Virus genome (UHGV): UHGV-2031204
Direction: 5' to 3' (one strand)
DNA: 64,000 nt
Source: a virus
Made by a program: the position numbers and the translations under genes
Notes under the pieces: model-generated
The model's input: only the letters and a program-made list of their open reading frames with translations
Database searches by the model: none
Told to the model about the DNA's origin: nothing
In this document: in pieces, positions 1-64,000 of the stretch
How the letters are laid out: each line of letters starts with the position of its first letter
Numbering within the stretch: the first letter of the stretch is position 1

Positions 1-488
1 GAGCTATCTCGAGTGGTGTCCGAGATTCAGCGGTATCTGAGGGATCAATACGCCGTTATTGGCTAGACCCGAACGAGATCCCTTCGGATCATGTCATTAA
101 TACGCTTAAGCTTGATACCACCTCTCTGTTCAAACAACGTAGCACGCGCCCGATAACTTATCAGGAAGCTCACGATGAGCTTTTGGGTGCGTACGATTTA
201 TCGGTCGGTCTAGACACCGGGACGAGACATGTTGGCTTATCAGATTTCGAAAACCCCGAATATGGGAGTCTGTATGAAATCTGGATGGAAGTGTATCTGC
301 GTGAGCAGATAGGCGAGCATTTCAGAATGACCTTCGACGAGTGGTTAAATCGACCACGGTGGGAGATTATGATGATGCTCCGTGTGCTTAATCGTCGTAA
401 AGCTGCGATTAAGAAAGTCATGAGTGATGTTACTTCCGGTGACCCAGAGCTACAAGGTTTGGAGAAAGAACTTAAGCTGAAAAATTAA
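1..488 (+). CDS. hypothetical protein, 3' portion (gene starts upstream of window)
   Basis: Frame beginning at position 3 has no stop codon until TAA at 486-488; the ORF track only shows it from an internal TTG at 183. Followed directly by a hairpin and T-tract. Confidence 0.5.
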   Translation, partial: AISSGVRDSAVSEGSIRRYWLDPNEIPSDHVINTLKLDTTSLFKQRSTRPITYQEAHDELLGAYDLSVGLDTGTRHVGLSDFENPEYGSLYEIWMEVYLREQIGEHFRMTFDEWLNRPRWEIMMMLRVLNRRKAAIKKVMSDVTSGDPELQGLEKELKLKN

Positions 489-492
489 GTGT

Positions 493-535
493 AAGGGAGT
501 CGTAAAGACTCCCTTAGCTTTTTTCTTTTTTTTTC
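493..535 (+). terminator. intrinsic terminator (GC stem-loop plus T-tract)
   Basis: aagggagtcgtaaagactccctt followed by a long T-run, immediately after the stop at 488. Confidence 0.7.
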
Positions 536-569
536 GCTTTGGTATGAACCCCCTGTATTGGAAAAGGCT

Positions 570-1424
570 ATGATTGACATTTATACCGATTACGCCGCCG
601 TTCTTACCGTCAATCGTGCGGAAGAACGTGCTGCGCCTTTCCTGGACTTAGTAACGCTGTGCATGGATTACGGTTACGATGTTGCGTTAAGCGATGTGTA
701 TTGGCAACCGTCGTCTGATCCTGCCGACGAAACAGTAAGACTGGAAGGGATTATTGTAAAATGCGCCGTGGCGTTAGGCAACCGTTTAGGCGTTGCTTTA
801 AACCCACAAGAAGTTTTCCGTAAACCGAAAGAGACCGTACGTATTCTAGATGGTATTACGTCTAAATTCGAAGAGTTCGAAGACACTGATACGTTATACG
901 GTCTCGTGATGTCTGGAGAAACGCCAGAGTTTATCCTGGAAAGTATCTGCCGTTACGTATACGGTGATGACAATATCCATTTTGAAGATTTGGTCATTCG
1001 TGTTTCACCCCGTGTAATGACGGTGATGCGCAACTATCTTTCAGCTATGGTTGTGGATGAACAGCTTGCTGTAGGTAACGATGCGCGTCTGACGCGTATT
1101 GCAGAATACTTGCGTCTTTATCCGCAAAACCCTTCTGCGTTCGTATTCCTAAACCTACCTGAAGATCCCGATTTGACGGTTGTCCAACAATCGTTAGTGT
1201 TTGACGTCGAAGATTACAGCGAAACAGAATTACTCGAGATGTATACGGTAGGGCTTTCGATTATCGATAACGATGACTTCGATGACGCGTATGCCGATCT
1301 TTCGACGAACTTAGAGAAACTTAATAATGATGGGTTACAACCCATTACTGTTTTACAACCTGCATTAAAAAGCCTACGGCTGATTTATCAGGTTGAGGAG
1401 GCAGAGCACGATGACGAGGTTTGA
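570..1424 (+). CDS. hypothetical protein
   Basis: Long ORF; ATG at 570 preceded by ggaaaagg; the track start at 558 is a TTG. Confidence 0.75.
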   Translation: MIDIYTDYAAVLTVNRAEERAAPFLDLVTLCMDYGYDVALSDVYWQPSSDPADETVRLEGIIVKCAVALGNRLGVALNPQEVFRKPKETVRILDGITSKFEEFEDTDTLYGLVMSGETPEFILESICRYVYGDDNIHFEDLVIRVSPRVMTVMRNYLSAMVVDEQLAVGNDARLTRIAEYLRLYPQNPSAFVFLNLPEDPDLTVVQQSLVFDVEDYSETELLEMYTVGLSIIDNDDFDDAYADLSTNLEKLNNDGLQPITVLQPALKSLRLIYQVEEAEHDDEV

Positions 1425-2712
1425 GTTCTTAGTAGCGGCATGTAAAGCAGAGGCATGGCGACGTCTGGTCTGGCGCATTGCTATTTTTAACATGTCGGTA
1501 TTTCCAACAGGGCGCGAAGAACCCGAAGCGTTTGATATAACGTATATCGACGGCTTACCGCATTATTACGCTGTAGAAGACGGCAAGGGCAGTTGGGAAC
1601 CGATTACTGACGGCGTAAAGGACCAGGAGCTGTTTGTCCCTGAAGAACAGTTCGAGCTACGCCCTGACGATTATCCCGGTTTAGACGGTCCTATTCCCAC
1701 GACAGTAGGACGATACGTTTTTAACTGGATTGTTATCTGGTATGCATTTGGTACACGCTTACCCTATCTGGCGATTTCACAAAACCCGTTGGAATATCGC
1801 AAAGAGATGCATCGGCGTTGTTTAGACCATGAAACCGATGAGCCAGAAAACGAAGGTGCAATTCGACCGAGTATGATTGAGCGCTTTGTAAGCGGTTTAC
1901 ACGAACTCGCGCCACTTACGTCAGGGATTGCACCAACCGGTACGTTACGAAGTCTCACAGTGCATCCTGATGCGTATAAAATCCGCGATGCGTTACTGTT
2001 GAAGCACAAAGACGAGTTAGACGATCCTGCCGTTATCGTTAAGATTGAAAAAGCGTTGGATGAGTTAGACAAAGAATGGTTGTCGGGTGACCAATCTATT
2101 GAGTTTTATAACTCGCCGAAATCGCGGATGCGTCGACGTAAATTAATGCTGATGTACGGTATCGAATCGTCTTTTCAGGAAGGGGGTCATTACACGCTCA
2201 TTCCGAACGCGTTAGTTGAAGTTGATAAGGCGGGGATGGAAAACCTGGTTGCGAAATTCAACTCTATCCGTGAAGGTTCATTCTCTCGTGGTGCGGAAAC
2301 AGCGAAAGGGGGTGAGCAGGTACGTATTATCCAGATGATTTTCCAGAACCACCGAATCGTCCCTGGTGACTGCGGAACGAAACTAACGTACCCGGTTGTG
2401 ATTACCGAAGATAACGTAAAACGTTACGTTGGGATGAATGCGATGGTTAATGGTAAACTGACACCATTGACTGAGGAATATTTAAAACAACAGTTAGGTA
2501 AGGTGGTGCGGTTACGCCGACCCATCTTATGTCAGTATGGCCACATCGACACCTGCACAGCGTGTTCGTCTGCGAATAAAGGGGAAGAACCTCGCGCAAT
2601 CGCTGCGGATATATCCTCGGCGTTCTCTAACGTTATGTCCGTGGCAATGGCCGCGATGCATGGTAAAGAGACAGTGGTACACGAATTTAATCCATCGATC
2701 CACATTACGTAA
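1411..2712 (+). CDS. hypothetical protein
   Basis: 433-aa ORF; ATG at 1411 preceded by gaggagg; overlaps the upstream gene by 14 nt. Confidence 0.8.
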   Translation: MTRFEFLVAACKAEAWRRLVWRIAIFNMSVFPTGREEPEAFDITYIDGLPHYYAVEDGKGSWEPITDGVKDQELFVPEEQFELRPDDYPGLDGPIPTTVGRYVFNWIVIWYAFGTRLPYLAISQNPLEYRKEMHRRCLDHETDEPENEGAIRPSMIERFVSGLHELAPLTSGIAPTGTLRSLTVHPDAYKIRDALLLKHKDELDDPAVIVKIEKALDELDKEWLSGDQSIEFYNSPKSRMRRRKLMLMYGIESSFQEGGHYTLIPNALVEVDKAGMENLVAKFNSIREGSFSRGAETAKGGEQVRIIQMIFQNHRIVPGDCGTKLTYPVVITEDNVKRYVGMNAMVNGKLTPLTEEYLKQQLGKVVRLRRPILCQYGHIDTCTACSSANKGEEPRAIAADISSAFSNVMSVAMAAMHGKETVVHEFNPSIHIT

Positions 2713-2725
2713 GGATTATTAGCCA

Positions 2726-3235
2726 ATGGCAACTAAAGATATTTCGACACAAGATGAGCGCCCGGCAGCTGTAAGACGCGCTGAGGAAAATGCGGTAAAT
2801 TACAGCCAAGATGACGCGTACCAGGTGCGACTTATTGCTACTCAGCTCGATGAGGCTGGCGGGGCAATTAGCCAAAATAAACCGAAAGATACCCCAGAAG
2901 CTGACGACGCTTTCCGTAAGTTACATCAATCGTTCCGTACGTTGTTTGAACTTCGTGGTCAGGCATTCATTGATGCGTTCAATGTGTTCGTTGAGGCTGC
3001 AATTAAACACAAGCGTGGTATCTTCTACTATCCTAATGTGAACTACCATTTAGATTGGTTTTACGATTCTGCTGAACGTGAAACATATGTCGTGTTTATC
3101 AACATGTTAGTACGCTTCGCAAATTCTCAGGATAAAGCAAACTTTGCTCAGCGTGACAACGTTGGACGTTTGGTACAACGTGTGACCGATCCAGAGCTGC
3201 AACACTTGCTGGCTTACTGCTTCAACGCGGCATAA
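2726..3235 (+). CDS. hypothetical protein
   Basis: 169-aa ORF with ATG at 2726, followed by a bidirectional terminator. Confidence 0.8.
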   Translation: MATKDISTQDERPAAVRRAEENAVNYSQDDAYQVRLIATQLDEAGGAISQNKPKDTPEADDAFRKLHQSFRTLFELRGQAFIDAFNVFVEAAIKHKRGIFYYPNVNYHLDWFYDSAERETYVVFINMLVRFANSQDKANFAQRDNVGRLVQRVTDPELQHLLAYCFNAA

Positions 3236-3240
3236 AAGTA

Positions 3241-3283
3241 TTACCCTACTCCCGAAGGAGTAGGGTAACGTTTATTTTTTTAC
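3241..3283. terminator. bidirectional intrinsic terminator between convergent genes
   Basis: Stem-loop ttaccctactcccgaaggagtagggtaa with a T-run on the + side; lies between the + gene ending 3235 and the - gene ending 3280. Near-identical copy at 8599-8626. Confidence 0.7.
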
Positions 3284-5061
3284 CGTGCAGCTTTGATGTA
3301 TTCAAAAGGATCGGTAATCGTTTCTCCTTGTCTACGTAGAAAAGCTTCTAAGACGACATTTTTATCGGGCAATAGGAAGAAATCTGTCGCGATTTCCATT
3401 GCATTGACGCGCCCCGCAGTAAGGTTAATACCGACACGACGCCGTACCTCTTCAGGAACACCGTGAATGCTCAGTAGCTCGATTAACGTTGTTTCACGAG
3501 ACTGGTTCATCATGTTCGTTGCAGATGGGTATGCCTGGGTTAAGTCAGCATCCGCAGTTTGCCCACGGAAAGCCGTGTAGAAATCATCAACTTCTTTGAT
3601 GATGTTTCGTAGCCCATTCTCTGCGTTCATACACGCAGTCAATGTAACAATCCAACCATCCGTCCCAATGACTTCATTGTCGAAATCGTTACGCATCGCG
3701 CTACCCACACAACCGATAACCAGGCCCTGTTCATAGAGGTAATACGTGTATGCAATACAGATTCGCTTCGGCAGAGAAGGGAAAATATCATACATCGAAT
3801 AACCCGCCAAAACTGAAATAGCAGAAGACAGATCGTTCGTCTTTTTATCGAGCAGAACAATCATCAAGTTATCGAAGATGTTATAAACGCAGTATTCTAA
3901 CGGGAAATCTTTCTGCGCCTTTAAGTGCCATTCCAACTTCTCCTCGTAGGGCAGTTCCGGTAAGTCCAACTTGTTTAAACCCAACTCGGTTTCCAGTATC
4001 GCGTTAAGTTTGTAAGAGGGGCGTTGTCCCTCGTGTACACGCAATGAACGGAATAGACACATTGCATCTACACAGTAGAATGACGCCGTACAATAAAGAA
4101 TGTGCCACTGTTGCGAAGGCGCTTTTGTTAATGACTTTGATTCCGTTTTCTTCGATGCTTCGTCTTTCTTAAAGTAGACACGACGGTACTGTTTTGGCAC
4201 GTCAGGATGACAGAAGACGTCTTCCGGTGGAATCCCCGCAGCTTCTAAAGCTTCCAACATACGTGAAATATCGAACTCGTGGTTCCATGCGACGAGTAAG
4301 TCAGGAAGCCGAGGATGGATTTCCTCAAACATCCGTTGAATGCAACAACCTGAATTGAGGCATTCGTAAACGAAGATTTTGTAACCATCGATAACGTTTT
4401 TGTATTTAACGATAGGATTGTCGTTCTCGTCTTTTCCACGAAAAGCGATTTTAGAAAGCAATTCCTGAGCACGTTTGACGAGTCGCGCTTCAAAGTTTTC
4501 ACGCCCACAACGGGTGACGTAGTCTTTCGTAGCAAAGAAATGAATTTCGTCGTCTAAAACAAAACTCATAATCCAGGGGTCTCGAGACTTGTCTTCTTCT
4601 CGAGTTTCCACGTCGTATACACAGATGCGGTTAGGTGAAACAGCATTAGGCCATTTACGTATGTACTTTTCTTTAATCCAGCTAGTAATGGGCAAATCAG
4701 CCCAGTAAACATACGGTGAAGTACAAACCTGACGGAGTGGTTTCTTTTTATCGGGAAAACGAATCCCCAGACCCATCTGTATGGTTGAGGACATCATTAC
4801 GTCCGTTGTTAAATATTCCTGGCACTTACTACGTTCTTCGTATTCTTTCTTTTCCTTGTGATTACGATGTTGTGGTAAAGTAATGTAGATGGGCCGTTTC
4901 AGATTTTCACGCATGACAATTCGTGGGATATATCTGCCATCTTTAGTATGGACGACCTCCTTTATGAGCACGAAGTCGTTTTCTTTCTGCTGATCGGTTG
5001 CGTAAGAAACAAACTTGCACTCCTTGGCAATAACGTCTTCCGGTGCGTAATAGTTATTCAT
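3280..5061 (-). CDS. DEDD-type 3'-5' exonuclease domain protein (possible proofreading or split-polymerase subunit)
   Basis: Translation contains VYDVETREED (Exo I-like D-x-E), WNHEFDISRM (Exo II-like N-x-x-FD) and YCVDAMCL / YNIFDNL (Exo III-like Y-x3-D). No polymerase palm motifs (DxxSLYPS, YGDTDS) seen. Start set at the internal ATG (MNNYYAPED) rather than the track start at 5175. Confidence 0.5.
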   Translation of the reverse strand: MNNYYAPEDVIAKECKFVSYATDQQKENDFVLIKEVVHTKDGRYIPRIVMRENLKRPIYITLPQHRNHKEKKEYEERSKCQEYLTTDVMMSSTIQMGLGIRFPDKKKPLRQVCTSPYVYWADLPITSWIKEKYIRKWPNAVSPNRICVYDVETREEDKSRDPWIMSFVLDDEIHFFATKDYVTRCGRENFEARLVKRAQELLSKIAFRGKDENDNPIVKYKNVIDGYKIFVYECLNSGCCIQRMFEEIHPRLPDLLVAWNHEFDISRMLEALEAAGIPPEDVFCHPDVPKQYRRVYFKKDEASKKTESKSLTKAPSQQWHILYCTASFYCVDAMCLFRSLRVHEGQRPSYKLNAILETELGLNKLDLPELPYEEKLEWHLKAQKDFPLEYCVYNIFDNLMIVLLDKKTNDLSSAISVLAGYSMYDIFPSLPKRICIAYTYYLYEQGLVIGCVGSAMRNDFDNEVIGTDGWIVTLTACMNAENGLRNIIKEVDDFYTAFRGQTADADLTQAYPSATNMMNQSRETTLIELLSIHGVPEEVRRRVGINLTAGRVNAMEIATDFFLLPDKNVVLEAFLRRQGETITDPFEYIKAAR

Positions 5062-5132
5062 GATTTCACTCTCAAATCTAGCGGCTGCTATACTGATTTG
5101 TGGGTAATGTAATTTCTCAAAAGGAAACACAA

Positions 5133-6467
5133 ATGGGATATTGGCAAAATCACATTGCATCAGTTGCGGATGCAAAGGTTGTAGCCGCAGAATCGATTAA
5201 ATTCCAAGACAAAAAGAAGCTGGCAGAATTGGCTGATATTATTGCTAAGTTTCGTGGAGCAGGCGATTTCAGTCCTGCTGGCTACGAAAGTGCCGGGGTT
5301 TCGGATTGGGTATTTAAGAATATCGGCATTACGATTCACTTTAAGAACGGTGGTGAACTGGGTCTTGCTGACGTTGCTTTTGCAGGTGTGGAACCACCGA
5401 AATTGGATGCAAACAGTCCAATCATCGCATCGATGACTCGTGCGCTGTACGCAGGTAACAAAGACCTGGATATGTACAGTAAGTTCATCAAAGAAAACGA
5501 GCTAAACTCAACAATCGATGACAGCAGTGCAAAAATCAGTGGCGATCTGAGCAAAGTGGGTTCTCCGCTTTATCTTACCCCGGTGCTGTTGGAAAAATTA
5601 AATTTGACCGATCTGGAAATCGCCTCGGTGATTCTTCACGAAGTCGGGCACATCTACTATTATTTCCGCACTCTGATGCGCACTGTGGTGACTGATTTGC
5701 TGGCGGATGCTGCGGCTAACCGCATCATGGAAACGGAAGACCAGAATGTCCGCTTGCGTATCGTTAAAGACGTAGAGAAGATGCTGAACACGAAAGTGAA
5801 TCAGCCAGAAACGATTTGTACTGAGTACAAAAAAGAAAACGTCTACATGCACTTGGTCACACAGCTGTTATTAGATCGTCCGTTTATTAGTGGCAGTCAA
5901 GGCTTTGCTAACAGAACGTGGGAACGTGCTGCGGACGATTTTGCTTCCCGTTTCGGAGGCGCTCCTTATCTGGCTTCCGCACTGTATAAAATGGAAACCA
6001 GTTCGTTCTATTTGCTGCGGAACTCAGCGTATATGAACATGGGTGTCCATTTGACAGTAGAACTTTTCCGCGTGACTGCGCTGATAGTCTCTTCTACGAT
6101 TCCAATCATTCCGGTGATCTCCGTGACGTTCGGAATGATCTTAAATGACCCGGATAACACCATTTACGATCCGCCACAGCAGCGTTTTGAGGCAATGCGA
6201 CGTACACTCGTTGAAGAACTCAATACGATTAAAGACAAAAATACGAAAGCTGCTAACGAGCAACGTAAACGTATTTTAGATGGTATTGCGGTTATCGACA
6301 AGTTATTAGAAACCGTAAAAGATAAAGATAACTTGTACCAGTTTATCTGGAATACTTTAACGCCGAAGGGTCGTCGCTCACGTGCTGCAGTTGATTACCA
6401 GCGCGCGATTGGGAAGTATATGTCGAACGATCTTCGTATTGCTTCAGCCATGTTTAATGTCGAATAA
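5133..6467 (+). CDS. putative M48-like zinc metalloprotease with hydrophobic segment
   Basis: HExxH at ILHEVGHIYY, then downstream ERAADDFASRFGG resembling the M48/HtpX third-ligand E-x-x-A-D motif; probable TM stretch LIVSSTIPIIPVISVTFGMIL. ATG at 5133 preceded by aaaaggaaac. Confidence 0.45.
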   Translation: MGYWQNHIASVADAKVVAAESIKFQDKKKLAELADIIAKFRGAGDFSPAGYESAGVSDWVFKNIGITIHFKNGGELGLADVAFAGVEPPKLDANSPIIASMTRALYAGNKDLDMYSKFIKENELNSTIDDSSAKISGDLSKVGSPLYLTPVLLEKLNLTDLEIASVILHEVGHIYYYFRTLMRTVVTDLLADAAANRIMETEDQNVRLRIVKDVEKMLNTKVNQPETICTEYKKENVYMHLVTQLLLDRPFISGSQGFANRTWERAADDFASRFGGAPYLASALYKMETSSFYLLRNSAYMNMGVHLTVELFRVTALIVSSTIPIIPVISVTFGMILNDPDNTIYDPPQQRFEAMRRTLVEELNTIKDKNTKAANEQRKRILDGIAVIDKLLETVKDKDNLYQFIWNTLTPKGRRSRAAVDYQRAIGKYMSNDLRIASAMFNVE

Positions 6468-6481
6468 GTAAAGGTAAAATC

Positions 6482-6925
6482 ATGACGCATAAAGTTTCTT
6501 TAAATTCCCTGGTTCTGGACTTTAAACGTACGAACGAGGGTAAAGGTGTACAGGCACAACGCGCACTGACTGGCCTGGTCGCATTCGCATTGGCTTATAA
6601 TACCGATATGCCCGATAATGGTCCGTTTGGGTCGAATGAAGTGTCGCAGCTAAAGCTTCGCCCGCTGATGAAAAATGTTGTTTCGGACGTAAACGAGCTT
6701 TATTGTGTCGATCTGGGCAGTATTGAAGATTTGACAGTGGCACTGTTTTGTAACCGCTACGATAGCGCTTGGGGTGGTCGTCGCGCTATTGAAAACTTCT
6801 CTGTCCGTGAGATTTTCAATGAAGCCTTGGGCGACGATGTATGGGATACCGTTAATCTGTGGCTGGAACGTTTCATGGAAACGGTGAAATTCTATATGGA
6901 AGAAACGCGAGGCGAGCTGGTATGA
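6482..6925 (+). CDS. hypothetical protein
   Basis: 147-aa ORF; stop overlaps the next start (ATGA). Confidence 0.75.
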   Translation: MTHKVSLNSLVLDFKRTNEGKGVQAQRALTGLVAFALAYNTDMPDNGPFGSNEVSQLKLRPLMKNVVSDVNELYCVDLGSIEDLTVALFCNRYDSAWGGRRAIENFSVREIFNEALGDDVWDTVNLWLERFMETVKFYMEETRGELV

Positions 6926-8592
6926 GTATGGAGATGACAGCAAACATTGCGCAACCGCAGTGGAAACTCGATGAACTTCCTGCACTGTTAGAACAGCGTA
7001 TGGAAGAACGCATCGATTCTGTTAGCCAACTCAATCTCTACATGCAACGTAATGAAGCAGACCTGATTTACGGTTCTCGCCTTATCGCGCAAATTGAAGC
7101 GATCTTACGGGAAATACGTAATGCAGGGTTGAACCGTGATGTTGCTGTGGCGACTGAATCGTTGCGTCCTGGCACAATCCCGAAGGCGGTACAAAGTGTT
7201 CTGACGTCGAATTATTCCAAAACACACCAGAAAGAAACGGTGGTGGCATTAGAGTCTTACGCTAATTTTGGTAAGATTAGCCTTATCGTGATGGTGATGA
7301 TGGGGATAATGAAAATCCTCAGTTGGATTATCAGCAACGCCGTTCCTTTTGCAGGTGCTGCGAATATTGACGGGAACGACTATCGTGAGAAACTGGAAGA
7401 GAAGTTGGCCGATGTTCCTTTCACAGAGCGCCTGAAAACAACCGTACTGAAAGAAGTTTATCTGGTACTGTCAAAAGGTTTGAAAGACAGCGAGTTAAGC
7501 AACCTGGAGTTATCTCTTTCGCTGGCCGACGACGTTTTCGTGAACATGGAAGCTGAAGAGTTTCTAAATAAACTCGCCGCTGCGTTAGGTAAATCACCGT
7601 TTATCGATACGTTTAAGAACCATCTTAAACGTCGGCAGAATGAGTTGCAGGTTATTCAGGATCTGCTCGATACGCTGCTTCGGACGAATATCGGTTACGG
7701 TGTATTTGACTTCGGGGTTGCTGAGGAAGTCTATAACGGTTTGCCGCCTGATGTGAAACGTGCTGGAGTGAACATTCCGTCAGATATTCAGTTCAACTTA
7801 ATGAGCACGCTTCTTGACAGTTTTGCCGGTGCGCTTCAGGACTTAGACCAGTCGCTGAAAGACATCAAAACGTATTACCTGTCGAATAATCCGAAGGTAG
7901 GCACATCGCAAGAGAACCAAGTCGCCGCTGTGCATCTGGTTCGTGCGTTAGGCGAGATCAATGGCCGAATTGAATATACTGCCACGGAATTTGGACGACA
8001 GAAAGGTAGCCCGGGTCCAATTTTGCGTGTAAAAGACAAGGTTGAGCTTCTCGGCTATACCACACGTGAATTAGACAACGGTTGGATGATTGCGTCGATC
8101 GGTGCTAACTCTTTCTTTGGCTCCACAACAAATCTGGAGATGATGCGCCAGGAGTTGAGCTTAAGTAACGGGGATTACCGTGAGCTGTTGGCATGTCTGA
8201 TTACACTGGCACGTAGTGGTATCTCGGATGGTGTGGCGAACACCGCACTAGACAAGTATAAGGTGTTGGAGAAACGTGTCGATCAGGTTGTAAAAACCTT
8301 GAAAGATATGGCGCGCCAATCACGTTCTGGCGTCGACAGTCAGAAATGGCAGGCGATGGAACAGGCGTTTAAAGACCAGGTGACGCGAGGGGAGAACTTT
8401 AACCTTCATGGTCGTGAGCTGACCACGATGATGGTGTTAAACCCTGACCGTAATGTCTGGGATTCTGTTGCGCACAGTGCAAACATGATTAACATGTGGT
8501 GCAAGGCCGCAGGGTCTATGGCAACGGTGTTGAAGCGTGCCAAGTCCAACCCACTTGTGAAAGGCGGGAAGTTCAATAAATTGATTGATTAA
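6922..8592 (+). CDS. hypothetical membrane-associated protein
   Basis: Long ORF; the in-frame ATG at 6922 overlaps the upstream stop; hydrophobic segment ISLIVMVMMGIMKILSWIISNAVPFAGAA. Confidence 0.75.
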   Translation: MSMEMTANIAQPQWKLDELPALLEQRMEERIDSVSQLNLYMQRNEADLIYGSRLIAQIEAILREIRNAGLNRDVAVATESLRPGTIPKAVQSVLTSNYSKTHQKETVVALESYANFGKISLIVMVMMGIMKILSWIISNAVPFAGAANIDGNDYREKLEEKLADVPFTERLKTTVLKEVYLVLSKGLKDSELSNLELSLSLADDVFVNMEAEEFLNKLAAALGKSPFIDTFKNHLKRRQNELQVIQDLLDTLLRTNIGYGVFDFGVAEEVYNGLPPDVKRAGVNIPSDIQFNLMSTLLDSFAGALQDLDQSLKDIKTYYLSNNPKVGTSQENQVAAVHLVRALGEINGRIEYTATEFGRQKGSPGPILRVKDKVELLGYTTRELDNGWMIASIGANSFFGSTTNLEMMRQELSLSNGDYRELLACLITLARSGISDGVANTALDKYKVLEKRVDQVVKTLKDMARQSRSGVDSQKWQAMEQAFKDQVTRGENFNLHGRELTTMMVLNPDRNVWDSVAHSANMINMWCKAAGSMATVLKRAKSNPLVKGGKFNKLID

Positions 8593-8598
8593 AAAAGA

Positions 8599-8642
8599 TT
8601 ACCCTACTCCCGGAGGAGTAGGGTAACTTTTATTATTTTTTC
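8599..8642. terminator. bidirectional intrinsic terminator (copy of the 3241 hairpin)
   Basis: ttaccctactcccggaggagtagggtaa plus T-run; differs from the 3241 copy by one loop base; sits between convergent genes. Confidence 0.7.
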
Positions 8643-11597
8643 TTAATCGGCGGTAGTATCGTGACGGTTATAGACAATAACGATATCGTCTTTAAGTCCG
8701 ATGTCACCGCTGGCCTCAATGTCCAGCTTTTTACCTATAGTTGCTCTTGATGCTTCCGAAACAACGGTAAAGAGACGCATGTCTTTATCTGGTCCCATAG
8801 CATCGAGTTCAACACCGATAATAGACGCATCGAGGGTTTCACTCAACGCATTACCGATTTCTGTTGCAGAGATTGTTAGATGACTACCCAAGTAATCATT
8901 GATAACCTGAGACGTTTTCTTACGAATCTGCGTTAAGAGCTCGGTGTTATTACGGTTAGCAGCTGTTAGGTAATAACGCACGGTGAACTGGTTTTCCGCA
9001 GGGACAGGCGTCACTACCCCGTCCTCGGTACGGGCGTCGATATACCCCATTGTTGTAATCGGCACAAAGTAACCTTCGGTACGTTCTAACAACATAGGCT
9101 TCAAAGTTGGCAATATTACCGTAACGTAGTTAACGATGTTTTCGATAACTTCATTCAGATACGATTTTGCAGAAGGTGTCGTCGCGAATTTATATCGCGC
9201 ATCGAATACCGCCATCTCACTACGGAATTTGATAGAACGCGATTTCGCAATCTTCGGATTGCCGAATTCGTCTTTAACTAAGTCTCCTTCACGATGTAGG
9301 ACGATCTGTTGTCCAGCCTCGTCGAGTTTTGGATCACCTTTACGATGCTCGTACGTAATCTGAAGTGGTGGCGTGCGACCTGCGTCGTAGGTGTAGATTG
9401 GTACACCGTTCTCATCGCGTTTAACCACATCGATTTCCCACGTTGCCATCACGTCTTTTTCGTAATACTGGTAGTTAATGCTGTCAGTAACAGCACGCGC
9501 TTTACGCCAGTAGTACGTCATTGCTTTACCCAATTCGATTTTGAAAATCTCGTGAGTAATACCAATCGCATCGCGTGACGGGGCAGTGATTAACGCATCC
9601 ATTTCCGCACGTTCGTAATTACCAGGATAATAACCGGTGCAGCCGTAGAACAGGTTGAAGTCCGTCATCAACGGTACAGGCGTTTCCGTGGGTGTGCTAC
9701 TACTAATGCGTGTATTCGTTAGCATTAATTCGTCGTTACGGTCAACGTCTAGGTTGGTTTCCAGCAGGAATTCCCATACGCGCTCACTACCCTGTTTACC
9801 GACTAACGTACCGTTGATATACGCTAAAGTGTTGTCTGCGTTACGTGGACGGAACGATAGCTGTGCAAAAACTTGATCGTCAGTCAGTGCTTGATAAGGT
9901 GCCTCTGACTTCGTTACGGTACGCAATACATAACCGGCCTCGGTCTTTTCGATAGTGTAGTCGGCTGTTACCACACTGAGTTCCGTGCTTACGTTAGTGG
10001 CAATAAAGCGTTTGGAGTTTAACGTCGGTTTATCTAATTGATAAATACGAACGTCAATGGCTTTATTGTTGATATCCACAACGTAATGGAATGGTGTAAA
10101 GAGATAACGATTAGCGTTGGCCGCGTTAATCAAATCTTCTTTACGCATGGTTTTTGCCAAGACCGTCATCTCCGCATCAACCGTCAGGCTGGTGTCGGTG
10201 AACCGATAAAGTGTGTCAGGAAGAATCGTCAGGCGATTACCGTTAACCTTTACCGTCGGTAGATTAACCAATTCATTCCAGGAGAAATAGAACGGTGCCG
10301 TGATCGTCCCGATGGGAGAACTGACATTGGGAATTGTCGATTCGAGCATCGGTGCCGTTAAGAAGTATGTACGGCTAGTAACATAGTCGTTTGGCTTCGA
10401 CAACGTTAGACCGTAATCAGAAACCGTTGCTTCTAATTGTTTCTCCGTTACAGGGAGTTTTCGTGCACCTACAGCGTTATTGACTACACGTGTACGCAAA
10501 TCTTCGAACGTGAGCTGGCTACGACCACCTGACAACATTTTACCTGCTTTTGCAGCCATCTGTTTGATGGAAAAACTCTTAATCGGGTTAACGTAGTTTT
10601 CGTCGTATTCACCGTTTAAATCACGCAATGTAAACGTGTATTCGTCAGACGGATAAGCCGAGATATCGACACTTAAAGGTCCTAAGGTCGTGTAGATATC
10701 CATACGAATTTCACCACTGACCAAATTCTTCGCCATGTAGATCGAGGGGATAGTACACCGTATAACACCGTCACCGACCTGGATTAACGCGGTTGGGGTG
10801 TTGGGGTCGTAAACGTCACGACTGTGCGTATGCTGAATTTCAACCCACTTGTTATCGTTGGTTGATTTCATCCACACCCTTACGTAGAAAAATTTGTTAG
10901 TGTAATGGCGGGTCATGACAAAGGTATTTTTCCCTGCAACGGTGTCACTTTCGTTCTTCACCGCATACTGCATGACCGGGATATGGATTGCCAGTAGTTG
11001 CGAGGCCGTGGTGTTAGACGACGTCAACTCCCAATCCAGCGCATTCGTCGACACAGGAGAAATCGGTGACTGTGTTTCGGTAATCCAAAGAACTTGAAAC
11101 GCTGGGTTTTCATTGGTACCGTAAGGAAGTACCCTGATTTCAATCGGGTACTGGATGGCAAAGGTGTAACCTGACACCGTGAAAACTGTGTCACGTGGGA
11201 TAACAACCTTACGCACACCCGCAATCTGTAAAGGGTACGCCTTGGAGATTAAACTATCAACATCGATTAATAACAACAACTCGGTGGTTGAAGGTTGGGC
11301 GAACACATCAACGTAGTCCACATCGGACATATGTCGGAACAGGTCATCGTACGTTTGCGCCATCGATGGAAATGTCTTTGGCACTGATTCTTGCAACCCC
11401 ATAAGCGTTGCATGGCCCAACATTGTCCCCATTTCCGCCAAATAAACAACAGGGTCTGTTGGGTCACGTAACACTATTTGGCCTTCGGCGTCTTCTACAT
11501 CCAGAAGCTGATTCAAGAGCAGTGTTTGCATCGCTGCCGGATGGTGGGCAAACAACAATATGTTCTTTGCCAAAGTATCGTAAGTCGTAGAACTCAT
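8643..11597 (-). CDS. hypothetical large protein (984 aa), possibly structural
   Basis: Long uninterrupted ORF on the minus strand, start overlapping the stop of the upstream minus-strand gene at 11597. Confidence 0.8.
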   Translation of the reverse strand: MSSTTYDTLAKNILLFAHHPAAMQTLLLNQLLDVEDAEGQIVLRDPTDPVVYLAEMGTMLGHATLMGLQESVPKTFPSMAQTYDDLFRHMSDVDYVDVFAQPSTTELLLLIDVDSLISKAYPLQIAGVRKVVIPRDTVFTVSGYTFAIQYPIEIRVLPYGTNENPAFQVLWITETQSPISPVSTNALDWELTSSNTTASQLLAIHIPVMQYAVKNESDTVAGKNTFVMTRHYTNKFFYVRVWMKSTNDNKWVEIQHTHSRDVYDPNTPTALIQVGDGVIRCTIPSIYMAKNLVSGEIRMDIYTTLGPLSVDISAYPSDEYTFTLRDLNGEYDENYVNPIKSFSIKQMAAKAGKMLSGGRSQLTFEDLRTRVVNNAVGARKLPVTEKQLEATVSDYGLTLSKPNDYVTSRTYFLTAPMLESTIPNVSSPIGTITAPFYFSWNELVNLPTVKVNGNRLTILPDTLYRFTDTSLTVDAEMTVLAKTMRKEDLINAANANRYLFTPFHYVVDINNKAIDVRIYQLDKPTLNSKRFIATNVSTELSVVTADYTIEKTEAGYVLRTVTKSEAPYQALTDDQVFAQLSFRPRNADNTLAYINGTLVGKQGSERVWEFLLETNLDVDRNDELMLTNTRISSSTPTETPVPLMTDFNLFYGCTGYYPGNYERAEMDALITAPSRDAIGITHEIFKIELGKAMTYYWRKARAVTDSINYQYYEKDVMATWEIDVVKRDENGVPIYTYDAGRTPPLQITYEHRKGDPKLDEAGQQIVLHREGDLVKDEFGNPKIAKSRSIKFRSEMAVFDARYKFATTPSAKSYLNEVIENIVNYVTVILPTLKPMLLERTEGYFVPITTMGYIDARTEDGVVTPVPAENQFTVRYYLTAANRNNTELLTQIRKKTSQVINDYLGSHLTISATEIGNALSETLDASIIGVELDAMGPDKDMRLFTVVSEASRATIGKKLDIEASGDIGLKDDIVIVYNRHDTTAD

Positions 11598-12895
11598 CAG
11601 TTATTACCTGTCGGTAGTGAAGCGGCATTAGCGTTATCCAGTAATCCCGCTTTCTTGAGAATATGTTGGTAGTCTGCCTGGTAAACATACCAGGTAAGTT
11701 TGCGTCGTACGGAATCGATGTGTGGATAACCGTAATAGTTAAACAACGGTAGCAATTGTGGCGCGATGGGTACTAATTGGTCACTAGCAATCGGGATGAA
11801 GTTGCCCGATTGAATAGAGCCTGGTTGCGGGAGCATATCGGGATTAAAAATGGAAACGGTGCGGTTAAACATTTCCATGTATAATGGATCGTTAAACCGC
11901 GCACCGATAGCTTGCCAGTTAATAGTAATCGTAACATCGTCGTTTAACTGCGGTTTGGAGTTATCAACGTTCGCCATTTGTCCCGCGTTATCGTTCATCG
12001 GCCATGCGACACAAATCGTCCAGAAACGGGTGATGTTCCCTAAGGCATCGTAACGCATCCCGTAGATTCGCGATTGATAATCGATTCTGCGTTGAATGGA
12101 GTTACGCATTTTCGGACGGAACTTACCCATCTTCACACCAGACATATACTCCAGCCACACCCCCATCATTTTCATTAATGGGTCGCCATAGGGGTTGTTT
12201 AATGACATGCTGATGGAAAAGCTGTTGTTAACTTCATGGGTAGAGTCAACCATCCCCCACTGTTCACGCATTAAACCTTCACTTGCCATCCAGTTATCAA
12301 TAGATTGATCGGGTGCACCACTAAGGCTAATCAGCTGCGTACTGAGTATTGGTATGAACGCTTGTAGATTATCGAATTTTACTTGAGGCATAAACGGCGT
12401 ACCTAAGCGATTCTTCCGCCTACCGTTTTCCATAGGTGCGTCTGTAAACCCGAGTTCAAAATCAGGGTCAAGCGCAGCTAAAATCGAATAATCTATAGAG
12501 TCCTTTGGCTGCATTGCCATGTTCGACATTTTACGAGACTTAGCAATGTTGTCGTAACACAGGTTAAAATCGGGCCGGGTAATAAAAGTTAGTCCACCGT
12601 ATTCTCGGTTGATTGGCGTGGGGTTAGACGCCATCATATGGTTGAACCCCATGTAGGGGTTGGTCAAACGCTGCGCAGCAAGACCCAAACCTACAGTAAG
12701 ACGGATACGATCGTTCCATGCCGTAAGTTCAGTATTAGCGTCGTAAGGTGTCGGGGGGTTAGCATTACTAATCCGTCCGTCGAAATACCCTGCGACCGAA
12801 GGCACTGCGTCCGCATTATTCGGATTGTGGAGAGAATCGTCGTAATCAGTATTCGGGTCATACCCCGGATCGTTCTTATCTGTCTCGTCACTCAT
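11597..12895 (-). CDS. hypothetical protein (432 aa)
   Basis: Long minus-strand ORF; first gene of a two-gene minus-strand unit. Confidence 0.8.
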   Translation of the reverse strand: MSDETDKNDPGYDPNTDYDDSLHNPNNADAVPSVAGYFDGRISNANPPTPYDANTELTAWNDRIRLTVGLGLAAQRLTNPYMGFNHMMASNPTPINREYGGLTFITRPDFNLCYDNIAKSRKMSNMAMQPKDSIDYSILAALDPDFELGFTDAPMENGRRKNRLGTPFMPQVKFDNLQAFIPILSTQLISLSGAPDQSIDNWMASEGLMREQWGMVDSTHEVNNSFSISMSLNNPYGDPLMKMMGVWLEYMSGVKMGKFRPKMRNSIQRRIDYQSRIYGMRYDALGNITRFWTICVAWPMNDNAGQMANVDNSKPQLNDDVTITINWQAIGARFNDPLYMEMFNRTVSIFNPDMLPQPGSIQSGNFIPIASDQLVPIAPQLLPLFNYYGYPHIDSVRRKLTWYVYQADYQHILKKAGLLDNANAASLPTGNN

Positions 12896-12921
12896 CTTTA
12901 ACTCCGGAGTTCATTAGGAAA

Positions 12922-14028
12922 ATGTTAGAAAAAACGTTTGAGACAAGCGTTGTCTCTTTCCTCTCCAGACTTCCCATGCTGTTTCGTTCGCGTGCGGAGT
13001 CGATGGAGGAATTTAACTCAGTGCTCTATAACGAGCACATTACCTTAGTCGAACAAAGCCTGCTGGGTTTAGATTACCTTCCGGGAATTCTGGAGAAAAT
13101 CCAAATTTTGCTGGCAGGAAACCAATTAACGGCTATCTCACTGTTAACCGGTGTACCGGATGTTGACATTATCGGTACCCTGGATCAGGTCAGCACACGT
13201 CGTAGTGCGCTTGATAACGCAGTCCGCACCGGTTCCCGCTTAGCAGCGCTTGCAGTCGGCGAATCTGCCCGTTATGGTTTACCATCATACGATAAAATCG
13301 GCATTGCAGTCGGCGAATCTGCCCGACGGGTCGCCCAGGAATCAAAAGGTTCGGTCAGTGGCGGGAAAGGTGATCCGATTAAACAGCTTTTCGATCAAGA
13401 AGGGTTGTCCAACGGGAAAATGTTCTCAGTAACATTCGAACGTGACGGTAATAAAGTCGAACTCCCAATGCGTTTACGTTTGGATGTGAAATCCTTACCG
13501 ACCGAACAAATTGAAACACTGATTGCGTTCAGTGACCAGACGAAAACATTCTGGGAACGTTGGCTGCGTGCACGCGTTGGCGCGTTGAGTTACGTAAAAG
13601 ACATTGCGTTCTGTAACGACCTGGTAGAAGAATATCGTAAGAACCGTTATCGCGATAAGTCCGGTTATTACCGTAAGATGATGGAGAAGAAGAACGGTAA
13701 CTGGTTGTCTGGCCTGCTGTCTTTGGCACCGTCTATCAATAACGCCTCTTCCGTTATGGTGGTTTCTCAAGACACCATTGACGGCTTGACCGCACAACTA
13801 GGTGGTGAATTTGACGATTTCAATATCCGTCAGCGTGTGTTCAAAGACACCTTGACTGTCTACTATGTTGTTGTGGACACCACCTGGAATCGTGTCACTA
13901 TTTATACCCGTGGTCAGAACGGCTCTCAGGAACTCGATAAATCTGACTTTAGTAAATCGAAGTCTGGTAGCGCCGATGTAAATAAAATCATCGAAGCGTA
14001 TCGCTCTGGCGCTCAGCCAGTTCTTTAA
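12922..14028 (+). CDS. hypothetical protein
   Basis: 368-aa ORF with aggaaa RBS; contains an internal direct repeat encoding AVGESAR twice. Confidence 0.8.
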   Translation: MLEKTFETSVVSFLSRLPMLFRSRAESMEEFNSVLYNEHITLVEQSLLGLDYLPGILEKIQILLAGNQLTAISLLTGVPDVDIIGTLDQVSTRRSALDNAVRTGSRLAALAVGESARYGLPSYDKIGIAVGESARRVAQESKGSVSGGKGDPIKQLFDQEGLSNGKMFSVTFERDGNKVELPMRLRLDVKSLPTEQIETLIAFSDQTKTFWERWLRARVGALSYVKDIAFCNDLVEEYRKNRYRDKSGYYRKMMEKKNGNWLSGLLSLAPSINNASSVMVVSQDTIDGLTAQLGGEFDDFNIRQRVFKDTLTVYYVVVDTTWNRVTIYTRGQNGSQELDKSDFSKSKSGSADVNKIIEAYRSGAQPVL

Positions 14029-14038
14029 GGGGTAAGGC

Positions 14039-14974
14039 ATGGCAATCCCGAATATGCTCGCTATGTTGTTGCCGAGCTTTGAAGCAACAAACTTGAAAAA
14101 CCAACTCTCATCAAACTGCGATGCGATTGGTGAACAACTTTTACCGCGTTTCCAGTCTCTGCAAGAGCTGGTAGCGTCGAAAGAAGGCAAGCCGTTTAAA
14201 TCGAAAACGGTGCAGGACATGTCGGATGATTTGGTTAAATACCTGCGGAATTCCGGTCTGGAAGCCAAAGGTCTCCGTAATCCTTCGATGCTGGAATACA
14301 TCGTTGCCTCGATGGAAAACACGCTACAATTGCGTTCTTTCTTAGACCAATGTATTACGCGTGACATTGGTAAAGCGTTAGTCACGTCTTCAATGACGTT
14401 TAATAAATTAACGGTGCTCAGACTGCTTGACCTGATTGACTTCTTTACAGGTTACAGTGCCACCTTACTTAACTACGTAACCGCAGAAGAAATAGCCGCC
14501 GTAGAAGGCTCGAATATTGAAGTAAAAGGCGTCGGTCCGAATGACCTTCAATACCTCAATACTCGTTCTATTTCTTACTGCATTGCTGTCCGTGTGCTGG
14601 CAACGCCGCTGAATAAACTGAAAGCGGATTATGCGGAAATTCCTGAAGCGATCTTTAACGACGAAACTTACGGTGAGTTGGCGCAACAGTTCGGTTCGAG
14701 CTCCGTTGACCCACTGGGAATGAGCAGTGTACCGTTCCCAATCTCACTGATATTGCGCGTACGTTTGAATATCGCTGAACGGCAGATGGATAAGTACGAC
14801 GAGTGTGTAGAAGCGGCGAAAGCGGCGGAACTGCGTATCTTACTTTACAAAAAGCAAGTCGCAGAAGGTAAGGGTGATGCCCACATTGAGAAACTGATTG
14901 AAATCAGTGAAAAGCATCTGATGGAACTCAAGCACAAGCGTGAGCGTCTTGAAAAGAAATACGGTTTAGCGTAA
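14039..14974 (+). CDS. hypothetical protein
   Basis: 311-aa ORF with aagggg RBS; charged helical C-terminal region. Confidence 0.8.
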   Translation: MAIPNMLAMLLPSFEATNLKNQLSSNCDAIGEQLLPRFQSLQELVASKEGKPFKSKTVQDMSDDLVKYLRNSGLEAKGLRNPSMLEYIVASMENTLQLRSFLDQCITRDIGKALVTSSMTFNKLTVLRLLDLIDFFTGYSATLLNYVTAEEIAAVEGSNIEVKGVGPNDLQYLNTRSISYCIAVRVLATPLNKLKADYAEIPEAIFNDETYGELAQQFGSSSVDPLGMSSVPFPISLILRVRLNIAERQMDKYDECVEAAKAAELRILLYKKQVAEGKGDAHIEKLIEISEKHLMELKHKRERLEKKYGLA

Positions 14975-14991
14975 ACCGTTAGGAGAGGCGA

Positions 14992-15552
14992 ATGTTTGAG
15001 CACGATAGTCCTGAATTTAATGTTGCTGTAGAGCGCATTAAATCCTACATGTCGATTTTATCGAAAAACCCAATCGACACACACGATGACGAGGTTATTC
15101 ACAAAACACTGGAAGCCGCCGCCGTTATTTTACCGTACTTTCGTCTGATGGCTGCGGATTCTTTGCAGCAAGTATTATATGACGAATATCCGCAGGTCGG
15201 ATTTACCTTTAATACGTTTTATAACGAAAGTGTAGATTTCTTGCTGGATGGTAAGCGACGTAATGTGACGTTAGGGCAGTGGTCGACTTTGCTGTCGTCG
15301 TATATGAACGATGTTCGTAACACGAAGAATGTTGAACAGACGGGTGCATTAGGCTCGCGTCTATTAGCTGCTGCGTTTGGTCGCCGAGGTACTGTACGTA
15401 ATATGGGCTCTGCTCACCAATCCGTTGAGTGTAGCAAACGTCTTTTATCTTATGCAGACCATGAACTGCTGGCACGCTGGATGACGCGCCCGAACGGGTT
15501 GTCCGACATGATCTCGTCGTTAGCAGTGTTTTTGAAAATCGCACGTCCCTAA
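14992..15552 (+). CDS. hypothetical protein
   Basis: 186-aa ORF with aggagagg RBS. Confidence 0.8.
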   Translation: MFEHDSPEFNVAVERIKSYMSILSKNPIDTHDDEVIHKTLEAAAVILPYFRLMAADSLQQVLYDEYPQVGFTFNTFYNESVDFLLDGKRRNVTLGQWSTLLSSYMNDVRNTKNVEQTGALGSRLLAAAFGRRGTVRNMGSAHQSVECSKRLLSYADHELLARWMTRPNGLSDMISSLAVFLKIARP

Positions 15553-15611
15553 GGGGGCCCCTCATTCTAGGGGCGTGTAATTGGGTTATATAACCAAAGG
15601 AAATAAACGAA

Positions 15612-16883
15612 ATGGCAAATTTCGCAAAAACTCGCGCCGCTCGTGAATCGATGGAAGCGGCCGATGAAGTAATCGACGGTATCAGCAACGTTGAACCGGC
15701 AGAAGAGAACCTGGACGTCCAACTTGCGGACGTAGCATCTATCGACGGTCAGCTCGATCAGCTGGAAACCGACGGTGAAACCCTGGCTGCCGATACCGAG
15801 CGTACTGAAGACGCTATCGAACAGGCGGAAGAAGCCGTTGCTAACGGTGAAGAAATGCCGGAAGAAGCGGTTGCCCTGCACGAAGTGGCACAGGAATCCA
15901 TCGCACGTCGTTGGTGCCTGGAACGTACTAAACTGGCACGCGAATCCTATCGCCGTGGTCGTGGTATGACTGCTGCTGCCCAGGAAGGTTGGAAAGAAAC
16001 CCTGAAAGATCTTTACGATCGTTTCATTCAGTTCTGTAAAGAAGTGATTGCGAAGATCAAAGACCTGAAACTGAAATATTTCAACGTCGGTAAGACCGCA
16101 CAGAAACGTGCGAAGAAATATCAGGAAATGCTGCGTAAGCTGGGCAAACAGAAGAAAGATGAGATCTCTGGTGGCTTTATCACCAAGCTGTCTATCGAAG
16201 GTAAATTCGATGCCGCTGGCTCTATCGCTATTGCGAAAGAAGTTACCGCAGGTAAAGCTAAAGGTTCCATCGCTGTTCTGGAAAAACAAGCTGGTGAAGC
16301 TGTGACTGCCGTTACCAAAGGTGACGATGACGCATTCAAAGCAATGCGTGGCGATCAGCCGGTAGAACTGTTTGGTAAAGCTGCTTCTAAACTGCACACT
16401 CTGCCGAACTTTGAAAAAGGTGATGCGTCTAAACTCCTGGCTCTGCCGGGCAACGCTTACGTTCAGGCTGGTACTAAAGAACTGGCTGGCGGCCACAAGT
16501 TCACCGCAATTGCTTTCATGAGCACCGGTGACGCTTCTGACGATAAAGACGTGAAAACTCCGTCTGTTTCTGAAATGGCTGGTGCTGCTTCTGCTCTGGA
16601 AGCGATCGGTAAAGGTTTCGAAGCCGTACTGAAAGATTTCCGTGCTTACGATTCTGAAATCGTGAAGCTGCAACAGGCTGCTGAGAATGCTGCTAAGGCG
16701 CTGAACAACGAAAAAGACGATAGCAAGTGGGATGGCCTGCGTAACGCACGTCAAGCTGCCGATTGGTCTGTTAAGAACTACCAGACCCTGAACCGCGCAG
16801 TTAGCTATGTTGCTAACACCGTTATTAGCGGTCTGAATGGCTACCTGGGTGCTGGTATCGGTGCTTACGAAAAATCTAAATAA
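15612..16883 (+). CDS. abundant protein, paralog A of a tandem pair (probable virion component)
   Basis: 423 aa; strongly host-optimised codons (CGT, CTG, GGT, AAA, GAA); acidic N-terminal region; shares MANF..ARESME start, KLGKQKKDEISGGFI core and GYLGAGIGAYEKSK C-terminus with the next gene. Confidence 0.9.
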   Translation: MANFAKTRAARESMEAADEVIDGISNVEPAEENLDVQLADVASIDGQLDQLETDGETLAADTERTEDAIEQAEEAVANGEEMPEEAVALHEVAQESIARRWCLERTKLARESYRRGRGMTAAAQEGWKETLKDLYDRFIQFCKEVIAKIKDLKLKYFNVGKTAQKRAKKYQEMLRKLGKQKKDEISGGFITKLSIEGKFDAAGSIAIAKEVTAGKAKGSIAVLEKQAGEAVTAVTKGDDDAFKAMRGDQPVELFGKAASKLHTLPNFEKGDASKLLALPGNAYVQAGTKELAGGHKFTAIAFMSTGDASDDKDVKTPSVSEMAGAASALEAIGKGFEAVLKDFRAYDSEIVKLQQAAENAAKALNNEKDDSKWDGLRNARQAADWSVKNYQTLNRAVSYVANTVISGLNGYLGAGIGAYEKSK

Positions 16884-16965
16884 TCATTTAGATTCGTAGT
16901 TCCGTACAGTTCTTGAAATAAATCATCAGGGGAACAATACGTTCCCCTTAGAGGAAAAGCTTAAA

Positions 16966-18231
16966 ATGGCGAATTTCTACAAAAACAAAATTGCTCGTGA
17001 GTCTATGGAGTCTACTTCTACTGTAGTTCCAGACGGCATCGAACTGCCAGCAGAATCCGTAGAAGGCACTCTGGCCGATATCGAGCATGACACCAAACCG
17101 ATCGAAGCTCTGGACGCTGACGCTGAACTGCTGGCAGAAGACGGCGACGAAACTGACGCTCAGCTGGATGTTCTGGATGAAGCTCAGGCTGCTGCTGACG
17201 GTGAAGGTGCAGGCGAAGACGGTGAAGAACCGATGGATGCCGAAGAAGATATGCCGGACGACGCTGCGACTGCGCTGGACGTTGCTCAGGAATCTATCCG
17301 TTCTCGTTGGAACTTCGAACACCGTTCTTCTGTTGCACACGAATCCTACGGTTCTCGTAACCGTCGTCAGGTTGCTCGTGAATCCCTGTGGGAAGACATC
17401 AAAGCCTTCCTGGGCCGTATTCTCGATTGGCTGAAAGAACAAGGCCGCAAACTGAAAGATCGCTGGCTGAAATTCCACAACCAGGGTAAATCTATTCAGG
17501 CACGTGCTAAGAAATACGATGAAGTTATTCGTAAGCTTGGCAAACAGAAGAAAGATGAGATCTCTGGTGGCTTTATCAAGTCTCTGTCTATCGACGGCAA
17601 GTTCGTCGGTGATAATATTCCGAAACTGAAAGGTATCCTTAACCAGGTCTCCTCGTTCTATAGCGCTAAGATGCCTGCCATGGCCGCTAAAGCTGCTGAA
17701 GTGGTTTCCGATGTTACCAAAGGTAATGGCGTTAAAGTTGAAAAACTGAAAGCCGACTTTACCGAACTGTCCAAACAAGACAGTCTCCAAAACTTCAAGC
17801 TCGGTAACATGGCGGTGAAAACCGAGTATGACAACGAAGGCGGCTTCAGCTCCACCTTTGTTGAAGCTGAAAACAGCGTTGAAACTAGCGTGAAAACTCC
17901 GTCTGTTGGCGAACTGGCCAAAATCAATGCTCTCTTCAACGAAGTGGGTAAACAGATTGAGAAGAACGTTCAGGATTATCGTAAAGTCGAAAGCGCGCGG
18001 AAAACCTTTGAAGATAATATCGATAAGCTCCTGAAAGAAGTCGATAAAGTTAAGATCGACGAAAAACCGGAACTGACCGAAGGTGTACGTGCTGCCCGTC
18101 GTTTCATCACCAGCGTTAACCAGGGTCTGTCTCTGGGTGAGAAGGTTATTGCTTCTACTCAGAAACACCTGGCCGGTGGTCTGAACGGTTACCTGAGTGC
18201 CGGTATCGGCGCTTACGAAAAATCTAAATAA
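16966..18231 (+). CDS. abundant protein, paralog B of a tandem pair (probable virion component)
   Basis: 421 aa; same codon bias and shared blocks as 15612-16883, including a long near-identical nucleotide stretch around 17531-17606. Confidence 0.9.
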   Translation: MANFYKNKIARESMESTSTVVPDGIELPAESVEGTLADIEHDTKPIEALDADAELLAEDGDETDAQLDVLDEAQAAADGEGAGEDGEEPMDAEEDMPDDAATALDVAQESIRSRWNFEHRSSVAHESYGSRNRRQVARESLWEDIKAFLGRILDWLKEQGRKLKDRWLKFHNQGKSIQARAKKYDEVIRKLGKQKKDEISGGFIKSLSIDGKFVGDNIPKLKGILNQVSSFYSAKMPAMAAKAAEVVSDVTKGNGVKVEKLKADFTELSKQDSLQNFKLGNMAVKTEYDNEGGFSSTFVEAENSVETSVKTPSVGELAKINALFNEVGKQIEKNVQDYRKVESARKTFEDNIDKLLKEVDKVKIDEKPELTEGVRAARRFITSVNQGLSLGEKVIASTQKHLAGGLNGYLSAGIGAYEKSK

Positions 18232-18249
18232 TCCCTGATTGTTTAGTAA

Positions 18250-18297
18250 GAGAACCACCCTGTAATGGGGTGGTTCTCTCTTTTCTTTTTTTTTCGA
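18250..18297 (+). terminator. intrinsic terminator
   Basis: agagaaccaccctgtaatggggtggttctct followed by a long T-run. Confidence 0.75.
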
Positions 18298-18310
18298 TTA
18301 AAATAATTTT

Positions 18311-18334
18311 CAGATATATATTACCTAGGTGAGA
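18311..18334 (+). promoter_or_regulatory. conserved promoter-like motif, copy 1 (cagatatatattacctaggtgaga)
   Basis: Identical 24-mer recurs at 26567 and, with 2 mismatches, at 54090; always just after a terminator and about 50 nt before a start codon; followed by an inverted repeat gagattac/gtaatctc. Confidence 0.55.
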
Positions 18335-18384
18335 TTACACAGTAATCTCTTTACGACTTGTTTATTACGTTTAGGAGAAATATC

Positions 18385-19026
18385 ATGAGCCGCATTAATT
18401 TAACTGATTTTGTTGATGGTGTTGTGTCTACGGATAAAGGTGTTGTTACGATGGTGGCACCGAATAGTAAAGTTGTTACTTTAAATCCGGTAGAACTGAT
18501 TTCTATTTCTACCTGGTTGCGCTTACTTTCTGGTAAGAAACCTAAAGACCAAGCGAAGGGTGGCCTATTAGTTGGTACACGTGAGTTTGTTTTCAAAGAC
18601 ATAACCCAAGATAAACTGGACAGCATTGCTAAAGAACTGAACGGCAAGCATAAAACTCGCGACATCGGGTGTGCCGAATATGACGGAGTAACGTACCATG
18701 CGTTTCTTGATAGTCACGTAGCATTGCGTGAAAAAGAAAATGGGATGTACGATTCAGTTTGTTTCTTTCACTTAATCGCACCAACAGAAAACGAAGCTGT
18801 GTATGAAACCGTTGAAAAATCGGCGGAAGCTGTTATGGAAACGGTGTCAGAACTTATAGAAGGGATGAAAAGAATCCCACGTGTGTTGAAAGTTACTGAT
18901 GGGGCTTTCGATTGTTTTAAATTATTACCCCTAATAGCTAGTAAAGAATACGAAGATGAGAACACCTTCGGACTATTCGAAATTAGTCTTTCGGAAGCAG
19001 TTGTTACTTTCTTTGAAGATTTATGA
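18385..19026 (+). CDS. hypothetical protein
   Basis: 213-aa ORF; ATG at 18385 preceded by ttaggagaaa; the track start at 18358 lacks an RBS. Confidence 0.8.
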   Translation: MSRINLTDFVDGVVSTDKGVVTMVAPNSKVVTLNPVELISISTWLRLLSGKKPKDQAKGGLLVGTREFVFKDITQDKLDSIAKELNGKHKTRDIGCAEYDGVTYHAFLDSHVALREKENGMYDSVCFFHLIAPTENEAVYETVEKSAEAVMETVSELIEGMKRIPRVLKVTDGAFDCFKLLPLIASKEYEDENTFGLFEISLSEAVVTFFEDL

Positions 19027-19030
19027 GATA

Positions 19031-19060
19031 AAAAACCCTCTACGGAGGGTTTTATTTTTT
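19031..19060 (+). terminator. intrinsic terminator
   Basis: aaaaccctctacggagggtttt plus T-run. Confidence 0.7.
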
Positions 19061-19080
19061 CGACCTTTAGGAGAATAGAA

Positions 19081-19632
19081 ATGAATAAATTTAATATCTT
19101 AGACGCTGAAGTCGTATCTGAAACCAGTTTACAGCAGGAAATCTTTCGTATTCAGTTTGGCGATAAAACCATTATCGTCCCACGTCCGGTAATGATTGGA
19201 CTGGCTATTTTTATTAACTGTGCGCATTGTAATGGTTCTCAACTCTCCACGCTCACTTACAACAATTACGAATTCTATATTCCAGAACACCTGGAATACG
19301 ATCGCTTCATTGCTTCACGTCCGTTCTACAAGTTTATGTTAGACGCAGGTTATTCTACGCTGACGAAAACGTACATTCGTGATTATTCGAAGCTGGAAAC
19401 CTTTTACCGTCGTCGTGGTTATCGCGTTCCTGAGCCTATTGACGGTTTTCAAACCCGCGTTGTATTACTTAAACCGCTAGAAAAAGAACTGGCTTGTTAT
19501 AAACTTGATATCGAGCAGAAGTTACTGCGTGAAGATTTGTTGAATTTATACAACCAGCTTTCAGTTGTACCGAAAAACACAGTAGAAAACATTCTACCTG
19601 ATTACGGAATTAGACAATACCAGGAAGGTTAA
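19081..19632 (+). CDS. hypothetical protein
   Basis: 183-aa ORF with aggag RBS. Confidence 0.8.
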   Translation: MNKFNILDAEVVSETSLQQEIFRIQFGDKTIIVPRPVMIGLAIFINCAHCNGSQLSTLTYNNYEFYIPEHLEYDRFIASRPFYKFMLDAGYSTLTKTYIRDYSKLETFYRRRGYRVPEPIDGFQTRVVLLKPLEKELACYKLDIEQKLLREDLLNLYNQLSVVPKNTVENILPDYGIRQYQEG

Positions 19633-19634
19633 AA

Positions 19635-19940
19635 ATGAAACTCAAAGCCGATGCGATATGTGTTGTTAAGTTGCCGGAAAGTAATGTGGTGTACTGCGTA
19701 AAACGGCTAGACATTCGATTACTGATACCGAGACTTAATGAACCTGGTTGGAATGGGGATTTGATGATTCCTCTGATCAGACCACTCCCTACGAACGATG
19801 GCAATATAACGCATTTGCATATGGAAGCCAAAGGGCGGTACGTTACCGTTTACCATTTAGCCGATCAGTACAAAACGAGTCGGTATACCCGAAAAGATTT
19901 TATACGCCATTTAAGAGGCTCACTGGAGATAAAGAAATGA
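19635..19940 (+). CDS. hypothetical protein
   Basis: 101-aa ORF; stop overlaps the DHFR start (ATGA). Confidence 0.65.
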   Translation: MKLKADAICVVKLPESNVVYCVKRLDIRLLIPRLNEPGWNGDLMIPLIRPLPTNDGNITHLHMEAKGRYVTVYHLADQYKTSRYTRKDFIRHLRGSLEIKK

Positions 19941-20473
19941 CAATTACAGTTTCGATGATAGCTGCTGCTGGGTTGAATAACGAAATTGGGAAAGACAATA
20001 AACTACCGTGGCGTATTCCTGATGACTTAAAGAATTTTAAGGCACTTACATCAGGTAAGGTTATCGTGATGGGAAGCAAGACATGGGAATCGTTAGGGTA
20101 TAAACCCCTGCCTAATCGTCACCATGTCGTGTTGACGAGAAGACCTGGCGGTGTGCCCGAAATCGATGGGGTGCTTAACCTTAAGGGTGAAATGGGGTCG
20201 ATTATTGAGTTCCTCAAAACTGAGGTTGAGAAAAAGGGTTATCCTAAAGAAATCTTTATTATCGGTGGTGCAGAAATTTACCATCAGGCGTTACCTTACG
20301 TGGATAAGATTTACTTGTCACGCGTAGAAGTTAAAGTCGATGGTGCAGATGCGTTCTTTCCTGAAATCGATCGTAACAAGTTTAGACTGGTTTATAACTT
20401 AACGCACGCTTCCAAACCGGATAGTGATGTTCCACGTTGGCATTATCAAATTTGGAAAAGAGATGGGCACTGA
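19937..20473 (+). CDS. folA: dihydrofolate reductase
   Basis: Translation MTITVSMIAAAGLNNEIGKDNKLPWRIPDDLKNFKALT..VIVMGSKTWESLGYKPLPNRHHVVL..IIGGAEIYHQALPY..YLS matches the classical DHFR pattern (LPW, FK..T, IMG..TWES.G.PLP.R, IGG..Y). Start at the internal ATG of the longer track ORF. Confidence 0.9.
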   Translation: MTITVSMIAAAGLNNEIGKDNKLPWRIPDDLKNFKALTSGKVIVMGSKTWESLGYKPLPNRHHVVLTRRPGGVPEIDGVLNLKGEMGSIIEFLKTEVEKKGYPKEIFIIGGAEIYHQALPYVDKIYLSRVEVKVDGADAFFPEIDRNKFRLVYNLTHASKPDSDVPRWHYQIWKRDGH

Positions 20474-20759
20474 GTTTGTAACCTTAGAAAAGCTCTTTTT
20501 AGGTAGAGTTGCGAAAGGGAAAATAGCGCGCTTCACCTGGTGTCCTTCCCCTGTAAAGCACGCGTTTATACGCCGTTTACATCAAGAGAAAAGCGTCAGG
20601 TTGGTCTTGATAGTGTTGTTCGAAAACGACCGTGGGCTGTTGATTAACAATCAGCGTTTTGCGGCAGAGATTTGGGCAACCACATCTGGGGGTGAGGAAG
20701 CGTCTGTTGGCTTCGCTAACGATGAGATTATCTTTGAAGGTATACCTTATCTGTTATAG
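20463..20759 (+). CDS. hypothetical small protein
   Basis: ATG at 20463 with aaaagag upstream, overlapping the DHFR stop; terminator follows. Start choice uncertain. Confidence 0.4.
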   Translation: MGTEFVTLEKLFLGRVAKGKIARFTWCPSPVKHAFIRRLHQEKSVRLVLIVLFENDRGLLINNQRFAAEIWATTSGGEEASVGFANDEIIFEGIPYLL

Positions 20760-20772
20760 GTAGGTTAAACGT

Positions 20773-20806
20773 AAAAGGGGACTTCGGTTCCCTTTTATTT
20801 TTTTTT
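20773..20806 (+). terminator. intrinsic terminator
   Basis: ggggacttcggttccc hairpin followed by a long T-run. Confidence 0.7.
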
Positions 20807-20848
20807 CATTTCGCGCCTGTGATATGACTATAACGAAGGAACAAGCCA

Positions 20849-22357
20849 ATGCAACAGTATTTTGAAATTCCGTCGTTAGACGCGACCATTCGCAAACCAA
20901 TAATCGATGGCGTTATACAACGTGTACTTAATGAGTCCGGTATTGATACAGCAGCGGTTGTTTTCCTCGATGAATTCAATAGCGCCCATCAACCGGATTC
21001 TACTCTAGGTGACGGTACTGAAGTAGAGTACAGTTCACCTGAAAAGGTTTACGTTGAAGTAGAAGAAGAACGTGATGAGTGGGCAAGAATCAACCGTCAG
21101 GTTGGTCAGCAGGCTGAACCGTACTTCTTTGAAAACTCCGTCGATCAGGTACGCGCCTGGCCCGTTAGAACGATGTATAACGTAACAGTAACGTTACGAC
21201 GTACCAGTGCCTCACGTGATGAGTTATTGCGCTGGACGAACCGTTTAGACTCATTAGTGGACATGGGCCGTTATTCGACCATGACAGAGTCAGAAGCGTT
21301 CTATTATATCCCTAAACCCGCGTTAAAGTTGTTGAATGCCTGCTACGTTGCTGCAGGAACACGAGTACCAACGTTTGACGATTTTAAAGCCTATTTGAAA
21401 GCGTATTTTACGCCCGACGTATTTCGTGCAGCCAATGTTGCCGGGGGGCAGGAAACCATTGCGGTACGTTACGCACCTACGCGTTTAGAAACGGTATATG
21501 ACGTTCAAACACCGGCCTGGGATAAAGATGAAAACCACTGGGAGGCAACGTTCGTTATCCGTTTCTCTTATCAGCGCCCTGAAGAGATTGTGGTTTCGTA
21601 TCCGTATATCATCAATCAGACACCACTGCCTGATGAATATTGGCCGGAGATAGACCCACCGTGGGTATCTAACGAGGAGTTAGTTTACCGCCACCCACAA
21701 CAGAAGAATCTCGATTCAACCTGGTGGATTAACGAAACTCGTCAGTATATTCGTCTCCCGTATTTGTTATCTCCCACGGAACAGTTCCATCGTACGCACT
21801 CCCCGCTTAAAGATAAGCTCTTACCGATTTTCGGTACAGATGTTGTTTTTGAACCGGACAACATGTTATCGCCGAAGGTGATGTCTACGGAAGATTTACC
21901 TTACGAATGGAACGAAGCGTTGCTACCGTATATCGAACATTGTCGTGCGATTGACCCGACAGGACAGACGGGTGTTTTCCGTATCGAGTTGTTCGAAGAG
22001 GGACAGATTATCGAACCGCGTTTCTACCATTGGGAAGGAAATACGTTTTCGCTTAAAGGTCGTGACCTGAAAGTAAATAAGGGTTATTACTTAACCGAAT
22101 CGGTCATGTTTGACTGGCGTGGAATGAACCTCTGGCCATTACAGTTATATCCACAGGCAGCGAAAGTATTAATTGAGTGGTTGTTCCCGAAATGGGACGT
22201 TCCTGATTGGTGGTGGGATAAGCCGGTGTTACCGCCGAGTGTTATCGATGACATTAATAAACTGATTCCGAACGTAGAAGCCCGTGTGTTATTGACGGTG
22301 CTGAACTCGACCATTATTACCATGCGAGGAACAGAGAATGCTCAAAGCGAAGCGTGA
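20849..22357 (+). CDS. hypothetical protein
   Basis: 502-aa ORF with aaggaacaagcc RBS. Confidence 0.85.
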   Translation: MQQYFEIPSLDATIRKPIIDGVIQRVLNESGIDTAAVVFLDEFNSAHQPDSTLGDGTEVEYSSPEKVYVEVEEERDEWARINRQVGQQAEPYFFENSVDQVRAWPVRTMYNVTVTLRRTSASRDELLRWTNRLDSLVDMGRYSTMTESEAFYYIPKPALKLLNACYVAAGTRVPTFDDFKAYLKAYFTPDVFRAANVAGGQETIAVRYAPTRLETVYDVQTPAWDKDENHWEATFVIRFSYQRPEEIVVSYPYIINQTPLPDEYWPEIDPPWVSNEELVYRHPQQKNLDSTWWINETRQYIRLPYLLSPTEQFHRTHSPLKDKLLPIFGTDVVFEPDNMLSPKVMSTEDLPYEWNEALLPYIEHCRAIDPTGQTGVFRIELFEEGQIIEPRFYHWEGNTFSLKGRDLKVNKGYYLTESVMFDWRGMNLWPLQLYPQAAKVLIEWLFPKWDVPDWWWDKPVLPPSVIDDINKLIPNVEARVLLTVLNSTIITMRGTENAQSEA

Positions 22358-23708
22358 TAAACCGTCTTCTTTCGAACCGGTGGAACGCCCGATACCTGAG
22401 TTGAATAAACCGCAAGACGGTGTGAAGGAAACCACGAACGTGGTGACACAACCGACACGTACAACGGTGACGGATTTAGAACGTATACCGAAACAGTACC
22501 TGATGAAATACCTGGAAGGGTCTTCCTGGACAGTGGATTTCTTTAATTTCCTGAAAGGGCGTAACGACGCGAAGAAATTCTTCGATTCGAAGGTACTTAC
22601 GCCTGACCAGCAAGTAGAGAAAATCATCGGGTTAGAATTGCGGGTTACCACACCGCTAGATCGTTCTCAGGATACAACGAACAAAACATTCACCATGTCC
22701 GGTGCCGCAACAATGGCGAACTCGGTGATTCCCAACGAAGGGTGTTTTTTCGTTGCCCCGATTGGAGACGGACGGTTCGCGTTGTTCAATGTCACGAACG
22801 TCGTACGGATGTCCAATAACAAAATTGCAACGTATAACATTGAATATACGCTGTTGTTTGAAGTTGATCCAGAAGTTGCAGAAACCATTCGCCGGTGTAC
22901 GGTCCGTGAGTATTATTACGTTTCTGAACGTGCCTGGACGGGCGGTGATACGTTACTGACACCGAAAGAATACCGTGCGTTTTTGAAGGTTGTTGATGCG
23001 ATTGCCGACATTGAACAGACTTACGTAAAACGGTTTTACGATGGGGAAACGGCAACGTTGCTTTTCCCGCACGATCGGCACAGCGATGGGCTGCGTAGTC
23101 GCGCGTACTACGACGTGTTCTTAGCACAGTTCGTACGCTCTGTAGGCTTACGGACCGTCGGCAAAGATATTCAAATCTATCCGCACCCACCAACGCGTGT
23201 GGAAGATATTGAAACGGTCTGGACAGCGTTGTTAAATCAATCGCCAACGTTCTTAGCGGATTACAAACGCGATTCCAGTGTCTGGCAGGTAAAAACCTTC
23301 CGTACGATGCAGCATCGGAATTCTGTGACCTGGTCATTAATTTCGGATACCCGTTTCTTTACCGATGAATTAAAACCGGGCTATGGGATGGCGCAACGTT
23401 TCCCTGGACAGTGGCCGAAGTGGACGGAGTTTGAACCGGTTGAAGTGGAGAACTATCGGGGTAATGAAGGTGAATCTATCCCTGCATTTCTACCACTGAC
23501 CTACGAACCGTATTTGTTAAGCCCAACGTTCTACGAGGGCTCGTACAGTTCGTTATTAGAATACGGTTTATATCTCTATCTGAATAAACGCCCACTGTCA
23601 ACGGTAATTGCATTACGGTTGTTTGAAGAAGTTTACCGTTTACCGAAGGATGCGCAATTCTATTATATTCCGATGGTGTATTTGTTGTTACGGTATGCGA
23701 GGGATTAA
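22338..23708 (+). CDS. hypothetical protein
   Basis: 456-aa ORF; start overlaps the end of the upstream gene. Confidence 0.85.
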   Translation: MLKAKRDKPSSFEPVERPIPELNKPQDGVKETTNVVTQPTRTTVTDLERIPKQYLMKYLEGSSWTVDFFNFLKGRNDAKKFFDSKVLTPDQQVEKIIGLELRVTTPLDRSQDTTNKTFTMSGAATMANSVIPNEGCFFVAPIGDGRFALFNVTNVVRMSNNKIATYNIEYTLLFEVDPEVAETIRRCTVREYYYVSERAWTGGDTLLTPKEYRAFLKVVDAIADIEQTYVKRFYDGETATLLFPHDRHSDGLRSRAYYDVFLAQFVRSVGLRTVGKDIQIYPHPPTRVEDIETVWTALLNQSPTFLADYKRDSSVWQVKTFRTMQHRNSVTWSLISDTRFFTDELKPGYGMAQRFPGQWPKWTEFEPVEVENYRGNEGESIPAFLPLTYEPYLLSPTFYEGSYSSLLEYGLYLYLNKRPLSTVIALRLFEEVYRLPKDAQFYYIPMVYLLLRYARD

Positions 23709-23709
23709 C

Positions 23710-24249
23710 GTGGCTGAAAAACGTAGCGCAGCATTTATGCTGTTTCACAAGTGGGTGGGATGGCGTGTTCCTGAATGGACGACGATTTCAACGTACATGT
23801 CCCAGGAACATGGGCTGTTCTTACCGGAAGACGAGAAAAAAGCACGCGCGATACTACTCAATAAAAAGACTGTATACATGCGACCTTTCGAAGTTGCGGT
23901 TTATGCAGAATCGGGCGCGGCGTTAGACGTCCACGACCCACATGACGGGATCATTGTGTACGGGTATATCATGGAACACTTAGCTGATTGGCTAAATTAC
24001 ATGCAGACCCCACACCTGACAACACGTAAAGTCCCTATGGAGGGCTTGCGTCAGTTTAATGCGTTAGCGCGTAAACTGTTCCCGGTAGCGAACCGTTACG
24101 GTTACTTTAAGAAACCCGAAGTAACAATGGCGGTTTCCGTACAAGCGTTATTTGGCGAAGTTCGATTGGAAACAGAACGGCATCAGTTCAACGATACGAT
24201 TATGCACCGTATTGAACAGATATACCGTAGACGTGGAGGAATTCTGTAA
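23710..24249 (+). CDS. hypothetical protein
   Basis: In-frame GTG at 23710 one nt after the upstream stop, preceded by gaggga; the track start at 23608 lies inside the upstream gene. Start uncertain (ATG at 23695 is the alternative). Confidence 0.55.
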   Translation: MAEKRSAAFMLFHKWVGWRVPEWTTISTYMSQEHGLFLPEDEKKARAILLNKKTVYMRPFEVAVYAESGAALDVHDPHDGIIVYGYIMEHLADWLNYMQTPHLTTRKVPMEGLRQFNALARKLFPVANRYGYFKKPEVTMAVSVQALFGEVRLETERHQFNDTIMHRIEQIYRRRGGIL

Positions 24250-25568
24250 TGTCGTTTGGTCGGTTACAGAACATAGCAAACGTGCACATTGCACAGGCGG
24301 CGGGATTACCGGCCATCGACTACGTACCCCTTATCACGGTTCGTGGGGTGACGATTGACGTTTACAAAACCATGTCGATAATCCATGCCAGTAATTTCGC
24401 TCAGGATTTAACGACCATCACGCACCTCAGTGTGGTGATTCCACTGAGCCAGCAACGTATTCTTACGTCGTCGGCAGAAGGGGATTTATCAGTTAAAATC
24501 CTGATGCGGACAATGAACAAGAAAACCATTGCGCAACTGAACTACCGAGGAATTGTGGTTAACAACCACGATCCTGATATGGAATCACCTACAATGTTTT
24601 TGGGTGAATCTGACCAAAAAGGGTTGGGTGTGGTAACGTTGGAACTGATGGACGAATCGATGTGGTTCCTTCGTTGTCGCCAGGTAGGCGGGATTTACCA
24701 CGAAACTGACGGGTTAAGTGTCGTTCGTGCATTACTTGCTGACACATTACCTACCGGGGATGCACCAGAAGGTCAGTTGGTTGGTGTTGAATACGAGGAA
24801 GAGGAACAACAACCTTATCGCGACATTTTGATTCCCGATTCGCAAAGTTTTCTTTCGGTTTTCGATTTCATTCAGAACCGCTACGGTGTGTATAGCCAAG
24901 GATTAGGTGTCTTCTTGTATAAACACCGTTGGCATATCTTTCAACCGTGGGATTCTAAGAAATTCTCTACGGCAAAAAAGAAACTGGTGGTAATTAACCT
25001 TCCAAGAGAGAAAGTTGCCTATTTAGATAAAACGTGTCACATTGCAGGTGACGTCATTTATCTGATTTGTGGTGGCGATGTTCACACCTTCGAAGACAAA
25101 GACGCTCTTGCGCTAAATCAGGGAACGGGTTACCGCGTGGGTTCAATCCGTGCCTTAGATGGACGTGCAAGTTCTTTCTCTCCAGGCGACGTTTCAGCAA
25201 CGACGTCAGATTCGTTTGTTTCGGCAGCAGACCCTACACAGTACCCCGGCGGTGTTGTTAATGCACCTATTGATCCAAACGAGCACTTCAGCGACACGGA
25301 TAAGCCTCGTCGTTCTAAGTTGGCTGCCGCCAGAGGGACACTGACCGCAACGACCTGGAACCGTTCAGCGTACGGTTTATTGCAGCCGGGTATGGCAGTA
25401 AAATATCTGTATGCGAATAATTACGGTGTATACACTCGTTATGGGACGTTGGTTGGTGAAGTTTTCCAAGCTGCCGTTGACGGTGGTTCGATGGCGTCCC
25501 CACAATTTAATACCATTAGTCAATTGACGTTGTGGTTGACTAATGAAAAATTTACAACCGCTACGTAA
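24249..25568 (+). CDS. hypothetical protein
   Basis: 439-aa ORF; start overlaps the upstream stop (TAATG). Confidence 0.85.
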   Translation: MSFGRLQNIANVHIAQAAGLPAIDYVPLITVRGVTIDVYKTMSIIHASNFAQDLTTITHLSVVIPLSQQRILTSSAEGDLSVKILMRTMNKKTIAQLNYRGIVVNNHDPDMESPTMFLGESDQKGLGVVTLELMDESMWFLRCRQVGGIYHETDGLSVVRALLADTLPTGDAPEGQLVGVEYEEEEQQPYRDILIPDSQSFLSVFDFIQNRYGVYSQGLGVFLYKHRWHIFQPWDSKKFSTAKKKLVVINLPREKVAYLDKTCHIAGDVIYLICGGDVHTFEDKDALALNQGTGYRVGSIRALDGRASSFSPGDVSATTSDSFVSAADPTQYPGGVVNAPIDPNEHFSDTDKPRRSKLAAARGTLTATTWNRSAYGLLQPGMAVKYLYANNYGVYTRYGTLVGEVFQAAVDGGSMASPQFNTISQLTLWLTNEKFTTAT

Positions 25569-25600
25569 ATTATGTCGTCCGTAACCTAAAGGATTTGTTA

Positions 25601-26401
25601 ATGAGTAATCTACTTACTTTCAGAATGTCTGGTCAAACGTTAATCCAAATCGACAAGTTCGAAGAAGAGAATTTTTCGAAACCGTCGAAGTTGTTAGAAC
25701 GTTGCCTTAATGTTATTCCTGGTGGCGAACAACGCCAGTTGGACTACATCATGGCGTCCAGTGCTGACAAAACGATTTCTGTTATCTATACCGTAGACGG
25801 TGTACAGAATTGTCGCTTATTACCAATCGAAGAAAAAGGGACGTTAGGTCATTTGTTGTTCCTGCACGCGATCACAACCGCCGTGGTGTCTGGTGCTTTA
25901 GAAGCGCAATACGGCTTTGCTTATTGTTACTTCTATGCTCAGAAATTAGCTGCAGCGGTTGTTCCAGGGCAACAAGAAACCTATCCTCAGTATATTGAAC
26001 GTATTCTCCCTTCACACTTTAGTGAGTCGGAAGACTACGACTTCAATGCGTTTCGTTTTACCGTGGTGGGTGAAGCCCGCGATCCTGAATACACAACAGC
26101 GGTTCGTGCGGTGGTGCGCTATTCTGTTATTTCTACAGACAGCGGTACATCAAATAACTTTAATGAAGTGTATCCGGTCTTGCAGTTAGGTCCTTATGTG
26201 ACTTTCAACAGCTATGTGCCATTCAGTTGCCAGCTTGTGGGTCCGCAGGATAACGATTCTATTCTCCCTGTTGCGGAAGAAAAGTCATTGTTTATTCGCG
26301 AATCTGTAGAAGCTATTAGCGATAAGCGCTTTATGATTTCTTCGAAGACGGGCATTAACGATCCTGAAATCGCTGTAATGGATAAGATGCAAGGTCTGTA
26401 A
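25601..26401 (+). CDS. hypothetical protein
   Basis: ATG at 25601 preceded by aaaggatttgtta; the track start at 25595 is a TTG. Confidence 0.85.
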   Translation: MSNLLTFRMSGQTLIQIDKFEEENFSKPSKLLERCLNVIPGGEQRQLDYIMASSADKTISVIYTVDGVQNCRLLPIEEKGTLGHLLFLHAITTAVVSGALEAQYGFAYCYFYAQKLAAAVVPGQQETYPQYIERILPSHFSESEDYDFNAFRFTVVGEARDPEYTTAVRAVVRYSVISTDSGTSNNFNEVYPVLQLGPYVTFNSYVPFSCQLVGPQDNDSILPVAEEKSLFIRESVEAISDKRFMISSKTGINDPEIAVMDKMQGL

Positions 26402-26407
26402 AAACTT

Positions 26408-26447
26408 CCCGTTACCTCTATGGGTAACGGGAATACCTTTTATTTAT
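26408..26447 (+). terminator. intrinsic terminator
   Basis: cccgttacctctatgggtaacggg followed by a T-rich tract. Confidence 0.7.
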
Positions 26448-26566
26448 TCCTAAACGACACGCAGAAGTCATTTAACCGTTAAGACGACTAATTACCCTTT
26501 AAAAAGAAAATTGCGTCAGAATGCGTTTTAGAGCGTTCTAGAGGGTATATGGATTCAAAAAGATTT

Positions 26567-26590
26567 CAGATATATATTACCTAGGTGAGA
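26567..26590 (+). promoter_or_regulatory. conserved promoter-like motif, copy 2 (cagatatatattacctaggtgaga)
   Basis: Exact copy of the 18311 24-mer, about 45 nt upstream of the small ORF at 26637. Confidence 0.55.
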
Positions 26591-26636
26591 GTTTACGTAA
26601 TACTCATTTATCGAATACCTAATTAGGAGTTATATC

Positions 26637-26780
26637 ATGATTTCTGTAAAACACAAAAAAGCTATCTTCGCTGTTGTTATCGCTGTTGTTCTGGGTTGCC
26701 TGTATCTGGACATCGACAAAGGCTACGACACTTGCATCGACAACGGTAATTCCGTTGCACAGTGCACTGGTCGTGGTTAA
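26637..26780 (+). CDS. small membrane protein (47 aa, one predicted TM helix, Cys-containing C-terminus)
   Basis: Below the ORF-track size cutoff. RBS ttaggag before ATG; strongly optimised codons; hydrophobic AIFAVVIAVVLGCLYL; bracketed by promoter-like motif and terminator. Confidence 0.6.
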   Translation: MISVKHKKAIFAVVIAVVLGCLYLDIDKGYDTCIDNGNSVAQCTGRG

Positions 26781-26785
26781 TGTAT

Positions 26786-26817
26786 AAGGCACCTTCGGGT
26801 GCCCTTAATTTTTTTAT
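26786..26817 (+). terminator. intrinsic terminator
   Basis: aaggcaccttcgggtgccctt followed by a T-run. Confidence 0.75.
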
Positions 26818-26834
26818 TAATTGGAGCATAAAAG

Positions 26835-27650
26835 ATGATTACCATTAAAGATTATTTTCCGCGTGGACTGAGCAATGAAAACTTCGTTCCAACTGAAGAC
26901 ATTGCCATCGTAACAGAGTCTAGTGATAAGTCTTTTAAACTCTACTTGAGTACGGCAGCAGGAAAATCCACTCTTATCCTTCGCGAACCTGAAGTGATAA
27001 GCATCTGCTCGTTTGGGGGTGGTGTAGAAGGAACGATTAATTGGTTGAAATCCAGAATGCATCGTTTGCTTATCGTGAACACCGATCCTGTGATTCGTTT
27101 ACAGCAATTGAAATCGTTGAATGAAGTTATCGTCGGATTATTGGAACATGAAACGTTCGGTAATGCAGCGATTGCGGAAGAGATTAAATCTGTAGAACTA
27201 ATCGAGTGGAGTGATATCGAATACGAACGTGCTGCGTTATTCGCAATGTACGGTGACGATAATCCTGTTGTGTTTGCACAAACATTAGATAACGTTACAG
27301 TAACAGCGCGCGTATTGTTTGGCTTACAGCGTGTTGAGTTTGAACTGAAACACGTTTATGTAAGTAATACTCCAGAGATGGTGGAAACGTTGACTCGTGC
27401 GTTCGCTTACCCGTTAGACGGAGAATGGGAACAGCAGATTAATGAAGCGTTAGGCGCGATGCTGTTCTTAGCAGGCACACTAAGGAAAGAAGAGAAATTA
27501 GAAGGTCGTGTTTATCCAGAATACGATTTTGTTTGTGAAGAATGTGGAGCACAGTATCAAATACGTGTTCCTTTAACCGGCCTGACAATCCCGAAAGCCA
27601 ACGTGCAATGTAAGGAATGTGGCCATGTTCAATACGTAGCGACTAAATAA
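26835..27650 (+). CDS. hypothetical protein with C-terminal zinc-ribbon-like Cys pairs
   Basis: 271-aa ORF with ggag RBS; C-terminus has CEECG...CKECG (two CxxC pairs). Confidence 0.8.
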   Translation: MITIKDYFPRGLSNENFVPTEDIAIVTESSDKSFKLYLSTAAGKSTLILREPEVISICSFGGGVEGTINWLKSRMHRLLIVNTDPVIRLQQLKSLNEVIVGLLEHETFGNAAIAEEIKSVELIEWSDIEYERAALFAMYGDDNPVVFAQTLDNVTVTARVLFGLQRVEFELKHVYVSNTPEMVETLTRAFAYPLDGEWEQQINEALGAMLFLAGTLRKEEKLEGRVYPEYDFVCEECGAQYQIRVPLTGLTIPKANVQCKECGHVQYVATK

Positions 27651-27656
27651 AAGCAA

Positions 27657-27699
27657 CCCCTAATCCCGAAAAGGATTAGGGGTACACTTTATTTATTTT
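27657..27699 (+). terminator. intrinsic terminator
   Basis: cccctaatcccgaaaaggattagggg followed by a T-rich tract. Confidence 0.7.
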
Positions 27700-27947
27700 C
27701 GCAAATTCAACAACTTGGATTAAATAAAAGGCTTAAAGCCACTAACAATCATCGAGTACAGATCTTCACCGAAAGGAGAAGTAACTACTAAATAAAATAA
27801 AGGGGTGTGACAGCACCCCTTATCAAAGCTTTAACTTTTCGAAAAGAGAAGTTAAAGCAGGGTACGCTGTAGCACCAGCGTACCCTTTACAGCACCACCA
27901 CGTTTCCGTAGTGGATTTCTTTAATCACCCTACAAAGAGGGCTTACC

Positions 27948-28121
27948 ATGAACAATGGTTACTACTTTACTGACAAAATGCTTGCAGAACAGAGTGCAGC
28001 AAAGACCAATTTACAGCAACGTATCTACAAGTATAGTCAGCTCGGCATGGATAAACGGTTAAAACCGTCTACCAACCGTTTCACGCAGATATTCACCGAA
28101 AAGAGGAGTGAACACTACTAA
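27948..28121 (+). CDS. small protein (57 aa), cassette family member 1
   Basis: Below the ORF-track cutoff. ATG at 27948 preceded by aaagaggg; translation MNNGYYFTDKMLAEQSAAKTNLQQRIYKYSQLGMDKRLKPSTNRFTQIFTEKRSEHY; shares Q-R-I/M-x-x-Y-x-x-LG with the next small ORF. Confidence 0.5.
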   Translation: MNNGYYFTDKMLAEQSAAKTNLQQRIYKYSQLGMDKRLKPSTNRFTQIFTEKRSEHY

Positions 28122-28345
28122 CAAATAAAGAGGAGGCGTGTCAGCGCCTCCCCTCCTCGTACAGTAACCTGCCGAGATGGTGGTCGTAGGTATAATAAAA
28201 AGGGGTGCACCACCACCCCTTTTCTTAGCTTTAACTTTTCCGAAGAGAAGTTAAAGCAGTAGAGACTGTTCCATCAGTCTCTACTGTACGGTGACAACGC
28301 ATAAAGTTGTTGACGTTTTTACAACATTACAAAAGGTAATGAAAA

Positions 28346-28507
28346 ATGAACGAATATCAAATACAGATGTTCAATACCGCGATGCGAAATCGTGAAAAAC
28401 AAATTCAGTTTAACCAACGCATGGACGAATATGTTCGTCTCGGCCTCGTTGCGGCACCGAAAACGGTTAACAATCACAATGTTCACCAACCACCTGTAAG
28501 GAGATAA
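28346..28507 (+). CDS. small protein (53 aa), cassette family member 2
   Basis: Below the ORF-track cutoff. Translation MNEYQIQMFNTAMRNREKQIQFNQRMDEYVRLGLVAAPKTVNNHNVHQPPVRR; same cassette context as 27948-28121. Confidence 0.5.
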   Translation: MNEYQIQMFNTAMRNREKQIQFNQRMDEYVRLGLVAAPKTVNNHNVHQPPVRR

Positions 28508-28650
28508 GTTACTAACTAATAAAGGGGGTGGCAGCAACACCCCCTACTTAGTTCAGTAGTTGTTTCCCGTTCATAATTAATAGCCTTCTGTTTTTTTTTG
28601 TTTTTCGAGACGCATAAGGGGTCATAAGGGGGAGCCGAAGCTCCCCAGAC

Positions 28651-30213
28651 TCAAAAGAGTTCGTCACCCATGCCGCCGGTAAATACGTTAATCGACGAGG
28701 CTGTTACAGTTTCTTCTTTATCACAATCCCATGGCAAAATGCCAACATCACGGAAAGGTATTACAGTATAATGATAAGCTTCTTTGGTATCAATAATGGT
28801 ACGGTGTTTACCGCGTTGTACTTCTAAATAGCTGTGTCCGCTGACGACACGTTTGTTAAAATACATCTCACCGTCAGCTTCGTTGTCTAAGCTAGAGCAG
28901 TTGTCGTAAAGACCACGACCAGGTAAGCTCTTACAGAAACTTGCTGGGTCGAGTGCTTTTAATTTTTTGCCTTCTGGTGAGATTTGGTGTGGTGCTAAGA
29001 GGAAACCACGATTACGTACCACTTGGATGTTTCGCGCGATACGATAAATTTCTTTAATGTCACTACCCGCAATACCGTTACCGTGCCCTGCTTTGCTGAT
29101 AGTACCGAAATAGTCTCCGCGTATTCCAGCTACATGATAACCTCGACGTTTTAGATCTAAAATCAAATCATTCAAATAGTGAATTTTAAAATCGGAGTTT
29201 GTGTGTTTTTGGAAAATATACTCCCAACCGTTTGCCCGCATTTTACTACAGAGGTAATCTGACATTTGTGCATTGTGTAGCGCTTTTTCTTCGTCAGTTG
29301 CCGTTTCAGGTGCAACCATTACCGGAGCTGTACCTTCAAAGTGTCCGTAAAGTGCTTGATACGCGTAAGCCAAGTTAACATCTAATTCGTTTTCTAAACT
29401 TAAATCCAGAATAACCGGTTGTAAGTCACCTTTAACATTTGCCATCACCTTTTCTGGGGTGTTGAATACAGGAATGCTAATAGAGAGCAATAAACTGAAT
29501 AATGACTTACAGTTAAAGGGTAGTGCGGGCATTAGCCAGAGTTCTTCGGTGATCCCTTTGTTACAGCCAAGCATTTGGTTAATTGCTTTCCACCCCGTAC
29601 GTAACCCATTACCTGCCGCTTTCTTACTGATAGAGTCGAATACATGTACGAAGGGTGCTTTATTGTCAGTAATCAATTCCCCTACCAGAGAAGGAATCTT
29701 ATTATGAGAGCGTTCACTGAACGTGGATAAGGTATCCTTAAGGTCGTTGAGCGCCGTTTGTAAATCAACACGCGTTTCAGTGCCGTTCAGTGCGCCTAAC
29801 GTACGACCCAATTTTTGTTTCAGTTGTACGCCTTGAATAGCTTGACGTAACTGAAAGTAGTATTGTGCTACTTGGCGATTAAGATGCTCGATGCGTGCTT
29901 CTGGTTCTTCTGGAATATCATCTTCCAGGAATTTGGTAATCGTATCGTATAGAGGACGTATTTGCGTAGTGGCCAGTTTCAAACGTTTCATGACGTTTGT
30001 GTGGTCGTAAGGCATACCGCCGTCTATGATGGATGTGATGATATCCTTGATTTCGACGAGGGCGGCACGTTCGTCACCTTCTTCTGCGTAATCAGGAAGC
30101 TTAGCCTCTAACAGCACTTTTCTTATGATGTCGTGGTCCTTTTCAGGATCGGTCAGAAGACTTTCAGCGTATAATGTGGCTAAGGCGGTTATCAACATCA
30201 TTTTGTTATTCAT
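28651..30213 (-). CDS. hypothetical protein (520 aa)
   Basis: Long minus-strand ORF; no recognisable catalytic motif found by eye. Confidence 0.8.
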   Translation of the reverse strand: MNNKMMLITALATLYAESLLTDPEKDHDIIRKVLLEAKLPDYAEEGDERAALVEIKDIITSIIDGGMPYDHTNVMKRLKLATTQIRPLYDTITKFLEDDIPEEPEARIEHLNRQVAQYYFQLRQAIQGVQLKQKLGRTLGALNGTETRVDLQTALNDLKDTLSTFSERSHNKIPSLVGELITDNKAPFVHVFDSISKKAAGNGLRTGWKAINQMLGCNKGITEELWLMPALPFNCKSLFSLLLSISIPVFNTPEKVMANVKGDLQPVILDLSLENELDVNLAYAYQALYGHFEGTAPVMVAPETATDEEKALHNAQMSDYLCSKMRANGWEYIFQKHTNSDFKIHYLNDLILDLKRRGYHVAGIRGDYFGTISKAGHGNGIAGSDIKEIYRIARNIQVVRNRGFLLAPHQISPEGKKLKALDPASFCKSLPGRGLYDNCSSLDNEADGEMYFNKRVVSGHSYLEVQRGKHRTIIDTKEAYHYTVIPFRDVGILPWDCDKEETVTASSINVFTGGMGDELF

Positions 30214-30226
30214 GGAGCATCCTTAA

Positions 30227-30751
30227 ATGCAAATTCGTTTTAGTCCACCGTGGGAAGTTCAACCTAACATAGATAAAGGCGCTGCCGTTAAAAGTATAGA
30301 ATTGCTCCAGGCAGGGTTCTTTAACTGGTTATATGACTGTCCGAATGGTTTCAGTTCTATTATCTTACCTGAAGTAAGTCGTTCTGCTATTTATAAAGCG
30401 TTAATGGCTCCGCCTGTGCTTCCAGGTAAATATTATGATCAGGTGTTACGTCTGGTCGAATCAGGCGAAAAGGTTTCCCTTGACGATTTATATGGGGAAA
30501 CAATTCCTTGTCGCGTACGTTGGGTGTTTACTCAACGTGGTGATACGATTGTGGCGTCATTTGCAGAAGCGAAGTCCGGTTCGGGTTTTTCTTCGGGTGA
30601 AGACCACGCTGCGAAAAAGATGTTCTGCGCAGAACTTTTTAAATATATGCGTACCAAGACTCGCGTCGTGGATGACTGCTTCAGTACCTCAACGCAGTTT
30701 GCCGCTAACGAAGTGCTGACGCAATTATACGCATGTCATTTATCTCATTAA
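30227..30751 (+). CDS. hypothetical protein
   Basis: 174-aa ORF; ATG only 13 nt from the start of the divergent minus-strand gene. Confidence 0.7.
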   Translation: MQIRFSPPWEVQPNIDKGAAVKSIELLQAGFFNWLYDCPNGFSSIILPEVSRSAIYKALMAPPVLPGKYYDQVLRLVESGEKVSLDDLYGETIPCRVRWVFTQRGDTIVASFAEAKSGSGFSSGEDHAAKKMFCAELFKYMRTKTRVVDDCFSTSTQFAANEVLTQLYACHLSH

Positions 30752-30763
30752 GGTATTAAACAA

Positions 30764-33058
30764 ATGAAAGATACCCGAATCTCTAATCTGGAGAAACTCG
30801 TACAAGCTGGTAACTCGCTGGTACAAAGCGTCATTAGTAACAACAGTGCTGGCGAAATGTGGAACACCATCGTTGCTGGTGAGTCTGTACGTAGCAACAC
30901 GAAAGTTTTTGGTACCCTGCGTGACGATGCTGCACAGCACTACGCAAACGCGTTTGCTGGCGGTAAGAAAATGTCCCACGCTGCGGAAGTTGCTTCTGCA
31001 ATGATTCTGGGTGCTGCTGGTCACGGTATGGACCTGCAAGAAAAAGTAGCGCAAGAATACGCTAAGCCAGAATTCCATAGCCGTTTTAACCTGGACGTTG
31101 CGATTCCTGGTTCCCAAGCTGGTAACGGCGACTGGGGCAAAGAGCGTATGGTTGTTGCTCAGGAATACTACACCAACAAAGATTACGACAAAAACCTGGG
31201 TCTGACCTGGACGCTGAACGTACGTGCTCTGGAAACTCAGTCTCGTTTTGCTGAGACTCTGTTCCCGACCATCACCGTTGACACCAACGATGTTGGTATT
31301 ACCGTACGTACCAAAGTGACCACCGTTTCTCGTGGTGTCATGCACGCGTTACTGACCAAAGACGTTGTTGAAGATCATCGTCGTAACCTGCACGAAGCGC
31401 TGACTGACCACACCGTTCTTCAGGACGAAGCGATCAACATCGTTCCTTACGTAATGGAAACCGGTGAAAACGCTGAATACTTCGTAAGCGAAGATCTGGT
31501 ACCGAACGAATCTGTTCGTCTGGGCCGCGTACCTCCGTACCCGACTAACTACCTGAGCTTTGCTAAAGACACTCTGAACCTGTTCCAGCTGTCTGCGCAT
31601 CCGGGTATCGTTCAGGAAGGTTACGACGAAACTGATGAAATCGCACCGGGTTGTGCTCTGGGCAGCCTGCTGATTTCCGTACGTAAACCGACCGAAGAAG
31701 CGAAAGCAGGTAAATTCATCAAACTGCACGTTCGTGACATGCAGTTCGCAACCTTCCAGCGTCCTGCTGAAGGTGATGGTCGTGAGCTGGTACTGCAATT
31801 CCGTCGTACTGCGTTCTCTCTGAATGCGAAAACTACCGACTGGAAAGGCGAAGCTATTCCGGCACTGAAATCACTGGAACAGAACTCCTACACCCTGCGT
31901 TATGTGATCACCATCAACATGTCTCTGTTCACTACCGGTCAGTTCGGTGGCAAAGTTGACATCGCTGGTCACAAACTGGAAATCGAAGGTCTGTACGACG
32001 CTACCGGTAACAAAGTTGATACCAAATCTGGTACCGGCAAAGTTATCCTGGACGGTCTGAAACTTGAACTGATGGGCTGGCGCTTCGATGGTACTCGTAC
32101 CAACGAAAACCGTCGTACCCAGGGTCTGCTGCTCGACCCAATCTGGGAACAAGAAAACTACAAGCTGCAATACGGTTCTCCGATTCTGACCAAGTCTCCG
32201 GTTGGCGTTGAATACGACGATACCGAACGTCTGGACGACCTGATTTCCGCAGTTAACATCCGTAACGAACAGCTGGCTATCACTCAGACGCTGTCTTACA
32301 CCGAAGCGGTACGTAACGCTGCTGCAAGCATGATCACTCCGTGGGACAAACCGGCCATTCGTGGTCTGGGCCGTCACTGGGTTGCTCCGTGGTTCAAAGA
32401 GTCTGACTACAACGTTGATGAAGTTGTACAGTCCCTGGATACCAAAGATGCACTGATCAACGCTCGTCAGGGCCTGGTACAGCGTATCGGTAATCAGGTA
32501 ACTCAGGCTATCCAGGAATCTCGCTTCATTCCTGCGCTGCGTCTGTACACTGCCGATCCGGACATTCTGCCGAAAGTTGTTATTGCAACTGACGAACCGA
32601 CTGCATCTATGCTGCTGCTGGTACAGGGCGACCAACGTCTGCTGGGCGATCGCTACGAATACGAAGTGATCACCACCAACGATGACCGCTGGCGTATCTA
32701 CAACGCAGCTGACGGTTCCTGGACTCGTCGTCTGCAATGGTTCCTGAAAGTTCCGACTGCGGACGATGGTTCCTACAACGTGCTGAACTGGGGTAACCAC
32801 TTCTGGTCTCCGATCATGGTTACCAACATCAACATTCAGCGTAACGGTTCTACCTCTAAAGAGCTGGCCGTACAGCCGCGTAACGCGCACATCTGCCACT
32901 GCCCGATCACTGGTCTGATCTGGGTTAAAGGCATCACCAAACTGGTTGAAGAAAAACTGGCTTACAATGTTTCTGTTGAACAGAACGGTCAGAAACAAAC
33001 CGAAGGTGGTGTAGCAGGTAACGTTGCTGGCGAAGGCAAAGCTGCTGCTGGTAAGTAA
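30764..33058 (+). CDS. highly expressed 764-aa protein; candidate major capsid protein (alternatively tail sheath or phage-nucleus shell protein)
   Basis: Very strong host-optimised codon usage over the whole ORF, unlike neighbouring genes; size compatible with the large capsid proteins of jumbo myoviruses; terminator follows. Function is inferred, not motif-based. Confidence 0.6.
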   Translation: MKDTRISNLEKLVQAGNSLVQSVISNNSAGEMWNTIVAGESVRSNTKVFGTLRDDAAQHYANAFAGGKKMSHAAEVASAMILGAAGHGMDLQEKVAQEYAKPEFHSRFNLDVAIPGSQAGNGDWGKERMVVAQEYYTNKDYDKNLGLTWTLNVRALETQSRFAETLFPTITVDTNDVGITVRTKVTTVSRGVMHALLTKDVVEDHRRNLHEALTDHTVLQDEAINIVPYVMETGENAEYFVSEDLVPNESVRLGRVPPYPTNYLSFAKDTLNLFQLSAHPGIVQEGYDETDEIAPGCALGSLLISVRKPTEEAKAGKFIKLHVRDMQFATFQRPAEGDGRELVLQFRRTAFSLNAKTTDWKGEAIPALKSLEQNSYTLRYVITINMSLFTTGQFGGKVDIAGHKLEIEGLYDATGNKVDTKSGTGKVILDGLKLELMGWRFDGTRTNENRRTQGLLLDPIWEQENYKLQYGSPILTKSPVGVEYDDTERLDDLISAVNIRNEQLAITQTLSYTEAVRNAAASMITPWDKPAIRGLGRHWVAPWFKESDYNVDEVVQSLDTKDALINARQGLVQRIGNQVTQAIQESRFIPALRLYTADPDILPKVVIATDEPTASMLLLVQGDQRLLGDRYEYEVITTNDDRWRIYNAADGSWTRRLQWFLKVPTADDGSYNVLNWGNHFWSPIMVTNINIQRNGSTSKELAVQPRNAHICHCPITGLIWVKGITKLVEEKLAYNVSVEQNGQKQTEGGVAGNVAGEGKAAAGK

Positions 33059-33073
33059 TCTTGCTTAAAAAGA

Positions 33074-33115
33074 GTCTAAGCCCTTCGGGGCTTAGACCTT
33101 TTATTTTTTTTTCTT
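33074..33115 (+). terminator. intrinsic terminator
   Basis: gtctaagcccttcggggcttagac followed by a long T-run. Confidence 0.8.
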
Positions 33116-33240
33116 TCTATTATTTTTTGGATAGATATTATTAAAGGGAGACGGCCAGTTGGTTTTAAAGGAGTATGTATGGAAAAAATACAGTTTAAAC
33201 TAAAGATATGTGTCATCATTAAAATTTAGCTTGGGTTCCC

Positions 33241-34251
33241 ATGAAACGTCTTGATATTGATGTGGTGCCCAGTATCTCTGAACGCTCGTTATGTCAAACG
33301 TCTGGATTGAGGAAACTTGTTACGTTTGAAAATAACACTGGCGTGCCTATCCACGTCACTGAAACCAGTGGCGGTAGCTTTATTTTAAATGCTTCGAAAA
33401 ACCCCGCTGATGAGCATGGGGTTATCGTTTACGTGACGTATCAATCATACGGAAGATGCGCGAATCTCAATGGGTTTGCTGAACTGATGCCGGGAAAACA
33501 GTTTTCTCGCTTTTGCGACCAATTGAAAGAAAAAGGGGAGGTAACGTTAGAGTATGCAGTAAACGACGTTGGTGCGTTGCTGCGAGGAGATTTGGTTGTA
33601 CTAAAGCAGTTAGGCTTTGCTTTCTCAACAACACCGATACGCTTAGATAGTAAACCCCCAACTATGCGCCCTGGAGGTGAGCGCACTGAATTTACATTGG
33701 GTGTTGTTGTTGTGCAACGCTACGACGAGCCCGACAATTATCGGTGGCTACGTTTCTACGGTACGAAAATGAAAATCGAACCAATAACGTCACGCTATTA
33801 TGAACCGGGCGTTTACATGATAATAGGAGGTGGAACGAGGGTGGAAGGGAGTCGAATGATTCATTTTGAATTTGACGACATTACTTCACCGTTTAGATTA
33901 TTTAAGGATGAGGCAGCGGCGGACGCGTTTCGATGGCAAGAAGCAGTTCCCGGTCTCTTTGAGATTAAGCAGCGTTTAGAAGAGCAGTACAAAGAAAAAT
34001 TAGAAAGCTTGGATTCGGCAAAAGACAAGTTAGAATTGGAACACAAGAAACAACTACAGAGCATGGCTTTAGAAAAGGAGCGATTGACTTTAGCATTCAA
34101 GCAACAGGAATTGGAAGCGAAGTCACGGGCTGAGGCGCGTAAAGAATTCTACGAGACGCGTTCTTACATTCGTAAGGACGGCTCAGACCTATTTAAATCT
34201 GTCCCTGCGTATTTGGCGGCGGGTGTCGCATTTATAGGGATGCTAACGTAA
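33241..34251 (+). CDS. hypothetical protein with coiled-coil region and C-terminal hydrophobic segment
   Basis: 336-aa ORF; C-terminal part is K/E/L-rich and ends with AYLAAGVAFIGMLT; weak RBS, preceded by a 16-codon upstream ORF. Confidence 0.75.
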   Translation: MKRLDIDVVPSISERSLCQTSGLRKLVTFENNTGVPIHVTETSGGSFILNASKNPADEHGVIVYVTYQSYGRCANLNGFAELMPGKQFSRFCDQLKEKGEVTLEYAVNDVGALLRGDLVVLKQLGFAFSTTPIRLDSKPPTMRPGGERTEFTLGVVVVQRYDEPDNYRWLRFYGTKMKIEPITSRYYEPGVYMIIGGGTRVEGSRMIHFEFDDITSPFRLFKDEAAADAFRWQEAVPGLFEIKQRLEEQYKEKLESLDSAKDKLELEHKKQLQSMALEKERLTLAFKQQELEAKSRAEARKEFYETRSYIRKDGSDLFKSVPAYLAAGVAFIGMLT

Positions 34252-34261
34252 GGAGCATGGC

Positions 34262-36037
34262 GTGTTTAAAGATGCAATCAAAAAGCTTAAAGAGAATGGT
34301 AAAATAGTACCCTTTAACCGTGCGATTGCGGAAGGAGTCGGTTATACACAAGCCAAAGATGGTATTCACGATCGTGTACATCGTATCTTGAAACGTGAGC
34401 TAGATTACCATCCTGTAGAGAACCCTCGTGTTCCTGAAGGTTTGGCCGTGTTGGGTGTTCGTTTAATGTCGCCGTTCGAAACTTTTATCTATAAGCTGTC
34501 TCGTTCAGAGAGCAGCAGGATGGATAAGCGTCGTGGGGTGATGTCAATCGCGAATACAGATGCGTATATGGTCATGTCGTCGTTCCGTATTCCTGGAGAC
34601 TCAAGACCAATCTCAAGACCGATTAACTTGCCATTCATTCGTCGTGGTGGGTTGATGAACTATTACGGAACAACGTATCATGTTGCACCTGTTATTCATC
34701 AGCCGGGTATCTGTCGTGAGCACGGCGGGGTGTTTGTTAATTTTGACTTTAAACGTAAAGCGTCATTAAAATTCTGTAAGCACCCGGTACGGATTTTAGT
34801 GAATGGGAAGAAAGAAGAGTTGTTCTTACCCGGAACAAACAATTTGTTTAAAGCCAAAAACGCCACACATCCTGATACGGACGAAAAGCCGTTAATGTAC
34901 TGGCTATTCGGACGTTATGGATTTAAGGAAGCCATCAAACGTTATACCGGCGTGGATGTAGAGATATATCCTGCATTCAAAGTACCTGAAATCGATCTCG
35001 ATAAAAAAGTAGTAATCAGTTCAGGTGAGCCTAAACATAATCGGTCGATTATGTACGTAGTGACGGTTCCTGCAGAGGCTTTACCAAATCTCGATAAAGC
35101 GGGATGGGATCAAAACGAGCACTTATTACTCGTGGCGATTTCTGCATTCTTTAAAGCAGCGCACTATTATTGCGGAAAGCAAGCGATTAAAAACGGCAAC
35201 GTTGTTCCTTTACCGCCGTTGTTTACCGCGATTAACGAACTTGCAATGGAGGACGATGTTGTAAACCTGAATTCCTCCGCAATTTGGCGGGAGATTTTGG
35301 GGAGAAGTATTGTTGGACTTAAACCGTCCGATATTGAACTGGCGCACAGCATGACGAAACACTATACGGAGTGTGAACGCTACGTTAACTCAACATTCCG
35401 TGGTGAGTTAATGATGTCAGATCCCGATATCCCGGACGATATGGATATGTTTGATTTCTTCTGGTACGCGACGAAGTTGATGGTGAGAACGCGCCTTACG
35501 AAACAAGGTGATATTCCGTCAATGTATGGAAAACGTCTGACCGTAACAGATTACCTGTTATTGGGTGAACGTGGCTTTACACCTACCATCGCTGCGATTC
35601 GTTTCCACTTGGGACAAACGGAAAATCGAACACCGGAGTCTTGTGCGAACATGATACGCAGTGCGTTGAATAAAGACATTGTAACCAGCCTGGTATTACG
35701 CAACATTACCGGCAATGGCGGTGTAAGTTATTTCAACGCTTCTACTGAGTCTATGGTGCTGGGGGTTTCAACCCATGCTATCAGCCAGACAGAAACAGAA
35801 TCAAAACGTAACAGCAAGGGCGGTAAGACGGTTAACCTTAATGACCGGACAAAACATGCCTCTGCATCTCATCTGGAATGTGGTAACGTGTATTACATTC
35901 CGAAGTCATCACCGTTCAAATCGGGTATTCTCAATCCGTATATGAAGACGAACACCCAACTGGTGATGGTACGTAATCCAAAACTCAACGAGTTGATCCA
36001 AGCAACCGAAGAAGACATTGCGAAGATTGGCCGTTAA
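34262..36037 (+). CDS. hypothetical protein (591 aa)
   Basis: Long ORF starting at GTG 34262, 6 nt after aaggag. Confidence 0.8.
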   Translation: MFKDAIKKLKENGKIVPFNRAIAEGVGYTQAKDGIHDRVHRILKRELDYHPVENPRVPEGLAVLGVRLMSPFETFIYKLSRSESSRMDKRRGVMSIANTDAYMVMSSFRIPGDSRPISRPINLPFIRRGGLMNYYGTTYHVAPVIHQPGICREHGGVFVNFDFKRKASLKFCKHPVRILVNGKKEELFLPGTNNLFKAKNATHPDTDEKPLMYWLFGRYGFKEAIKRYTGVDVEIYPAFKVPEIDLDKKVVISSGEPKHNRSIMYVVTVPAEALPNLDKAGWDQNEHLLLVAISAFFKAAHYYCGKQAIKNGNVVPLPPLFTAINELAMEDDVVNLNSSAIWREILGRSIVGLKPSDIELAHSMTKHYTECERYVNSTFRGELMMSDPDIPDDMDMFDFFWYATKLMVRTRLTKQGDIPSMYGKRLTVTDYLLLGERGFTPTIAAIRFHLGQTENRTPESCANMIRSALNKDIVTSLVLRNITGNGGVSYFNASTESMVLGVSTHAISQTETESKRNSKGGKTVNLNDRTKHASASHLECGNVYYIPKSSPFKSGILNPYMKTNTQLVMVRNPKLNELIQATEEDIAKIGR

Positions 36038-36076
36038 CGAATTAAATTATAGAAAAGACGTAACAGGAGTATAATA

Positions 36077-37729
36077 ATGGCAACTGTCAATAAAGACGTA
36101 ATTCGTAACCACATCTATAGCACGATCTCCAGTGGTCGTGATGAACTTTTATCGTATCTTTGTAATCAAGCACGTGCTGCTGGATTGAATGACGACAAAT
36201 ACATGGATAATGCCGTTACCGTCGCCACGTGGTTTGTATACAACCGTCGTCCAGATAACGAAACTGCATCGGCGATTCTGGCAACTTTTAAATCGACGCT
36301 GTATAGTGACTTACTGGGGCGTGGTATGCAGCCATTGGACCCGCGTATTCACAGCCAGCTGGAACAGGAATTCCGTACGGCAAATCAGTATGCGGTACAA
36401 GCTAAACAGCTTATGGCGCAATCGAGCACTTTTGGTGGCCCAGCAATGGGTGGGTCTCCGAGCTTAGCGATGCCTGCGTCTGGCTTCCCAGGCAACGGCT
36501 ATGGTAGTCCACAACCAGCACCAGCGGTACAAGGGGGTTCTATCCCAATGTCAACTTACGATCCGCGCACAGCGGCACAGAAGCAAACAGCGCAACCGCA
36601 AGGTAACTTCGGCCAGCCAGCACAACAACCAGCACAACAACCCGTGCAACAGGTACAGCCTAAACCGACTGTTTCGCAGTCTATGGTGGAAGCTAACAAG
36701 CCGCGTGAGCTCGACGAGAAAACTATCGAAGAACTTGTCGAACGTTACAATAAACCTATCATCGATCATTTCCGGGTGGAAATTGTGGAAGACTATTTAG
36801 ATCACGAACTTAGAGAACAGATTAAGAAAAATATTCTTACGCCGAAAGAACTCAATGAACGCATCAAAAATTCACCGTATTCTAGCCATCACAATTGGTC
36901 AGAAAAGGTTGACGAAATCATCGATAATGAAGACGTCGATTATTGCGTTTATGATGAAGCGGATGTGATGGTGAAAACCGAAAGCGAGTATAAATTGTTC
37001 CCGATGGTGAGTACGGATTCGAGCAAAACTTACCTTCAAGAATTTTATACTGCCGCCCGCCAGGCAATCGACGGTATCGAAGATATTCGCGATATTGACG
37101 ATCCGGAAGAAATGCTGAAGCGTACGATCGATGAGGTGTTCCGCATCCGTAAAATGTCTGAACGCCTACTGCAATATTTCAATACTCAGGCAGAAGAGCC
37201 GGATACATTGAAACAAAGCTGTGTGGAGTTTTGTCAGCAGTTTAACGCAACGCTCACTGTTTTGGTTCATAACGCGATTTCTGTTGCGACAAACTACGGT
37301 AAAGGAATCCCAGGTACGAAATTTGTACAATTCGATTGTAACTTAAGCGATCTCGAATACTTCCGTGACACGCTGTTCCCGCGCACTATCGGTGAAAATG
37401 GTGTAACCACGGCTGCGGATTTCTTCCGCGAACTGTGCTTGCTGGTTGCACGTTCTGTTCGTAAGCTGCATTTCCGTCTGAAATCTAACGATCGTGCTAT
37501 TGAAATTTGCCGCGTAACTTACACTATCCAACTACCTGCGGATTACCCGTCTGCAAAAGGTCGCAATATCGTAGAGATTTCCTCCTTCGGTAATGCGTTT
37601 GAACCTATTGTCGGTATCTATGAAGCAATTAACCAACGCGCACCTGAAGCTATTGTGAAGCTGGCTACCCCGTCGGCATCCTATACACTGCTTAGCAATG
37701 GTGAAATTACCGCACCGGTGCGTTACTAA
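36077..37729 (+). CDS. hypothetical protein with low-complexity Q/P/A/G-rich linker
   Basis: 550-aa ORF with aggag RBS; central stretch GGPAMGGSPSLAMPASGFPGNGYGSPQPAPAVQGG...QPAQQPAQQPVQQVQPKP. Confidence 0.85.
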   Translation: MATVNKDVIRNHIYSTISSGRDELLSYLCNQARAAGLNDDKYMDNAVTVATWFVYNRRPDNETASAILATFKSTLYSDLLGRGMQPLDPRIHSQLEQEFRTANQYAVQAKQLMAQSSTFGGPAMGGSPSLAMPASGFPGNGYGSPQPAPAVQGGSIPMSTYDPRTAAQKQTAQPQGNFGQPAQQPAQQPVQQVQPKPTVSQSMVEANKPRELDEKTIEELVERYNKPIIDHFRVEIVEDYLDHELREQIKKNILTPKELNERIKNSPYSSHHNWSEKVDEIIDNEDVDYCVYDEADVMVKTESEYKLFPMVSTDSSKTYLQEFYTAARQAIDGIEDIRDIDDPEEMLKRTIDEVFRIRKMSERLLQYFNTQAEEPDTLKQSCVEFCQQFNATLTVLVHNAISVATNYGKGIPGTKFVQFDCNLSDLEYFRDTLFPRTIGENGVTTAADFFRELCLLVARSVRKLHFRLKSNDRAIEICRVTYTIQLPADYPSAKGRNIVEISSFGNAFEPIVGIYEAINQRAPEAIVKLATPSASYTLLSNGEITAPVRY

Positions 37730-37773
37730 GGGGCTTCGTGCCCCCTAATCTATAGACACCACAGGACAGTATC

Positions 37774-38022
37774 ATGGCAGCCTATGTTGATTACAGTAAT
37801 ACAAAAATTGAGTTAAAGGAGATTGATACCGCCGCTCGTTTAAAGCAACAGCTTAATCTGGAGTTATACCAACTCCAAGTTCGGATGCACGAACGCGAAC
37901 AGTTCATTGAAAAACGCCCAATTTTCATTGACGATCGCCAAGTGAAACTGATCACTGCGGAACTGGAGGTAATGGCCGCAGAGAAGTTGTTGTTAGAAGA
38001 ACGTATTGCCGCTATTGTCTAA
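37774..38022 (+). CDS. hypothetical small coiled-coil protein
   Basis: 82-aa ORF; heptad-like charged sequence; terminator follows. Confidence 0.7.
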   Translation: MAAYVDYSNTKIELKEIDTAARLKQQLNLELYQLQVRMHEREQFIEKRPIFIDDRQVKLITAELEVMAAEKLLLEERIAAIV

Positions 38023-38032
38023 TCGCCCCACA

Positions 38033-38064
38033 GGAGAGCTTCGGCTCTCCTCCTTTATTTTTAT
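38033..38064 (+). terminator. intrinsic terminator
   Basis: ggagagcttcggctctcc followed by a T-rich tract. Confidence 0.7.
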
Positions 38065-38109
38065 TCCCCAATTTATTATAGCCGCCCACTATAGTGAGGG
38101 AATGAGGAA

Positions 38110-38409
38110 ATGATTAAATATGTCGTTATTAATGTAGACTACGAACGTAGCCCACGTTTTCGTTTTGAGTTACCTGAAACCAAAGCAACCATGGAGTTTA
38201 ATCGCTACTTATTAGAGCATTCAAACACCAAAATCAATCACGGTAGATACTGGCTTATCTACTATAATGCCCGCAATGAGCTACTGAAAGCCGTCAAGAA
38301 ATCAGGTCAGTCGGAACTGTTAGCGAAACTGACGGCGTTTGATAACGATCCCTTAGCAATAGGAGTGATGCTAGACCTTGCTATTAAGAAAGACGAGATA
38401 GCGTGGTGA
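38110..38409 (+). CDS. hypothetical protein
   Basis: 99-aa ORF with gagggaatgagg RBS. Confidence 0.75.
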   Translation: MIKYVVINVDYERSPRFRFELPETKATMEFNRYLLEHSNTKINHGRYWLIYYNARNELLKAVKKSGQSELLAKLTAFDNDPLAIGVMLDLAIKKDEIAW

Positions 38410-38425
38410 AAAAAAGAAAAGCCAC

Positions 38426-38470
38426 TCCGACCCCAGAAGGGTCGGAGTAAGCTCGAATTATTTTTTTTTG
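38426..38470. terminator. bidirectional intrinsic terminator between convergent genes
   Basis: ctccgaccccagaagggtcggag flanked by an A-run upstream and a T-run downstream; between the + gene ending 38409 and the - gene ending 38475. Confidence 0.7.
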
Positions 38471-38474
38471 CTAT

Positions 38475-41192
38475 TTAGAGAGTTTCGTCGGCGTTGTCGT
38501 CTGTACCGGTATCCGTCTCGTCTGTGTCTTCAGCAGAAACGTCTTCTTCCGTTGTCGTATCGGTTTCCGTCGTTTCATCATCAGACATGTCCAAGTCTTC
38601 ATCACCGCCCATATCGTCACCACCTAAGTCCTCATCGCCCCCTAAGCCACCGTCGTCTTCAGAGCCGCCATCGAAGACGCTGCCCCCGCCGAAGTTATTG
38701 GCGTCTTCAGGATTCAAATCAGCCGCTTTTGCTAAGGTTTCAACTTTACCTGTTGTGCGTTTAGCTAACTGAATCAGCGTCTTCGATGCTGCTGCGATTT
38801 CATCAGAAATCATCTTGACGTTTTCACCACGTTTATCTTCGTCGTAGATCAAATCAAACAGATCGGTTTCGATGCCTTGATTGCGTAGCCAGTTACGCGT
38901 ATAGAACGATTTAATCATCGTCTTGAGATCATCAGGCTGCATTTCGATACCTTCATTCTGAAGCATATTCGAAATATCGTCGGTAACAACCAGATCCGCC
39001 AGTTTCTCAATGAACTCATAGCGTTTATCAAACAGATCCGCTTGTGAAGAAGAAGCTGATGTGTCTGGTGGTGGTAAGGTGACTTTCATGCCATTGATGA
39101 ACTTCGCCAGATACTCCGACGTTTGTTTGGTCAAGTCTTCGCCTGTTACATTAGGATTCTGATTGCGAATATATTCAACGATAACACGAATCAGCTCTGC
39201 TTGTAACTTAGGAGAGGCTTGCAAACTGTTTGTCACGTAGCGTGTTAACGGCGTAGACAGAATTTCTTGTTTCTTCACGATTTGCTGAGTGACCAGCAGT
39301 GACTTGGAATAAATCTGCGAAGCAAATTCCAGGTTTTCCGGCGTCAAAACAAGATCCGGGTCTACACACGCGATGTGACAAGTACGACGGAGTAAGTTTT
39401 CATCGATTTGTTGATCAGGCACTTTATACTCAGGCGTTGTGTCCGAAACTGACACTTTATGACTGGCGTAGTATTCATTACCTGTCACGTTAAATGCAAT
39501 CCCGGCATTAGCCCCCATTGACCAAGCGTCATTGATATCACCCCACATCGGTAAACGACGGTTATAGGAGTTAAGGATATCTGATTTAACTTGGTCAACC
39601 GTTTTCTGACCGTTCATGTCATCTGGCGATAACTCGATGTCGTATTGCATGTGACGTGCTGAGTTCAACACTGAAGAGTTCATCGTTGCGAACAACAGCG
39701 CCATCCTGACCGTAGAGATGATAAAGGAACGTTCAGTGATAGACACCCCAATACCATCTTCGTTAAAGTCCGTTGCAAAGTAGCACAAGTTATTAGCCGG
39801 GATATAGACAACCTGTGTGTGACGTTTTGCGAGGTGACGTGCCAGCAGAATACGACCGAAAGTTTCGGTAATTTTCATGCTGATTTCAGCTCCACCCAAT
39901 GCCTGGCTTAACGCACGGGTAAATTCGTTCTCAGCAATCTCGCTACAACGGGCACTTAAACGATTGGCGATTTCCGGCGTTATACGAGAGGTATTACCCA
40001 AACCCAAATTAGAGCGGTTGATAATACTGTCTGTCATGCCATCGTTGTTAAGGTAGTTCATAAAGTTCGCGTCCCCGTAAAGTGAAGAACGTGAGTTGAT
40101 GAAGTTACCCATATCGTCAATAATGGTCAGAAACCCAATAGGGTTGCGAACGTCGTCGCCGATAACCAACGGTGCGGTAGACTCAGCAGGGAGTAAACAT
40201 TCGAAATATTCGATTTGGTTGTTTTCATTCATCGAAATAATCGGAATATCACCATAAGTCTGAGTTTTTGGTGTACCTTTGTACGCTTCGTTCAGATCGC
40301 CTAAGTTAATGAAGCCTTTTTCAGCCGCGTCACGCTGACGATCGTTAAACTGTTGATTAACTTCATACGGCGTAGCACCTGTCGGTGTGGCAGGCTTTTC
40401 ATATGCGGCTTGCTCTAATTGGCCGTAGAGACCAGTACGTGCGTTCTCATGAGCGATTCGACGATAAGCATGGGGTAGTAACGTGATACGTGGGTTGTCA
40501 GTGATCGAGATGTCCATTTCGAACTTATCTGAGAACATCTTATCGTGGTTACTGAAATTGATTTTCAGCGACTGCGGTCCTTTAACAGGCCCACGGACAC
40601 GACTCAGAATAGATTCCACACCCACCCGTTGCCCGTCTTCTTGCCCGTTGATTGGACCGAGAATACCGAGCTGGTCTTCGAAAAAGGCAGCTTGAGAACG
40701 ACGTACGGATTCGGTAGCGACTTTGGCGTCTAAACCGAACAGCTGGTCAAATCCGTTGTCCGAGATTATCATCACTGGACTTGCGCCTTTTGTTTTTAAC
40801 GCGTCGTAAATCCACTGATATAATTTCTTAGGTAATTGACGTACGTTATCATGATAATCACGCGTTGGTGCCAGTAGGTCATTACGTAAGTCAATTGGAA
40901 TGTCTGCGATGTTGTCGTAAATCAACGTGGTGTTGATTAAGTCTTTTGTCGACAGCAAGCTCGAAGTTGCAATGGTAACAATCGTTTCGAGTTCAGGTAA
41001 CGCATCAAAGATACGTTCCGCATTTTTGATAGTACGAATACGCGAACTTACAATTCCTGCAAGTTCCTGACGTGTTGGCGTAGAACCACCCTCGCTACGC
41101 GTACCGCGTTGTTGCTGGGGTGCTGGGCCCGTAGTTTTACGAAGAATTGCAGCTACGGCGGGGTCGCCCGTTAATTTACTAATATCGTCCAT
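38475..41192 (-). CDS. hypothetical large protein (905 aa) with acidic D/E/T-rich C-terminal tail
   Basis: Long minus-strand ORF; C-terminal ~80 residues are G/D/E/T-rich (DEDLGGDDMGGDEDLDMSDDETTETDTTTEEDVSAEDTDETDTGTDDNADETL). Confidence 0.85.
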   Translation of the reverse strand: MDDISKLTGDPAVAAILRKTTGPAPQQQRGTRSEGGSTPTRQELAGIVSSRIRTIKNAERIFDALPELETIVTIATSSLLSTKDLINTTLIYDNIADIPIDLRNDLLAPTRDYHDNVRQLPKKLYQWIYDALKTKGASPVMIISDNGFDQLFGLDAKVATESVRRSQAAFFEDQLGILGPINGQEDGQRVGVESILSRVRGPVKGPQSLKINFSNHDKMFSDKFEMDISITDNPRITLLPHAYRRIAHENARTGLYGQLEQAAYEKPATPTGATPYEVNQQFNDRQRDAAEKGFINLGDLNEAYKGTPKTQTYGDIPIISMNENNQIEYFECLLPAESTAPLVIGDDVRNPIGFLTIIDDMGNFINSRSSLYGDANFMNYLNNDGMTDSIINRSNLGLGNTSRITPEIANRLSARCSEIAENEFTRALSQALGGAEISMKITETFGRILLARHLAKRHTQVVYIPANNLCYFATDFNEDGIGVSITERSFIISTVRMALLFATMNSSVLNSARHMQYDIELSPDDMNGQKTVDQVKSDILNSYNRRLPMWGDINDAWSMGANAGIAFNVTGNEYYASHKVSVSDTTPEYKVPDQQIDENLLRRTCHIACVDPDLVLTPENLEFASQIYSKSLLVTQQIVKKQEILSTPLTRYVTNSLQASPKLQAELIRVIVEYIRNQNPNVTGEDLTKQTSEYLAKFINGMKVTLPPPDTSASSSQADLFDKRYEFIEKLADLVVTDDISNMLQNEGIEMQPDDLKTMIKSFYTRNWLRNQGIETDLFDLIYDEDKRGENVKMISDEIAAASKTLIQLAKRTTGKVETLAKAADLNPEDANNFGGGSVFDGGSEDDGGLGGDEDLGGDDMGGDEDLDMSDDETTETDTTTEEDVSAEDTDETDTGTDDNADETL

Positions 41193-41203
41193 TGGGGTCT
41201 CCG

Positions 41204-43387
41204 ATGCAGAGATTTAACATATTTCGTGATCAGAACATCGCGTTGGCGAAATCGCTGATTATTAAATCAGAATCAATCGCACAACAGATGAATCTGGCAA
41301 TAACCGAGAACGGCGGTTTCGTTTCCGATAACCGTAGTACGTGGCGATACTACCTGCATTTAGCAGGACAACGTCACGAAATGGATAAACCCATTTACAT
41401 CACGTCGCTCGACACGCAAGAGCAGATAGAATTAACGACAGCCAACCTGTCCCGTCATAAAAAGACCTCTAACGTTTTTCGTTCGAATGTCGAGTATATC
41501 GAGGCGTTGATCGCAACTTATCCCGAATACGCGGTTTATATTCGCGGCGTCTTTACGCCAATCGATTTAAATTACGCGTTACGTGTAGACGATTGTTCTA
41601 TTTTGTACTACGACAGCTCGTTAGTAGAATCACAAGAGACGTCATTGATTAGCCGACTGGAAGCGAGAATTCGTGCAGCCCACGTCCGGTATATGGCTGA
41701 GGGTTGGAAGGTCCACAACGATGCGTTTGTGTTAGCTTTCTATTGCATGTTGTTTCCGCAGCTACCGGGTATAATTGGTTATATTCGTTCTTCTTTACAG
41801 CATACGACAGAAACACACTCTTTCTTCGTTACCGAGTTTTTAGCTTCGCATCAGGAACTGCATGAGTTTATGCCGTATCTGACTCAGAAACAAAAATTCA
41901 TTCTTTATCGAAATATTCGATACTGGGAACGTAATTCAGGGAAAGAGGAGATCTTCGATTGGCAAATCGATGCGTTACTGACAGGCTGGGGAATGCCTGC
42001 GGTTGGGTATAATGTTGCGCAGCAGATTCACGAGCCGAAAGATGATGACGATTCAACCTTAACACCGTTGCCTATCGGTTATCAGCAATCTTTAAACTAC
42101 ACAGAGAAAGACTCTGGACGCGATTTGGATATTGTTACCACTACGGACATAATCCAAAAAGAGGTGGGGTTAGCGTATAACAACCCGGCGTACGAACCAG
42201 AGTACCAAGAAGACTTAGACACACGACTGAGGCTGACACAATACCCCAACTTAACGACGAAACTCGTAGAAGTAACCGCCGTTGACCCAGAAGCTATTGA
42301 GCGTTTTGAATACACACATAACCTCTTTAATGAATGGGTACATTTGGTAGCGAAAGGAAAGTATAACATCTATCACGAGATTCTTAACCCAACGAACGGC
42401 GATACATTAAAGTTAAGTTCGAAAGAACTGTTGGCACTGTTTTTGTACGCGGCGTATAAAGGTTACTCCGATGTTGCCCTTGAAGAAATCCCCGTATTTA
42501 ACGTTTTTGATGTCTTGATTAAACGTTGGGTGCCCTTCGATGAGATGGAACAACATCTTATCCCGAGTTGGGAGCACCGTTTCGACGCGCTGATTAACTA
42601 CTATACCGACACCCACACCGAGGTAGTCGGGACCATTCTCAGTGCCGACGAACTTTACGATACGATTAATGAAATTATCTTACAGAAGCGACGCCGTTGG
42701 CGTTACAGCCAAAACCGCCGTAAGATTCCCGATCGTGCTGCGGGCTTAATGCTGTTCGATTACCATTATCGTGATTATCGCTGTGATTTAAAGTTAAAGT
42801 ATCGTAACTACGACGAGTTCTTTAAGACCTTTGGGTTAGACTATACGTTGGTCTCTGCAGAGACGTGGCAAGATATTGCAGTCGATGCATTGAACACCGC
42901 AACAAACCTTGAAACGCGTGCAACCATTTCGCAATCTGAAATACAGCGCGCGATGGTTCGATTAATGACCACACTTTCGTCGTATACCGTACATTTTGCT
43001 GCGCGAATGGGGTCAGATTCTTACGACGTTATGGACCCGCTTTGTCCAATCTTAGGGGATATCCCTATGAGTGGGGAGGGTACAGTTACCATCATTGAAC
43101 CTCTCTTAGGCGTACAGTCAGTTACGCGACACCAATACATGACGACGGACAAAGTGCTCCCCGCAGCGCCGGTGATTAAAGAGCTGTCCATGCCGCAACA
43201 CATCAAACTACGGATGAACATTTACATGGGTATCCGTGTGAGAGTGAATCGGCAAGTCGTGGTGGATATTAATGAACCGACCACCGGGGTTGTTAAGGTC
43301 AAGTCTTCACTTGACGACTGGGCGTTAAACGAACAGGTGAAAATTAACGATCTCGAAGGGTTTACGTTAGACCAGCTACCTAAGTGA
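41204..43387 (+). CDS. hypothetical protein (727 aa)
   Basis: Long ORF; first ATG at 41204 (track start 41192 is a TTG); start lies 12 nt from the divergent minus-strand start. Confidence 0.8.
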   Translation: MQRFNIFRDQNIALAKSLIIKSESIAQQMNLAITENGGFVSDNRSTWRYYLHLAGQRHEMDKPIYITSLDTQEQIELTTANLSRHKKTSNVFRSNVEYIEALIATYPEYAVYIRGVFTPIDLNYALRVDDCSILYYDSSLVESQETSLISRLEARIRAAHVRYMAEGWKVHNDAFVLAFYCMLFPQLPGIIGYIRSSLQHTTETHSFFVTEFLASHQELHEFMPYLTQKQKFILYRNIRYWERNSGKEEIFDWQIDALLTGWGMPAVGYNVAQQIHEPKDDDDSTLTPLPIGYQQSLNYTEKDSGRDLDIVTTTDIIQKEVGLAYNNPAYEPEYQEDLDTRLRLTQYPNLTTKLVEVTAVDPEAIERFEYTHNLFNEWVHLVAKGKYNIYHEILNPTNGDTLKLSSKELLALFLYAAYKGYSDVALEEIPVFNVFDVLIKRWVPFDEMEQHLIPSWEHRFDALINYYTDTHTEVVGTILSADELYDTINEIILQKRRRWRYSQNRRKIPDRAAGLMLFDYHYRDYRCDLKLKYRNYDEFFKTFGLDYTLVSAETWQDIAVDALNTATNLETRATISQSEIQRAMVRLMTTLSSYTVHFAARMGSDSYDVMDPLCPILGDIPMSGEGTVTIIEPLLGVQSVTRHQYMTTDKVLPAAPVIKELSMPQHIKLRMNIYMGIRVRVNRQVVVDINEPTTGVVKVKSSLDDWALNEQVKINDLEGFTLDQLPK

Positions 43388-43394
43388 GAGAATC

Positions 43395-43922
43395 ATGGCA
43401 TATCGTGTCGATTTAACGAAAGCACCTAAACAAATTTTAGTAGACCGGATTAACTACGTATTTAGTCTATCCTATACTGCTGATAACATCGAGTTTAACG
43501 CAAACGGCGTTCAACCACTAACTTTAGCAGAACGTCAACGTTACGGACTAGAATCAAAGGTTGCTGCCGTCTTCCGTAACGGCGTTGTCGGAAACCAGGA
43601 ATTCATTTTAACTCGCGTTGATTTGGCAACGTTCCTGGCCGATGAACCGGTGAGTGTACCGAAAGGCGCAGTAACGTCCAGCGAAGAGTTGGCTGATTAT
43701 ATCGTTGCACAAACAGGGATTGACCTGCGTGCTGACGACATTATGATTGAGCCGATTTCAGAGGAGCTGGATTCTTATGATGTTCGTCTCGTCCCGAATC
43801 ATTTGTCTTTTAAAGGAACGATTCCGGTCGTATTTACTGATTCCACCCCACGCAAATTGGCGTCTCTTGTGACGAAATTAGCGTTGGATGGGTTCCGCCC
43901 AGGAGAATTAATCAATGTCTAA
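43395..43922 (+). CDS. hypothetical protein
   Basis: 175-aa ORF with gagag RBS. Confidence 0.8.
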   Translation: MAYRVDLTKAPKQILVDRINYVFSLSYTADNIEFNANGVQPLTLAERQRYGLESKVAAVFRNGVVGNQEFILTRVDLATFLADEPVSVPKGAVTSSEELADYIVAQTGIDLRADDIMIEPISEELDSYDVRLVPNHLSFKGTIPVVFTDSTPRKLASLVTKLALDGFRPGELINV

Positions 43923-44802
43923 TGTCAAAGTTTACGACGGTAAACTCTCGACGGTAACGCTTAATGCGATGCGCTTGGCTACCGCATTAATTACCGGTGC
44001 TGACGTGCAATACCCGCAAAAATCCACACTGAATGAGTTCTATAAACTCATGCAAACACCAGTGCCGGACGGTAAAGCGCGTCCTCATTTGCAGTACATG
44101 GCAATTGGTAACCGTGGCCATATGGTCGACACCTCTGATGTGGTGGCTGACGTTGTGCCTGTAGGTAAAGAACCTATTGCTTCCGGGATGTTTTCCCGCG
44201 TTCCGTTTGTCCTGCGTACAAAAGACAATGATCTGTCTGACGAACAACGTAAGAACTACGCTTTTCGTACTTTGGAAACGTTTAACAAACGCGAATACTG
44301 GGCGTATTATTTAAAACGCATCGACATGCGCGCTGTAAAAACGACGGATTACGATATCAGGCGTGAGAACGGTGTTGAGACCGTCGAAGACTTTGTGTAC
44401 ACAGACACGGAATTAAACCCCGTACCGAAAGTATTGCCGGACTACGATTACGACGACGATGGCACCGTTGCAATCCCAGATGGCCGTTATGTGGAGTCAG
44501 GTGCTGACCTGGTTATTCCGTGGACAGACTTTGATGTTCAGGAATATATGAACGTAACGAGCATTATGCGCGGTAGCCCGCGTAGTTCAATTATCTCTGA
44601 ACTGGCACTCTGCTCAGGGTTAGACCAGGTCGCGTCCGGGGACTCTGCAACTGGGTCTAAATTCAGCTATAACGAGGCGATCGGTGTTCAGGCGTTGTAC
44701 TATATTTCGATGTTTACCAACCTGGCACAGACGAATGACAAACTGTCTTTGACCATTCGTATCGGACAGCCTGCACCGTTCTTCCTGGGGACAGCTAACT
44801 GA
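43915..44802 (+). CDS. hypothetical protein
   Basis: 295-aa ORF; overlaps the upstream gene by 8 nt. Confidence 0.8.
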   Translation: MSNVKVYDGKLSTVTLNAMRLATALITGADVQYPQKSTLNEFYKLMQTPVPDGKARPHLQYMAIGNRGHMVDTSDVVADVVPVGKEPIASGMFSRVPFVLRTKDNDLSDEQRKNYAFRTLETFNKREYWAYYLKRIDMRAVKTTDYDIRRENGVETVEDFVYTDTELNPVPKVLPDYDYDDDGTVAIPDGRYVESGADLVIPWTDFDVQEYMNVTSIMRGSPRSSIISELALCSGLDQVASGDSATGSKFSYNEAIGVQALYYISMFTNLAQTNDKLSLTIRIGQPAPFFLGTAN

Positions 44803-45446
44803 TGTTGATACCCGAGCCGAGACTTCCAGATAAGATGGTAAGAATCGCGGCAATAGACCCCGGTACGAGCCATCTTGGTATGGCTGTATTGGATTGGGAA
44901 TACGGCAGCGATCAAGCCGAAGTGGTTTGGGCTGATACCATGCATGTATTAGACCCAACGCATCCAAATGCGTTTGCAGAGTGTGTCGGTAAGCGTGACG
45001 ATCGTTTAGTTAAGCTCGAAGCTTGTTACCGTGAATTTCTTCGGATTGCCTGCCCAACTTTCGTTGCAACAGAGACACCGTTTATGCGGAGAGCAAAACT
45101 CTCCGCTTATGAATCTGGTGTCGAACTACAATTAATGTTGCGACGTACTTTGTGGGACGTTTACCCGGAGAAAATTTTACACGGCTTCAATCCTATCATT
45201 GTAAAATCATTCGTTGGGGTGGAAGCGAAGGGGACGGATAAAACCGATATGTTTCGGGCCGTGACCAAGCTCTATCGTGAACATGCTTTGTTTGATATTA
45301 CGACGTTAGATGAGCACAGTATTGATGCTGTGGCGGTGGGAAATATTTTCGTCAGGGTAAATCTGTTAAACTTAAACAGCCTGCTACCGCCTAAACAAAA
45401 GTCGACTAAGACCTCCAGGCGGAGAAGGCGTCGGAGAAAACGATAA
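44802..45446 (+). CDS. RuvC-like Holliday junction resolvase with basic C-terminal tail
   Basis: IAAIDPGTSHLGMAV resembles the RuvC N-terminal motif (ILGIDPGSRVTGYGV in E. coli RuvC, recalled from memory); FVATETPFM resembles YFAIEQVFM; HSIDAVAVG resembles the D-A-x-A-I-A-x-x-H block; ends with RRRRRRRKR. An alternative start at M12 (44835) matches RuvC better. Confidence 0.6.
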   Translation: MLIPEPRLPDKMVRIAAIDPGTSHLGMAVLDWEYGSDQAEVVWADTMHVLDPTHPNAFAECVGKRDDRLVKLEACYREFLRIACPTFVATETPFMRRAKLSAYESGVELQLMLRRTLWDVYPEKILHGFNPIIVKSFVGVEAKGTDKTDMFRAVTKLYREHALFDITTLDEHSIDAVAVGNIFVRVNLLNLNSLLPPKQKSTKTSRRRRRRRKR

Positions 45447-46024
45447 TGGAACCGAGCACACAAGCACTACCCACTGAAATACTTGACTTATTGATCCAAG
45501 CTGGAAACAGAAAGTTAAGTAAAGAACAGTCTGAACAGTTAACGAAACTCTTGAAAGCGGCGTATGGGGATGACGTCGACGTTGACGTTACCCGTTCGGG
45601 AACAAAGATTCTTTCCGACTTACGCCCGACGCTAATCGATAACTTAGGCAAACTGTCAGAACAATTCCATCAGCAGGCAACTGACGCTGTGGAATCTCTA
45701 GGGGATGAGATTAGCAAAGAAACCATGCTAACCTTATGGCCGAAATTATCTGCTCCCCAGAAGTTCATTATTGCCCTTCTGACGTTAGCGACGGTTGTTG
45801 TAACCGGTTTCCTGGGTTACGACACGCATCAACATTTTCCAGAAGACAGTTTAGATGTTCTGATTGTGACGTTGGTACCGTTCTTTGCGTTGGTTGTTTT
45901 TGCGACTTGGCCGATTAAAACGTTGGCTTATAAGTCTCTTGAGATAGCCACAAAAGTTGTTGAGAAGAAGCTTGAGAAATCAGGCCAGCTTAAGTCGAAG
46001 ACAGAAAGCCCGACAACGAAATAA
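45446..46024 (+). CDS. hypothetical membrane protein
   Basis: 192-aa ORF; two hydrophobic segments (FIIALLTLATVVVTGFLGY and VLIVTLVPFFALVVFATWPI). Confidence 0.8.
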   Translation: MEPSTQALPTEILDLLIQAGNRKLSKEQSEQLTKLLKAAYGDDVDVDVTRSGTKILSDLRPTLIDNLGKLSEQFHQQATDAVESLGDEISKETMLTLWPKLSAPQKFIIALLTLATVVVTGFLGYDTHQHFPEDSLDVLIVTLVPFFALVVFATWPIKTLAYKSLEIATKVVEKKLEKSGQLKSKTESPTTK

Positions 46025-46028
46025 CATT

Positions 46029-46066
46029 AACCTCTACCTTCGGGTAGAGGTTACTTCTTTTTATTT
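46029..46066 (+). terminator. intrinsic terminator
   Basis: aacctctaccttcgggtagaggtt followed by a T-rich tract. Confidence 0.75.
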
Positions 46067-46113
46067 TTACAATTTTTAAACATACTGTGAGACTTAAAAG
46101 AAGGAGTGCTATT

Positions 46114-46767
46114 GTGGAACCATTACGCTTAATGACCAGAACGTTACTGATACCTATTCAGGACCTGAAGGTTGGACCGTTGGTCACCTCCAATGGGGAA
46201 ATTGTTGATTTCGTTAAAGAGGAAAAAATTGTTACGGCGGCTTTTCAAGAGACGCTCCATCGCCATTATCGTGCAGTACCTTTATCTGGCAGTCTAGATT
46301 GTCCGGGTGTAGAGGGGAGTACGTCTGCGTTAATAGCGGAGCATTTAGAAAAGAAAGGGTTTGGGGTCGGGAAAGGACAGGTTTTTGTAGACACTGCCAC
46401 ACTGAACAAATACCAAAACGACCTAATGTTACAGATAAGGAGATTACTTGCCCGTTATGGTCTTTTCTCGATTAATTGTAAGTTTGACGACGTTCGGATG
46501 TTAGACCACGGTTTTACTACCAGCCTTAAAATCTGTCGTGGTAAAAGATTCATACAGTTTACCTGGTGGGTGCCATCCCTACGAGGTGAGAGAAAAACGG
46601 TGGAAGGGCTGTATGGTTGGGCTTTATGGGCCGAAGTTCCAGTAACGAAACTCGATGCGATTATTCCACAGCATCGAAACGTTCCACTTAGCAGTTTATT
46701 TACTTCTGGTGGGAACACCACGTGGGATGAATTTGTTAAAAACGTTTTATCGATAGGGGAACAATAA
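46114..46767 (+). CDS. hypothetical protein
   Basis: GTG at 46114 about 8 nt after aaggag; the track start at 46087 would put the RBS inside the ORF. Confidence 0.7.
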   Translation: MEPLRLMTRTLLIPIQDLKVGPLVTSNGEIVDFVKEEKIVTAAFQETLHRHYRAVPLSGSLDCPGVEGSTSALIAEHLEKKGFGVGKGQVFVDTATLNKYQNDLMLQIRRLLARYGLFSINCKFDDVRMLDHGFTTSLKICRGKRFIQFTWWVPSLRGERKTVEGLYGWALWAEVPVTKLDAIIPQHRNVPLSSLFTSGGNTTWDEFVKNVLSIGEQ

Positions 46768-47243
46768 TGCAGCAGTTAGATATTACCGAAGACAAAATTT
46801 CCGCTAAATTTCCTGAATTACGTGAATACGTCAAAGACTTAAATTCGATTCGGGAAACGCCAGTTAGAATCACGTTGGCTGTTGAAGACGATATTACACA
46901 TGGGGTTGCAATCTGGGAGCCGGGGAATCTTATCTATCTGGTAGTGGCCGAAGGTTCTCGTCGTAGCGGTGTAGGTTCCTTTTTACTGAAATACGTTCAA
47001 CTTAATTCAGATCGTCAAATGGTGATGTGTCGTGTCCATCCCTCAAACATAGACGGGCTGTGTTTCTTTTCCAAAAAAGGCTTCCAAATAGACCGATGGT
47101 TTATTGCCAGTGACTCCCGTCGGTATTTTCGTATGACGAACAGTAACGTTGATTCGTCATACGCCCCGCCGGAAGAAGGATATTTGGTGGATTTTATTGA
47201 AAACACCCCCATCTTTCTCTCTGTTGCGGATAAGATTTATTAG
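46767..47243 (+). CDS. putative GNAT-family acetyltransferase
   Basis: IYLVVAEGSRRSGVGSFLLKYVQ resembles GNAT motif A (R-x-x-G-x-G), at the usual position in a ~160-aa protein. Confidence 0.5.
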   Translation: MQQLDITEDKISAKFPELREYVKDLNSIRETPVRITLAVEDDITHGVAIWEPGNLIYLVVAEGSRRSGVGSFLLKYVQLNSDRQMVMCRVHPSNIDGLCFFSKKGFQIDRWFIASDSRRYFRMTNSNVDSSYAPPEEGYLVDFIENTPIFLSVADKIY

Positions 47244-47262
47244 AAACAGTTGAGAGCCCAAA

Positions 47263-47742
47263 ATGATTCGTGTCGAATATGAGACGCGGTGCTTGGAAGG
47301 CAATAAAGCAAAAGTGTTACGTTGCGTTGAAGTTATCCCCGCACACGAGGTTGATTTACGTACAGGTCGTGTTCGGGGAGTTCCTGTAACGATACTACAA
47401 CATAATCCTTGTTCGCAATTTAAAGGGAAGGCAACTCCAGCAGTACGTTCTCGTCGTCGAGAGGACTTTTCTGATCTCCGCAAATCTTTTACACGGCACT
47501 ACCGACGCAGTAAATGGAAAGTGTTGGTATTAATTTTAGTGGATGATTTTATTAAAGACTTGGTTTGGGAGGAGGTGCTAAAAGAGCGCGGTTTTACACC
47601 CAAACCTTTCTCGTATCACTGGGAACGTTTCAAAAAGAAATATCGTGAAGCGCTATGGTTTTCGCCGAACACACGGAATATGATTCCGCGCTTAGAGTCG
47701 ATGCCATGGCTACGCGATCATCTTGATGAGGTAGACCGATGA
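47263..47742 (+). CDS. hypothetical protein
   Basis: 159-aa ORF with gagag RBS. Confidence 0.75.
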   Translation: MIRVEYETRCLEGNKAKVLRCVEVIPAHEVDLRTGRVRGVPVTILQHNPCSQFKGKATPAVRSRRREDFSDLRKSFTRHYRRSKWKVLVLILVDDFIKDLVWEEVLKERGFTPKPFSYHWERFKKKYREALWFSPNTRNMIPRLESMPWLRDHLDEVDR

Positions 47743-48131
47743 AACGAACTGTCATTACCCTATTTCTAACGTTACTTTCATTTTCCGCGTTCGCGGAATT
47801 TAAACCGCACGATATTAGTCGTTTTGAACCTACAGTGCCGGGCGATAAACCCGTCGTTTTTAAATCTACCGACCAGCCAGTTGTTGCAGTTCAAAACGAT
47901 GAGTTCGCCACGGTAAATTACGGTAAAACCGAATTGTGCCCGGCAGGTGGCTACTATTTGGTAAACATCAAACGGCGTACATATCAGTTTGTTGATCCGG
48001 GTAGTTGTTCTGCCAGTGTAAAGGTAACGTTAGAAACTGTACCCTACGCAAATAAAAGTATTAATATCCAACGTTTAACTTTCTATGTTGGTGATGAGAT
48101 CACCGCACGGTACCCATTATACGGGTATTAG
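47739..48131 (+). CDS. putative secreted protein with N-terminal signal peptide
   Basis: N-terminus MKRTVITLFLTLLSFSAFA-EF has a positive n-region, hydrophobic core and AFA-like cleavage site; two Cys in the mature part. Confidence 0.7.
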   Translation: MKRTVITLFLTLLSFSAFAEFKPHDISRFEPTVPGDKPVVFKSTDQPVVAVQNDEFATVNYGKTELCPAGGYYLVNIKRRTYQFVDPGSCSASVKVTLETVPYANKSINIQRLTFYVGDEITARYPLYGY

Positions 48132-48154
48132 TGATTAACCCCCGCGGAGTTTGT

Positions 48155-48793
48155 ATGTCTTTTGTAATTGATTTTGAAGTTGGTCATAGACAGAACTTAC
48201 TCAACCTCGTTAGTTACTGTAATAGCGGCAGTGTACGTAAAAAGCTTTCGGCTGAGAAAGTGGATGTTTCTTTAATAGGCGCACCCACACCGGAAGGTCG
48301 GTATCGGGTAAAGTTAACTAATCGCAACGATATTAACGACGCGGTGATGATATCTTACACGAAACTTCAATTGAATGACTTTCTTGATATTCCCGGTAAG
48401 TATCTGGATTGGTTCGATTTCGAAAACGGCCAACCTAAAAATTACGATAAATGGGCAGAGTCCGCGAAAGTGTCGGTGGAGAAGATGTGTCAAGACCGTG
48501 GTATGGTTTTGTCGCGTGCATGGGACACGGGCTCGCAGTGTCATGTTGAGTATGATGAGGATCTCGAGCGCTATGTGGTAATTTACGAATGTGATTCGTT
48601 TATTTATAGCGCACGAAATCGATTTATTCTACCGCTTCATATCGGGCAAATTATTACGAATAAAACCCTTGACGGACTTAATTACAACAACGAACTGAAT
48701 AAACGTCCTTTAGGGGGCTTAGATGGTGAGTTGGACGTCTGGATGGGCAAAGCGTTACTCGAGACCGTCGTTTTAAGTGGTTTAGAAGCGTGA
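48155..48793 (+). CDS. hypothetical protein
   Basis: ATG at 48155 preceded by gcggag; the track start at 48131 is a GTG overlapping the upstream stop. Confidence 0.75.
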   Translation: MSFVIDFEVGHRQNLLNLVSYCNSGSVRKKLSAEKVDVSLIGAPTPEGRYRVKLTNRNDINDAVMISYTKLQLNDFLDIPGKYLDWFDFENGQPKNYDKWAESAKVSVEKMCQDRGMVLSRAWDTGSQCHVEYDEDLERYVVIYECDSFIYSARNRFILPLHIGQIITNKTLDGLNYNNELNKRPLGGLDGELDVWMGKALLETVVLSGLEA

Positions 48794-48807
48794 TAACATC
48801 ACCGATA

Positions 48808-48850
48808 GGAGAGAACCCTGAAAAGGTTCTCTCCTGCTTTCTTTTTTTTT
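48808..48850 (+). terminator. intrinsic terminator
   Basis: ggagagaaccctgaaaaggttctctcc followed by a long T-run. Confidence 0.8.
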
Positions 48851-48880
48851 CACTTCACAACTTCAGTATGGAGGTGACAA

Positions 48881-49429
48881 ATGTATAAAATTGCTATTAT
48901 TGGTTCTCGAGAAACGCCCGAAGACACGATGCAAGAAATGTTGGATGTGTTGCAACGTGGGTTCAAAATTCTTCGTAATAAACAGCACAGTATCGAAACC
49001 CGATCAGGGGGTTGTTATAAAGGACCAGACCAACTACAGTTTATGTTAGCACGTACTGAACCAGGTCTACATATTTGCTATTTGCCCGACGATCGTAAGT
49101 TGTGGTTACGTAAGTTACATCCGAATGTGGATTTTCGCGTTATTCCACAAGACGTCCGTTATCGTGGGATTGTGGCATCGCTTCACCCTAATCCTGATAA
49201 GCTATCGGAAATAGCTTGGGCGTTGCATGGACGAAACTTAAATATTGTATCCGGTGATTCTTTGGACGATCATGTAGACGCCGTCTATTATTACGCCGAG
49301 CATGATAAAAAGGGAAATCCAAAAGGGGGTACGGCGATGGGTGTCCGCTACGCACAGTCACTGAACATCCCTTGCTATTATCATGTTACGGATGCATCTA
49401 AGTGGTTAGAAGACCTACGCTTATTATGA
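48881..49429 (+). CDS. DprA/Smf-like (SLOG-type) Rossmann-fold protein
   Basis: IAIIGSRETPED followed by RSGGCYKGPDQL resembles the GSR ... SGG-x-x-G-x-D pattern of DprA/LOG-like nucleotide-binding domains; weak, motif-level only. Confidence 0.35.
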   Translation: MYKIAIIGSRETPEDTMQEMLDVLQRGFKILRNKQHSIETRSGGCYKGPDQLQFMLARTEPGLHICYLPDDRKLWLRKLHPNVDFRVIPQDVRYRGIVASLHPNPDKLSEIAWALHGRNLNIVSGDSLDDHVDAVYYYAEHDKKGNPKGGTAMGVRYAQSLNIPCYYHVTDASKWLEDLRLL

Positions 49430-49479
49430 AGTTAGTCAGGGCGGGCTTCTCCCCGCTTTAGCTTAAAATGGGGTAAAGG

Positions 49480-50613
49480 ATGTCAACATTAGATTCCGAT
49501 TTAGAAGTCCTTTGCGATGACTACGATCGATTGGTCGCGTTAGAATCGCTTAATGTTAAAGACAACTATCCGGCGGTTGTCGCTATCCGAAAACGGTGGG
49601 CTTTAGATGATGTCCACGTTGCGTTGGAGTCCGCAGCGATGATGGAACGCGCGCAATTTGTTGCGGACACCGAGCCTTACGCAGGGGTAGGTAAAGCGGT
49701 CGCACGCGCGACCGGCAGAGCGGTTAAGGGAGTTGGACGCGTTGCTGGAAAAGCAGCAGTGGCAGGAGCCAAAGCGTCTGGAAAATTCGCAGGTAAACAT
49801 TCTAAGCAACTGGCCTTACGTTTTATCGACTTCGCGGAAGCCGCTGGTAAAGAAGTTATTAATGAACTGAAAGAAGCGACGTCCAAAGCATCGTCGTTAG
49901 AGCGGAAGCTACAGAAGTTAGAAGCACGTTTAAGTTTACTCGGTATCAAGGACACCTTAAAACCGGTTGACTGTGACACAGGAAGTTGGACAACCAAAGT
50001 TTGTTTAGAAGACAAGCCTAACGTAAAAGCATGTATTGAGTTCAGTAAGAACCTGAGCGCAATGGATGCGATGGTCAACGAGTATACTGTTAAAACACGT
50101 ACGTTAATCGGTAAGAGCAAGAAAGTTACCGAGAGCGGTTTGGAGAAAGTGGGCCGGTCAACGAACTGGGCGATTAAACGAAGCGCAGGACTGTTCGGTA
50201 TTATCGATCCGTTTAAAACGGTGAAAGCATATCCGTGGCCAGGTAACGTGGTGGTCGTTGAACACGACAGCGGTAAGATTGAGTGGGCGATTGCCCGCGA
50301 TGGTGATTTTGGCCACACAATTAAATCTCTGAACTTGCACGAAATCGGTTCAGCATTCGACGCCGTTAGAAACATTATCCGAGCGTTACGTCAGCGTGGT
50401 GCGAAACGACGTAGTGTTGGGTATACAGGAATTTATGATGAAATTCAACGTATGCGTAAGGAACTTAAGTCGCTTGAAGGGCGGGAGTTACGCGACGCTA
50501 CCGTACGTTATAAAAACGCACTGCGTTTAGAAGATGCGTTTACTACCTCGTTAGTGCGCGTTGCGGAAGGGTTACTGGAATGGTGCAGGTTGTCGCTGAT
50601 TGAGGTTAAATAA
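49480..50613 (+). CDS. hypothetical protein with Gly/Ala/Lys-rich repeat region
   Basis: 377-aa ORF; region GKAVARATGRAVKGVGRVAGKAAVAGAKASGKFAGK. Confidence 0.8.
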   Translation: MSTLDSDLEVLCDDYDRLVALESLNVKDNYPAVVAIRKRWALDDVHVALESAAMMERAQFVADTEPYAGVGKAVARATGRAVKGVGRVAGKAAVAGAKASGKFAGKHSKQLALRFIDFAEAAGKEVINELKEATSKASSLERKLQKLEARLSLLGIKDTLKPVDCDTGSWTTKVCLEDKPNVKACIEFSKNLSAMDAMVNEYTVKTRTLIGKSKKVTESGLEKVGRSTNWAIKRSAGLFGIIDPFKTVKAYPWPGNVVVVEHDSGKIEWAIARDGDFGHTIKSLNLHEIGSAFDAVRNIIRALRQRGAKRRSVGYTGIYDEIQRMRKELKSLEGRELRDATVRYKNALRLEDAFTTSLVRVAEGLLEWCRLSLIEVK

Positions 50614-51080
50614 TGCGTATTACTATTATTCTCAAACCCGACAGTAAATACGGAAAGTTATACGGCGACCAGGTACTCAAACTGCACAACATGCTGTTCG
50701 CAGAAGAGAAAGTGCGTATTAGTCAGTTAACCGGTCGCGACACGTTCAACCCAATTGAACACTTAGAAGAGATTTGGCCCCAAGATTATCTCTGTGCGTG
50801 TGCCGTGGATGTCAACGAACAACTTCTGGGTTTCATGACGTTCTCAATAGGTTCTTGCTCGAAGGACACATTTGTTTATATTGGGAACTACTATGTGATT
50901 CCCGAAGCGCGTTCTCAGGGGGTAGGGCGTGCGCTTATGGACAAAGTCCGTGAATACGGAAAGTCCAAAGGTTGCGGTTGGATGAGTTTGGATGTGCTGG
51001 ACAACAACGTTAAAGCTATCTCCTTGTATGAGAAAATGGGATTCCGTACTGAATGCAGGGAAATGATAAAGGAAATCTAA
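50613..51080 (+). CDS. GNAT-family N-acetyltransferase
   Basis: YVIPEARSQGVGRALMDKVREYGKSKGCGWMSLDVLDNNVKAISLYEKMGF matches GNAT motifs A and B (Q/R-x-x-G-x-G/A ... Y-x-K-x-GF). Confidence 0.7.
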   Translation: MRITIILKPDSKYGKLYGDQVLKLHNMLFAEEKVRISQLTGRDTFNPIEHLEEIWPQDYLCACAVDVNEQLLGFMTFSIGSCSKDTFVYIGNYYVIPEARSQGVGRALMDKVREYGKSKGCGWMSLDVLDNNVKAISLYEKMGFRTECREMIKEI

Positions 51081-51081
51081 A

Positions 51082-51714
51082 ATGGCTGCAAGATTAGTAC
51101 CGTTTCATGACGGGTCTAGATATACTTTTGGTGTAGAGCGTTACGCTGTGGGTTTTCGTCCTGGTTGGAGAGTGGTACGAATCGATAAAGCGTGTTGGTG
51201 TTTACCGACCGGCATTTTTGATTACTTTACACCTGAAGCTTTAACGCGGTTTGTTTCTCTGGGTTCACCCACTCAACGTGCGGCGTGGGAAAAGAATATC
51301 CGTTGCCGTTATTTGGGTAAAACACGAAACGCGACAGTCCGTGGCGTTTATCACGTAAGAAGTCGTTGGTTACACGTCGAGCCGACACACCCACGATGTG
51401 CAGTCACACCCTTTAATGGGGAGTATAAAGGTCAGGTATACACAGGATTGCATTTTGCTTTTCCAGACAACCCCGATCTTAATTACTTTTTAGCCACCCA
51501 GAAAAACGTTACGTTGTCTACGTTCTATAAATACCTTTTGTTCTATCCTGCGTATGTCGTTGCAGAATTTGAACACAAAGCATTTCCTCTGCCATACGGT
51601 AGAGACAGGAGATTAGCAGGATGTTCTATCGAGAACTTCAGCAATACACCGACGCTCTCCGAAAAGCGACCATCGATGCAGACAACAACCTCAGAGATGT
51701 CGTTAGCACTATAG
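51082..51714 (+). CDS. hypothetical protein
   Basis: 210-aa ORF with aaggaaatc RBS; its last ~94 nt overlap the next gene in another frame, so the 3' end is uncertain. Confidence 0.55.
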   Translation: MAARLVPFHDGSRYTFGVERYAVGFRPGWRVVRIDKACWCLPTGIFDYFTPEALTRFVSLGSPTQRAAWEKNIRCRYLGKTRNATVRGVYHVRSRWLHVEPTHPRCAVTPFNGEYKGQVYTGLHFAFPDNPDLNYFLATQKNVTLSTFYKYLLFYPAYVVAEFEHKAFPLPYGRDRRLAGCSIENFSNTPTLSEKRPSMQTTTSEMSLAL

Positions 51715-51992
51715 AACAGTGTTCGGATGTATTGTATGCGGAAACGATTGAATCACCAACTCACGACGGTGTGAAATCGCTCCAGCTACACGTTTGTAGT
51801 AAACACGGGAGTCTGTCGTTAAACTTCCGTGTAGGTTTAGATTATTACATGGTTCGTAAGAGCTATTTAAGTTGCGACGGCGACCTCTATCCGGTTGTCT
51901 GGAACAACGACTATTCTAAGTTTGTTTATCCGCTTGAAGAACACCGACGCACGGTTTACGAATTTGTGAAAGCTGTTCTTGAGGGGTTCTAA
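51621..51992 (+). CDS. hypothetical protein
   Basis: 123-aa ORF; ATG at 51621 preceded by acaggagattagcagg. Confidence 0.7.
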   Translation: MFYRELQQYTDALRKATIDADNNLRDVVSTIEQCSDVLYAETIESPTHDGVKSLQLHVCSKHGSLSLNFRVGLDYYMVRKSYLSCDGDLYPVVWNNDYSKFVYPLEEHRRTVYEFVKAVLEGF

Positions 51993-52006
51993 GAGAGGGC
52001 CTTGTA

Positions 52007-52612
52007 ATGTCAGAGATGATTCTCGATTCATTACTATTGATTACAGTATCGTATATCAACAAAACGGGCAAGTTGCCTAAGCGTGGCGTTACTATCGAAC
52101 GCGACGGGTTTAAACATCGCTATCCCTTAACGAAAATTTTGGATTTAGCTGCACGTTTAGCCAAGATGCGTCGTCCGAATAGCGAAGCGGCACCGAAATA
52201 CGTTTTACTAGTTTTACAACGCGCGATTTCTGAGGTGCGTCGTAAACGCCGTCGTGCCGCGTTTCGATTTTATCCCAATTCGACGCAACAAGTGGTGGGG
52301 GAATACAACGATATGGTTGTCGATCTTCGTGCAGGTCGGAGTAATGTAACCGGGCTGGCGTATAACCGCCTTAAACGCATTCTGGACGACAGTGATGCTT
52401 TAACCACGCCACAGGAGGGACAAGCGGCTCTAACGCTTCTACGTGGCGCTGAGCTCGTTATTGTGGACACTGCCGTGCAGGCAGCAAGAATGCAACACTA
52501 TCTTGCTAAACAAGGGTTAGTCTTGCTGTGCGTAACGTCTGCACAGGCTGCTAATCTCACCGCACCACAAACGTCAGAAGTGTGGAGTGATCCGATTGTT
52601 GATCACCAATAA
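52007..52612 (+). CDS. hypothetical protein
   Basis: 201-aa ORF; terminator follows. Confidence 0.8.
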   Translation: MSEMILDSLLLITVSYINKTGKLPKRGVTIERDGFKHRYPLTKILDLAARLAKMRRPNSEAAPKYVLLVLQRAISEVRRKRRRAAFRFYPNSTQQVVGEYNDMVVDLRAGRSNVTGLAYNRLKRILDDSDALTTPQEGQAALTLLRGAELVIVDTAVQAARMQHYLAKQGLVLLCVTSAQAANLTAPQTSEVWSDPIVDHQ

Positions 52613-52619
52613 AACCTTA

Positions 52620-52654
52620 CCCCTACTTAACGGTAGGGGCGGGTTTCTTTTTTT
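52620..52654 (+). terminator. intrinsic terminator
   Basis: cccctacttaacggtagggg followed by a T-run. Confidence 0.75.
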
Positions 52655-52742
52655 ACCCTAAATTTTATTACAGATTGATATTATCAATGTGACAACCGTA
52701 GTGAGTCGGTAACTCACCAATTTAAAAAAAGAGAGATAAATT

Positions 52743-53357
52743 ATGGAAATTAAGCGCTTTGAACTCCCTAACAACTACACTTTAGTTGAAGTTGCTGAAA
52801 ATGAAATTGGCGAAAATAGAAAGAATGCGGGCTTTGTCTCGAAAAATTCGCTTTTGATTTATGAAGGTGAGAAATTAAAGTATACCGTCGGTCATCTCTT
52901 CACTGAAAATGGAAAACTCTGGGAATCGCAGTACGAAAGACTGTTGTCGAAATTCCGTTCCCAATTATTGCTGAGATACCTTCGCGATGAGGAAGACTAT
53001 AAACTCTTTGTAACAAAAGAACAACTATTGGCTGATAAATATCCCGCTTATACTGCATGTTTAGCAGCTCTTAAATTGGTCGGCGGTTATGAGGAGTTCG
53101 TGGCGGGCAGTAGCAATTTTGCTATCTCACGACACAGAGATCGCGTCATCATCAAAGATTTTGAGGTGACCCATATACGTACTGTCACGCTCAGCCTCAA
53201 GCATCCTGAAAAGGTGAGTATCGATGACCGGTACGTCATTGCAAACAAGGCCATTTCTTTTACAGCGAAATACCATACCGTCGGTTACCCTACGAGTAAG
53301 GAAGTGTACGAAGAACGTAACCTTGAGAGCTTAATTTCCACATATTTTGAATTGTAA
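52743..53357 (+). CDS. hypothetical protein
   Basis: 204-aa ORF with aagagagat RBS. Confidence 0.8.
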   Translation: MEIKRFELPNNYTLVEVAENEIGENRKNAGFVSKNSLLIYEGEKLKYTVGHLFTENGKLWESQYERLLSKFRSQLLLRYLRDEEDYKLFVTKEQLLADKYPAYTACLAALKLVGGYEEFVAGSSNFAISRHRDRVIIKDFEVTHIRTVTLSLKHPEKVSIDDRYVIANKAISFTAKYHTVGYPTSKEVYEERNLESLISTYFEL

Positions 53358-53365
53358 GTAAAACT

Positions 53366-53395
53366 AAGGGGTGTTTTTTACACCCCTTTTATCTA
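53366..53395 (+). terminator. intrinsic terminator (short T-tract)
   Basis: aaggggtgttttttacacccctt followed by ttttatct. Confidence 0.55.
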
Positions 53396-53419
53396 AAAGC
53401 GCGTAAAGGTAAAACAATA

Positions 53420-54043
53420 ATGCTTAAGACCGTGTCTATTGATGGTCCTGATTTTTCTGGGAAATCAACGTTGTGTAAAATGGTAAAAGCGATGTTGGAG
53501 TCCGCAGGATTAAAAGTGTGTATTCGGAACCATCCGACGTCTGAAACCGAGGCGGGTATTCGTGCACGTAGCTTGGTTGTACAGTCTGCTTCGAAAACAA
53601 AAATTGCTGAAGCAATGTGTGATGACTTCCTTCACACGTTAGACCATGTTGTTGACGAGTACGATGTTGTTATTTTCGATCGCTTCTGCCCTTCAACGAT
53701 TGTTTATCAGGGGACAGATGGCAAGGACGTGGTTTTCCAACGTAAGCTAACTCGTCATTTCCACGCACCCGACCTTTATGTTTGGACAGATGTTGATTAC
53801 CCAACAGCGTTAGCGCGATTTAAGAAACGTGTAGAAGAACAAGGTAAGAATTGGGACGATGAGGTACTTACGGTTAAGTACCTAAAGGACAACCAATCTT
53901 GGGATGGCTTACGCGACCATTATCGTTTCGCGCATCACATCTTAACAGAAGGTGGTTGTCTTCACGCATTATTACCAGTAACGCAGAATGACGATTACCG
54001 TTTGAAAGCCGCTGAGATTGTTACGCACATTTTAGCAAACTAA
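53420..54043 (+). CDS. thymidylate kinase-like P-loop nucleotide kinase
   Basis: N-terminal P-loop SIDGPDFSGKSTL resembles the Tmk G-x-x-G-x-G-K-S-T motif; DRF at the expected DRY/DRF position; length (207 aa) fits. Substrate specificity not determinable by eye. Confidence 0.55.
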   Translation: MLKTVSIDGPDFSGKSTLCKMVKAMLESAGLKVCIRNHPTSETEAGIRARSLVVQSASKTKIAEAMCDDFLHTLDHVVDEYDVVIFDRFCPSTIVYQGTDGKDVVFQRKLTRHFHAPDLYVWTDVDYPTALARFKKRVEEQGKNWDDEVLTVKYLKDNQSWDGLRDHYRFAHHILTEGGCLHALLPVTQNDDYRLKAAEIVTHILAN

Positions 54044-54050
54044 CCGCTTA

Positions 54051-54088
54051 GGTACCACCCAACGGTGGTACCTATATTTTATTTTTTC
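54051..54088 (+). terminator. intrinsic terminator
   Basis: ggtaccacccaacggtggtacc followed by a T-rich tract. Confidence 0.75.
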
Positions 54089-54089
54089 T

Positions 54090-54113
54090 CAGATATATTT
54101 TACTTAGGTGAGA
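54090..54113 (+). promoter_or_regulatory. conserved promoter-like motif, copy 3 (cagatatattttacttaggtgaga)
   Basis: Matches the 18311/26567 24-mer with 2 mismatches; directly after a terminator; followed by inverted repeat agagtta/taactct; about 50 nt before the HTH gene start. Confidence 0.5.
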
Positions 54114-54163
54114 GTTATGATTAACTCTTTACACCGACTTGTTAACCTAAAGGAGTATTTACA

Positions 54164-54523
54164 ATGGCTTACAATCACAATTCCATCGTTCTGGCAAAAC
54201 GTAAATTCGGTCTTCACTTGTCTTACGTAATTCGTCATTTGACCACAAAAGACATTACCCAGCGTGAACTTGCCCAGCTTGCGAAAGTTTCACAACCTGT
54301 TATCTCGTCTATTAAGAACGATCACTCAGAACGTTTAAGTTTACCGATTATGATGAAAGTTGCTGATGCGATTCGTCTGAAATACCAGATTAGTTTTAAT
54401 TCCGTTAAGGGTCGTTGCTCAGTAACCGTTCACGTAGAGTCCGCGTTAGACTACGTTGCAAACACGTCCATTAAACGCACCACGAAGAATGTGCGTTTTA
54501 TCACTAACACCGCAACACACTAA
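54164..54523 (+). CDS. XRE-family helix-turn-helix DNA-binding protein (putative transcriptional regulator)
   Basis: ITQRELAQLAKVSQPVISSIKNDHSE fits the Cro/C1-type HTH pattern (Q-x-x-LA-x-x-x-x-VS-x-x-x-IS-x-x-E). Confidence 0.55.
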   Translation: MAYNHNSIVLAKRKFGLHLSYVIRHLTTKDITQRELAQLAKVSQPVISSIKNDHSERLSLPIMMKVADAIRLKYQISFNSVKGRCSVTVHVESALDYVANTSIKRTTKNVRFITNTATH

Positions 54524-54544
54524 TCAACCTTAAGGAGTATTATC

Positions 54545-55216
54545 ATGCCACCGAAAATTGGTAAAACTGTAATTGAAGAAACTGTAAAGAACGAGACTAA
54601 AGCCAATGAAGTTCAACATGCTGCGAAGGTTGAACTTTTACCCTGCGTTAATGAAATACTCGGGGTGAAATTCTTAACTTTTAGCCCGCATACTGACCTG
54701 GTTTTCGATCTTTATCAAGACCAGCCTTTCAACCTATTCACACTTGTCTGTACTTATAATGGCGATGTTCTGGCAGTTGCTCCTGCTCTTAATAGAGACA
54801 AGTTACTTACAGGTACGGTTATTACTGAAATTCTTCTGCGGTTAATGCATAAGTTTGAAGGGCCTGAACTTGACAAAATCGCTGTTAAGTTAGCTGACCT
54901 ACTAGTCAATGCTGCCGTCTGGTTGAGTTTTAACCCTTCTATCTATTTCCATTTCAATACAAATATTCTTCACGCCGTAACAGACGATGGTAAAAAGTAT
55001 CGCATCTTAATTAAGGGTGGGGTGCAACAACCTTTGTTCTCTAGACAAAACTGCCATATTAAGTTTTCGCCTGACTTGGTAGAAGTTTACGGCCAGCGAG
55101 TAGCGGATGGCCACTACGAGGTCCATCTCAGATTTTTCAATTACCTGTATGAAAAATTAGGGAAAGCTGGCTTGACACCCAATCTTGCTTTCACAAGTTC
55201 TGCCCCTTTTGCGTGA
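54545..55216 (+). CDS. hypothetical protein
   Basis: 223-aa ORF with taaggag RBS. Confidence 0.8.
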   Translation: MPPKIGKTVIEETVKNETKANEVQHAAKVELLPCVNEILGVKFLTFSPHTDLVFDLYQDQPFNLFTLVCTYNGDVLAVAPALNRDKLLTGTVITEILLRLMHKFEGPELDKIAVKLADLLVNAAVWLSFNPSIYFHFNTNILHAVTDDGKKYRILIKGGVQQPLFSRQNCHIKFSPDLVEVYGQRVADGHYEVHLRFFNYLYEKLGKAGLTPNLAFTSSAPFA

Positions 55217-55228
55217 TGTTTAATAATT

Positions 55229-55260
55229 GGGGAACTTCGGTTCCCCTTTCTTTTTTTGTT
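55229..55260 (+). terminator. intrinsic terminator
   Basis: ggggaacttcggttcccc followed by a long T-run; related to the 20773 hairpin. Confidence 0.75.
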
Positions 55261-55311
55261 TTTACAGCTTTAGCGTATTGTTTTGAGACGACCTTTTAAG
55301 GAGTAATTAAC

Positions 55312-56310
55312 ATGGCTTTTAGGATGATTATAAAACATACCGCCACAGATTTAACAGTAGGTCGGTTAGCACGTAGAGATATTCGCAACCCTCAACTTCA
55401 GGCATGTTTATCGGGCCCTAACGGTGCTGTGATTCGTGAGGCGTTGTGCAATAGTGAACTGAATACGTTCTCTTTACAAAAAGGAAAAACAATTCAAGGG
55501 TTTATCATCACAAAACACATTTACGGTGACCCAACGTTACACTGCTTGTATATGCATGAAATTGTACCGGGCTGTTTGAACAAACTGAACCTACTATTGG
55601 TACTCGACTATACCGGTTTTACGTATCTTAATCGAATCGCCAGTGGTGTAGAAGAAATCGCCGAACTTAATGACTTAGGATTTAAACACACCCGCACTAC
55701 GTACCGTTTAGGTACACGCTCGTTGTTGGATATCGCTCTACCAACAAACGTGAAGAACGTCTCCGGCGATTTTTATAAAGAGTTAACCGCCGCACAACGC
55801 GAACAGCTTATGTTGCTTTTGGGTACGAGCGTCGTTGAAAACATCAACGCTGACCCTGTGGGCCGCACACGACAAATAATGCCGCAAGTCGAAACGTTGG
55901 TGGAGCTAGTACGCCACGTCAACCACCACACTTACGTTTGGATGGACGCTAACGATGTTGTGGGTGTGGTGCAAGTTAAATTGCGTAATCTTAACGAGTG
56001 TGAATTAAAAGCCATTGCGGTAAATGAAACACATCGTGGTCGTGGTATCGGACGGACTTTGTTGTATCGTGCTCTACAGATTGCTTCGACAACAGCGGCA
56101 CCATTAGAGATAGGGTGTTTCAATAACAACGCACCGTTTAGACACTTGGCCGTCGATTTATTTAAATTTCGACCTTTCGAATACGAATTTGTTTTAGTGC
56201 GCGACGAAAACGTCGTCAGTTGGGAGCGTCAGAAAAATCATGTCAAGTTGGTGTTAGACGACGAAGTGTCATCGTTACAAGGCGGATATAATGCGGAAAC
56301 CAATTATTAA
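55312..56310 (+). CDS. two-domain protein with C-terminal GNAT acetyltransferase domain
   Basis: C-terminal region LKAIAVNETHRGRGIGRTLLYRALQIAS is GNAT motif A-like; the N-terminal ~170 residues have no motif I recognise; 3' end overlaps the dam start by 20 nt. Confidence 0.5.
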   Translation: MAFRMIIKHTATDLTVGRLARRDIRNPQLQACLSGPNGAVIREALCNSELNTFSLQKGKTIQGFIITKHIYGDPTLHCLYMHEIVPGCLNKLNLLLVLDYTGFTYLNRIASGVEEIAELNDLGFKHTRTTYRLGTRSLLDIALPTNVKNVSGDFYKELTAAQREQLMLLLGTSVVENINADPVGRTRQIMPQVETLVELVRHVNHHTYVWMDANDVVGVVQVKLRNLNECELKAIAVNETHRGRGIGRTLLYRALQIASTTAAPLEIGCFNNNAPFRHLAVDLFKFRPFEYEFVLVRDENVVSWERQKNHVKLVLDDEVSSLQGGYNAETNY

Positions 56311-57106
56311 GTGGATGGGTGGGAAAACACGCGTTTTAGGGGAATTACAAAAGGTCTTACCTAAACGTACAACCTTTGTAGAACCGTTTGTGGGTGCAGG
56401 GTCTGTTTTCCTAAATACGAATTACAGCCGGTATATTTTATCGGATTCTAACCCCGATTTGATACGCTTACTTTGTGTTGCGCGTGAACAGCCTGAAGAA
56501 CTGATCGCCGCGTCGCAGCCGTTGTTCTTAGACGGTAATACCGCCGTAAAGTATATGGAACGTCGTGAGCTCTTTAATAGCGGTAAATCGATGTCAGAAG
56601 TTGAACGGGCAGCGATGTTTTTATACTTAATGCGTCACGGCTATAACGGGATGTGTCGCTATAACAGTAGTGGTGGGTTCAATGTTCCGTTTGGTCGTTA
56701 CCCGAATGGGGTTTATTACCCATTAGAAGAAATTCGGGATTGGGCTAAACGTTGCGCAGAAGTTGATTATCTGGAAATTGTTTGTGAGGACTTTCGTTCT
56801 GTATTAGCGCGGACACCTGAGGATGCTGTGATTTATGCTGATCCTCCTTATATTCCGTTATCGGATACCGCGAAACATGCGCAATACCACCGTAAAGAAT
56901 TCTCACAAACGGATCATCGAGAATTAGCCAAGTTACTACAGCAGCAGGTGGAACGTGGCAACAGCGTCGTGCTGTCAAATGCAGACACCCTGCTCACCCG
57001 AGAAATTTATTACGGTTTTGAGTGGCGCAGTATTGAGGTCGGTCGCTATATGGGTGCGTCTGGTGCCGCTCGGAAAACAGTGACTGAACTACTGGGAGTG
57101 CTCTAA
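56291..57106 (+). CDS. dam: DNA adenine (N6) methyltransferase, Dam family
   Basis: KWMGGK, EPFVGAGSVFLNT, LYLMRHGYNGMCRYN..GGFNVPFGRY and the catalytic DPPY are all present and collinear with E. coli Dam (comparison from memory). Confidence 0.9.
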   Translation: MRKPIIKWMGGKTRVLGELQKVLPKRTTFVEPFVGAGSVFLNTNYSRYILSDSNPDLIRLLCVAREQPEELIAASQPLFLDGNTAVKYMERRELFNSGKSMSEVERAAMFLYLMRHGYNGMCRYNSSGGFNVPFGRYPNGVYYPLEEIRDWAKRCAEVDYLEIVCEDFRSVLARTPEDAVIYADPPYIPLSDTAKHAQYHRKEFSQTDHRELAKLLQQQVERGNSVVLSNADTLLTREIYYGFEWRSIEVGRYMGASGAARKTVTELLGVL

Positions 57107-57879
57107 TGCGCATAGTGGATATCCACGATTATCGTAATGACCATTTAGCAATTGGTGTGGACGGGAAAATGGTTTCACTAACCCGTGTACGGAAAGGGTT
57201 ATTGGAAAAGGACGTCATACGCGAGTCTGAAGACCCGACCTTTATCATTCTTTCGAACACGAATCAGCTACAAGGAATCTTCTCCGGTCGTGTCGATGGT
57301 AAGTTTTTCTACATGTCGGCAATCGTTGTGTTTGCGAAGAAGAAAATTAATTTCGCACAACTCAAACGTTTGTTAAAAGTGGAGATGTTTGATGTCACAT
57401 ACCCTGCCAATGACCTAAAACGTCGTGACCAGTTAATGGTGTATTTGGGTATGCAGCCGACGTCCATCGACTATGACCTGACGTTTACTGAAGAACCCGA
57501 AGTTCGCACCGATTTACCTGATGTAGTTGATATTGAATCTCTAACGTTAGAAGAAACGTTTACGATCCCTAAGGTGGTTAATGTCAGTTTGGATACATAC
57601 TGCCTGGGATTGTTAGCTATTGGGGCTGCTGAGGGGCTGTGCTGTCGTAAAGACGGTAAAGTTGAAGGTATCTTAGTCTATTCGAAAATCAACGAAAAGA
57701 CGTTTGCAACCGAAGGTTTCTTCTATAACGACTGTACATACGGGATTGCGCTCTTGACCACATACTACCGTATTGCGTATTTAAAGGGTGCATCCGTGCG
57801 TCTTACTTTTCCATACTCAGCACCTCCAGCAATGTCTGGTGTTGAAGTAGAAGCATTAACTGGCCATTTTATCTTTTAA
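57106..57879 (+). CDS. hypothetical protein
   Basis: 257-aa ORF; start overlaps the dam stop. Confidence 0.8.
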   Translation: MRIVDIHDYRNDHLAIGVDGKMVSLTRVRKGLLEKDVIRESEDPTFIILSNTNQLQGIFSGRVDGKFFYMSAIVVFAKKKINFAQLKRLLKVEMFDVTYPANDLKRRDQLMVYLGMQPTSIDYDLTFTEEPEVRTDLPDVVDIESLTLEETFTIPKVVNVSLDTYCLGLLAIGAAEGLCCRKDGKVEGILVYSKINEKTFATEGFFYNDCTYGIALLTTYYRIAYLKGASVRLTFPYSAPPAMSGVEVEALTGHFIF

Positions 57880-57888
57880 GGACATTGA

Positions 57889-58116
57889 ATGGAAATCAAA
57901 CGTATTGTAACCAAAGACAAAAAGATTACTTATGTTGCAGGCGATAACGAATTCTCGGCGGTTATTAATGACGAGAACGTGCTGATTATCGGTTATCCAG
58001 GTAAAGTCATTACTCGTAGCCATCAGCGCGTGATTGACAAACTCATCGCCAAAGCAAAAGCACGCGATGGTGTTGGTTCAGTACAAACCCATACCGGGTT
58101 AACGTTGGCACTCTAG
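57889..58116 (+). CDS. hypothetical small protein
   Basis: 75-aa ORF with aaggacattga RBS. Confidence 0.65.
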   Translation: MEIKRIVTKDKKITYVAGDNEFSAVINDENVLIIGYPGKVITRSHQRVIDKLIAKAKARDGVGSVQTHTGLTLAL

Positions 58117-58154
58117 CCAGCAGGTAATATGACCTCTTAACTGGAGACTTAGAG

Positions 58155-58661
58155 ATGAAAGAGACTCTGGATTTTAATCAGCTGGAGCAGCACGATTTTG
58201 ATCTCGGTGTTCGCAACTTAGAAGCTGACTACGAAACACGTTGTAAAGAATTCTTTAATCGCTACGGGCAATTGATTACCGGGGCGTCTGAAGACACCGA
58301 ATTCTCGTTAGACGATTTCGAAAAGATTCTGTCTTGCTTTATCACCGACAGCTTAGCGAAACAGGCGTTGCTGGTAGAACAGAACCTGCAAATGGTGGAG
58401 CCTACGGATGCTCACGCCGTACTAAAAGAATCCATTATTCCGAATGACGAAATTATGGATGCGGTAGCAGGTATTCGCGGTACGTTCGACACAGCTGTGG
58501 AAGACTATACCGAACAGCTTCGTGAGTCTGGGTTAACGTTGTGTGCACCTGCGGGCGAACAGTTACCTTCTGAAGAAGAAACGGAAGAAGCACGCAGTCG
58601 CTTAGCGCGCTATGTGATTACTTCTATTTTAGTAGACGATCGCGAAGAAAACGTACTGTAA
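58155..58661 (+). CDS. hypothetical acidic protein
   Basis: 168-aa ORF, D/E-rich; terminator follows. Confidence 0.75.
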   Translation: MKETLDFNQLEQHDFDLGVRNLEADYETRCKEFFNRYGQLITGASEDTEFSLDDFEKILSCFITDSLAKQALLVEQNLQMVEPTDAHAVLKESIIPNDEIMDAVAGIRGTFDTAVEDYTEQLRESGLTLCAPAGEQLPSEEETEEARSRLARYVITSILVDDREENVL

Positions 58662-58665
58662 ACTT

Positions 58666-58706
58666 CCCCTCTCTCCGTTTGGAGAGAGGGAGTATTTATT
58701 TTTACG
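58666..58706 (+). terminator. intrinsic terminator
   Basis: cccctctctccgtttggagagaggg followed by a T-rich tract; identical stem-loop recurs at 59713. Confidence 0.75.
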
Positions 58707-58759
58707 CTTTCGTGTCTAATTATGCACACGTAAACAAAATTAATTGAGGAACAGCTTAA

Positions 58760-59077
58760 ATGTGGTTAAGTGCGATTCACCGTGATTTACCAAAACAAGA
58801 AATGGTATTTACCGTTGGGGAACCAGCAACTGTAGTAGGTGTTGCTAAGTTCGAAAGGGTAGAAGAAGGTCAATTCGTCGTAGTGGACGACAACGAAAAC
58901 GAATTCATGCTGTTCCACCCTGAGGTCGATACCTCTGAAATCTGTGAGGGTTCTCTTTTGTTATCCTGGCAAAACCCTGAAACTAAAGAATGGAAGTGGT
59001 GCGTTGCTAAACCGACAAATGAAGCCGGAACCGCATACGTGTTTGGGGAAATTTATGTCGAGCCAGAACCACACTAA
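58760..59077 (+). CDS. hypothetical protein
   Basis: 105-aa ORF with gaggaacagc RBS. Confidence 0.7.
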   Translation: MWLSAIHRDLPKQEMVFTVGEPATVVGVAKFERVEEGQFVVVDDNENEFMLFHPEVDTSEICEGSLLLSWQNPETKEWKWCVAKPTNEAGTAYVFGEIYVEPEPH

Positions 59078-59363
59078 TGCTGATGAGACTAATTTACAGC
59101 GTTTGCAACGGGTACTAACTGCACCGCTAGGTGGTGAGATTCACGAACGTTGGGTAATTGCGAGGGTAGTAGAAATTGACTATTCTCGAGATCAGTTGCT
59201 GTTAAATAACTGCTCGACGAACGTGCCTTTCACGTTATCGCGTGCTGTATTCCGCCTTACGCCCAACGTTGATGAAATACTGACTATTGACAGGAAGCTT
59301 CTATCGATAGAGCTTCAGCATTTCCCGCTACCTGGTAAGTCGGTTAATATTGCGCTGTGTTAA
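59055..59363 (+). CDS. hypothetical protein
   Basis: ATG at 59055 overlapping the end of the upstream gene; the upstream in-frame extension to 58944 is probably not used. Confidence 0.55.
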   Translation: MSSQNHTNADETNLQRLQRVLTAPLGGEIHERWVIARVVEIDYSRDQLLLNNCSTNVPFTLSRAVFRLTPNVDEILTIDRKLLSIELQHFPLPGKSVNIALC

Positions 59364-59380
59364 TGACAGTCTAAAAAACT

Positions 59381-59405
59381 TAAGATATATTTCATCTATG
59401 TGAGA
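59381..59405 (+). promoter_or_regulatory. degenerate copy of the promoter-like motif, overlapping a perfect palindrome
   Basis: taagatatatttcatctatgtgaga shares the GATATAT and GTGAGA blocks; GTGAGAATTCTCAC (59398-59411) is a perfect 14-bp palindrome; about 30 nt before the ATG at 59437. Confidence 0.35.
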
Positions 59406-59436
59406 ATTCTCACTTAACTAAATGGAGTAATCTAAA

Positions 59437-59706
59437 ATGGCTAAGATTTACATTGTTGAGAAACGTGCGGCTAATGTTCTTTCTTATTACGAAGAAGGTA
59501 AGCCTGAGAAAATCAAAACACTCAAACTCGACGGGTATGATGTGAAGAGTTTACGTAAGGGTGTGAAGATTACCTTTAAAGGTCTGACTCGCGTAAGTAA
59601 CTTACACATTGTTAAAGCCGATGGTACGATGGTTGCGTTAGCACCTGTCAGTGCTGCGAAAACGACAGCAGGTCGTGGCTGCTACGGTAGCAGTCGTAAG
59701 ATTTAA
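59437..59706 (+). CDS. hypothetical protein
   Basis: 89-aa ORF with aatggagtaatc RBS; terminator follows. Confidence 0.7.
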   Translation: MAKIYIVEKRAANVLSYYEEGKPEKIKTLKLDGYDVKSLRKGVKITFKGLTRVSNLHIVKADGTMVALAPVSAAKTTAGRGCYGSSRKI

Positions 59707-59712
59707 GCAGTG

Positions 59713-59752
59713 CCCCTCTCTCCGTTTGGAGAGAGGGTACTTTTATTTTTAT
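59713..59752 (+). terminator. intrinsic terminator (copy of the 58666 hairpin)
   Basis: cccctctctccgtttggagagaggg followed by a T-rich tract. Confidence 0.75.
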
Positions 59753-59764
59753 TCGAGGTGTGTG

Positions 59765-60253
59765 ATGACAACAGTTTTAGTAACAAAGGATTACATTTTA
59801 GCCGATCGGTTGGTTGACTACGGCGGTACAGTTAAAGCGGCACCTAAATTACACAAGTACAAAAACAAATTCGTTGTTTATACTGGGGAACGCATATTGG
59901 ACTCGGATCTCTGGAAAAAGACGATAATGGTCGCAGCAGAAAAATATTTGATTGAAGAAAAGCGAGCCAAGATTGAAGGGTTATTTAAAGATCTTATCGA
60001 AAAAGAACAGTTTTACGATCAGATTATTATTTTTACAGCCGAGGAAACACACTGGCTCGGGCTGCTAGAGGGTAAATTTGAATCTCGTGTACTGAATAAA
60101 AACACGGTTTGGGCAACGGGTTCAGGTCAAGCTTTTGCTCGTGCGGCCTGGGCATCTGGTATAAGCGAAAAGAATATTATTCCTTTAGTAGGATCTATTG
60201 ATACCGCCACATCGGAGACGTATGACTTATTTTACAGGAAGCACTTACGATGA
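59765..60253 (+). CDS. hypothetical protein
   Basis: ATG at 59765 just after the terminator; the track start at 59651 would read through the terminator hairpin. Confidence 0.75.
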   Translation: MTTVLVTKDYILADRLVDYGGTVKAAPKLHKYKNKFVVYTGERILDSDLWKKTIMVAAEKYLIEEKRAKIEGLFKDLIEKEQFYDQIIIFTAEETHWLGLLEGKFESRVLNKNTVWATGSGQAFARAAWASGISEKNIIPLVGSIDTATSETYDLFYRKHLR

Positions 60254-60771
60254 AGATAAACGCTGTCTTAATTGGCGATGAAATATTCGTTAATACAAAA
60301 ACACAACATTTGTATTACGAAGGTATTACTGTAATAGACGATTATTACGGTAAGTACGGTTGGTGGATTCCGTCCCCTAATTCTTTACGATTAGAAGAAG
60401 CATTAACTGCTGAAGAGAACAAACTGGAAAAGGAGTGGTGCTATATCAGTTCCGTAATTGACGTCAGTGGTCGAATTAAAGATGTTTACTGGGCTAAGGA
60501 ATCAGGGTGGCGGGTTACACTTCACCAATCTGCACCAGTAAGACTGCTGTACGACCACTCGGACACATCGGAGTTAGCGTTTACCATTGAGACGCTCTCG
60601 CTACGTAAAGATTTAGATAACGTGGGTAAAGGGAAGTGGTCTATTGAACGCGTGGAGGAGATTCTCAGTCACTTTAAAGCCAACAACAAATTTAAACCTT
60701 GGTGTACATTACCTGAGTTAGTAGAAGAGTTGAAAAAGCGGGATTGCAAACCGCTACCTTTTAACCCGTAG
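60250..60771 (+). CDS. hypothetical protein
   Basis: 173-aa ORF; start overlaps the upstream stop. Confidence 0.8.
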   Translation: MKINAVLIGDEIFVNTKTQHLYYEGITVIDDYYGKYGWWIPSPNSLRLEEALTAEENKLEKEWCYISSVIDVSGRIKDVYWAKESGWRVTLHQSAPVRLLYDHSDTSELAFTIETLSLRKDLDNVGKGKWSIERVEEILSHFKANNKFKPWCTLPELVEELKKRDCKPLPFNP

Positions 60772-60816
60772 TCTTTTTTACAACTGCGGCTATTTTAATG
60801 ATTAGGAGAAAAGAAA

Positions 60817-61281
60817 ATGAAATGTTTTGAATCTAAAGAAATTGTTGAGTTGTTTAAGCAGCGTGAGAAAACCGCTTTCCGTGACCTGTACGATTCTGAT
60901 TATCGTCCACTGTTTGCGGTATTGTTGAAACTGGATAAAGAACCCGAAGTCGCGTTAGCAGAGGTACAGCACCACCACGTCAGTTTCGTATTAACCGAAA
61001 ACATGAGCCGGTGGGTAGATGCTATGCTGATCCGTATCGGGCTCTTGGAAACGCCGCACCGTTGGGAAGTGGTTATTCAGAAATCATTATTCCCACGGGA
61101 AGACATTTTTAACAAATATCGTCCGAAACAGTATTACAACCACGACGGGTCGCCAAAACGTGCTTTTCTGGCACCACAACACTTCGTAACCTACGTAACG
61201 TTGCGTTACAAAGACACCGTGGTACCGTTTGACACCTACCTGGAAATGCGTGAGATAATTTTAGGGAAGAATCCGTCATGA
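60817..61281 (+). CDS. hypothetical protein
   Basis: 154-aa ORF with ttaggagaaaag RBS. Confidence 0.8.
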   Translation: MKCFESKEIVELFKQREKTAFRDLYDSDYRPLFAVLLKLDKEPEVALAEVQHHHVSFVLTENMSRWVDAMLIRIGLLETPHRWEVVIQKSLFPREDIFNKYRPKQYYNHDGSPKRAFLAPQHFVTYVTLRYKDTVVPFDTYLEMREIILGKNPS

Positions 61282-61760
61282 TTCAATTTTCTGTTGACGC
61301 AGAAAGATTGGCGTCATTTAAAGAGCGTGCTCAGTTTGCAGTTAAAAACGGCTATATTGAAAAAGGAGTTCGCGACACCTGTAAACTAATCAACGACCAT
61401 CCGCACCTGGCGACAATGTGGAGTTGTGAAGGTCACGGTATGTATTCTAAGTCACCTGGAAATTTGCATATCGTTTTTGCAACAGACGCTATTGGAAGTC
61501 AGATTCCAATGCAGGTTATGACCGAACTTGCAAAATCAGATTTACCGAATTTCTGGAATCTTAGTTTGTGTCGTCTTTATATACCTGACGCATACACGGA
61601 TTTGGTATATCTTGAACCTGACTATGGATTGAATACCGACGACACTTCTTACTGGTCTTGGAAAATCGGATACATGTGCTTGATTAATCGCCCTGCGTTA
61701 GTTGAGACACGTCAAGCTCTTTATAAAGCATTTCACACCGTATTAGTTGAGAATAAATAA
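61278..61760 (+). CDS. hypothetical protein
   Basis: 160-aa ORF; overlapping start/stop. Confidence 0.8.
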   Translation: MIQFSVDAERLASFKERAQFAVKNGYIEKGVRDTCKLINDHPHLATMWSCEGHGMYSKSPGNLHIVFATDAIGSQIPMQVMTELAKSDLPNFWNLSLCRLYIPDAYTDLVYLEPDYGLNTDDTSYWSWKIGYMCLINRPALVETRQALYKAFHTVLVENK

Positions 61761-62452
61761 TGGCTACCAAACAAAAGAAACCTCGTAACAAAAAGTATAA
61801 CCCGAAAGCGGCTGCTAACCGTACTGCGCACACCATTGCTGAGAATGCGCTAAACCGCATTACTTTCGTCGGTAGCTCAATTCGTCCTATCGGCCCGTAC
61901 GCAGGTCGTGGTTTCCAGTTTACAACGTCACCGCGTATGCGCATGGCAGCCACCGACATGTTAATCGGTGGTTTGTTTGACGAACCGCGTAACTGGAAAC
62001 TTTGGGTTGCACATCTGTACGAAACAGATAACGGTGTACAAGCAGAAACCATCGTTGCAACGCTTGACGACTACACGTTAAGTGATTTCTGTCAACACGG
62101 TGACAAAATCATCAAGTCGCTACGTGAGACGGAAGAAAACTATTTCGGTTACGCTTTCGTTGCTGCACCTAACGAACGTTATGATTTCGACCAGGGAGAA
62201 GAACGCTTACTGGAAAACTTCATGCATTCGGGTCTGTTAGACAAATCCTTACACTTACCTGAAGAAGAACTGATGGTTTCGCGTAAGGATATGGTAACGT
62301 TGCTGTTAGCCGATCGTGGTCGTTTTGATGTTACCGAATCCCATGTACGTAAAGTACAGAAACTCGTGGATAAGGTAGACGAAACTGACCTGGACACTAG
62401 CGAAGCCGCAACCCGTATCCAATCGGTAGTCAATCAGGAAGAGGATTACTAA
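61760..62452 (+). CDS. hypothetical protein with basic N-terminus
   Basis: 230-aa ORF; N-terminus MATKQKKPRNKKYNPK. Confidence 0.8.
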   Translation: MATKQKKPRNKKYNPKAAANRTAHTIAENALNRITFVGSSIRPIGPYAGRGFQFTTSPRMRMAATDMLIGGLFDEPRNWKLWVAHLYETDNGVQAETIVATLDDYTLSDFCQHGDKIIKSLRETEENYFGYAFVAAPNERYDFDQGEERLLENFMHSGLLDKSLHLPEEELMVSRKDMVTLLLADRGRFDVTESHVRKVQKLVDKVDETDLDTSEAATRIQSVVNQEEDY

Positions 62453-62454
62453 AC

Positions 62455-62976
62455 GTGATAGCGCGACTTGCGAGTTGGTTTAAGCAACGTCGGGCAAAGG
62501 CGGTCGAATGGCCGCCTATTACGCACGATGAAAAGGTGATTGCTTTTCTGAATTATAACAAAGACTTGAAGAGATTGGGCGAAATAATGCACCTAAAGGA
62601 AACCCAAGTCTTTGCTAAGATTTCAAGTAGTGCTTTACGTAAACAGGTAATTCCCCACCTATCCTTTTCAGGGCAGGTTTATGCAATAACCGCAGAGAAA
62701 TTTTTATCGATGGCGGGCAATGAAACCCCACACATACGGTTCTCGGTTACAGATTCATCTGATGCGGTCGGTACCGTTGATTTCGGACGATTCTATCGAT
62801 GCATTAAAGACGTGGGCCATATACATGTTAAACGGGTATCAGAAACTTCTGTAGTGATTTATCACCGTACTGAGAATGATTTGTTAGGGCGTGTTATAAC
62901 GTTAACAAATTTACATAGTTTTTACGTTGATTTACTCACTGAGTTTTATCCAGAACCATGGTGTTTTATACGATGA
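62455..62976 (+). CDS. hypothetical protein
   Basis: 173-aa ORF with GTG start. Confidence 0.7.
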   Translation: MIARLASWFKQRRAKAVEWPPITHDEKVIAFLNYNKDLKRLGEIMHLKETQVFAKISSSALRKQVIPHLSFSGQVYAITAEKFLSMAGNETPHIRFSVTDSSDAVGTVDFGRFYRCIKDVGHIHVKRVSETSVVIYHRTENDLLGRVITLTNLHSFYVDLLTEFYPEPWCFIR

Positions 62977-63185
62977 ACAGAGCTAATGGATATATCATCT
63001 CGGCAATTGTTTCAACCGTGCTGATTGTGACGATGTTGATGTTTTATGTCCGAGTGTCAGATGACTCACGCAAAGAAAGTCTTTATCGTGAATGTATGTC
63101 GGGAACGTCCGTGGACAATCCGCGTTACAGCGAATTAGTAATAGCGTGCACAGAACATGCTAAGCTAATGGGAGATGGTCGATGA
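62958..63185 (+). CDS. small membrane protein
   Basis: 75-aa ORF; hydrophobic segment ISAIVSTVLIVTMLMFYV. Confidence 0.6.
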   Translation: MVFYTMNRANGYIISAIVSTVLIVTMLMFYVRVSDDSRKESLYRECMSGTSVDNPRYSELVIACTEHAKLMGDGR

Positions 63186-63379
63186 AAATTTGGTTACCGA
63201 TTGTAGCTTTTATTCTTATCGCAGGGGCACTAGCAAGTGCCGAGTGTGACAATCGTGTTTTAGAAAAGAAAAGCGAATTGTATCTGGATTGCATAAAGGA
63301 TTACACGCCAGGTACAGAGCTTCATGCGCAGGCTGTAAAAAGTTGTGCGTTGATGGCTGAATCGCAGACCCGTTCCTAA
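63182..63379 (+). CDS. small protein with N-terminal hydrophobic/signal-like segment
   Basis: 65-aa ORF; N-terminus MKIWLPIVAFILIAGALASA. Confidence 0.6.
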   Translation: MKIWLPIVAFILIAGALASAECDNRVLEKKSELYLDCIKDYTPGTELHAQAVKSCALMAESQTRS

Positions 63380-63753
63380 TGCGTATCTGGACGTTACAAC
63401 TCGCTAAGTGGCGGTTAGCTAAGCAGAAAGGATTTCACGCAGTGGATATCACTGTGAAGTCAGGGCGAAAGGAACTCGCCCCCGACTGGGATTTCCTAAT
63501 GGCGTACAAAGCCTCTGCCCAGGACGCTGTCGCTGAACGTGAGTACACGATAAAGTATTTGTACAAACTCGAACGACTGTTAGATACCGATGCCGAAGTT
63601 TTAGTGTCATTACTCAGACACGAAGACTTGGTTTTGATGTGTTATTGTCCCGCAGGTAAGTTTTGTCATCGCCACCTACTGGCAAGTAAACTTCAAGAGG
63701 TGGGAATGATGTTCGGTTTTGACGTTGAGTTATGTGGAGAATTAATCGAATGA
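63379..63753 (+). CDS. hypothetical protein
   Basis: 124-aa ORF; start overlaps the upstream stop. Confidence 0.75.
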   Translation: MRIWTLQLAKWRLAKQKGFHAVDITVKSGRKELAPDWDFLMAYKASAQDAVAEREYTIKYLYKLERLLDTDAEVLVSLLRHEDLVLMCYCPAGKFCHRHLLASKLQEVGMMFGFDVELCGELIE

Positions 63754-64000
63754 AAGTAAAAGCAGAAATAACGGTGATACCTGAAAGACAAGATATTAAA
63801 GTTAAAGGGTTATTATTGACATTACCTCGTTCAGATTTCTACGATCCTGAAAACCCCGCCGCAGCGTTTGCACGCCTACTAAGATATCACATGAGCGTTT
63901 GTGAGGCTATTAAAGATCCTACAAAATTCAATTCTGACTTTCCAAAAACTGTCAGAATTGAATTTTCTGGTGGTCATCTTACTGACATTATGGTGACAGC
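63750..64000 (+). CDS. hypothetical protein, 5' portion (continues beyond window end)
   Basis: ATG at 63750 overlapping the upstream stop; frame stays open to the end of the window. Confidence 0.65.
   Translation, partial: MKVKAEITVIPERQDIKVKGLLLTLPRSDFYDPENPAAAFARLLRYHMSVCEAIKDPTKFNSDFPKTVRIEFSGGHLTDIMVT

Follow-up and report, generated by a model that had tools for sequence, protein, structure and literature searches.

Why do two neighbouring genes of a jumbo phage, diverged over most of their length, share short stretches of almost identical DNA? The genes, here called A and B, lie in a 64,000-nucleotide stretch of the virus genome UHGV-2031204 that we refer to as the window, and the coordinates of their features are collected in Table 1. 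We conclude with high confidence that their products are the two major internal head (ejection) proteins of a jumbo phage that is Seoul-like and related to phiKZ, that A is the ortholog of SPN3US gp53 and B that of gp54, and that short stretches of them have been overwritten by conversion between A and B. The phage is a Seoul-like "persistent" jumbo phage, and the gene pair itself is ordinary and of an already known kind. What is modestly new is micro-conversion that is polymorphic and runs in both directions, together with mature domains that vary from strain to strain.

Table 1. Features of the A-B locus, in coordinates of the window
Feature	Coordinates	Strand	Description
Hairpin 5' of A	15537..15582	+	GC-rich, without T-tract; overlaps the stop codon of gene 14992-15552
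Gene A	15612..16883	+	423 aa, 45.7 kDa precursor; internal head / ejection protein; SPN3US gp53 ortholog
A propeptide (predicted, acidic)	15612..15986	+	residues 1-125, 13.7 kDa, pI 4.2
A A-X-E motifs	ARE-12 15639-15647; AQE-95 15888-15896; ARE-111 15936-15944; AQE-125 15978-15986	+	
A mature domain (predicted, basic)	15987..16880	+	residues 126-423, 32.1 kDa, pI 9.3
Central tract, A copy	16134..16182	+	encodes RKLGKQKKDEISGGFI; 48/49 nt identical to 17530-17578
3'-terminal identical stretch	A 16863..16885, partner 18211-18233	+	GCTTACGAAAAATCTAAATAATC, stop codon included
Intergenic hairpin	16928..16948	+	8-bp stem AGGGGAAC/GTTCCCCT, loop AATAC, without T-tract
Gene B	16966..18231	+	421 aa, 46.4 kDa precursor; internal head / ejection protein; SPN3US gp54 ortholog
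B propeptide (predicted, acidic)	16966..17382	+	residues 1-139, 15.1 kDa, pI 4.1
B A-X-E motifs	ARE-12 16993-17001; AQE-109 17284-17292; AHE-126 17335-17343; ARE-139 17374-17382	+	
B mature domain (predicted, basic)	17383..18228	+	residues 140-421, 31.3 kDa, pI 9.4
Central tract, B copy	17530..17578	+	same evidence as 16134-16182
Intrinsic terminator past B	18249..18295	+	14-bp stem (18249-18279), then T run

What kind of genes are these? The original prediction, made from the letters of the window, described a tandem paralogous pair of proteins of about 420 residues each, and this description holds: the ORF coordinates are exact, and BLASTP aligns the two proteins over their full length at 36% identity (E 8e-56). 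The motifs that it listed, an N-terminus, a core, VKTPSV and a C-terminus, all occur in both proteins, with ARESME at residue 10 in each, KLGKQKKDEISGGFI at residue 176 in A and 190 in B, VKTPSV at residues 314 and 309, and AGIGAYEKSK at residues 414 and 412, respectively. Both proteins match PF12699, the phiKZ-like internal head proteins, over their full length and far above the cut-off of 27 bits (242.9 bits and 8.7e-72 for A, 195.0 bits and 3.1e-57 for B, spanning profile positions 2-387), and the Pfam search of A and B returned no other family. The phage family phrog_2497, "internal head protein", is matched by both as well (A 2.3e-147, B 9.2e-120). We attribute two antisense ORFs, 15567..16754 and 16948..18258, to the strong codon bias of the sense strand, of which they would be shadows: both overlap sense genes with strong homology support.

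Gene A is 68.6% identical to the gp53-type protein of SPN3US and 34.8% identical to the gp54-type, and gene B is 62.3% identical to the gp54-type and 34.2% to the gp53-type. An alignment of 14 genomes repeats this pattern, placing A with the gp53-type proteins (55-73% identity) and B with the gp54-type (45-62%), and within each of the 14 genomes A and B are 27-36% identical to one another. The A-B duplication predates the entire SPN3US-like clade. Gene order at the locus matches that of SPN3US and Asesino and recurs in another 11 relatives, which were compared over shorter flanks; the tandem pair lies 3' of conserved virion structural genes and 5' of the DHFR region. An HMM built from 28 orthologs matched genes A and B and found no third family member in the window. 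SPN3US gp53 and gp54, the high-abundance ejection proteins of "paralog family A", thus resemble A and B in Pfam family, tandem order, neighbourhood and lengths, and also in having an acidic propeptide followed by a basic mature domain, with aligned sites and mature N-termini. They differ in that protein identity amounts to just the 68.6% and 62.3% given above and DNA identity to about 76-80% over part of the region, and in that the Ala with which gp53-type proteins end is missing from window A.

Are the two proteins made in quantity? Codon optimisation had been claimed for both genes, and it is evident in a codon adaptation index (CAI) of 0.69 for A and 0.64 for B as compared with a window median of 0.28, calculated with E. 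coli weights after Sharp and Li 1987, the host of the phage being only inferred. Among 60 genes they rank second and third, after the major capsid gene, which at 0.73 is the only one higher. Each SPN3US head contains more than 600 copies of gp53 and more than 600 of gp54, both of which the prohead protease processes (PMC5694885, PMC10052503); in the mature head, the domains that remain count among the three most abundant proteins, and tailless heads contain them too (PMC5694885, PMC10052503, PMC7552025). The three highest CAI values in the window, those of the major capsid gene, A and B, mirror these three dominant head proteins. Abundance, virion content and cleavage are thus carried over to A and B from SPN3US by orthology (62-69% identity), and the claim that both are abundant virion proteins, which the PF12699 match and this orthology support, should be read in that sense.

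How would such proteins mature? The N-terminal regions are acidic, as had been stated (pI 4.2 in A and 4.1 in B), and the remainders are basic (9.3 and 9.4). SPN3US gp53 is cut at ARE-12, AQE-95 and AQE-125, so that the mature protein starts with (E)GWKETLKDL (PMC10052503); in gp54 the cuts at AQE-124 and ARE-137 give (E)SLWDDIK (PMC10052503, Table 2 sites). At the sequence level, each published site is an A-X-E at the aligned position in A or B, gp54 AQE-124 aligning with B AHE-126 and gp54 ARE-137 with B ARE-139. The residues past the maturation cuts are kept, AQE-125/GWKETLKDL in A and VARE/SLWEDIK in B, and the predicted masses of 13.7+32.1 kDa (A) and 15.1+31.3 kDa (B) agree with published SPN3US values of 13.8+31.5 and 14.8+30.3 kDa. 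A gene for the S80 prohead protease was not found in the 64-kb window; the 222-kb element NZ_CP134650.1, which belongs to the same lineage and is 89.9% identical to the window over the A-B locus, encodes an annotated S80 protease that is 80.9% identical to SPN3US gp245. The N-terminal ARE/S motif shared by A and B, the function of which the original prediction overlooked, is a protease cleavage site mapped in SPN3US.

By orthology, then, A and B would each be produced as a very abundant precursor of about 46 kDa, whose acidic N-terminal portion (about 125 residues in A and about 139 in B), with its MANF..K..ARE/S start, would target or anchor the protein to the interior of the assembling capsid. 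The S80 prohead protease would then cleave the propeptide after A-X-E at several places, freeing a basic, helix-rich domain of about 31-32 kDa that is expected to be kept in the head with the DNA and to exit at infection. Could A and B instead be classical scaffolding proteins, fully expelled at maturation, or decoration proteins on the outside of the capsid? The original prediction had offered scaffold or core, decoration and internal proteins side by side, and of these the internal option stands and the external one falls. Scaffold or core is only partly apt: in protease-deficient SPN3US capsids gp53 and gp54 form an inner T=1 shell that looks scaffold-like, but their mature parts remain in the virion (PMC7552025). 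Acidic N-termini and helical content are frequent in scaffolds; against this, the SPN3US mature domains persist in mature and tailless heads, the Pfam and PHROG families are those of internal head proteins, and the phiKZ relatives lie on the inner rather than the outer capsid surface (PMC11297242). We therefore regard scaffolding or decoration as very unlikely and retain the reading as internal head proteins.

An AlphaFold2 model of the gene A product (pLDDT 84.3, pTM 0.82) consists of long helices with a beta subdomain at 276-315. Structure prediction and fold search had been proposed as a check, and they reveal a helix-rich fold common to jumbo-phage internal head proteins: of the 106 BFVD matches at E <=1e-3, the named ones are internal head or virion structural proteins of jumbo phages. 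A phmmer search of solved structures by sequence gave only a chance ribosomal-protein match (E 0.85) and missed the phiKZ gp93 fragment (8y6v) because it is too short or too distant, its similarity to A and B being too low for phmmer.

The inner-body and internal head proteins of phiKZ, gp93, gp94, gp95, gp162 and gp163, share PF12699 and the predicted helix-rich fold class with A and B. They are cut by a homologous S80 protease near residue 12-13 (gp93 at SLE-13) and again further in (PMC5694885, PMC11297242). The N-terminal regions of gp93 and gp162 are bound between capsid hexamers, the bound segment of gp93 beginning at Ser14, directly past its cleavage site; this segment remains in place and the helix-rich domain is freed (PMC11297242). 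phiKZ differs in having at least five family members, a lower copy number, a defined cylindrical inner body and a protease motif of S/A/G-X-E that is not strictly A-X-E (PMC5694885). The vertex-binding minor capsid protein gp86 of phiKZ (PDB 8y6v chain G), at 10% identity, belongs to a different Pfam family.

The resemblance of A and B to the internal proteins of T4 is best taken as functional analogy only. T4 IPI, IPII and IPIII are abundant basic proteins that are packed with the DNA and injected, and they carry a short common N-terminal targeting peptide that the prohead protease cuts off after Glu. Their propeptides are of about 10 residues (the CTS, cut at L/I-X-E), the proteins are much smaller than A and B, and the IP locus is highly variable among related phages. 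Unlike the T4 proteins, A and B have propeptides of 125-139 residues with A-X-E sites, and homology between the two groups is not detectable (PF12699 is the only Pfam match). The SPN3US proteins have been likened to T4 internal proteins with a capsid-targeting sequence, and their common N-terminal residues, about 15 in number, have already been noted and compared with such a sequence (PMC5694885).

How, then, did two copies this old come to share identical DNA? Near-identity over about 50 nt had been claimed for 16135-16210 and 17531-17606, and the intervals are identical at 66/76 positions, within which lies a core of 49 nt with one mismatch, at 16142; the flanks are at paralog-level divergence. 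In a GENECONV-like permutation test on the polymorphic sites of a codon alignment of 28 sequences, this tract stands out as 30 matching sites in a row (p=0.0002). The same test restricted to synonymous codons is marginal (p=0.05) and weak, because codon bias alone gives 67% same-codon matches in the A-B pair, and relatives and sister strains were used instead. Over the central 51 nt the window copies differ at 3/51 positions, and either copy differs from any ortholog at 7/51 or more; window B stands 8-12/51 from its nearest ortholog-type sequences. A-B identity of this block was found in 0 of the 13 other genomes compared, where the peptide is similar, the codons are different and the residues differ in part between A and B. 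SPN3US shows its homogenisation at the 5' end (40/48 nt) instead of the central block, and it is one of five among the 13 other genomes that have a significant run at that end (SPN3US, STsAS, SNUABM29, Caitlin and SNUABM8; p <=0.002).

Five strains of the lineage could be compared, namely the window, ROBE23, GAIO21, k119 and GAP86. The central 51 nt differ between A and B at 3-4 positions in the window and ROBE23, and at 13, 13 and 17 positions (unordered) in GAIO21, k119 and GAP86. In this block the lineage's B genes all read KQKKDEIS, and three sister-strain A genes encode KQDKDNVS or KQEKDKVS. Window A carries KDEIS like the lineage B genes, as opposed to the KEN(I)S, KQDKDN(V/I)S and KQEKDKVS of A genes from the closest genus and sister strains. 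The first 47 nt behave differently, being 47/47 identical between A and B in GAIO21 and k119 and differing at 14, 16 and 16 positions in the other three strains. At the other end of the genes, the last 27 nt show one A-B difference in the window, three in ROBE23 and 4-7 in the other sister strains; in these last, A ends ...AYKKSK where window A ends ...AYEKSK.

An over-long identity tract, local phylogenetic incongruence and presence/absence polymorphism among close relatives are thus all found at this locus. The original prediction had left the choice between gene conversion and strong constraint open; relatives and sister strains decide it in favour of conversion. On the strength of these alignments, we read the mosaic A-B identity as the product of short, non-allelic gene conversions between the tandem copies, which repeatedly overwrite short stretches, and not of constraint at the nucleotide level. 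The central block encoding RKLGKQKKDEISGGFI was most likely copied from B to A, and the last 23 nt or so are probably a second conversion tract in the window. The direction of both events is uncertain because some of the A-B differences of sister strains could be imported alleles and not a record of the state before conversion, the mature parts of both genes being mosaic between strains. The first 30-47 nt or so have been converted in sister strains, from A to B, and in other genera. A full-text literature search for "gene conversion" together with "internal head protein" gave no match, and "gene conversion" is absent as a term from PMC10052503 and PMC5694885.

Would selection on the nucleotides themselves, for an RNA structure, a regulatory or packaging site or ribosome pausing, suffice to hold the 49-nt block? 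Both copies share the non-optimal codons AAG, GAG, TTT and GGC in genes that are otherwise strongly optimised, which speaks for such an element. In the 13 other genomes, however, A and B encode a similar peptide with codons that differ and residues that are only partly the same, and the copies differ at 13-17 of 51 nt in three of the five lineage strains. A required element is unlikely because near-identical phages do without it, and we consider this explanation highly improbable and largely refuted by the strain polymorphism. Equally hard to sustain is chance, in which a conserved peptide and a strong common codon bias would be enough. The same-codon background of 0.67 at shared residues and the marginal synonymous-only test lend themselves to it, but it does not account for copies that are closer to one another than to any ortholog, for the B-type KDEIS of window A, or for the run test over all polymorphic sites; the complete 5' identity of two sister strains, set against 14-16 differences in three, is beyond codon bias.

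A more serious alternative, which we still hold to be improbable, is that the patchwork arose mainly by allelic recombination among co-infecting phages, with A-B conversion playing a minor part. The locus is certainly mosaic: nucleotide identity between strains drops from 99-100% to 82-93% inside A and to 57-85% in B, the next gene after B is replaced, and where the genes vary dS approaches saturation. Exchange between alleles is nevertheless unable to make A resemble B, and the identity of the 49-nt block, like that of the 47-nt 5' end, links non-allelic positions whose flanks are paralog-divergent; ectopic A-B exchange is therefore needed at some point. Allelic exchange plausibly explains why some strains lack a tract, and both processes probably act alongside one another.

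What might conversion between the copies preserve? No part of the locus varies more between strains than the B mature domain. Its nucleotide identity is 57-85% to three of the four sister strains and 93-98% to GAIO21, set beside about 99% for three of the four in the genes upstream. In two strains, dN/dS is 0.3-0.4 at residues 215-325 versus 0.06-0.13 in the propeptide. The fall in identity exactly over the B mature domain, these dN/dS values and the tracts polymorphic in both directions lead us to suggest, tentatively and as the less probable course, that the ejected mature halves, and the gp54-type one in particular, act as a cassette that faces the host and is exchanged quickly, serving for instance anti-defence or the take-over of the host, like T4 IPI. 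Short A-B conversions would meanwhile hold uniform those portions that have to fit the assembly machinery common to both proteins, namely the N-terminal targeting and cleavage peptide, the C-terminal tail and, between the two, the LGKQKKDEISGGFI core. The N-terminal 15 codons or so have been homogenised repeatedly, in 5/13 other genomes tested and in two lineage strains, and this 5' homogenisation provides independent support from natural variation for the published idea of a capsid-targeting and cleavage signal. Public assemblies of "persistent" jumbo phages contain natural chimeras and divergent mature-domain alleles, which can be used to map the constrained parts of these proteins.

The flanks of the two genes carry conserved RNA features. 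The hairpin without a T-tract that had been predicted at 16928-16948 is real by folding, with an 8-bp stem, a free energy of -13.4 kcal/mol and z = -3.95 versus shuffles, and it stops 1 nt short of the gene B Shine-Dalgarno sequence AGAGGA (16950-16955). An equivalent hairpin of 7-10 bp, 0-1 nt ahead of AGAGGA, is present in 14/14 genomes with about a dozen different stems. RNAalifold on the A-B spacer gave compensatory changes in 4/7 pairs, a count that understates covariation because the MAFFT alignment holds the hairpins partly out of register; per-genome folds were used instead. The hairpin 5' of A, folded with RNAfold within the 85 nt upstream of A, is the same in 14/14 genomes and nearly invariant in sequence. 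A strong upstream hairpin without a T-tract is not a general mark of highly expressed genes here, as the major capsid gene is without one. A scan of 14900-18500 for sigma-70 promoters gave no match, which fits the use by phiKZ-like phages of their own RNA polymerases. Between the hairpin 5' of A and gene A lies a conserved leader, GTGTAATTGGGTTATATAACCAAAGGAA, which occurs once in the window, and 3' of gene B a GC-rich stem followed by a T run is found in 14/14 genomes.

The two open reading frames of the original prediction, genes A and B, are tandem paralogs (36% protein identity over a full-length alignment, E 8e-56), and all of the quoted motifs are found in both products: ARESME from residue 10 in each, the KLGKQKKDEISGGFI core at residue 176 in A and 190 in B, VKTPSV at 314 and 309, and the C-terminal block AGIGAYEKSK at 414 and 412. 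Each protein has an acidic N-terminal region, as described (pI 4.2 in A, 4.1 in B), and is basic over the remainder (9.3 and 9.4). Codon usage is likewise host-optimised: with E. coli weights after Sharp and Li 1987, the codon adaptation index is 0.69 for A and 0.64 for B, against 0.28 for the window median and 0.42 for the next gene, and only the major head protein gene scores higher (0.73). Long antisense ORFs oppose both genes and were taken as shadows of the sense codon bias, not as genes.

Features of the internal head gene pair and related elements in the window
Feature	Position	Strand	Details
Vertex-protein-like ORF	14992-15552		just 5' of gene A
Upstream hairpin	15537-15582		GC-rich; without T-tract
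Palindrome	15585-15597		GGTTATATAACC
Antisense ORF	15567-16754	-	395 aa
Gene A	15612..16883	+	423 aa ORF
A-B spacer hairpin	16928-16948		8-bp stem, -13.4 kcal/mol, z = -3.95 vs shuffles; without T-tract
Antisense ORF	16948-18258	-	436 aa
Gene B	16966..18231	+	421 aa ORF
24-nt motif copies	18310-18333, 26566-26589, 54089-54112		TCAGATATATATTACCTAGGTGAG
Gene after B	18358-19026		
Major head protein gene	30764-33058		
Distal hairpin	49430-49479		GGGCGGG...CCCCGC, -13.1 kcal/mol; without T-tract

What are these proteins? Both match Pfam PF12699, 'phiKZ-like phage internal head proteins', from end to end (A 242.9 bits, B 195 bits, cut-off 27), and both match phrog_2497, 'internal head protein'; a search with the family HMM found no third member within the window. 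When 28 sequences from 14 genomes were aligned, the first genes of the pairs proved 55-73% identical to gene A and the second genes 28-35%, with the converse for gene B; A and B are 27-36% identical to each other in each genome. On these identities, gp53 of the Salmonella jumbo phage SPN3US is orthologous to A and its gp54 to B, and the duplication is older than the whole clade. SPN3US and Asesino have the same gene order: two virion structural genes pointing left and three pointing right, then the internal head pair, small ORFs, and DHFR. Of the roles proposed for abundant virion proteins, family membership and orthology thus favor internal proteins. The SPN3US head is richest in three proteins, the major capsid protein and gp53 and gp54 (published as 'paralog family A'), the latter two at >600 copies each (PMC5694885) and also termed ejection proteins. 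They build the inner T=1 shell of protease-deficient 'mottled' capsids, and are still in the head after maturation, when the shell is gone (PMC7552025). The gene pair is therefore a fresh instance of a thoroughly described kind, and ordinary as an object. NCBI lists a fragment of 327 aa, with 96% identity to protein A, as 'preprotein translocase subunit YajC, partial [Escherichia coli]', evidently a misannotated piece of a phage internal head protein in a bacterial assembly.

Processing can be predicted from the same orthology. The SPN3US prohead protease gp245 cleaves after A-X-E, at ARE-12, AQE-95, and AQE-125 in gp53 and at AQE-124 and ARE-137 in gp54, leaving mature N-termini (E)GWKETLKDLFER and (E)SLWDDIK (PMC10052503). 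A-X-E motifs lie at homologous places in A (ARE-12, AQE-95, ARE-111, and AQE-125|GWKETLKDLYDR) and B (ARE-12, AQE-109, AHE-126, and ARE-139|SLWEDIK). Since ARE-12 is homologous to a mapped SPN3US site, the shared ARESME N-terminus would contain a mapped cleavage site. The predicted fragments, 13.7 + 32.1 kDa for A and 15.1 + 31.3 kDa for B, match the published 13.8 + 31.5 and 14.8 + 30.3 kDa (PMC10052503). No prohead protease gene was found in the 64-kb window; an S80 protease with 80.9% identity to gp245 is encoded on NZ_CP134650.1, a 222-kb element from the window's own lineage that is 89.9% identical across the A/B locus. The major head protein also has A-X-E at residues 98 and 134 (VAQE|YY), near the SPN3US gp75 maturation site ATE-130 by residue number.

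[quoted passage not shown] By analogy, we infer such a division of labour in A and B, whose N-terminal region would bind the capsid inside and whose C-terminal domain would be freed. An AlphaFold2 model of A (52-sequence alignment, pLDDT 84.3, pTM 0.82) predicts long helices at 34-77, 84-100, 119-175, 201-236, 319-365, and 371-417 and a beta subdomain at 276-315. Sequence searches detected no solved structures; a BFVD fold search with the model returned 106 viral models at E of 1e-3 or better, and the named matches are jumbo-phage internal head or virion structural proteins. The vertex-protein-like ORF has a weak match (29.8 bits, cut-off 27) to PF25618, the phiKZ gp91 vertex-binding protein, which suggests a counterpart of a component of the inner-surface vertex complex.

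The window falls among the 'Seoul-like' jumbo phages, which have been described as infecting Enterobacteriaceae isolates persistently (bioRxiv 10.1101/2024.12.31.630880), and the distribution of its lineage fits that description. Two complete bacterial genomes list the lineage as a 'plasmid' at ~90% identity: NZ_CP173450.1 of E. coli 98232 (221,873 bp) and NZ_CP134650.1 of Enterobacter ludwigii (222,441 bp). It also occurs in metagenome assemblies and on ~225-kb contigs of numerous assemblies from Salmonella, Shigella, and E. coli; protein A is found identical on metagenome contigs, with close relatives on 222-227-kb contigs from these three bacteria. Among 50,697 deposited phage records there is no close DNA match to the lineage; the best are ~76% identical (Erwinia Stratton, Asesino, and phiEaH2; Salmonella STsAS and SPAsTU), and for SPN3US the identity is 80% but confined to the first 764 nt.

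Why, then, are A and B nearly identical in a central block? The original prediction offered gene conversion or strong constraint. The block itself is real: 66/76 nt are identical between 16135-16210 and 17531-17606, with a 49-nt core (16134-16182 versus 17530-17578) holding a single mismatch. In permutation tests this run has p=0.0002 over all polymorphic sites and p=0.05 over synonymous codons alone, the latter because codon bias gives the same codon at 67% of shared residues. From the window alone, the case for gene conversion was good but not closed. Comparison with relatives settles the mosaic identity as gene conversion and speaks against constraint: in the 13 other genomes the block peptides of A and B are similar, codons differ, and residues partly differ, and the window copies are 3/51 apart while either is at least 7/51 from any ortholog. 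Furthermore, A-versus-B differences in the window and in four sister strains, taken from the bacterial contigs that carry the close relatives, indicate that the tracts are polymorphic inside one phage lineage.

Nucleotide differences between A and B within the window (WIN) and each of four sister strains
Tract	WIN	ROBE23	GAIO21	k119	GAP86
First 47 nt	16	16	0	0	14
Central 51 nt	3	4	13	13	17
Last 27 nt	1	3	4	5	7

At the 5' end, the strain comparison gives the direction as A to B, because A is invariant in 5/5 strains and three of the five, the most diverged strain among them, have a distinct MANFYKNKI form of B. The central block was probably converted from B to A: every B gene of the lineage has KQKKDEIS there, and A in the sister strains reads KQDKDN(V/I)S or KQEKDKVS, nearer the A-type of neighbouring genera. 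This direction is less certain because the mature region of A is itself mosaic across strains. Other genera show homogenisation at the 5' end (SPN3US 40/48 nt and Caitlin 43/48 nt identical), with significant runs in five genomes (p at most 0.002). The 15 identical N-terminal residues of gp53 and gp54 had been noticed and likened to a capsid-targeting sequence (PMC5694885); the term 'gene conversion' is absent from PMC5694885 and PMC10052503, and a full-text literature search pairing it with 'internal head protein' gave no match.

Strain variation is centred on the mature, ejected domains. The A propeptide (residues 1-125) is 99-100% identical in all four sister strains, as are the genes upstream in three of them (86-96% in k119). 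Mature A is 82-93% identical and mature B 57-85%, GAIO21 being the exception for B at 93-98%, and the gene after B is replaced by unrelated sequence or a 59-aa ORF. In two strains, dN/dS across B residues 215-325 is 0.3-0.4, compared with about 0.1 for the propeptide, and dS is close to saturated; this variation points to imported divergent alleles. Against the sister strains, 15900-19030 forms a variable island at the edge of the structural module. We found no earlier description of bidirectional polymorphic micro-conversion or of strain variation so centred, a small gain in evolutionary detail beyond an observation that is confirmed and an interpretation that is supported.

The predicted hairpin between the genes was recovered, and its position is kept in 14/14 genomes as a 7-10 bp stem 0-1 nt before the AGAGGA Shine-Dalgarno of B, in every case without a T-tract. 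The stems have about a dozen different sequences, and RNAalifold finds compensatory changes in 4/7 pairs even with imperfect alignment. Our best guess is that it serves mRNA processing or stability, or acts as a partial stop separating two genes that are required at similar levels. The upstream hairpin, almost invariant in sequence across the 14 genomes, overlaps the stop codon of the vertex-protein-like ORF and is followed by the palindrome and the gene A leader. The distal hairpin, ~16 nt before the start codon of 49480-50613, is placed like the spacer hairpin. A canonical stem and T-run terminator lies 3' of gene B in all 14 genomes. Directly after it stands the first of three copies of the 24-nt motif (two exact, one with 2 mismatches; 0 expected by chance), which is also kept 3' of gene B in relatives. 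The motif includes TATATTAC and resembles predicted promoters of phiKZ and 201phi2-1 (PMC7058600, Table 2), and it probably serves as a phage RNA-polymerase promoter from which the next transcription unit starts.

Follow-up and report, generated by a model that had tools for sequence, protein, structure and literature searches.

A recurrent early-promoter-like element joined to a putative 5'-terminal stem-loop in a phiKZ-related jumbo phage

Introduction

The virus genome UHGV-2031204, of which a stretch of 64,000 nucleotides (hereafter, the window) was analysed, contains a 24-nt sequence that recurs ahead of three genes and in each case runs into an inverted repeat shortly before the start codon. 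Such an arrangement raises the question of what reads the repeated block and whether the adjoining repeat acts in the DNA or in the transcript. The initial annotation noted that the block is longer than a sigma70 -10/-35 pair and proposed a phage-encoded polymerase, a sigma-like factor or a phage-specific regulator as the reader. Here, we address these possibilities by placing the three copies in the context of related phages and of experimentally mapped phage promoters.

Results and discussion

The window is part of a phiKZ-related jumbo phage genome

Profile searches identified in the window a phiKZ-type major capsid protein (PF25620, E=3e-209), and internal head proteins and a DNA polymerase are encoded as well. 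The window is collinear with the ~38-103 kb region of Salmonella phage SPN3US, and an uncultivated IMG/VR contig (220,786 bp) shares 96% identity with it across 13 kb. Two genes are of relevance as trans-acting context:

1393-2712, plus strand: RNA polymerase (RNAP) beta-like subunit gene, 74% identity to SPN3US ACQ60_gp224
34262-36037, plus strand: PHIKZ123 homologue (7ogp_E, E=4e-18; phrog_2943)

ACQ60_gp224 is annotated as 'RNA polymerase beta subunit', an annotation carried by eight SPN3US genes and the only RNA-polymerase annotation type in that genome. A sequence search for relatives of the 1393-2712 product with a solved structure returned none; this product would correspond to gp42, reportedly a virion RNAP subunit, if the original gp number equals 266 minus the tag number. 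PHIKZ123 is among the subunits of the phiKZ non-virion RNAP, the structure of which has been solved. The window thus carries split beta/beta'-like multisubunit RNAP genes of the phiKZ type, and the major capsid protein, the PHIKZ123 homologue, the RNAP beta-like subunit and the collinearity with SPN3US together identify it as part of a phiKZ-related jumbo phage. In phages of this group, a virion RNAP (vRNAP) transcribes the early genes and a non-virion RNAP (nvRNAP) the later ones (PMC7598289).

Three copies of the element and their surroundings

The 24-mer CAGATATATATTACCTAGGTGAGA has exact copies at 18311-18334 and 26567-26590 and a copy with two mismatches (T at -11 and T at -6 relative to the predicted transcription start) at 54090-54113, all on the plus strand. 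With up to three mismatches allowed, these are the only matches in the window, compared to 0.00 expected from 100 dinucleotide-preserving shuffles. The features of the three loci are as follows:

18249-18294, plus strand: intrinsic terminator of the internal-head-protein gene, 14-bp stem and T-run, ending right before copy 1
18297-18336, plus strand: copy 1, full putative promoter element, -34 to +6, containing the 24-mer at 18311-18334
18331, plus strand: copy 1, predicted transcription start G+1, a G located 6 nt past the TATATTAC core, as in AR9 and phiKZ
18331-18349, plus strand: copy 1, predicted 5'-terminal stem-loop GAGATTAC-ACA-GTAATCTC, 8 bp, -8.2 kcal/mol
18354-18377, plus strand: copy 1, elements of the 54-nt leader, box variant CGACTTG (18354-18360) and Shine-Dalgarno (SD) sequence AGGAG (18373-18377)
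18385-19026, plus strand: copy 1, downstream gene, 213 aa, N-terminus weakly similar to that of the syntenic SPN3US protein
26553-26592, plus strand: copy 2, full putative promoter element, -34 to +6, 24-mer at 26567-26590, predicted start G26587
26589-26605, plus strand: copy 2, weaker predicted 5' stem-loop, GAGT...ACTC around a TTACGTAA core, from +3, -2.7 kcal/mol
26611-26629, plus strand: copy 2, elements of the 50-nt leader, box variant TCGAATAC (26611-26618) and SD AGGAG (26625-26629)
26637-26780, plus strand: copy 2, downstream 47-aa ORF, phrog_8574
54049-54087, plus strand: intrinsic terminator directly before copy 3, 11-bp stem and T-run
54076-54115, plus strand: copy 3, full putative promoter element, -34 to +6, 24-mer at 54090-54113, predicted start G54110
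54110-54129, plus strand: copy 3, predicted 5'-terminal stem-loop GAGAGTTA-TGAT-TAACTCTT, 8 bp with G.U at +1, -7.5 kcal/mol
54135-54155, plus strand: copy 3, elements of the 54-nt leader, box CGACTTG (54135-54141) and SD AAGGAG (54150-54155)
54164-54523, plus strand: copy 3, downstream helix-turn-helix (HTH) gene, 119 aa, PF13744/PF01381

The distances between the motif end and the ATG (at 18385, 26637 and 54164) are 50, 46 and 50 nt, in agreement with the spacing originally described. Likewise, the inverted repeats reported at 18331-18349 (GAGATTAC/GTAATCTC) and 54111-54128 (AGAGTTA/TAACTCT) are located as described, and the assertion that each copy possesses one extends to copy 2, in which the hairpin (26589-26605), not listed earlier, is weaker and begins at +3. 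The upstream context tttCAGATAT, regarded as common to all copies, is shared overall, except that 'ttt' reads 'tct' in copy 3. The placement of each copy directly after a terminator is true of copies 1 and 3 (stems at 18249-18279 and 54049-54074) and fails for copy 2, for which the nearest terminator stem (26406-26433) ends ~133 nt upstream of the motif. In a crude scan of the wider family described below, a strong terminator lies within 140 nt of the motif in 15 of 42 copies; terminator adjacency is thus frequent and is no rule. The ~130-nt spacer between this terminator and copy 2 (26434-26566) contains no ORF and holds the sequence GACGACTAATTACC, which resembles the leader box.

The downstream genes are those given in the initial annotation, namely a 213-aa protein without a family match (no PHROG or Pfam profile matched it), a 47-aa protein with a hydrophobic, lipobox-like N-terminus and a 119-aa HTH protein. 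The 47-aa ORF begins with MISVKHKKAIFAVVIAVVLGC, its hydrophobic N-terminus closes with a lipobox-like LGC, and it is conserved, belonging to phrog_8574 and corresponding to SPN3US ACQ60_gp200. The product is possibly a small lipoprotein made early; a part in superinfection exclusion would be a guess.

Conservation and synteny of the element

The motif region matches six to eight unannotated intergenic places per genome in jumbo phages of Salmonella, Erwinia, Escherichia and Proteus. A scan of viral contigs with the exact 17-nt core yielded 82 loci, of which ~45 are true members, residing in contigs of 220-246 kb; the remaining half or so fall into coding sequences of unrelated phages and were dropped by context. 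Because the family was gathered with an exact 17-mer, positions -15 to +2 are invariant by ascertainment, and evidence independent of the search pattern is confined to the flanks, the synteny and the three copies of the window itself. Outside the pattern, A-34 is retained in 41, T-32 in 40, A-29 in 42, T-23 in 41, T-21 in 42 and C-20 in 36 of the 42 unique copies, and G+3, A+4 and T+6 are conserved as well. Given this conservation beyond the search pattern, the element spans approximately -34 to +6, so that the conserved block is longer than the 24 nt first proposed.

All three window copies are syntenic with SPN3US sites, being located past the internal head protein gene, before the 47-aa ORF and before the HTH gene, respectively. 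All 24 positions of the 24-mer are unchanged at the first of them, whereas the downstream proteins are only 30% identical over 88 aa. In 39 of the 42 unique copies, an SD sequence and a start codon follow on the same strand, 37-64 nt past the predicted start. The flanking structural genes lack the motif.

In SPN3US, approximately 7-8 sites of the hairpin-bearing type (class A) and ~15 sites with a looser motif (class B) could be distinguished, nearly all on the coding strand; one of the class B sites, at 29014, precedes RNAP genes. The 14-nt core, at up to two mismatches, has seven matches in the window, all on the plus strand, compared to 1.1 expected; the match at 46774, within a coding sequence, is probably due to chance. 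Class B relatives in the window, all on the plus strand, lie at 33129-33149 (GGATAGATATTATT...), 52672-52692 (AGATTGATATTATC...) and 59383-59403 (AGATATATTTCATC...), in intergenic positions upstream of ORFs and mostly without a hairpin at +1. Within class B, the core AGATA-GATAT-TATCT forms an inverted repeat of its own. At two SPN3US loci, 15614(+)/15632(-) and 191602(+)/191620(-), class B sequences are found on both strands between divergent gene pairs, at plausible leader distances from each gene, and may represent bidirectional promoters. The class B leaders at SPN3US 92540 and 109893 have in common a short element, AAATTTACGTTTCA, right past the predicted start.

A full-text literature search with the motif strings returned nothing relevant, and the SPFM jumbo-phage genomics paper makes no mention of promoters. 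A literature search for transcript and polymerase-binding data on SPN3US-like phages likewise yielded none.

The element matches mapped early promoters of AR9 and phiKZ

All RNAP-encoding jumbo phages share a conserved AT-rich motif, centred at approximately -10, upstream of early operons, which has been confirmed as an early promoter wherever transcripts were profiled (PMC7598289). In AR9, the early consensus is AAATATATATTAT-(6N)-G+1, and in phiKZ and phiR1-37 transcription likewise starts 6 nt downstream of the core (PMC5312081). Conservation around -10, -20 and -30 has been described for phiKZ and 201phi2-1 (PMC11512511), and the extent of the present element agrees with it.

In the window, the motif has the layout AGATATATATTAC-CTAGGT-G, with the core at -19 to -7 and a single A>T change in copy 3. 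A matrix derived from 37 AR9 early promoters that had been mapped experimentally (Table S2) gave the 42 unique family copies a score of +9.1 bits at offset 0 and of at most -9.9 bits at all other offsets between -8 and +8. The AR9 and family consensuses have in common TT.AA at -34 to -30, the core, T-1 and G+1; within the core, 11 of 13 positions are identical in register, and both also carry (cgt)ATTAAAA upstream, at approximately -35/-29. Within the initial 50 kb of the phiKZ genome, TATATTAC is present at seven sites, all on the plus strand and upstream of ORFs, including PHIKZ054, for which an early promoter has been reported, and each of these sites has a G 6 nt past the core. On account of this register match to AR9 and phiKZ, the predicted starts are G18331, G26587 and G54110; each is preceded by T-1, as in AR9, and across the family the 5' edge of the hairpin coincides with this position.

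The resemblance to the phiKZ early promoters includes, besides the TATATTAC-(6N)-G core and its spacing, the A/T-rich upstream region, the split beta/beta' RNAPs and the presence of multiple co-oriented intergenic copies before small early genes. The window phage and its relatives differ from phiKZ in that the 6-nt spacer CyTAGGT and positions +2 to +6 are nearly fixed and the core is extended 5' to AGATA. They differ from AR9 in that the AR9 spacer is not conserved and many AR9 early leaders, at 26-34 nt, are too short for a cassette of hairpin, box and SD; furthermore, AR9 has uracil-containing DNA and a Gram-positive host (PMC7598289, PMC5312081). Single-subunit RNAP promoters of the T7 type (-17 to +6) also consist of a long, near-invariant block that extends through the start and is repeated genome-wide, but there is no sequence similarity, and the polymerase genes in the window are of the multisubunit beta/beta'-like kind.

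The RNAP genes, the AR9 register match and the phiKZ-type TATATTAC-(6N)-G architecture all support the phage-encoded polymerase among the readers suggested at the outset, and the motif is most probably a promoter of the early (virion) RNAP of the phage. This promoter class is already known, and bioinformatic predictions of the early motif reportedly cover every RNAP-encoding jumbo phage (PMC7598289); the present motif would be a further member.

Other readers of the element

The second phage polymerase deserves consideration, given that both RNAPs are phage-encoded, that the class was assigned by analogy only and that the looser class B motif precedes other genes; the element could then be a middle or late promoter read by nvRNAP. 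However, the known nvRNAP promoters have different motifs, namely TATG at the start for phiKZ late genes, AACA-(6N)-TA/G in AR9 and TACT at approximately -22 for phiKZ middle genes (PMC7598289, PMC5312081), whereas sequence and register of the present element fit the early promoters of AR9 and phiKZ. In addition, small uncharacterised proteins and a regulator, as found downstream, are typical of early genes, and the motif is missing from the flanking structural genes. Reading by nvRNAP is thus quite unlikely.

Promoters of the host sigma-70 type consist of a -35 TTGACA and a -10 TATAAT separated by 16-18 nt, and their conservation is limited to these hexamers. Host RNAP could take TATATT, located at -14 to -9 and hence at the right distance to G+1, for a -10 box with a weak -35, and some copies in Erwinia phages do have TTGATT 17 nt upstream. 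Nevertheless, a simple consensus scan flagged none of the three sites, and the -35 region fits TTGACA at only ~2-4 of 6 positions. A sigma-70 promoter would also leave unexplained the near-invariant A-8 C-7 y T A G G T G+1 A+2 and the conserved +3, +4 and +6 positions, and it would not account for a core in register with mapped vRNAP promoters. Moreover, the development of phiKZ-type phages is independent of the host RNAP, according to the title of Ceyssens 2014 (cited in PMC7598289). We consider a host-type promoter very unlikely as the explanation, although weak use of the sites by host RNAP is conceivable in view of the TATATT and TTGATT boxes.

The regulator hypothesis rests on ACCTAGGT, a perfect 8-bp palindrome in copies 1 and 2, on which a dimeric phage protein might bind, for instance, the HTH protein encoded downstream of copy 3. 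The dyad is not maintained, which disfavours an operator: of the 42 copies, 24 have C and 18 have T at position -6, while the symmetric G-3 never changes, and the palindrome is broken precisely in copy 3, in front of the HTH gene itself. Conservation is asymmetric across ~40 nt and always has the orientation of the downstream gene, and phiKZ and AR9 have the core without the palindrome. Accordingly, the suggestion of a phage-specific regulator as the reader finds little favour, and an operator is highly improbable as the explanation of the motif, although a regulator overlapping the promoter is compatible with these observations.

A hairpin at the predicted 5' end

Most copies have a 7-9 bp hairpin that begins at the predicted +1 and the arms of which differ between copies. 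Across 38 non-redundant 5' ends, the mean minimum free energy of +1 to +28 is -5.59 kcal/mol, compared to -1.66 ± 0.25 for shuffled sequences. Chimeras in which 5' arms were swapped between copies fold with a mean of -3.01 ± 0.29 kcal/mol, and none of 300 reached the observed -5.59; because the chimeras fall short, the pairing involves more than the common GAGA...TCTC. At offset 0, 79% of the copies have their first base paired, compared to 29% at -1 and 18% at -4, and the windows flanking the hairpin fold at only -0.3 to -1.2 kcal/mol.

RNAalifold detected no structure in a MAFFT alignment of 30 5' ends, as a result of hairpins with differing loop lengths being aligned without gaps. We therefore turned to an Infernal covariance model, which was built from seven copies of a single geometry and with which 50 matches were aligned. 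In this alignment, 92.6% of the cells pair, versus 74.5% in shuffled controls (0/500), double-change cells number 58 versus 20 (0/500) and covariation is scored at 0.307 versus 0.112 (0/500), with values of at most 0.04 in all slid controls; pair 1 joins G+1 to U (34) or C (11). An alignment fitted to a structure is biased towards it, and the chimera test is free of this bias. A search against Rfam produced no match at gathering scores anywhere in the window.

In 32 of 37 copies, folding is more favourable for the sense than for the antisense strand (p=1.3e-5), a bias indicative of the transcript or, in formal terms, of the non-template DNA strand. Together, the sense-strand bias, the covariation and the start at +1 suggest that the hairpin exists as RNA, and we regard its formation in the transcript as probable. 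The strand bias by itself cannot separate RNA from DNA because the non-template strand equals the RNA sequence. This bears on a different scenario, in which the hairpin would form in DNA for promoter recognition and the true start would lie downstream of it. The vRNAP of phage N4 recognises DNA hairpins with a 5-7 bp stem and a 3-nt loop, upstream of the start. In the present family, however, the hairpin is downstream of the position aligned to the mapped +1 of AR9 and phiKZ, its loops vary from 3 to 11 nt, and as many as 28 of 244 pairs are of the G.U(T) type. Furthermore, it is missing at five of the seven phiKZ sites with the core and from most class B sites of SPN3US, indicating that it is not needed for recognition of the core. 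An N4-like DNA hairpin is accordingly an extremely improbable reading.

The same distribution shows that the hairpin is not general to the vRNAP early promoter class: it is present at +1 at two of the seven sampled phiKZ sites versus ~80-90% of the copies in this clade. The literature searched on phiKZ, 201phi2-1 and AR9 contains no description of such a hairpin leader module, and the fused +1 hairpin leader is possibly a clade-specific addition not described before.

The hairpin is followed in most copies by TCTTTT or TTTA, which brings up the possibility of an attenuator or premature terminator that makes short leader RNAs, reminiscent of the many premature terminations in phiKZ 5' UTRs that give rise to abundant short RNAs (PMC10914365). 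One SPN3US site (165686-165760) has a perfect class A promoter and hairpin, runs into a canonical terminator (GGCTACCTTCGGGTAGCC and a T-run) and has no nearby start codon; this site could produce a ~55-nt small RNA or act as an attenuator. As a general explanation, attenuation is at odds with the short A/U-rich stems (-3 to -9 kcal/mol), which are followed by only 3-5 U, and with their beginning at +1, such that the released RNA would be ~20-25 nt. The fixed ~50-nt leader, with SD and start in 39 of 42 copies, likewise argues that the downstream gene is expressed. Attenuation by the hairpin thus appears unlikely. Two class A copies on IMG/VR contigs of 243-246 kb (L007:216 and L015) stand out by unusually long leaders (103-105 nt), in which TTTT comes after a 9-bp 5' hairpin of -9.8 kcal/mol, the strongest of all.

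Among known RNA elements, the closest parallel is offered by the 5'-terminal stabilising stem-loops of Escherichia coli mRNAs of the ompA type, reportedly described by Emory, Bouvet and Belasco in 1992. Stem-loops of this kind hinder 5'-end-dependent decay and thereby prolong the half-life of the mRNA. The likeness lies in the 0-2 unpaired 5' nucleotides and in a conserved structure with variable arm sequence: given the predicted transcription start, the phage stem-loop would lie 0-2 nt from the RNA 5' end, and structure is kept over sequence. The difference is that the first four bases are here also constrained by the promoter. By analogy, the hairpin might act as a stabiliser, a role that we propose tentatively. 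The PeSL (promoter-early stem-loop) cassettes of T4-type phages, which Arbiol et al. are said to have reported in 2010, are similar in being repeated modules that join a stem-loop or terminator and an early promoter around small early genes. PeSL promoters are of the sigma-70 type, and their stem-loop is reportedly outside the transcript start; by contrast, the copies described here are syntenic between distant relatives and not visibly mobile.

A box in the leader

Between the hairpin and the start codon, 8-20 nt before the SD, the leaders carry a box, aat-CGAC(T/C)AT-ta, represented in the window by CGACTTG or TCGAATAC (18354-18360, 26611-26618 and 54135-54141) and in SPN3US at 57149, 167595, 224200 and other positions. 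In SPN3US, CGACTAT is located right upstream of a start in 8 of its 33 occurrences; for permuted 7-mers, the mean is 1.3 and the maximum 7. A nested second promoter was considered for this box and rejected: the box is also present at intercistronic ribosome-binding regions that lack the motif, and it thus follows translation starts rather than the promoter. It may be a translation-initiation enhancer.

A model of early expression

Direct observations are the family of sequences, its fit in register with mapped promoters, the synteny, and the covariation and strand bias of the hairpin. We infer the identity of the reading polymerase, the start site, the early timing and the role of the hairpin; for vRNAP, the reasoning draws on early, translation-independent transcription in other phages, no vRNAP having been purified by the time of the 2017 AR9 paper. 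According to the model, the multisubunit vRNAP would be injected with the DNA, bind the element and start at G+1 within minutes of infection. Recognition would involve the extended AT-rich core AGATATATATTAC (-19 to -7) and the upstream A/T element ATTAAAA (approximately -34 to -28) and, in this clade, the fixed CyTAGGT spacer in addition. Transcription would begin at 18331, 26587 and 54110, the G six bases past the core. The transcript would open with GAGA, leading immediately into a 7-9 bp stem-loop no more than 2 nt from the 5' end, to be followed by a U-rich tract, a box of the (C/T)GAC(T/C)AT type and the SD sequence, in a leader of ~50 nt. Within this model, the most likely function of the hairpin would be to shield the first messages from 5'-end-dependent decay. 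AR9 early transcripts behave oddly towards terminator exonuclease, possibly having lost the 5' triphosphate (PMC5312081); if such a loss also holds here, which is speculation, a 5' hairpin could be especially useful.

A bolder proposal, to which we assign a low likelihood, is that the class A copies mark separate immediate-early messages in phages of the SPN3US and Erwinia type, with the stem-loop and the leader box forming a dedicated cis-acting RNA signal that would go beyond general stabilisation. If this were true, a phage or host factor could read the signal and thereby control the first vRNAP transcripts, with consequences for the protection, the translation priority or the handling of RNAs made before the phage nucleus.

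Implications

Neither the motif nor the hairpin overturns current understanding. The element provides a map of the genes that would be switched on first in an uncultivated SPN3US-like jumbo phage and extends the rule for vRNAP early promoters, a TATATTAC-type core with the start 6 nt on, to phages that infect Salmonella, Erwinia, Escherichia and Proteus, for which a 40-nt consensus can be given explicitly. These putative promoters would be useful for the annotation of early operons, for engineering and, possibly, for in vitro tests of vRNAP specificity. The covarying 5' hairpin offers a small, testable lead on how phages may protect or mark their earliest messages.

Follow-up and report, generated by a model that had tools for sequence, protein, structure and literature searches.

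The locus and the phage

The open reading frame considered here lies on the plus strand of the window, by which we mean the whole analysed stretch of 64,000 nucleotides of the virus genome UHGV-2031204. It encodes a protein of 47 amino acids, MISVKHKKAIFAVVIAVVLGCLYLDIDKGYDTCIDNGNSVAQCTGRG, which contains the tryptic peptide CIDNGNSVAQCTGR. The features of the locus are listed below.

24249–25568, homolog of gp64, the head-tail joining protein
25595–26401, homolog of gp65, 268 aa, with no assigned function
26406–26433, plus strand, predicted intrinsic terminator of the preceding gp65 homolog (from the fold), insulating the module on its upstream side
26552–26590, plus strand, AT-rich conserved motif of 39 nt (repeat family D1), putative early promoter of the virion RNA polymerase
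26584–26612, plus strand, possible short stem-loop (weak) at the 5' end of the transcript, beginning in GGTGAGA
26625–26629, plus strand, Shine-Dalgarno sequence AGGAG, 7 nt 5' of the ATG
26637–26780, plus strand, coding sequence of the 47-aa micro-protein (PHROG 8574; homolog of SPN3US gp66), from ATG to TAA
26661–26708, plus strand, hydrophobic segment A9–L24 (from hydropathy) with basic K5–K8 before it, a candidate signal-anchor or signal peptide
26697–26699, plus strand, codon of C21, in the context VLG-C, inside the hydrophobic segment
26724–26777, plus strand, conserved C-terminal module Y30–G47, Y-D-x-C33-x2-N-G-N-S-x3-C43-T-G-R-G-COOH, from an alignment of 33 sequences
26788–26815, plus strand, intrinsic terminator, GGCACC-TTCG-GGTGCC followed by a T-run, 7 nt past the stop codon
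26835, ATG of the gene 3' of the module, encoding a 271-aa protein with weak, sub-threshold zinc-ribbon matches only

The phage is an SPN3US-like jumbo phage with two RNA polymerases. The surroundings of the locus are about 68–70% identical at the nucleotide level to phages of this group, Erwinia phage phiEaH2 and Salmonella phage SPN3US with its relatives being the closest. The gene order is that of SPN3US: the homologs of gp64 and gp65 are followed by a run of small genes and then, on the opposite strand, by a DnaB-like helicase. The 47-aa gene is one of these small genes, lying between the gp64/gp65 homologs and the helicase and 3' of the motif. NZ_CP173450.1, a circular replicon of 221,873 bp from a urine isolate of E. 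coli, is 80% identical over the region, which makes this species or a close relative the very probable host.

The open reading frame, the motif copy and the terminator described in an earlier, sequence-only reading of this DNA are all present at their positions. The terminator of the gp65 homolog has a 12-bp stem with 6 GC pairs (-19 kcal/mol, z = -5.4), and the one past the 47-aa gene has a UUCG loop (-11.6 kcal/mol, z = -2.9) and is invariant in strain variants. The module thus delimited is self-contained, as that reading held, but its isolation on the downstream side is probably incomplete. The ATG of the 271-aa gene is only 20 nt past the terminator, and this gene must rely on read-through because the interval leaves no space for a promoter; the terminator is probably leaky. 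The gene is monocistronic here, while in relatives it is found within operons of at least two genes, being the first to third gene of its operon in SPN3US, ChrisDB, Huxley, Caitlin and SPAsTU.

Two antisense frames on the minus strand, 26619–26792 and 26677–26829, were also considered. They are not kept open in the homologs, and the pattern of synonymous changes fits the plus frame.

The promoter motif and the timing of expression

The core of the motif, CAGATATATATTACCTAGGTGAGA, comprises 24 nt (26567–26590) and ends 46 nt 5' of the ATG. The copy at 18311–18334 has the same sequence, confirming that the gene is preceded by an exact copy of a conserved element, and a copy at 54090 differs by 2 mismatches. 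Another related copy is at 59382, and weaker ones are near 52656 and 33113; in all, the window contains 6 copies of repeat family D1. A 20-nt core is matched 3 times in the window, versus 0 matches expected from shuffles. The AGGAG-N7-ATG arrangement of the ribosome-binding site recurs at 18385.

The motif is conserved in related phages, with 4–7 BLAST-detectable copies per genome. In ChrisDB, Huxley, Caitlin and SPAsTU an identical core precedes the homologous operon, and the SPN3US copy has one changed base at the 3' end (GGTGATA vs GGTGAGA). When taken as 40 nt, the motif has further matches in intergenic DNA of phiKZ-like Pseudomonas phages, e.g. SL2 (AAAAAATAATTAAGATATATATTAC), as well as of Serratia phage PCH45 (AATTTCAGATATACATTACTTAAGTGA), Vibrio phage pVa-21 and Pseudomonas phage OBP. 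In SL2 and PCH45 the matches are intergenic and lie 5' of small hypothetical genes. A literature search with the motif string TATATTAC gave unrelated papers only.

The possible stem-loop at 26584–26612 (-6.2 kcal/mol) is no better than those of shuffled sequences. An equivalent hairpin of a different sequence follows the other copies of the motif (18331, 54110, 59400), and one is also seen after the motif in SPN3US, SPAsTU, Caitlin and ChrisDB.

Reviews report a conserved AT-rich motif 5' of the early operons in all two-RNA-polymerase jumbo phages and identify it, in each profiled phage, as the early promoter that the virion polymerase uses; the motifs of 201phi2-1 precede hypothetical genes only and are conserved at -10, -20 and -30 (PMC7598289, PMC11512511). 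The element in the window is likewise a highly conserved AT-rich block, with conservation reaching further upstream, that is multicopy, intergenic and located 5' of hypothetical genes. Like the phiKZ-type early promoters, it is a long AT-rich element with ATATATTAC that follows a terminator and precedes small hypothetical genes; unlike them, it has a 3' half, CTAGGTGAGA, and a following hairpin that are restricted to the SPN3US-like group.

Since phiKZ-like phages share the motif, it most likely serves the virion RNA polymerase as an early promoter, as judged from its conservation and the literature. The remaining copies in the window precede a gene for an HTH DNA-binding protein and genes for small proteins with no assigned function, not structural genes. 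As these copies are associated with non-structural genes and the motif matches the described early promoters, we infer that the 47-aa gene is an early gene.

Codon adaptation and the level of expression

The codon adaptation index (CAI) of the 47-aa gene, calculated with E. coli weights (the values of Sharp and Li), is 0.84. This is the highest value in the window, where the median is 0.27, the major capsid protein gene has 0.73, and two genes of abundant paralogous head proteins have 0.69 and 0.64. Neither any of 5502 46-codon segments of ordinary genes nor any of 10000 sequences recoding the peptide synonymously reached such a value. A control independent of the E. coli weights, with weights derived only from the phage's own capsid protein and the two abundant head-protein paralogs, yielded 0.834, versus 0.287 +/- 0.061 (maximum 0.43) in 61 other genes. 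The claim of host-optimised codons is confirmed, and no control reached the value of the gene.

In homologs the CAI is 0.54–0.70; the gene is the top one of its neighbourhood in four of six loci and the second in phiEaH2 and Caitlin. The promoter core, the 5' UTR and the terminator are invariant between strains, while the flanks vary. The promoter copy, the ribosome-binding site, the terminator and the extreme codon adaptation all agree and point to high expression, and production of the protein in large amounts, suggested before, is probable.

The protein family and selection

The protein matches the PHROG 8574 profile over its full length (E = 3.4e-23, residues 1–47 on profile positions 1–47 of 47). 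The SPN3US homolog, gp66 (SPN3US_0066, YP_009153360), is also a 47-aa protein and belongs to the same PHROG. SPN3US-like phages that infect Salmonella, Erwinia, E. coli or Proteus carry about 40 distinct sequences, annotated as hypothetical. A word-indexed protein search with the single sequence returned one cluster, 98% identical; the relatives surfaced in exhaustive and profile searches. Exhaustive HMMER and hmmsearch with the family alignment yielded about 32 clusters of 45–51 aa proteins, all but one unnamed or hypothetical, the homolog from Kwan being named 'Lipoprotein' in UniRef. By tblastn, the C-terminal half was found in 61 records of Salmonella, Erwinia, Escherichia and Proteus phages. 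None of tblastn, exhaustive HMMER and the profile search detected the family beyond the SPN3US-like clade.

Since the family is already catalogued as hypothetical (PHROG 8574, SPN3US gp66, RefSeq WP_262880969.1), the protein is to be regarded as a new representative of a family of small, uncharacterised phage envelope proteins rather than as a new kind of element. It shares with SPN3US gp66 53% identity over the full length, the size range of 45–51 aa, the C-terminal CX9C-TGRG module, the synteny and the upstream promoter motif. The two differ in that gp66 heads a three-gene operon, whereas the window gene is monocistronic with its own terminator; in the CAI (0.58 for gp66 vs 0.84); and in the cysteine in a lipobox-like context, which is absent from gp66 and present in the window protein.

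The pattern of substitutions is that of a real gene under purifying selection. In the last 18 codons of seven phages there are 126 synonymous vs 71 non-synonymous codon differences, and third positions are free to vary in the codons of the invariant Gly, Ser, Thr and Arg residues. In metagenomic strain variants the changes within the gene are synonymous only, plus a single T32I, while the DNA 5' of the promoter diverges. In NZ_CP173450.1 the homolog differs by four synonymous changes, its protein being 100% identical. Indexed public assemblies contain the exact protein in 2399 blocks, and contigs longer than 200 kb are present in 337 of these. An exact-match scan of GTDB species genomes gave no match to the exact coding sequence.

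Architecture and topology of the protein

The N-terminal part contains K5, H6, K7 and K8, followed by the hydrophobic segment A9–L24 with a Kyte–Doolittle 19-residue mean of 2.3 and a hydrophobic run of 16–18 residues; the tail after it is net acidic. The N-terminus conserves only positive charge, and the sequence of the hydrophobic segment is variable. HKRAI was considered as a cytoplasmic motif on the basis of 13 sequences; it is lost in the wider family, where the charge alone is kept.

The only strongly conserved part of the protein is at the extreme C-terminus, with the consensus DY[ND]xC-x2-NGNS-x3-CTGRG. In 33 sequences C33, G37, S39, C43, T44, G45 and R46 are invariant, and Y30, N36 and G47 nearly so; the module C-x2-NG[NH]S-x3-CTGR[GS] is present in all 39 distinct sequences. 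The AlphaFold2 model based on 33 sequences (pLDDT 86) has a helix at residues 4–35, a turn at NGNS and a short helix at 40–44. In this model C33 and C43, ten residues apart across the turn, probably form a disulfide stapling a helix-turn-helix hairpin, and the tail must then be periplasmic.

Together with the distribution of charges, the cysteines suggest an orientation with the N-terminus inside and the C-terminal tail in the periplasm. The sequence features support targeting of the product to the envelope, and the conserved hairpin would end in the periplasm whether the protein is anchored or cleaved. The three cysteines once placed in the C-terminal half are in fact two, C33 and C43; C21 is inside the hydrophobic segment and occurs in 18 of 39 relatives.

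A similar CX9C unit is repeated four times in P0007, a bacterial surface protein (hhalign probability 85%). The contig carrying P0007 is 1.9 kb long, and its context is uninformative.

The single transmembrane helix proposed earlier agrees with the hydrophobicity of A9–L24 and with the continuous predicted helix 4–35, but cleavage, with lipidation of the product in this phage, is a serious alternative on sequence grounds. In that case a signal peptide of 20 residues would be removed by signal peptidase II and Cys21 would be lipidated. Leu after Cys21 would direct the product to the outer membrane, and signal peptidase I would cut the relatives lacking the cysteine. The product would be a disulfide-stapled lipopeptide or periplasmic peptide of 25–27 residues, which might, for instance, block a receptor in the manner of Llp/Cor proteins.

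In the window protein, K5, K7 and K8 are followed by a hydrophobic region and then V-L-G-C21; this fits the relaxed lipoprotein pattern but not the strict one. The relaxed pattern, which is PROSITE-like, fits 16 of the 18 members with the cysteine, the window protein included, and 17 of these 18 have A or G at position -1. Over all 39 members, the residue preceding the C21 column is A, G or S in 29. Only 11–13 hydrophobic residues precede the site, and an alternating hydrophobic/polar stretch follows it (LYLDID, SYITLN, LSITVT). The retention of nothing but charge in the N-terminal region of the wider family and the UniRef name of the Kwan homolog are also in line with cleavage.

On the other hand, no member has the strict lipobox [LVI][ASTVI][GAS]C. 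The cysteine is missing in 21 of 39 sequences, including those of SPN3US, phiEaH2, Huxley and Asesino. Moreover, the AlphaFold2 helix runs through the site uninterrupted, and 16–18 hydrophobic residues suffice for an anchor. We give this cleaved form a rather low probability.

Comparison with small regulators of host membrane proteins

MgrB, an inhibitor of PhoQ in E. coli, is a 47-aa protein with a basic N-terminus, a transmembrane helix bearing a cysteine, and two periplasmic cysteines about ten residues apart. MgrB and AcrZ bind their targets through transmembrane helices. The window protein resembles MgrB in length, in the basic N-terminus, in the cysteine within a single predicted transmembrane helix and in the cysteine spacing; it differs in that the two are non-homologous and their periplasmic sequences are unrelated. 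Homology to MgrB was considered and rejected: hhalign gave a probability of 23%, from the hydrophobic segment only, and no Pfam match was obtained at E <= 10 for 13 members.

This close parallel in architecture suggests that the protein could regulate or inhibit a protein of the host's inner membrane, in the manner of MgrB with PhoQ, AcrZ with AcrB or a division inhibitor. Its helix and periplasmic hairpin would bind a sensor kinase, a transporter or a component of the divisome, reprogramming or arresting the host early in infection. The putative early timing of the gene is compatible with such a role, and the conservation of the tail over phages of several genera of the Enterobacterales suggests a conserved host target. 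However, the hhalign alignment with MgrB covers 17 transmembrane columns only and Pfam is empty; regulators of low-copy targets rarely need codon adaptation at the capsid level; and the poorly conserved transmembrane sequence is unlike that of MgrB and AcrZ, which use this helix for binding. Thus we consider this role possible, with the balance of probability against it.

Proposed role

Scans of 13 members against Pfam, NCBIfam and PADLOC produced noise only, with no family matched, and so did a sequence profile search of the PDB and Foldseek against the PDB. SPN3US gp66 is not mentioned in the searched literature on the SPN3US virion and prohead proteomes; a role as a virion protein was accordingly dropped from consideration.

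We propose the following scenario. The injected virion RNA polymerase would transcribe the gene in the first minutes of infection, and the transcript would be translated in bulk. The basic N-terminus and the hydrophobic segment would direct the protein to the inner membrane with the N-terminus inside. The tail of 18–20 residues, DYxxC-x2-NGNS-x3-CTGRG, would be periplasmic, and its two invariant cysteines would be oxidised to a disulfide. The tethered hairpin would then act stoichiometrically on a component of the envelope, or one spanning the periplasm, that is common to the Enterobacterales. In the preferred version the hairpin would protect the infected cell, either by excluding superinfecting phages or by making the cell immune to the machinery with which later phages deliver their genome or degrade the wall.

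The Imm and Sp proteins of T4 and Llp of T5 are envelope proteins encoded by early genes that exclude superinfecting phages; Llp is a small lipoprotein that requires a disulfide. The window protein is similar to these and to the Cor lipoproteins in that it would be early, small, targeted to the envelope and active at the periplasmic face. It differs from them in lacking sequence or profile similarity, PHROG 8574 being the only match, in being 2–4 times shorter, and in having no adjacent gene for a receptor-binding protein. By analogy to T4 Imm and Sp and T5 Llp, superinfection exclusion is preferred because the product is predicted to be early, abundant and periplasm-facing. That the protein is an abundant early envelope protein acting in the periplasm, for instance in superinfection exclusion, is thus a tentative reading that we favour while holding it to be well short of probable.

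The functions listed in the sequence-only reading fared differently. Exclusion and inhibition of a host target may be retained as candidates, while holins and antiholins are disfavoured, as are spanins, because of the early class of the gene and the absence of a neighbouring candidate for an endolysin or i-spanin. As a component of a lysis cassette (a holin, an antiholin or an o-spanin), the protein would at least have suitable general properties, being small, single-pass or lipobox-like, and cysteine-bearing. The T4 antiholin RI, which has an N-terminal anchor and a periplasmic domain, is comparable.

Nevertheless, an early-type promoter precedes the gene. Profile scans detected no endolysin family among the genes scanned in the window. 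Inspection by eye of the translations of the 268-aa and 271-aa neighbours revealed no hydrophobic N-terminus, so they resemble neither an endolysin nor a type II i-spanin; an o-spanin would be expected to have an i-spanin partner that is adjacent, overlapping or embedded, within a late lysis cassette, and no such arrangement was seen. The only match is to PHROG 8574, with none to a holin or spanin PHROG or to Pfam. The protein lacks both prolines and a charged cytoplasmic C-tail, half of the family lack the lipobox cysteine, and the predicted location of the C-terminus outside the cell is at odds with a holin. Participation in lysis therefore appears quite improbable.

A small, very hydrophobic, abundant and early protein might alternatively act on a membrane directly, as a depolariser of the Hok/Gef/TisB kind or on the early lipid vesicle that encloses the genome in the Chimalliviridae. 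Lipid vesicles round the injected genome have been reported for this phage family, including SPN3US, and a protein of 47 aa could insert post-translationally into any membrane facing the cytoplasm. The conserved part, however, is the polar tail and not the membrane segment, the family as far as detectable is confined to the SPN3US-like clade, and early depolarisation of the host would be expected to harm the phage. Homology to Hok/Gef can be rejected, as hhalign against Gef gave a probability of 5%, confined to the hydrophobic segment, and Pfam Hok_gef did not match. We judge a membrane-active peptide to be very improbable.

Significance

To our knowledge, almost nothing is known about how nucleus-forming jumbo phages affect the envelope of their host during the first minutes of infection, although these phages have been studied intensively. 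The gene stands out by combining codon adaptation at the capsid level, a putative early promoter, and extreme conservation and prevalence. It is a prime candidate for a high-copy early envelope effector, and its product is short enough for chemical synthesis. This makes it a good and cheap experimental target, if no surprise to specialists; should it have no phenotype, it would be merely another small hypothetical protein.

A further reading, which we consider unlikely, is that the protein represents a new type of 'envelope immunity' micro-protein of nucleus-forming jumbo phages that seals the infected cell against further genome delivery or, in a bolder version, opens the early lipid vesicle. 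If so, it would be a minimal, mass-produced, stapled periplasmic hairpin tethered by a helix or a lipid, and its CX9C module of 18 residues would constitute a new binding fold able to stand alone, used as a fourfold repeat in P0007 as well.

If the protein is an exclusion factor or an inhibitor of a host target, it would provide a handle on competition between jumbo phages and on a conserved vulnerability of the Enterobacterales envelope.

A possible stem-loop behind the promoter motif

The conserved AT-rich promoter motif is followed directly on its 3' side by a short hairpin, at every copy, with the stem starting within GGTGAGA. The positions are as follows, L001 and L007 being comparison loci outside the window.

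Hairpins 3' of the promoter motif
18331-18350, window
26587-26606, window
54110-54130, window
59400-59414, window
3886-3905, L001
about 2412-2436, L007

The stem pairs include GAGATTAC/GTAATCTC, GAGAGTTA/TAACTCT and GTGAGA/TCTCAC, and in phage SPN3US the corresponding pair is GATAGA/TCTATC. The letters of the stem vary both among copies and among phages while the pairing is kept. It is possible that early transcripts begin with a conserved stem-loop of this kind.

Upstream of the promoter lies a spacer of about 120 nt (26434-26551 in the window, 3740-3850 in L001), which contains GCGTTTTAGAGCGTTCTAGAGGGT. Related repeats, CCCTCTAAA and TAGAGGGT, are found at the equivalent place in SPN3US and ChrisDB. 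The element is possibly a binding site for a protein, or else a small RNA.

Genes downstream of the terminator

The terminator closing the 47-aa gene is followed by a longer gene and then, before the helicase, by a variable array of small genes (27650-28650).

26835-27650, + strand, 271-aa gene
27792-27878, structured unit
27948-28121, 57-aa gene
28192-28277, structured unit
28346-28507, 53-aa gene

The 271-aa gene lacks its own promoter, and its expression presumably depends on terminator read-through. The only matches of its product are weak, sub-threshold zinc-ribbon ones at the C-terminus (CxxC...CxxC), with Pfam Zn_ribbon_8 at E = 1e-3 and 19.4 bits against a cut-off of 34.4 bits. A copy of the repeated structured unit, in which two GC hairpins flank the inverted repeat AGCTTTAACTTTTC/GAGAAGTTAAAGC, precedes each small gene of the array. 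In strain variants the number of these small genes, counted from the 271-aa gene to the helicase, ranges from one to four.

Cysteine-containing proteins and tandem paralogs

The C-terminal module of the 47-aa protein resembles repeats in P0007, a 381-aa membrane protein encoded on a 1.9-kb metagenome contig (L013, 448-1593). P0007 contains four tandem copies of AYxxCIGNGxSASQC, which match the phage module with hhalign probability 85% and 56% identity over 18 columns. A stand-alone mini-fold may be what the CX9C unit represents. Other genes of the window are listed below.

15612-16883 and 16966-18231, paralogs in tandem, of 423 and 421 aa (repeat families D2, D5, D6, D19)
63182-63379, + strand, second small exported protein, 65 aa

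The tandem paralogs have high codon adaptation (0.69 and 0.64, respectively) and match in position the head-protein paralogs that are abundant in SPN3US. The 65-aa protein, MKIWLPIVAFILIAGALASA followed by ECDN..., has a classic ASA cleavage site, and its mature part contains three cysteines.

Spread of the lineage

The loci concerned are the whole window and the comparison loci L009-L012 and L016. No relative of the phage above 70% identity was found in the phage collection searched. Among public assemblies, 2399 indexed blocks contain the exact 47-aa protein, in many cases on contigs of 220-225 kb. An 80%-identical relative has been deposited as a circular 221,873-bp "plasmid" of an E. coli isolate from human urine (NZ_CP173450.1). 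The phage seems to belong to a very widespread lineage of SPN3US-like jumbo phages of E. coli that is apparently uncultivated.

Follow-up and report, generated by a model that had tools for sequence, protein, structure and literature searches.

Hairpin-bounded cassettes of small genes in a hypervariable slot of an SPN3US-like jumbo phage

Tandem small genes separated by hairpins raise the question of what the hairpins do: whether they shape the transcripts of the genes that they separate, serve in the exchange of those genes, or are palindromes of no function. Such an array lies between 27.7 and 28.6 kb of the window analyzed here, a 64,000-nucleotide stretch of the virus genome UHGV-2031204. 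The window is from an SPN3US-like, nucleus-forming jumbo phage, and its helicase shares 83-85% amino acid identity with those of SPN3US and phiEaH2. The array sits between a 271-aa gene and a convergent DnaB-like helicase gene, downstream of an early-promoter-like motif. The 271-aa gene (26835-27650, plus strand, from the ORF list) forms the left border of the slot; it is conserved and syntenic in all relatives and has a zinc-ribbon-like C-terminal end, with weak Zn_ribbon matches under the Pfam cut-off. It is followed by T0 (27656-27683, plus), a terminator hairpin with T-rich tails on both strands, whose loop among relatives is CGAAAA or its reverse complement, TTTTCG. The sequence TTTATTTATTTTC after T0 (27688-27700) resembles the 5' arm that the array hairpin H2, described below, has in other genera. 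The right border is a hairpin just past the helicase stop codon (28629-28646, minus; UUCG loop on the minus strand), beside the replicative helicase gene itself (28651-30213, minus; PF20307 match on relatives). The early-promoter-like motif, TTTCAGATATATATTACCTAGGTGAGA (26564-26590, plus), would head the transcription unit whose end is the array. An exact 13-mer of it occurs at 18312, 26568, and 54091 of the window with identical or near-identical flanks, and it fits the type of the AT-rich virion-RNAP early promoters described in jumbo phages (PMC7598289). Nucleotide searches of the region against the phage collection in near and distant modes gave zero matches, and no tRNA or tmRNA genes were found. 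A replication origin, considered for the AT palindrome beside the helicase gene, finds no support in GC skew.

The array itself, all on the plus strand, consists of two complete cassettes, spaced 400 nt from unit to unit, and the remnants of two others. Each cassette has a structured leader (hairpins H2, H3, and H4), a Shine-Dalgarno site, a gene of 52-61 codons, and a G-rich 3' hairpin, in that order. An earlier note on this sequence had described a tandem array of such cassettes, which is borne out, and had placed the G-rich hairpins, H2, H3, and both ORFs at coordinates that we re-verified in the sequence. Of the roughly three units that it counted, one of them truncated, the two complete ones stand, but the rest is two remnants that derive from different paralogues. 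The supposed truncated unit (27711-27791) is the 3' remnant of an ORF_B-type cassette, aligning with the 3' end of the intact ORF_B of the relative L008. It is followed by H1 (27800-27821, stem core 27802-27819), the terminator-like G-rich 3' hairpin of the preceding cassette. The first complete cassette then runs from H2 (27828-27858), an AT-rich 13-bp hairpin with a conserved U.G pair and a GAAAA loop, through the abutting 11-bp hairpin H3 (27859-27886, arms at 27860-27885) and the cassette-specific H4, found by folding (27895-27914), to ORF1 (27948-28121, 57 aa) and the hairpin T1 (28132-28151). A remnant at 28157-28189, absent from the earlier note, is identical to the last codons of the ORF_C that is intact in the relative L006. 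H1' (28198-28223, stem core 28202-28219), a G-rich hairpin flanked by A4/T4 and resembling a bidirectional terminator, precedes the second cassette: H2 (28228-28257), H3 (28258-28285, arms at 28259-28284), H4 (28288-28316, from folding, and conserved in L004, L006, and L008), ORF2 (28346-28507, 53 aa), and T2 (28523-28545), the H1-type G-rich 3' hairpin of the last cassette. Hairpins are dense here, with six of the window's 33 perfect hairpins (stem of at least 8 bp) falling within the array's 900 nt. H1, T0, and T2 match the ordinary gene-end hairpins of the window, and an H1-type stem also stands at a gene end at 53366-53388.

The small ORFs are real genes. ORF1 and ORF2 share the QR(I/M)xxYxxLG core that had been noticed from the sequence, and purifying selection acts on the small genes, with in-frame pN/pS values of 0.16 (ORF1), 0.18, and 0.31 against 0.8-1.7 out of frame. 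Their products form a single protein family of 69 clusters, all unannotated and all on contigs of 220-250 kb. An AF2 model of the ORF2 protein has one helix (residues 3-31) and a disordered basic tail, and on this model the family would be one of single-helix, basic-tailed proteins. Sequence searches of Pfam, PHROGs, and the PDB assigned no function to them. SPN3US carries two homologous 48-aa genes in the same slot, and no homologous small genes occupy it in phiEaH2 or Asesino. PHROG 18219, which holds the SPN3US small proteins gp194/gp195, gave no match to the window ORFs at E <= 1; a joint profile recovers both the window ORFs and the SPN3US small proteins, ORF_A bridges the two groups, and both occupy the same slot. 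A profile search with the SPN3US subgroup alignment returned only already known loci, tblastn with the small proteins is nearly blind, probably owing to their Q-rich low complexity, and no relevant publication was found on SPN3US gp71-73. The conserved 3' ends of the cassettes encode I/V-F-x-E/K-K/R tails, and since this protein alignment accounts for the conservation, we dropped the idea of a nucleotide-level motif read in different frames.

The leader hairpins keep their pairing as their sequences change. The two window copies of H2 are near-identical, as the earlier note had it, and the two copies of H3 differ on both sides at five of 10 stem positions with no mispairs. Folding energies of the 150-nt modules are -65.1 and -61.8 kcal/mol, far outside what dinucleotide shuffles give (z = -9.9 and -9.5). 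Two copies being too few for a covariation test, we used 36 distinct H2-H3 copies from 32 relatives. In these, 94.7% of cells are paired, compared with 43-54% in slid-partner controls, and cells with two-sided changes number 86, compared with 27.8 +/- 4.1 in shuffles, none of 500 of which reaches 86; the covariation that the earlier note had wished to see set against chance is thus well above both controls. Two-sided changes occur in nine of the 24 H2-H3 pairs and, among relatives, in seven of the 11 pairs of H3, figures that are conservative for H3 because the MAFFT alignment misplaces its 3' arm in eight rows with 5-nt loops. A register-aware recount of non-Watson-Crick states on the plus strand gave 11 G.U and three A.C, an asymmetry (p ~0.03, the events not all being independent) that favors an RNA made from the plus strand. 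Stems are 8-13 bp and loops 4-7 nt, the loops being variable and often inverted: inversion is seen in T0, H1, H3, and H4 but never in the loop of H2, and nine reverse-complement loop pairs occur among close relatives. Such frequent inversion implies that one arm templates the other, which can create 'compensatory' changes without selection, and some of the covariation may therefore be mutational rather than selected. Of the earlier step from covariation to selection on RNA, the pairing kept through two-sided changes is borne out, but part of these changes may be palindrome-templated mutation.

Other features of the leaders bear on the same question. H2 (30-31 nt) is their most conserved element and, in the window and its relatives, is found only in the array slot of the ~220-kb genomes; a role for it as a genome-wide terminator motif was rejected on this ground. 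A regulatory signal of general use would hardly be expected in one slot per genome alone, and this restriction suggests a role specific to the family. A central A.A mismatch in 14 of 62 copies means that perfect pairing is not essential. In every one of the 36 distinct copies H3 begins directly after H2 (0 nt between them), so that 24 pairs stack. The leaders are conserved among relatives outside the loops, far above what the synonymous divergence of adjacent genes would give; H4 of the ORF1 leader is conserved with one compensated change and a GAAA/TTTC loop inversion, and H4 has decayed in L050, where its ORF was deleted. Rfam returned nothing at gathering thresholds for the whole window, and only sub-threshold chance matches (E >= 0.1) for the region.

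Among the 32 close relatives the slot changes fast. Its sequence differs in all 32, its length ranges from 686 to 1347 nt, and it holds five paralogous cassette types in at least 12 arrangements, in a sample of architectures biased by retrieval through proteins B, C, and 1. The block H1-H2-H3 stands before cassettes in 62 copies. Close relatives have lost, duplicated, and rearranged cassettes and recombined them, and crossovers fall within the coding sequence of paralogues as well as within H2 and H3: two proteins are chimeric (P0018, A/C; P0059, B/1), in 14 of the 62 H2 copies the 5' arm is of type a and the 3' arm of type b, arm chimeras of H3 are present only in G.U form, and in L004 ORF_A is joined directly to ORF2 via a single block. 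Breakpoints are scattered, some of them inside ORFs, and ORF_A lacks an upstream H2 and H3 in both L008 and L004. The hyperplasticity of the slot, the hairpin block as a recombination substrate, and the rampant loop inversion had escaped the earlier note. In more distant relatives, the homologous gene of Seoulvirus, Machinavirus, and Wellingtonvirus has the same triplet of GC hairpin, AT palindrome, and GC hairpin ahead of it, although its stems are unrelated in sequence and its H2 arms co-vary, and the entire unit is absent from Erskinevirus relatives. In these other genera H3 looks built for the minus strand, with a UUCG loop and T-tail on that strand and, in Machinavirus, a minus-strand U.G, a look that counts against reading the hairpins as plus-strand boundaries.

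Taken together, the hairpin boundaries probably set transcript limits and act as crossover points for gene gain, loss, and reordering. T0 and H1' are GC-rich hairpins with an immediate plus-strand U-tract; H1 and T2 have weak plus-strand tails in the window, and H1 variants with T4-5 tails occur in some relatives. With no U-tract on the plus strand, H2 and H3 are not canonical terminators. The leaders contain no recognizable promoter (the best sigma-70-like site is a weak 9/12 match overlapping the ORF2 start codon), and a motif search of the window found no copy of the early motif inside the array, so expression needs read-through or an unrecognized class of promoter. The account that we favor, with slightly better than even confidence, is that these are terminator or stabilizer hairpins doubling as recombination substrates, a jumbo-phage counterpart of the PeSL cassettes of T4. 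On this account an early transcription unit would end in a hypervariable slot for accessory genes, which holds tandem cassettes whose hairpins act as boundary elements in the plus-strand transcript: the 3' hairpins may attenuate or terminate read-through, and the 5' H2-H3 stack may insulate and stabilize each small message or mark it for processing. Such a role would make each tiny gene an autonomous expression unit. The H1-H2-H3 block, as the longest sequence common to all cassettes, would supply the homology that drives unequal and inter-genome recombination, a dual role like that proposed for the PeSL cassettes of T4-like phages.

The same hairpins could instead belong to terminators that face each other, the pairing of H2 being a by-product of two opposed U-tracts: H1 with the T-rich 5' arm of H2 would end plus-strand transcripts, and H3 with the complement of the A-rich arm would end minus-strand transcripts from the helicase side. 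In SPN3US, SPAsTU, pEa_SNUABM_29, L015, and pEa_SNUABM_11, H1 has a ttcg loop and H3 a cgaa loop, which reads UUCG on the minus strand, and each H2 arm is the same as the phage's usual terminator tail, TTTATTTTC. Machinavirus H3 contains a plus-strand C.A that becomes a U.G when read on the minus strand, T-tails of the 3' hairpins in the window's cassettes are better on that strand, and a covariance model matches a mirrored H2+H1 on that strand at 33-40 bits. We nevertheless regard this arrangement as unlikely: wobble in the window's clade favors the plus strand, the H2 loop keeps one orientation, and the minus-strand tail GCTTTAACTTCTC is a poor U-tract. Between genera the arms of H2 co-vary in length and sequence, something not required of two independent tails; there is one such palindrome per genome, and other convergent junctions use single bidirectional hairpins; and it is hard to see what a minus-strand terminator ahead of each cassette would be for. 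Plus-strand wobble, the invariable abutment of H2 on H3, and the conservation of the leaders outside loops would also suit RNase III-type sites, by analogy with known processing hairpins, in which cleavage of the stacked H2-H3 (~24 bp) would free small monocistronic mRNAs, each protected by hairpins at its ends. The helix is interrupted by a nick, however, and has no internal loop like that of T7 R sites, and we hold this version quite doubtful. The features that set H2 apart, its conservation, its confinement to the array in ~220-kb genomes, its fixed U.G, and its non-inverting loop, could also mark a family-specific cis element, bound (with H3) by the small basic helical proteins or another phage factor for autoregulation, localization, or export of the small-gene messages. 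The window clade and the SPN3US-like genera do differ in H2 as well as in the protein C-termini, but a protein predicted as one helix and a disordered tail, with zero nucleic-acid-binding domain matches, and the ORF_A genes that lack H2 and H3 speak against it, and from sequence comparison we give it little credence.

Hairpins of no function, quasi-palindromes made and kept perfect by intrastrand template switching so that their covariation is mutational, would account for the inverted loops, which show that arms often template each other, and for the chimeric arms, which reflect recombination within hairpins. They would not account for the plus-strand wobble bias, for a triplet kept over four genera despite unrelated stem sequences, for leaders far better conserved than adjacent-gene synonymous sites, or for the decay of H4 after deletion of its ORF, and this origin is very improbable as the whole explanation. 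Hairpins before each small gene also bear a superficial likeness to two known elements. An N4-type single-stranded hairpin promoter has a 5-7 bp stem and a fixed 3-nt loop and is used by a single-subunit virion RNAP; an integron attC site is an imperfect palindrome of ~57-141 nt with extrahelical bases, RYYYAAC/GTTRRRY cores, a nearby IntI recombinase, and a fixed crossover point. The ends of H2, GCTTTAAC...GTTAAAGC, superficially recall the attC cores, but H2 is 30 nt, perfectly paired, and free of extrahelical bases, the SPN3US-type H2 lacks core-like ends, and breakpoints are scattered, including inside ORFs. Hairpin promoters, which the earlier note had entertained, fail on the dimensions of stem and loop and on loops that vary and invert, and this phage family has multisubunit RNA polymerases and a linear early motif that is missing from the array (PMC7598289). 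Either identity strikes us as scarcely credible. The other roles raised in the earlier note, RNA processing and small structured RNAs paired with small proteins, may still apply.

Comparison with better-known phages places the preferred reading, terminator or stabilizer hairpins that double as recombination substrates. PeSLs (promoter-early stem-loops), repeats that combine a terminator with a promoter, lie on either side of small genes and recombine, one crossover having been located in the loop; their stem-loop has been proposed to attenuate transcription coming from upstream, and circular cassette intermediates belong to the system (Arbiol et al., 2010, PMC2839356; Comeau et al., 2014, PMC4122927). 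Like them, the array has conserved composite stem-loop blocks (~60-100 nt) between small, non-essential early genes of a variable region, and close relatives differ by insertion, deletion, or replacement of cassettes. The array repeats a stable stem-loop block between small genes of a variable region, and its cassette indels and replacements have crossovers within the block, as in the chimeric H2 and H3 arms and the L004 junction. The two systems differ in that the PeSL block contains a strong sigma-70-like early promoter and one hairpin and is spread over many regions, separating unrelated ORFans, whereas the array block has no recognizable promoter, in a phage family that does not use host RNAP, has three or four hairpins, is confined to one slot, and separates paralogues of one protein family. 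In phage T7, RNase III processing hairpins stand between early genes; they too are conserved intercistronic stem-loops separating small genes of a polycistronic early unit, but as one long stem with an internal loop rather than two short stacked hairpins. Phage morons are likewise small, autonomous accessory genes that sit between conserved ones and have regulatory signals of their own on either side, and the absence of the whole unit from Erskinevirus relatives is moron-like; unlike morons, the array consists of paralogues in tandem, whose turnover the conserved repeats around them appear to bring about. Gene-end GC-rich hairpins, repeated and some of them bidirectional, are also known from the transcriptomes of the phiKZ-like giant phages 201phi2-1 and phiKZ, and in 201phi2-1 terminators, about twice as many as promoters, have conserved motifs (PMC11512511). 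H2 and H3 depart from these in lacking a plus-strand U-tract and lying in the leader of the next gene, and H2 also in being AT-rich and unique to the array.

Little is known of how nucleus-forming jumbo phages, which carry out transcription with polymerases of their own, regulate and exchange their many small early genes. The slot is a compact natural experiment on this subject, with five paralogous tiny genes in many arrangements among near-identical phages, and with a conserved multi-hairpin block between the genes whose covariation can be measured and which bears a strand signature. The principle described for T4-like phages, the regulatory cassette as a recombination handle, would on this evidence extend to a lineage that does without host promoters. 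The widespread loop inversions are also a caution that compensatory changes in a palindrome do not by themselves prove selection on the RNA. H2-H3 and the small protein family are defined candidates that may help to set transcript boundaries, stabilize messages, or take over the host. Should the H2-H3 stack be a dedicated plus-strand RNA signal working with the adjacent small helical proteins, which judging by sequence we consider a slim prospect, the two would form an autoregulatory or message-handling RNA-protein module that may control stability, translation, or the passage of early messages out of the phage nucleus, its RNA element and protein tail having co-diversified between genera.

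Between 27.7 and 28.6 kb the window carries small-gene cassettes in tandem, in a hyperplastic slot whose conserved multi-hairpin block recombines. On one side the slot is bordered by a conserved 271-aa gene (26835-27650, plus strand), whose C-terminus has weak, sub-threshold zinc-ribbon-like matches, and on the other by a convergent DnaB-like helicase gene (a 520-aa ORF at 28651-30213, minus strand). Upstream of each of its two intact small genes, ORF1 (27948-28121) and ORF2 (28346-28507), which share a QR(I/M)xxYxxLG core, stand H1, the G-rich 3' hairpin of the preceding cassette (27800-27821; 28198-28223), H2, a near-identical AT-rich 13-bp hairpin (27828-27858; 28228-28257), and H3, an 11-bp hairpin abutting H2 (27859-27886; 28258-28285); both leaders also hold a fourth, cassette-specific hairpin, H4. 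For the two 150-nt modules the folding energies are -65.1 and -61.8 kcal/mol (z = -9.9 and -9.5). The coordinates in the earlier note are all correct, and the tandem array that it described is borne out, while its interpretation is supported in part. What it read as a truncated copy of the same unit (about 27711-27791) is indeed a remnant, but of the 3' end of a different paralogue, an ORF_B-type gene intact in a relative, and a second remnant at 28157-28189 had been missed.

The helicase shares 83-85% identity with its DnaB-like counterparts in Erwinia phage phiEaH2, Asesino, and Salmonella phage SPN3US, a degree of similarity that places the window in an SPN3US-like jumbo phage; these belong to the phiKZ-related group and encode their own multisubunit RNA polymerases (PMC7598289). 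Many contigs of the clade (about 215-227 kb; the sources of loci L032-L058) come from assemblies labelled Escherichia coli, Shigella, or Salmonella, so that the clade is evidently often co-sequenced with enterobacterial isolates. Nucleotide searches of the array region against a phage collection, an Rfam scan, and a tRNA scan gave no match. A 27-nt motif, TTTCAGATATATATTACCTAGGTGAGA, occurs at 18308-18334 and 26564-26590 with a near-identical copy at 54087-54113 (consensus TTTCAGATATAT(A/T)TTAC(C/T)TAGGTGAGA), each on the plus strand directly upstream of a plus-strand gene. It matches the type of AT-rich, highly conserved early promoter that has been described in all such jumbo phages (PMC7598289) and is probably the early promoter of this phage's virion RNA polymerase; from the copy at 26564 we infer that the array sits at the distal end of an early transcription unit. 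The array itself has neither a copy of the motif nor a convincing sigma-70-like promoter. Downstream of the motif, 26637-26780 (plus strand) encodes a 47-aa predicted membrane protein ending ..NGNSV.QCTGRG, which is conserved at this position in all genera examined. The stretch that separates the last cassette from the helicase hairpin (28590-28617) holds a T9-11 run and the block GACGCATAA, both of which stand in the same place in L001, L002, L003, and L025-L030 and are kept across genera, even in phages without small genes. Read on the minus strand, the block is TTATGCGTC; this includes the TATG core of late promoters of phiKZ, and a short minus-strand transcript could therefore begin there.

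In the same slot SPN3US has two 48-aa genes (gp194 and gp195; PHROG 18219), and phiEaH2 and Asesino have no small genes. The slot is also present in three IMG/VR contigs whose helicases are 97-99% identical and in 28 further contigs retrieved via homologous small proteins; the use of proteins B, C, and 1 to fetch loci biases the sample. No two of the 32 slots have the same sequence (686 to 1347 nt), and their cassettes, of five paralogous types (A, B, 1, C, 2), occur in at least 12 orders, including A-2, A-1, C, B-C, C-1, C-2, A-B-1, A-B-2, A-C-1, B-C-1, and longer ones. The window's order is (B remnant)-1-(C remnant)-2; ORF1 thus precedes the C remnant here and follows ORF_C elsewhere, which rules out simple decay of one ancestral order. 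Some proteins are chimeric (P0018 joins A to a C tail, P0059 joins B to an ORF1 tail). Several alleles among relatives of ORF1, ORF2, and ORF_A (P0012, P0025, P0036, P0047) no longer have the usual stop codon or are frameshifted, and run on into downstream hairpins, and others (P0046, P0052, P0053, P0057) are fused to leader stubs, consistent with rapid cassette turnover. Elsewhere in the window, terminator hairpins recur in identical or near-identical form at separate gene ends (3241-3268 and 8599-8626; 58667-58690 and 59714-59737; two copies each of TTACCCTACTCC..GGAGTAGGGTAA and CCCTCTCTCCgtttGGAGAGAGGG) and could also be recombination substrates; adjacent plus-strand ORFs of 423 and 421 aa (15612-16883, 16966-18231), with similar hairpins near their 3' ends (TGGGTGCTGgtatCGGTGCTTA, TGAGTGCCGgtatCGGCGCTTA), are probably tandem paralogues.

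The small ORFs are genes, as proposed: pN/pS in the annotated frame is 0.16 (ORF1), 0.18 (B), and 0.31 (C), against 0.8-1.7 in other frames. Their joint profile finds 69 clusters, none annotated, all on 220-250 kb contigs or fragments thereof, and searches of Pfam, PDB, and PHROG (for the window's members) gave no match that yields a function. In the AlphaFold2 model built from the family alignment, residues 3-31 form a single helix, and the basic tail is predicted to be disordered (mean pLDDT 75).

The claim that hairpin pairing is kept through two-sided changes also holds. Half of the core stem positions of H3 (5/10) are changed on both sides between the window's two copies, with no mispair. 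When 62 H2-H3 copies were reduced to 36 distinct aligned sequences, standard pairs filled 94.7% of cells, versus 43-54% with partners slid by 1-3 columns, and two-sided change affected 9 of 24 pairs (7 of 11 in H3; two in H2, which also has a U.G conserved in all copies). Such change occupied 86 cells, compared with 27.8 +/- 4.1 in column shuffles (0/500 reached 86), numbers that are conservative because eight shorter-loop rows are mis-registered. Pairing is not absolute: in 14 of the 62 H2 copies a type-a 5' arm faces a type-b 3' arm and leaves a central A.A mismatch, as if a crossover had occurred within the hairpin. When distinct non-Watson-Crick states were recounted with the register taken into account, there were 11 G.U against 3 A.C on the plus strand, where an A.C state would be G.U on the minus strand (one-sided binomial p ~0.03, for events not strictly independent). 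This bias, the higher frequency of the G.U variants, and the occurrence of H3 arm chimeras in the G.U form only favour action of H2-H3 as plus-strand RNA.

The arrangement of the block recurs in other genera. A triplet of GC hairpin, AT-rich palindrome, and second GC hairpin stands 5' of the homologous small gene in Seoulvirus (SPN3US, SPAsTU, pEa_SNUABM_29), Machinavirus (Huxley-like phages, pEa_SNUABM_42, pEa_SNUABM_10, pSal-SNUABM-04), and Wellingtonvirus-like phages (pEa_SNUABM_11, L015), with stem sequences unrelated from genus to genus and H2 arms that co-vary in sequence and length (TTTATTTTC/GAAAATAAA, TTATTTTTC/GAAAAATAA, TTTATTTTTTC/GAAAAAATAAA, TTTGTTTTCTTT/AAAGAAAATAAA). The H2 pattern is confined to this slot within whole contigs of ~220 kb; within the 64-kb window an H2-H3 covariance model hits nothing but the two copies in the array (79.5 and 78.6 bits), it gives weak matches at the homologous slot in other genera, and the SPN3US-type palindrome occurs once each in the SPN3US and Huxley genomes. 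Outside loops, the leaders are far more conserved than synonymous sites of adjacent genes. In L050, which has lost ORF_C, two mismatches have degraded the C cassette's H4, and it is intact in genomes with ORF_C, suggesting that a leader keeps its structure only as long as the gene it serves is retained.

Loop sequences place further limits on function. Across T0 (the terminator hairpin of the 271-aa gene, 27656-27683), H1, both H3 types, and H4, in the window (27656-28545) and the slots of L004, L006, L008, and L031-L058, loops of close relatives form nine exact reverse-complement pairs, including CGAAAA/TTTTCG, TGACAG/CTGTCA, TAGCAC/GTGCTA, TTGTAG/CTACAA, TATAGG/CCTATA, and GAAA/TTTC. Most hairpins consequently function independently of loop sequence, and their arms often template each other, so that mutation (quasi-palindrome correction), not selection, may account for part of the 'compensatory' change. 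H2 is the sole hairpin without flips (GAAA, CAAA, CGAA, or GAAAA) and is therefore under an orientation constraint absent from the others. On dimensions, loop behaviour, and scattered breakpoints we reject integron attC sites and, among hairpin promoters (an option in the earlier note), the N4 type. The ancestral module may have been a pair of face-to-face terminators, as suggested by other genera, where it is mirror-symmetric (the UUCG loop of H1 is on the plus strand, that of H3 on the minus strand), each H2 arm is the tail that the phage's terminators usually have, and a wobble in Machinavirus H3 can pair on the minus strand only. The window's clade fits this reading less closely: its wobble bias is toward the plus strand, its minus-strand U-tract is poor, and its H2 loop is fixed. 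RNase III processing at the hairpins and a family-specific RNA-protein interaction are possible but less probable readings.

The closest known system is the promoter-early stem-loop (PeSL) cassettes of T4-like phages, but we do not claim membership because their defining sigma-70 promoter is absent here. We infer that the hairpins are boundary elements in a plus-strand transcript, a reading consistent with giant phages in general having abundant terminators and conserved terminator motifs (PMC11512511): the 3' hairpins would terminate or attenuate transcription, and the message would be insulated, stabilised, or marked for processing by the 5' H2-H3 stack.
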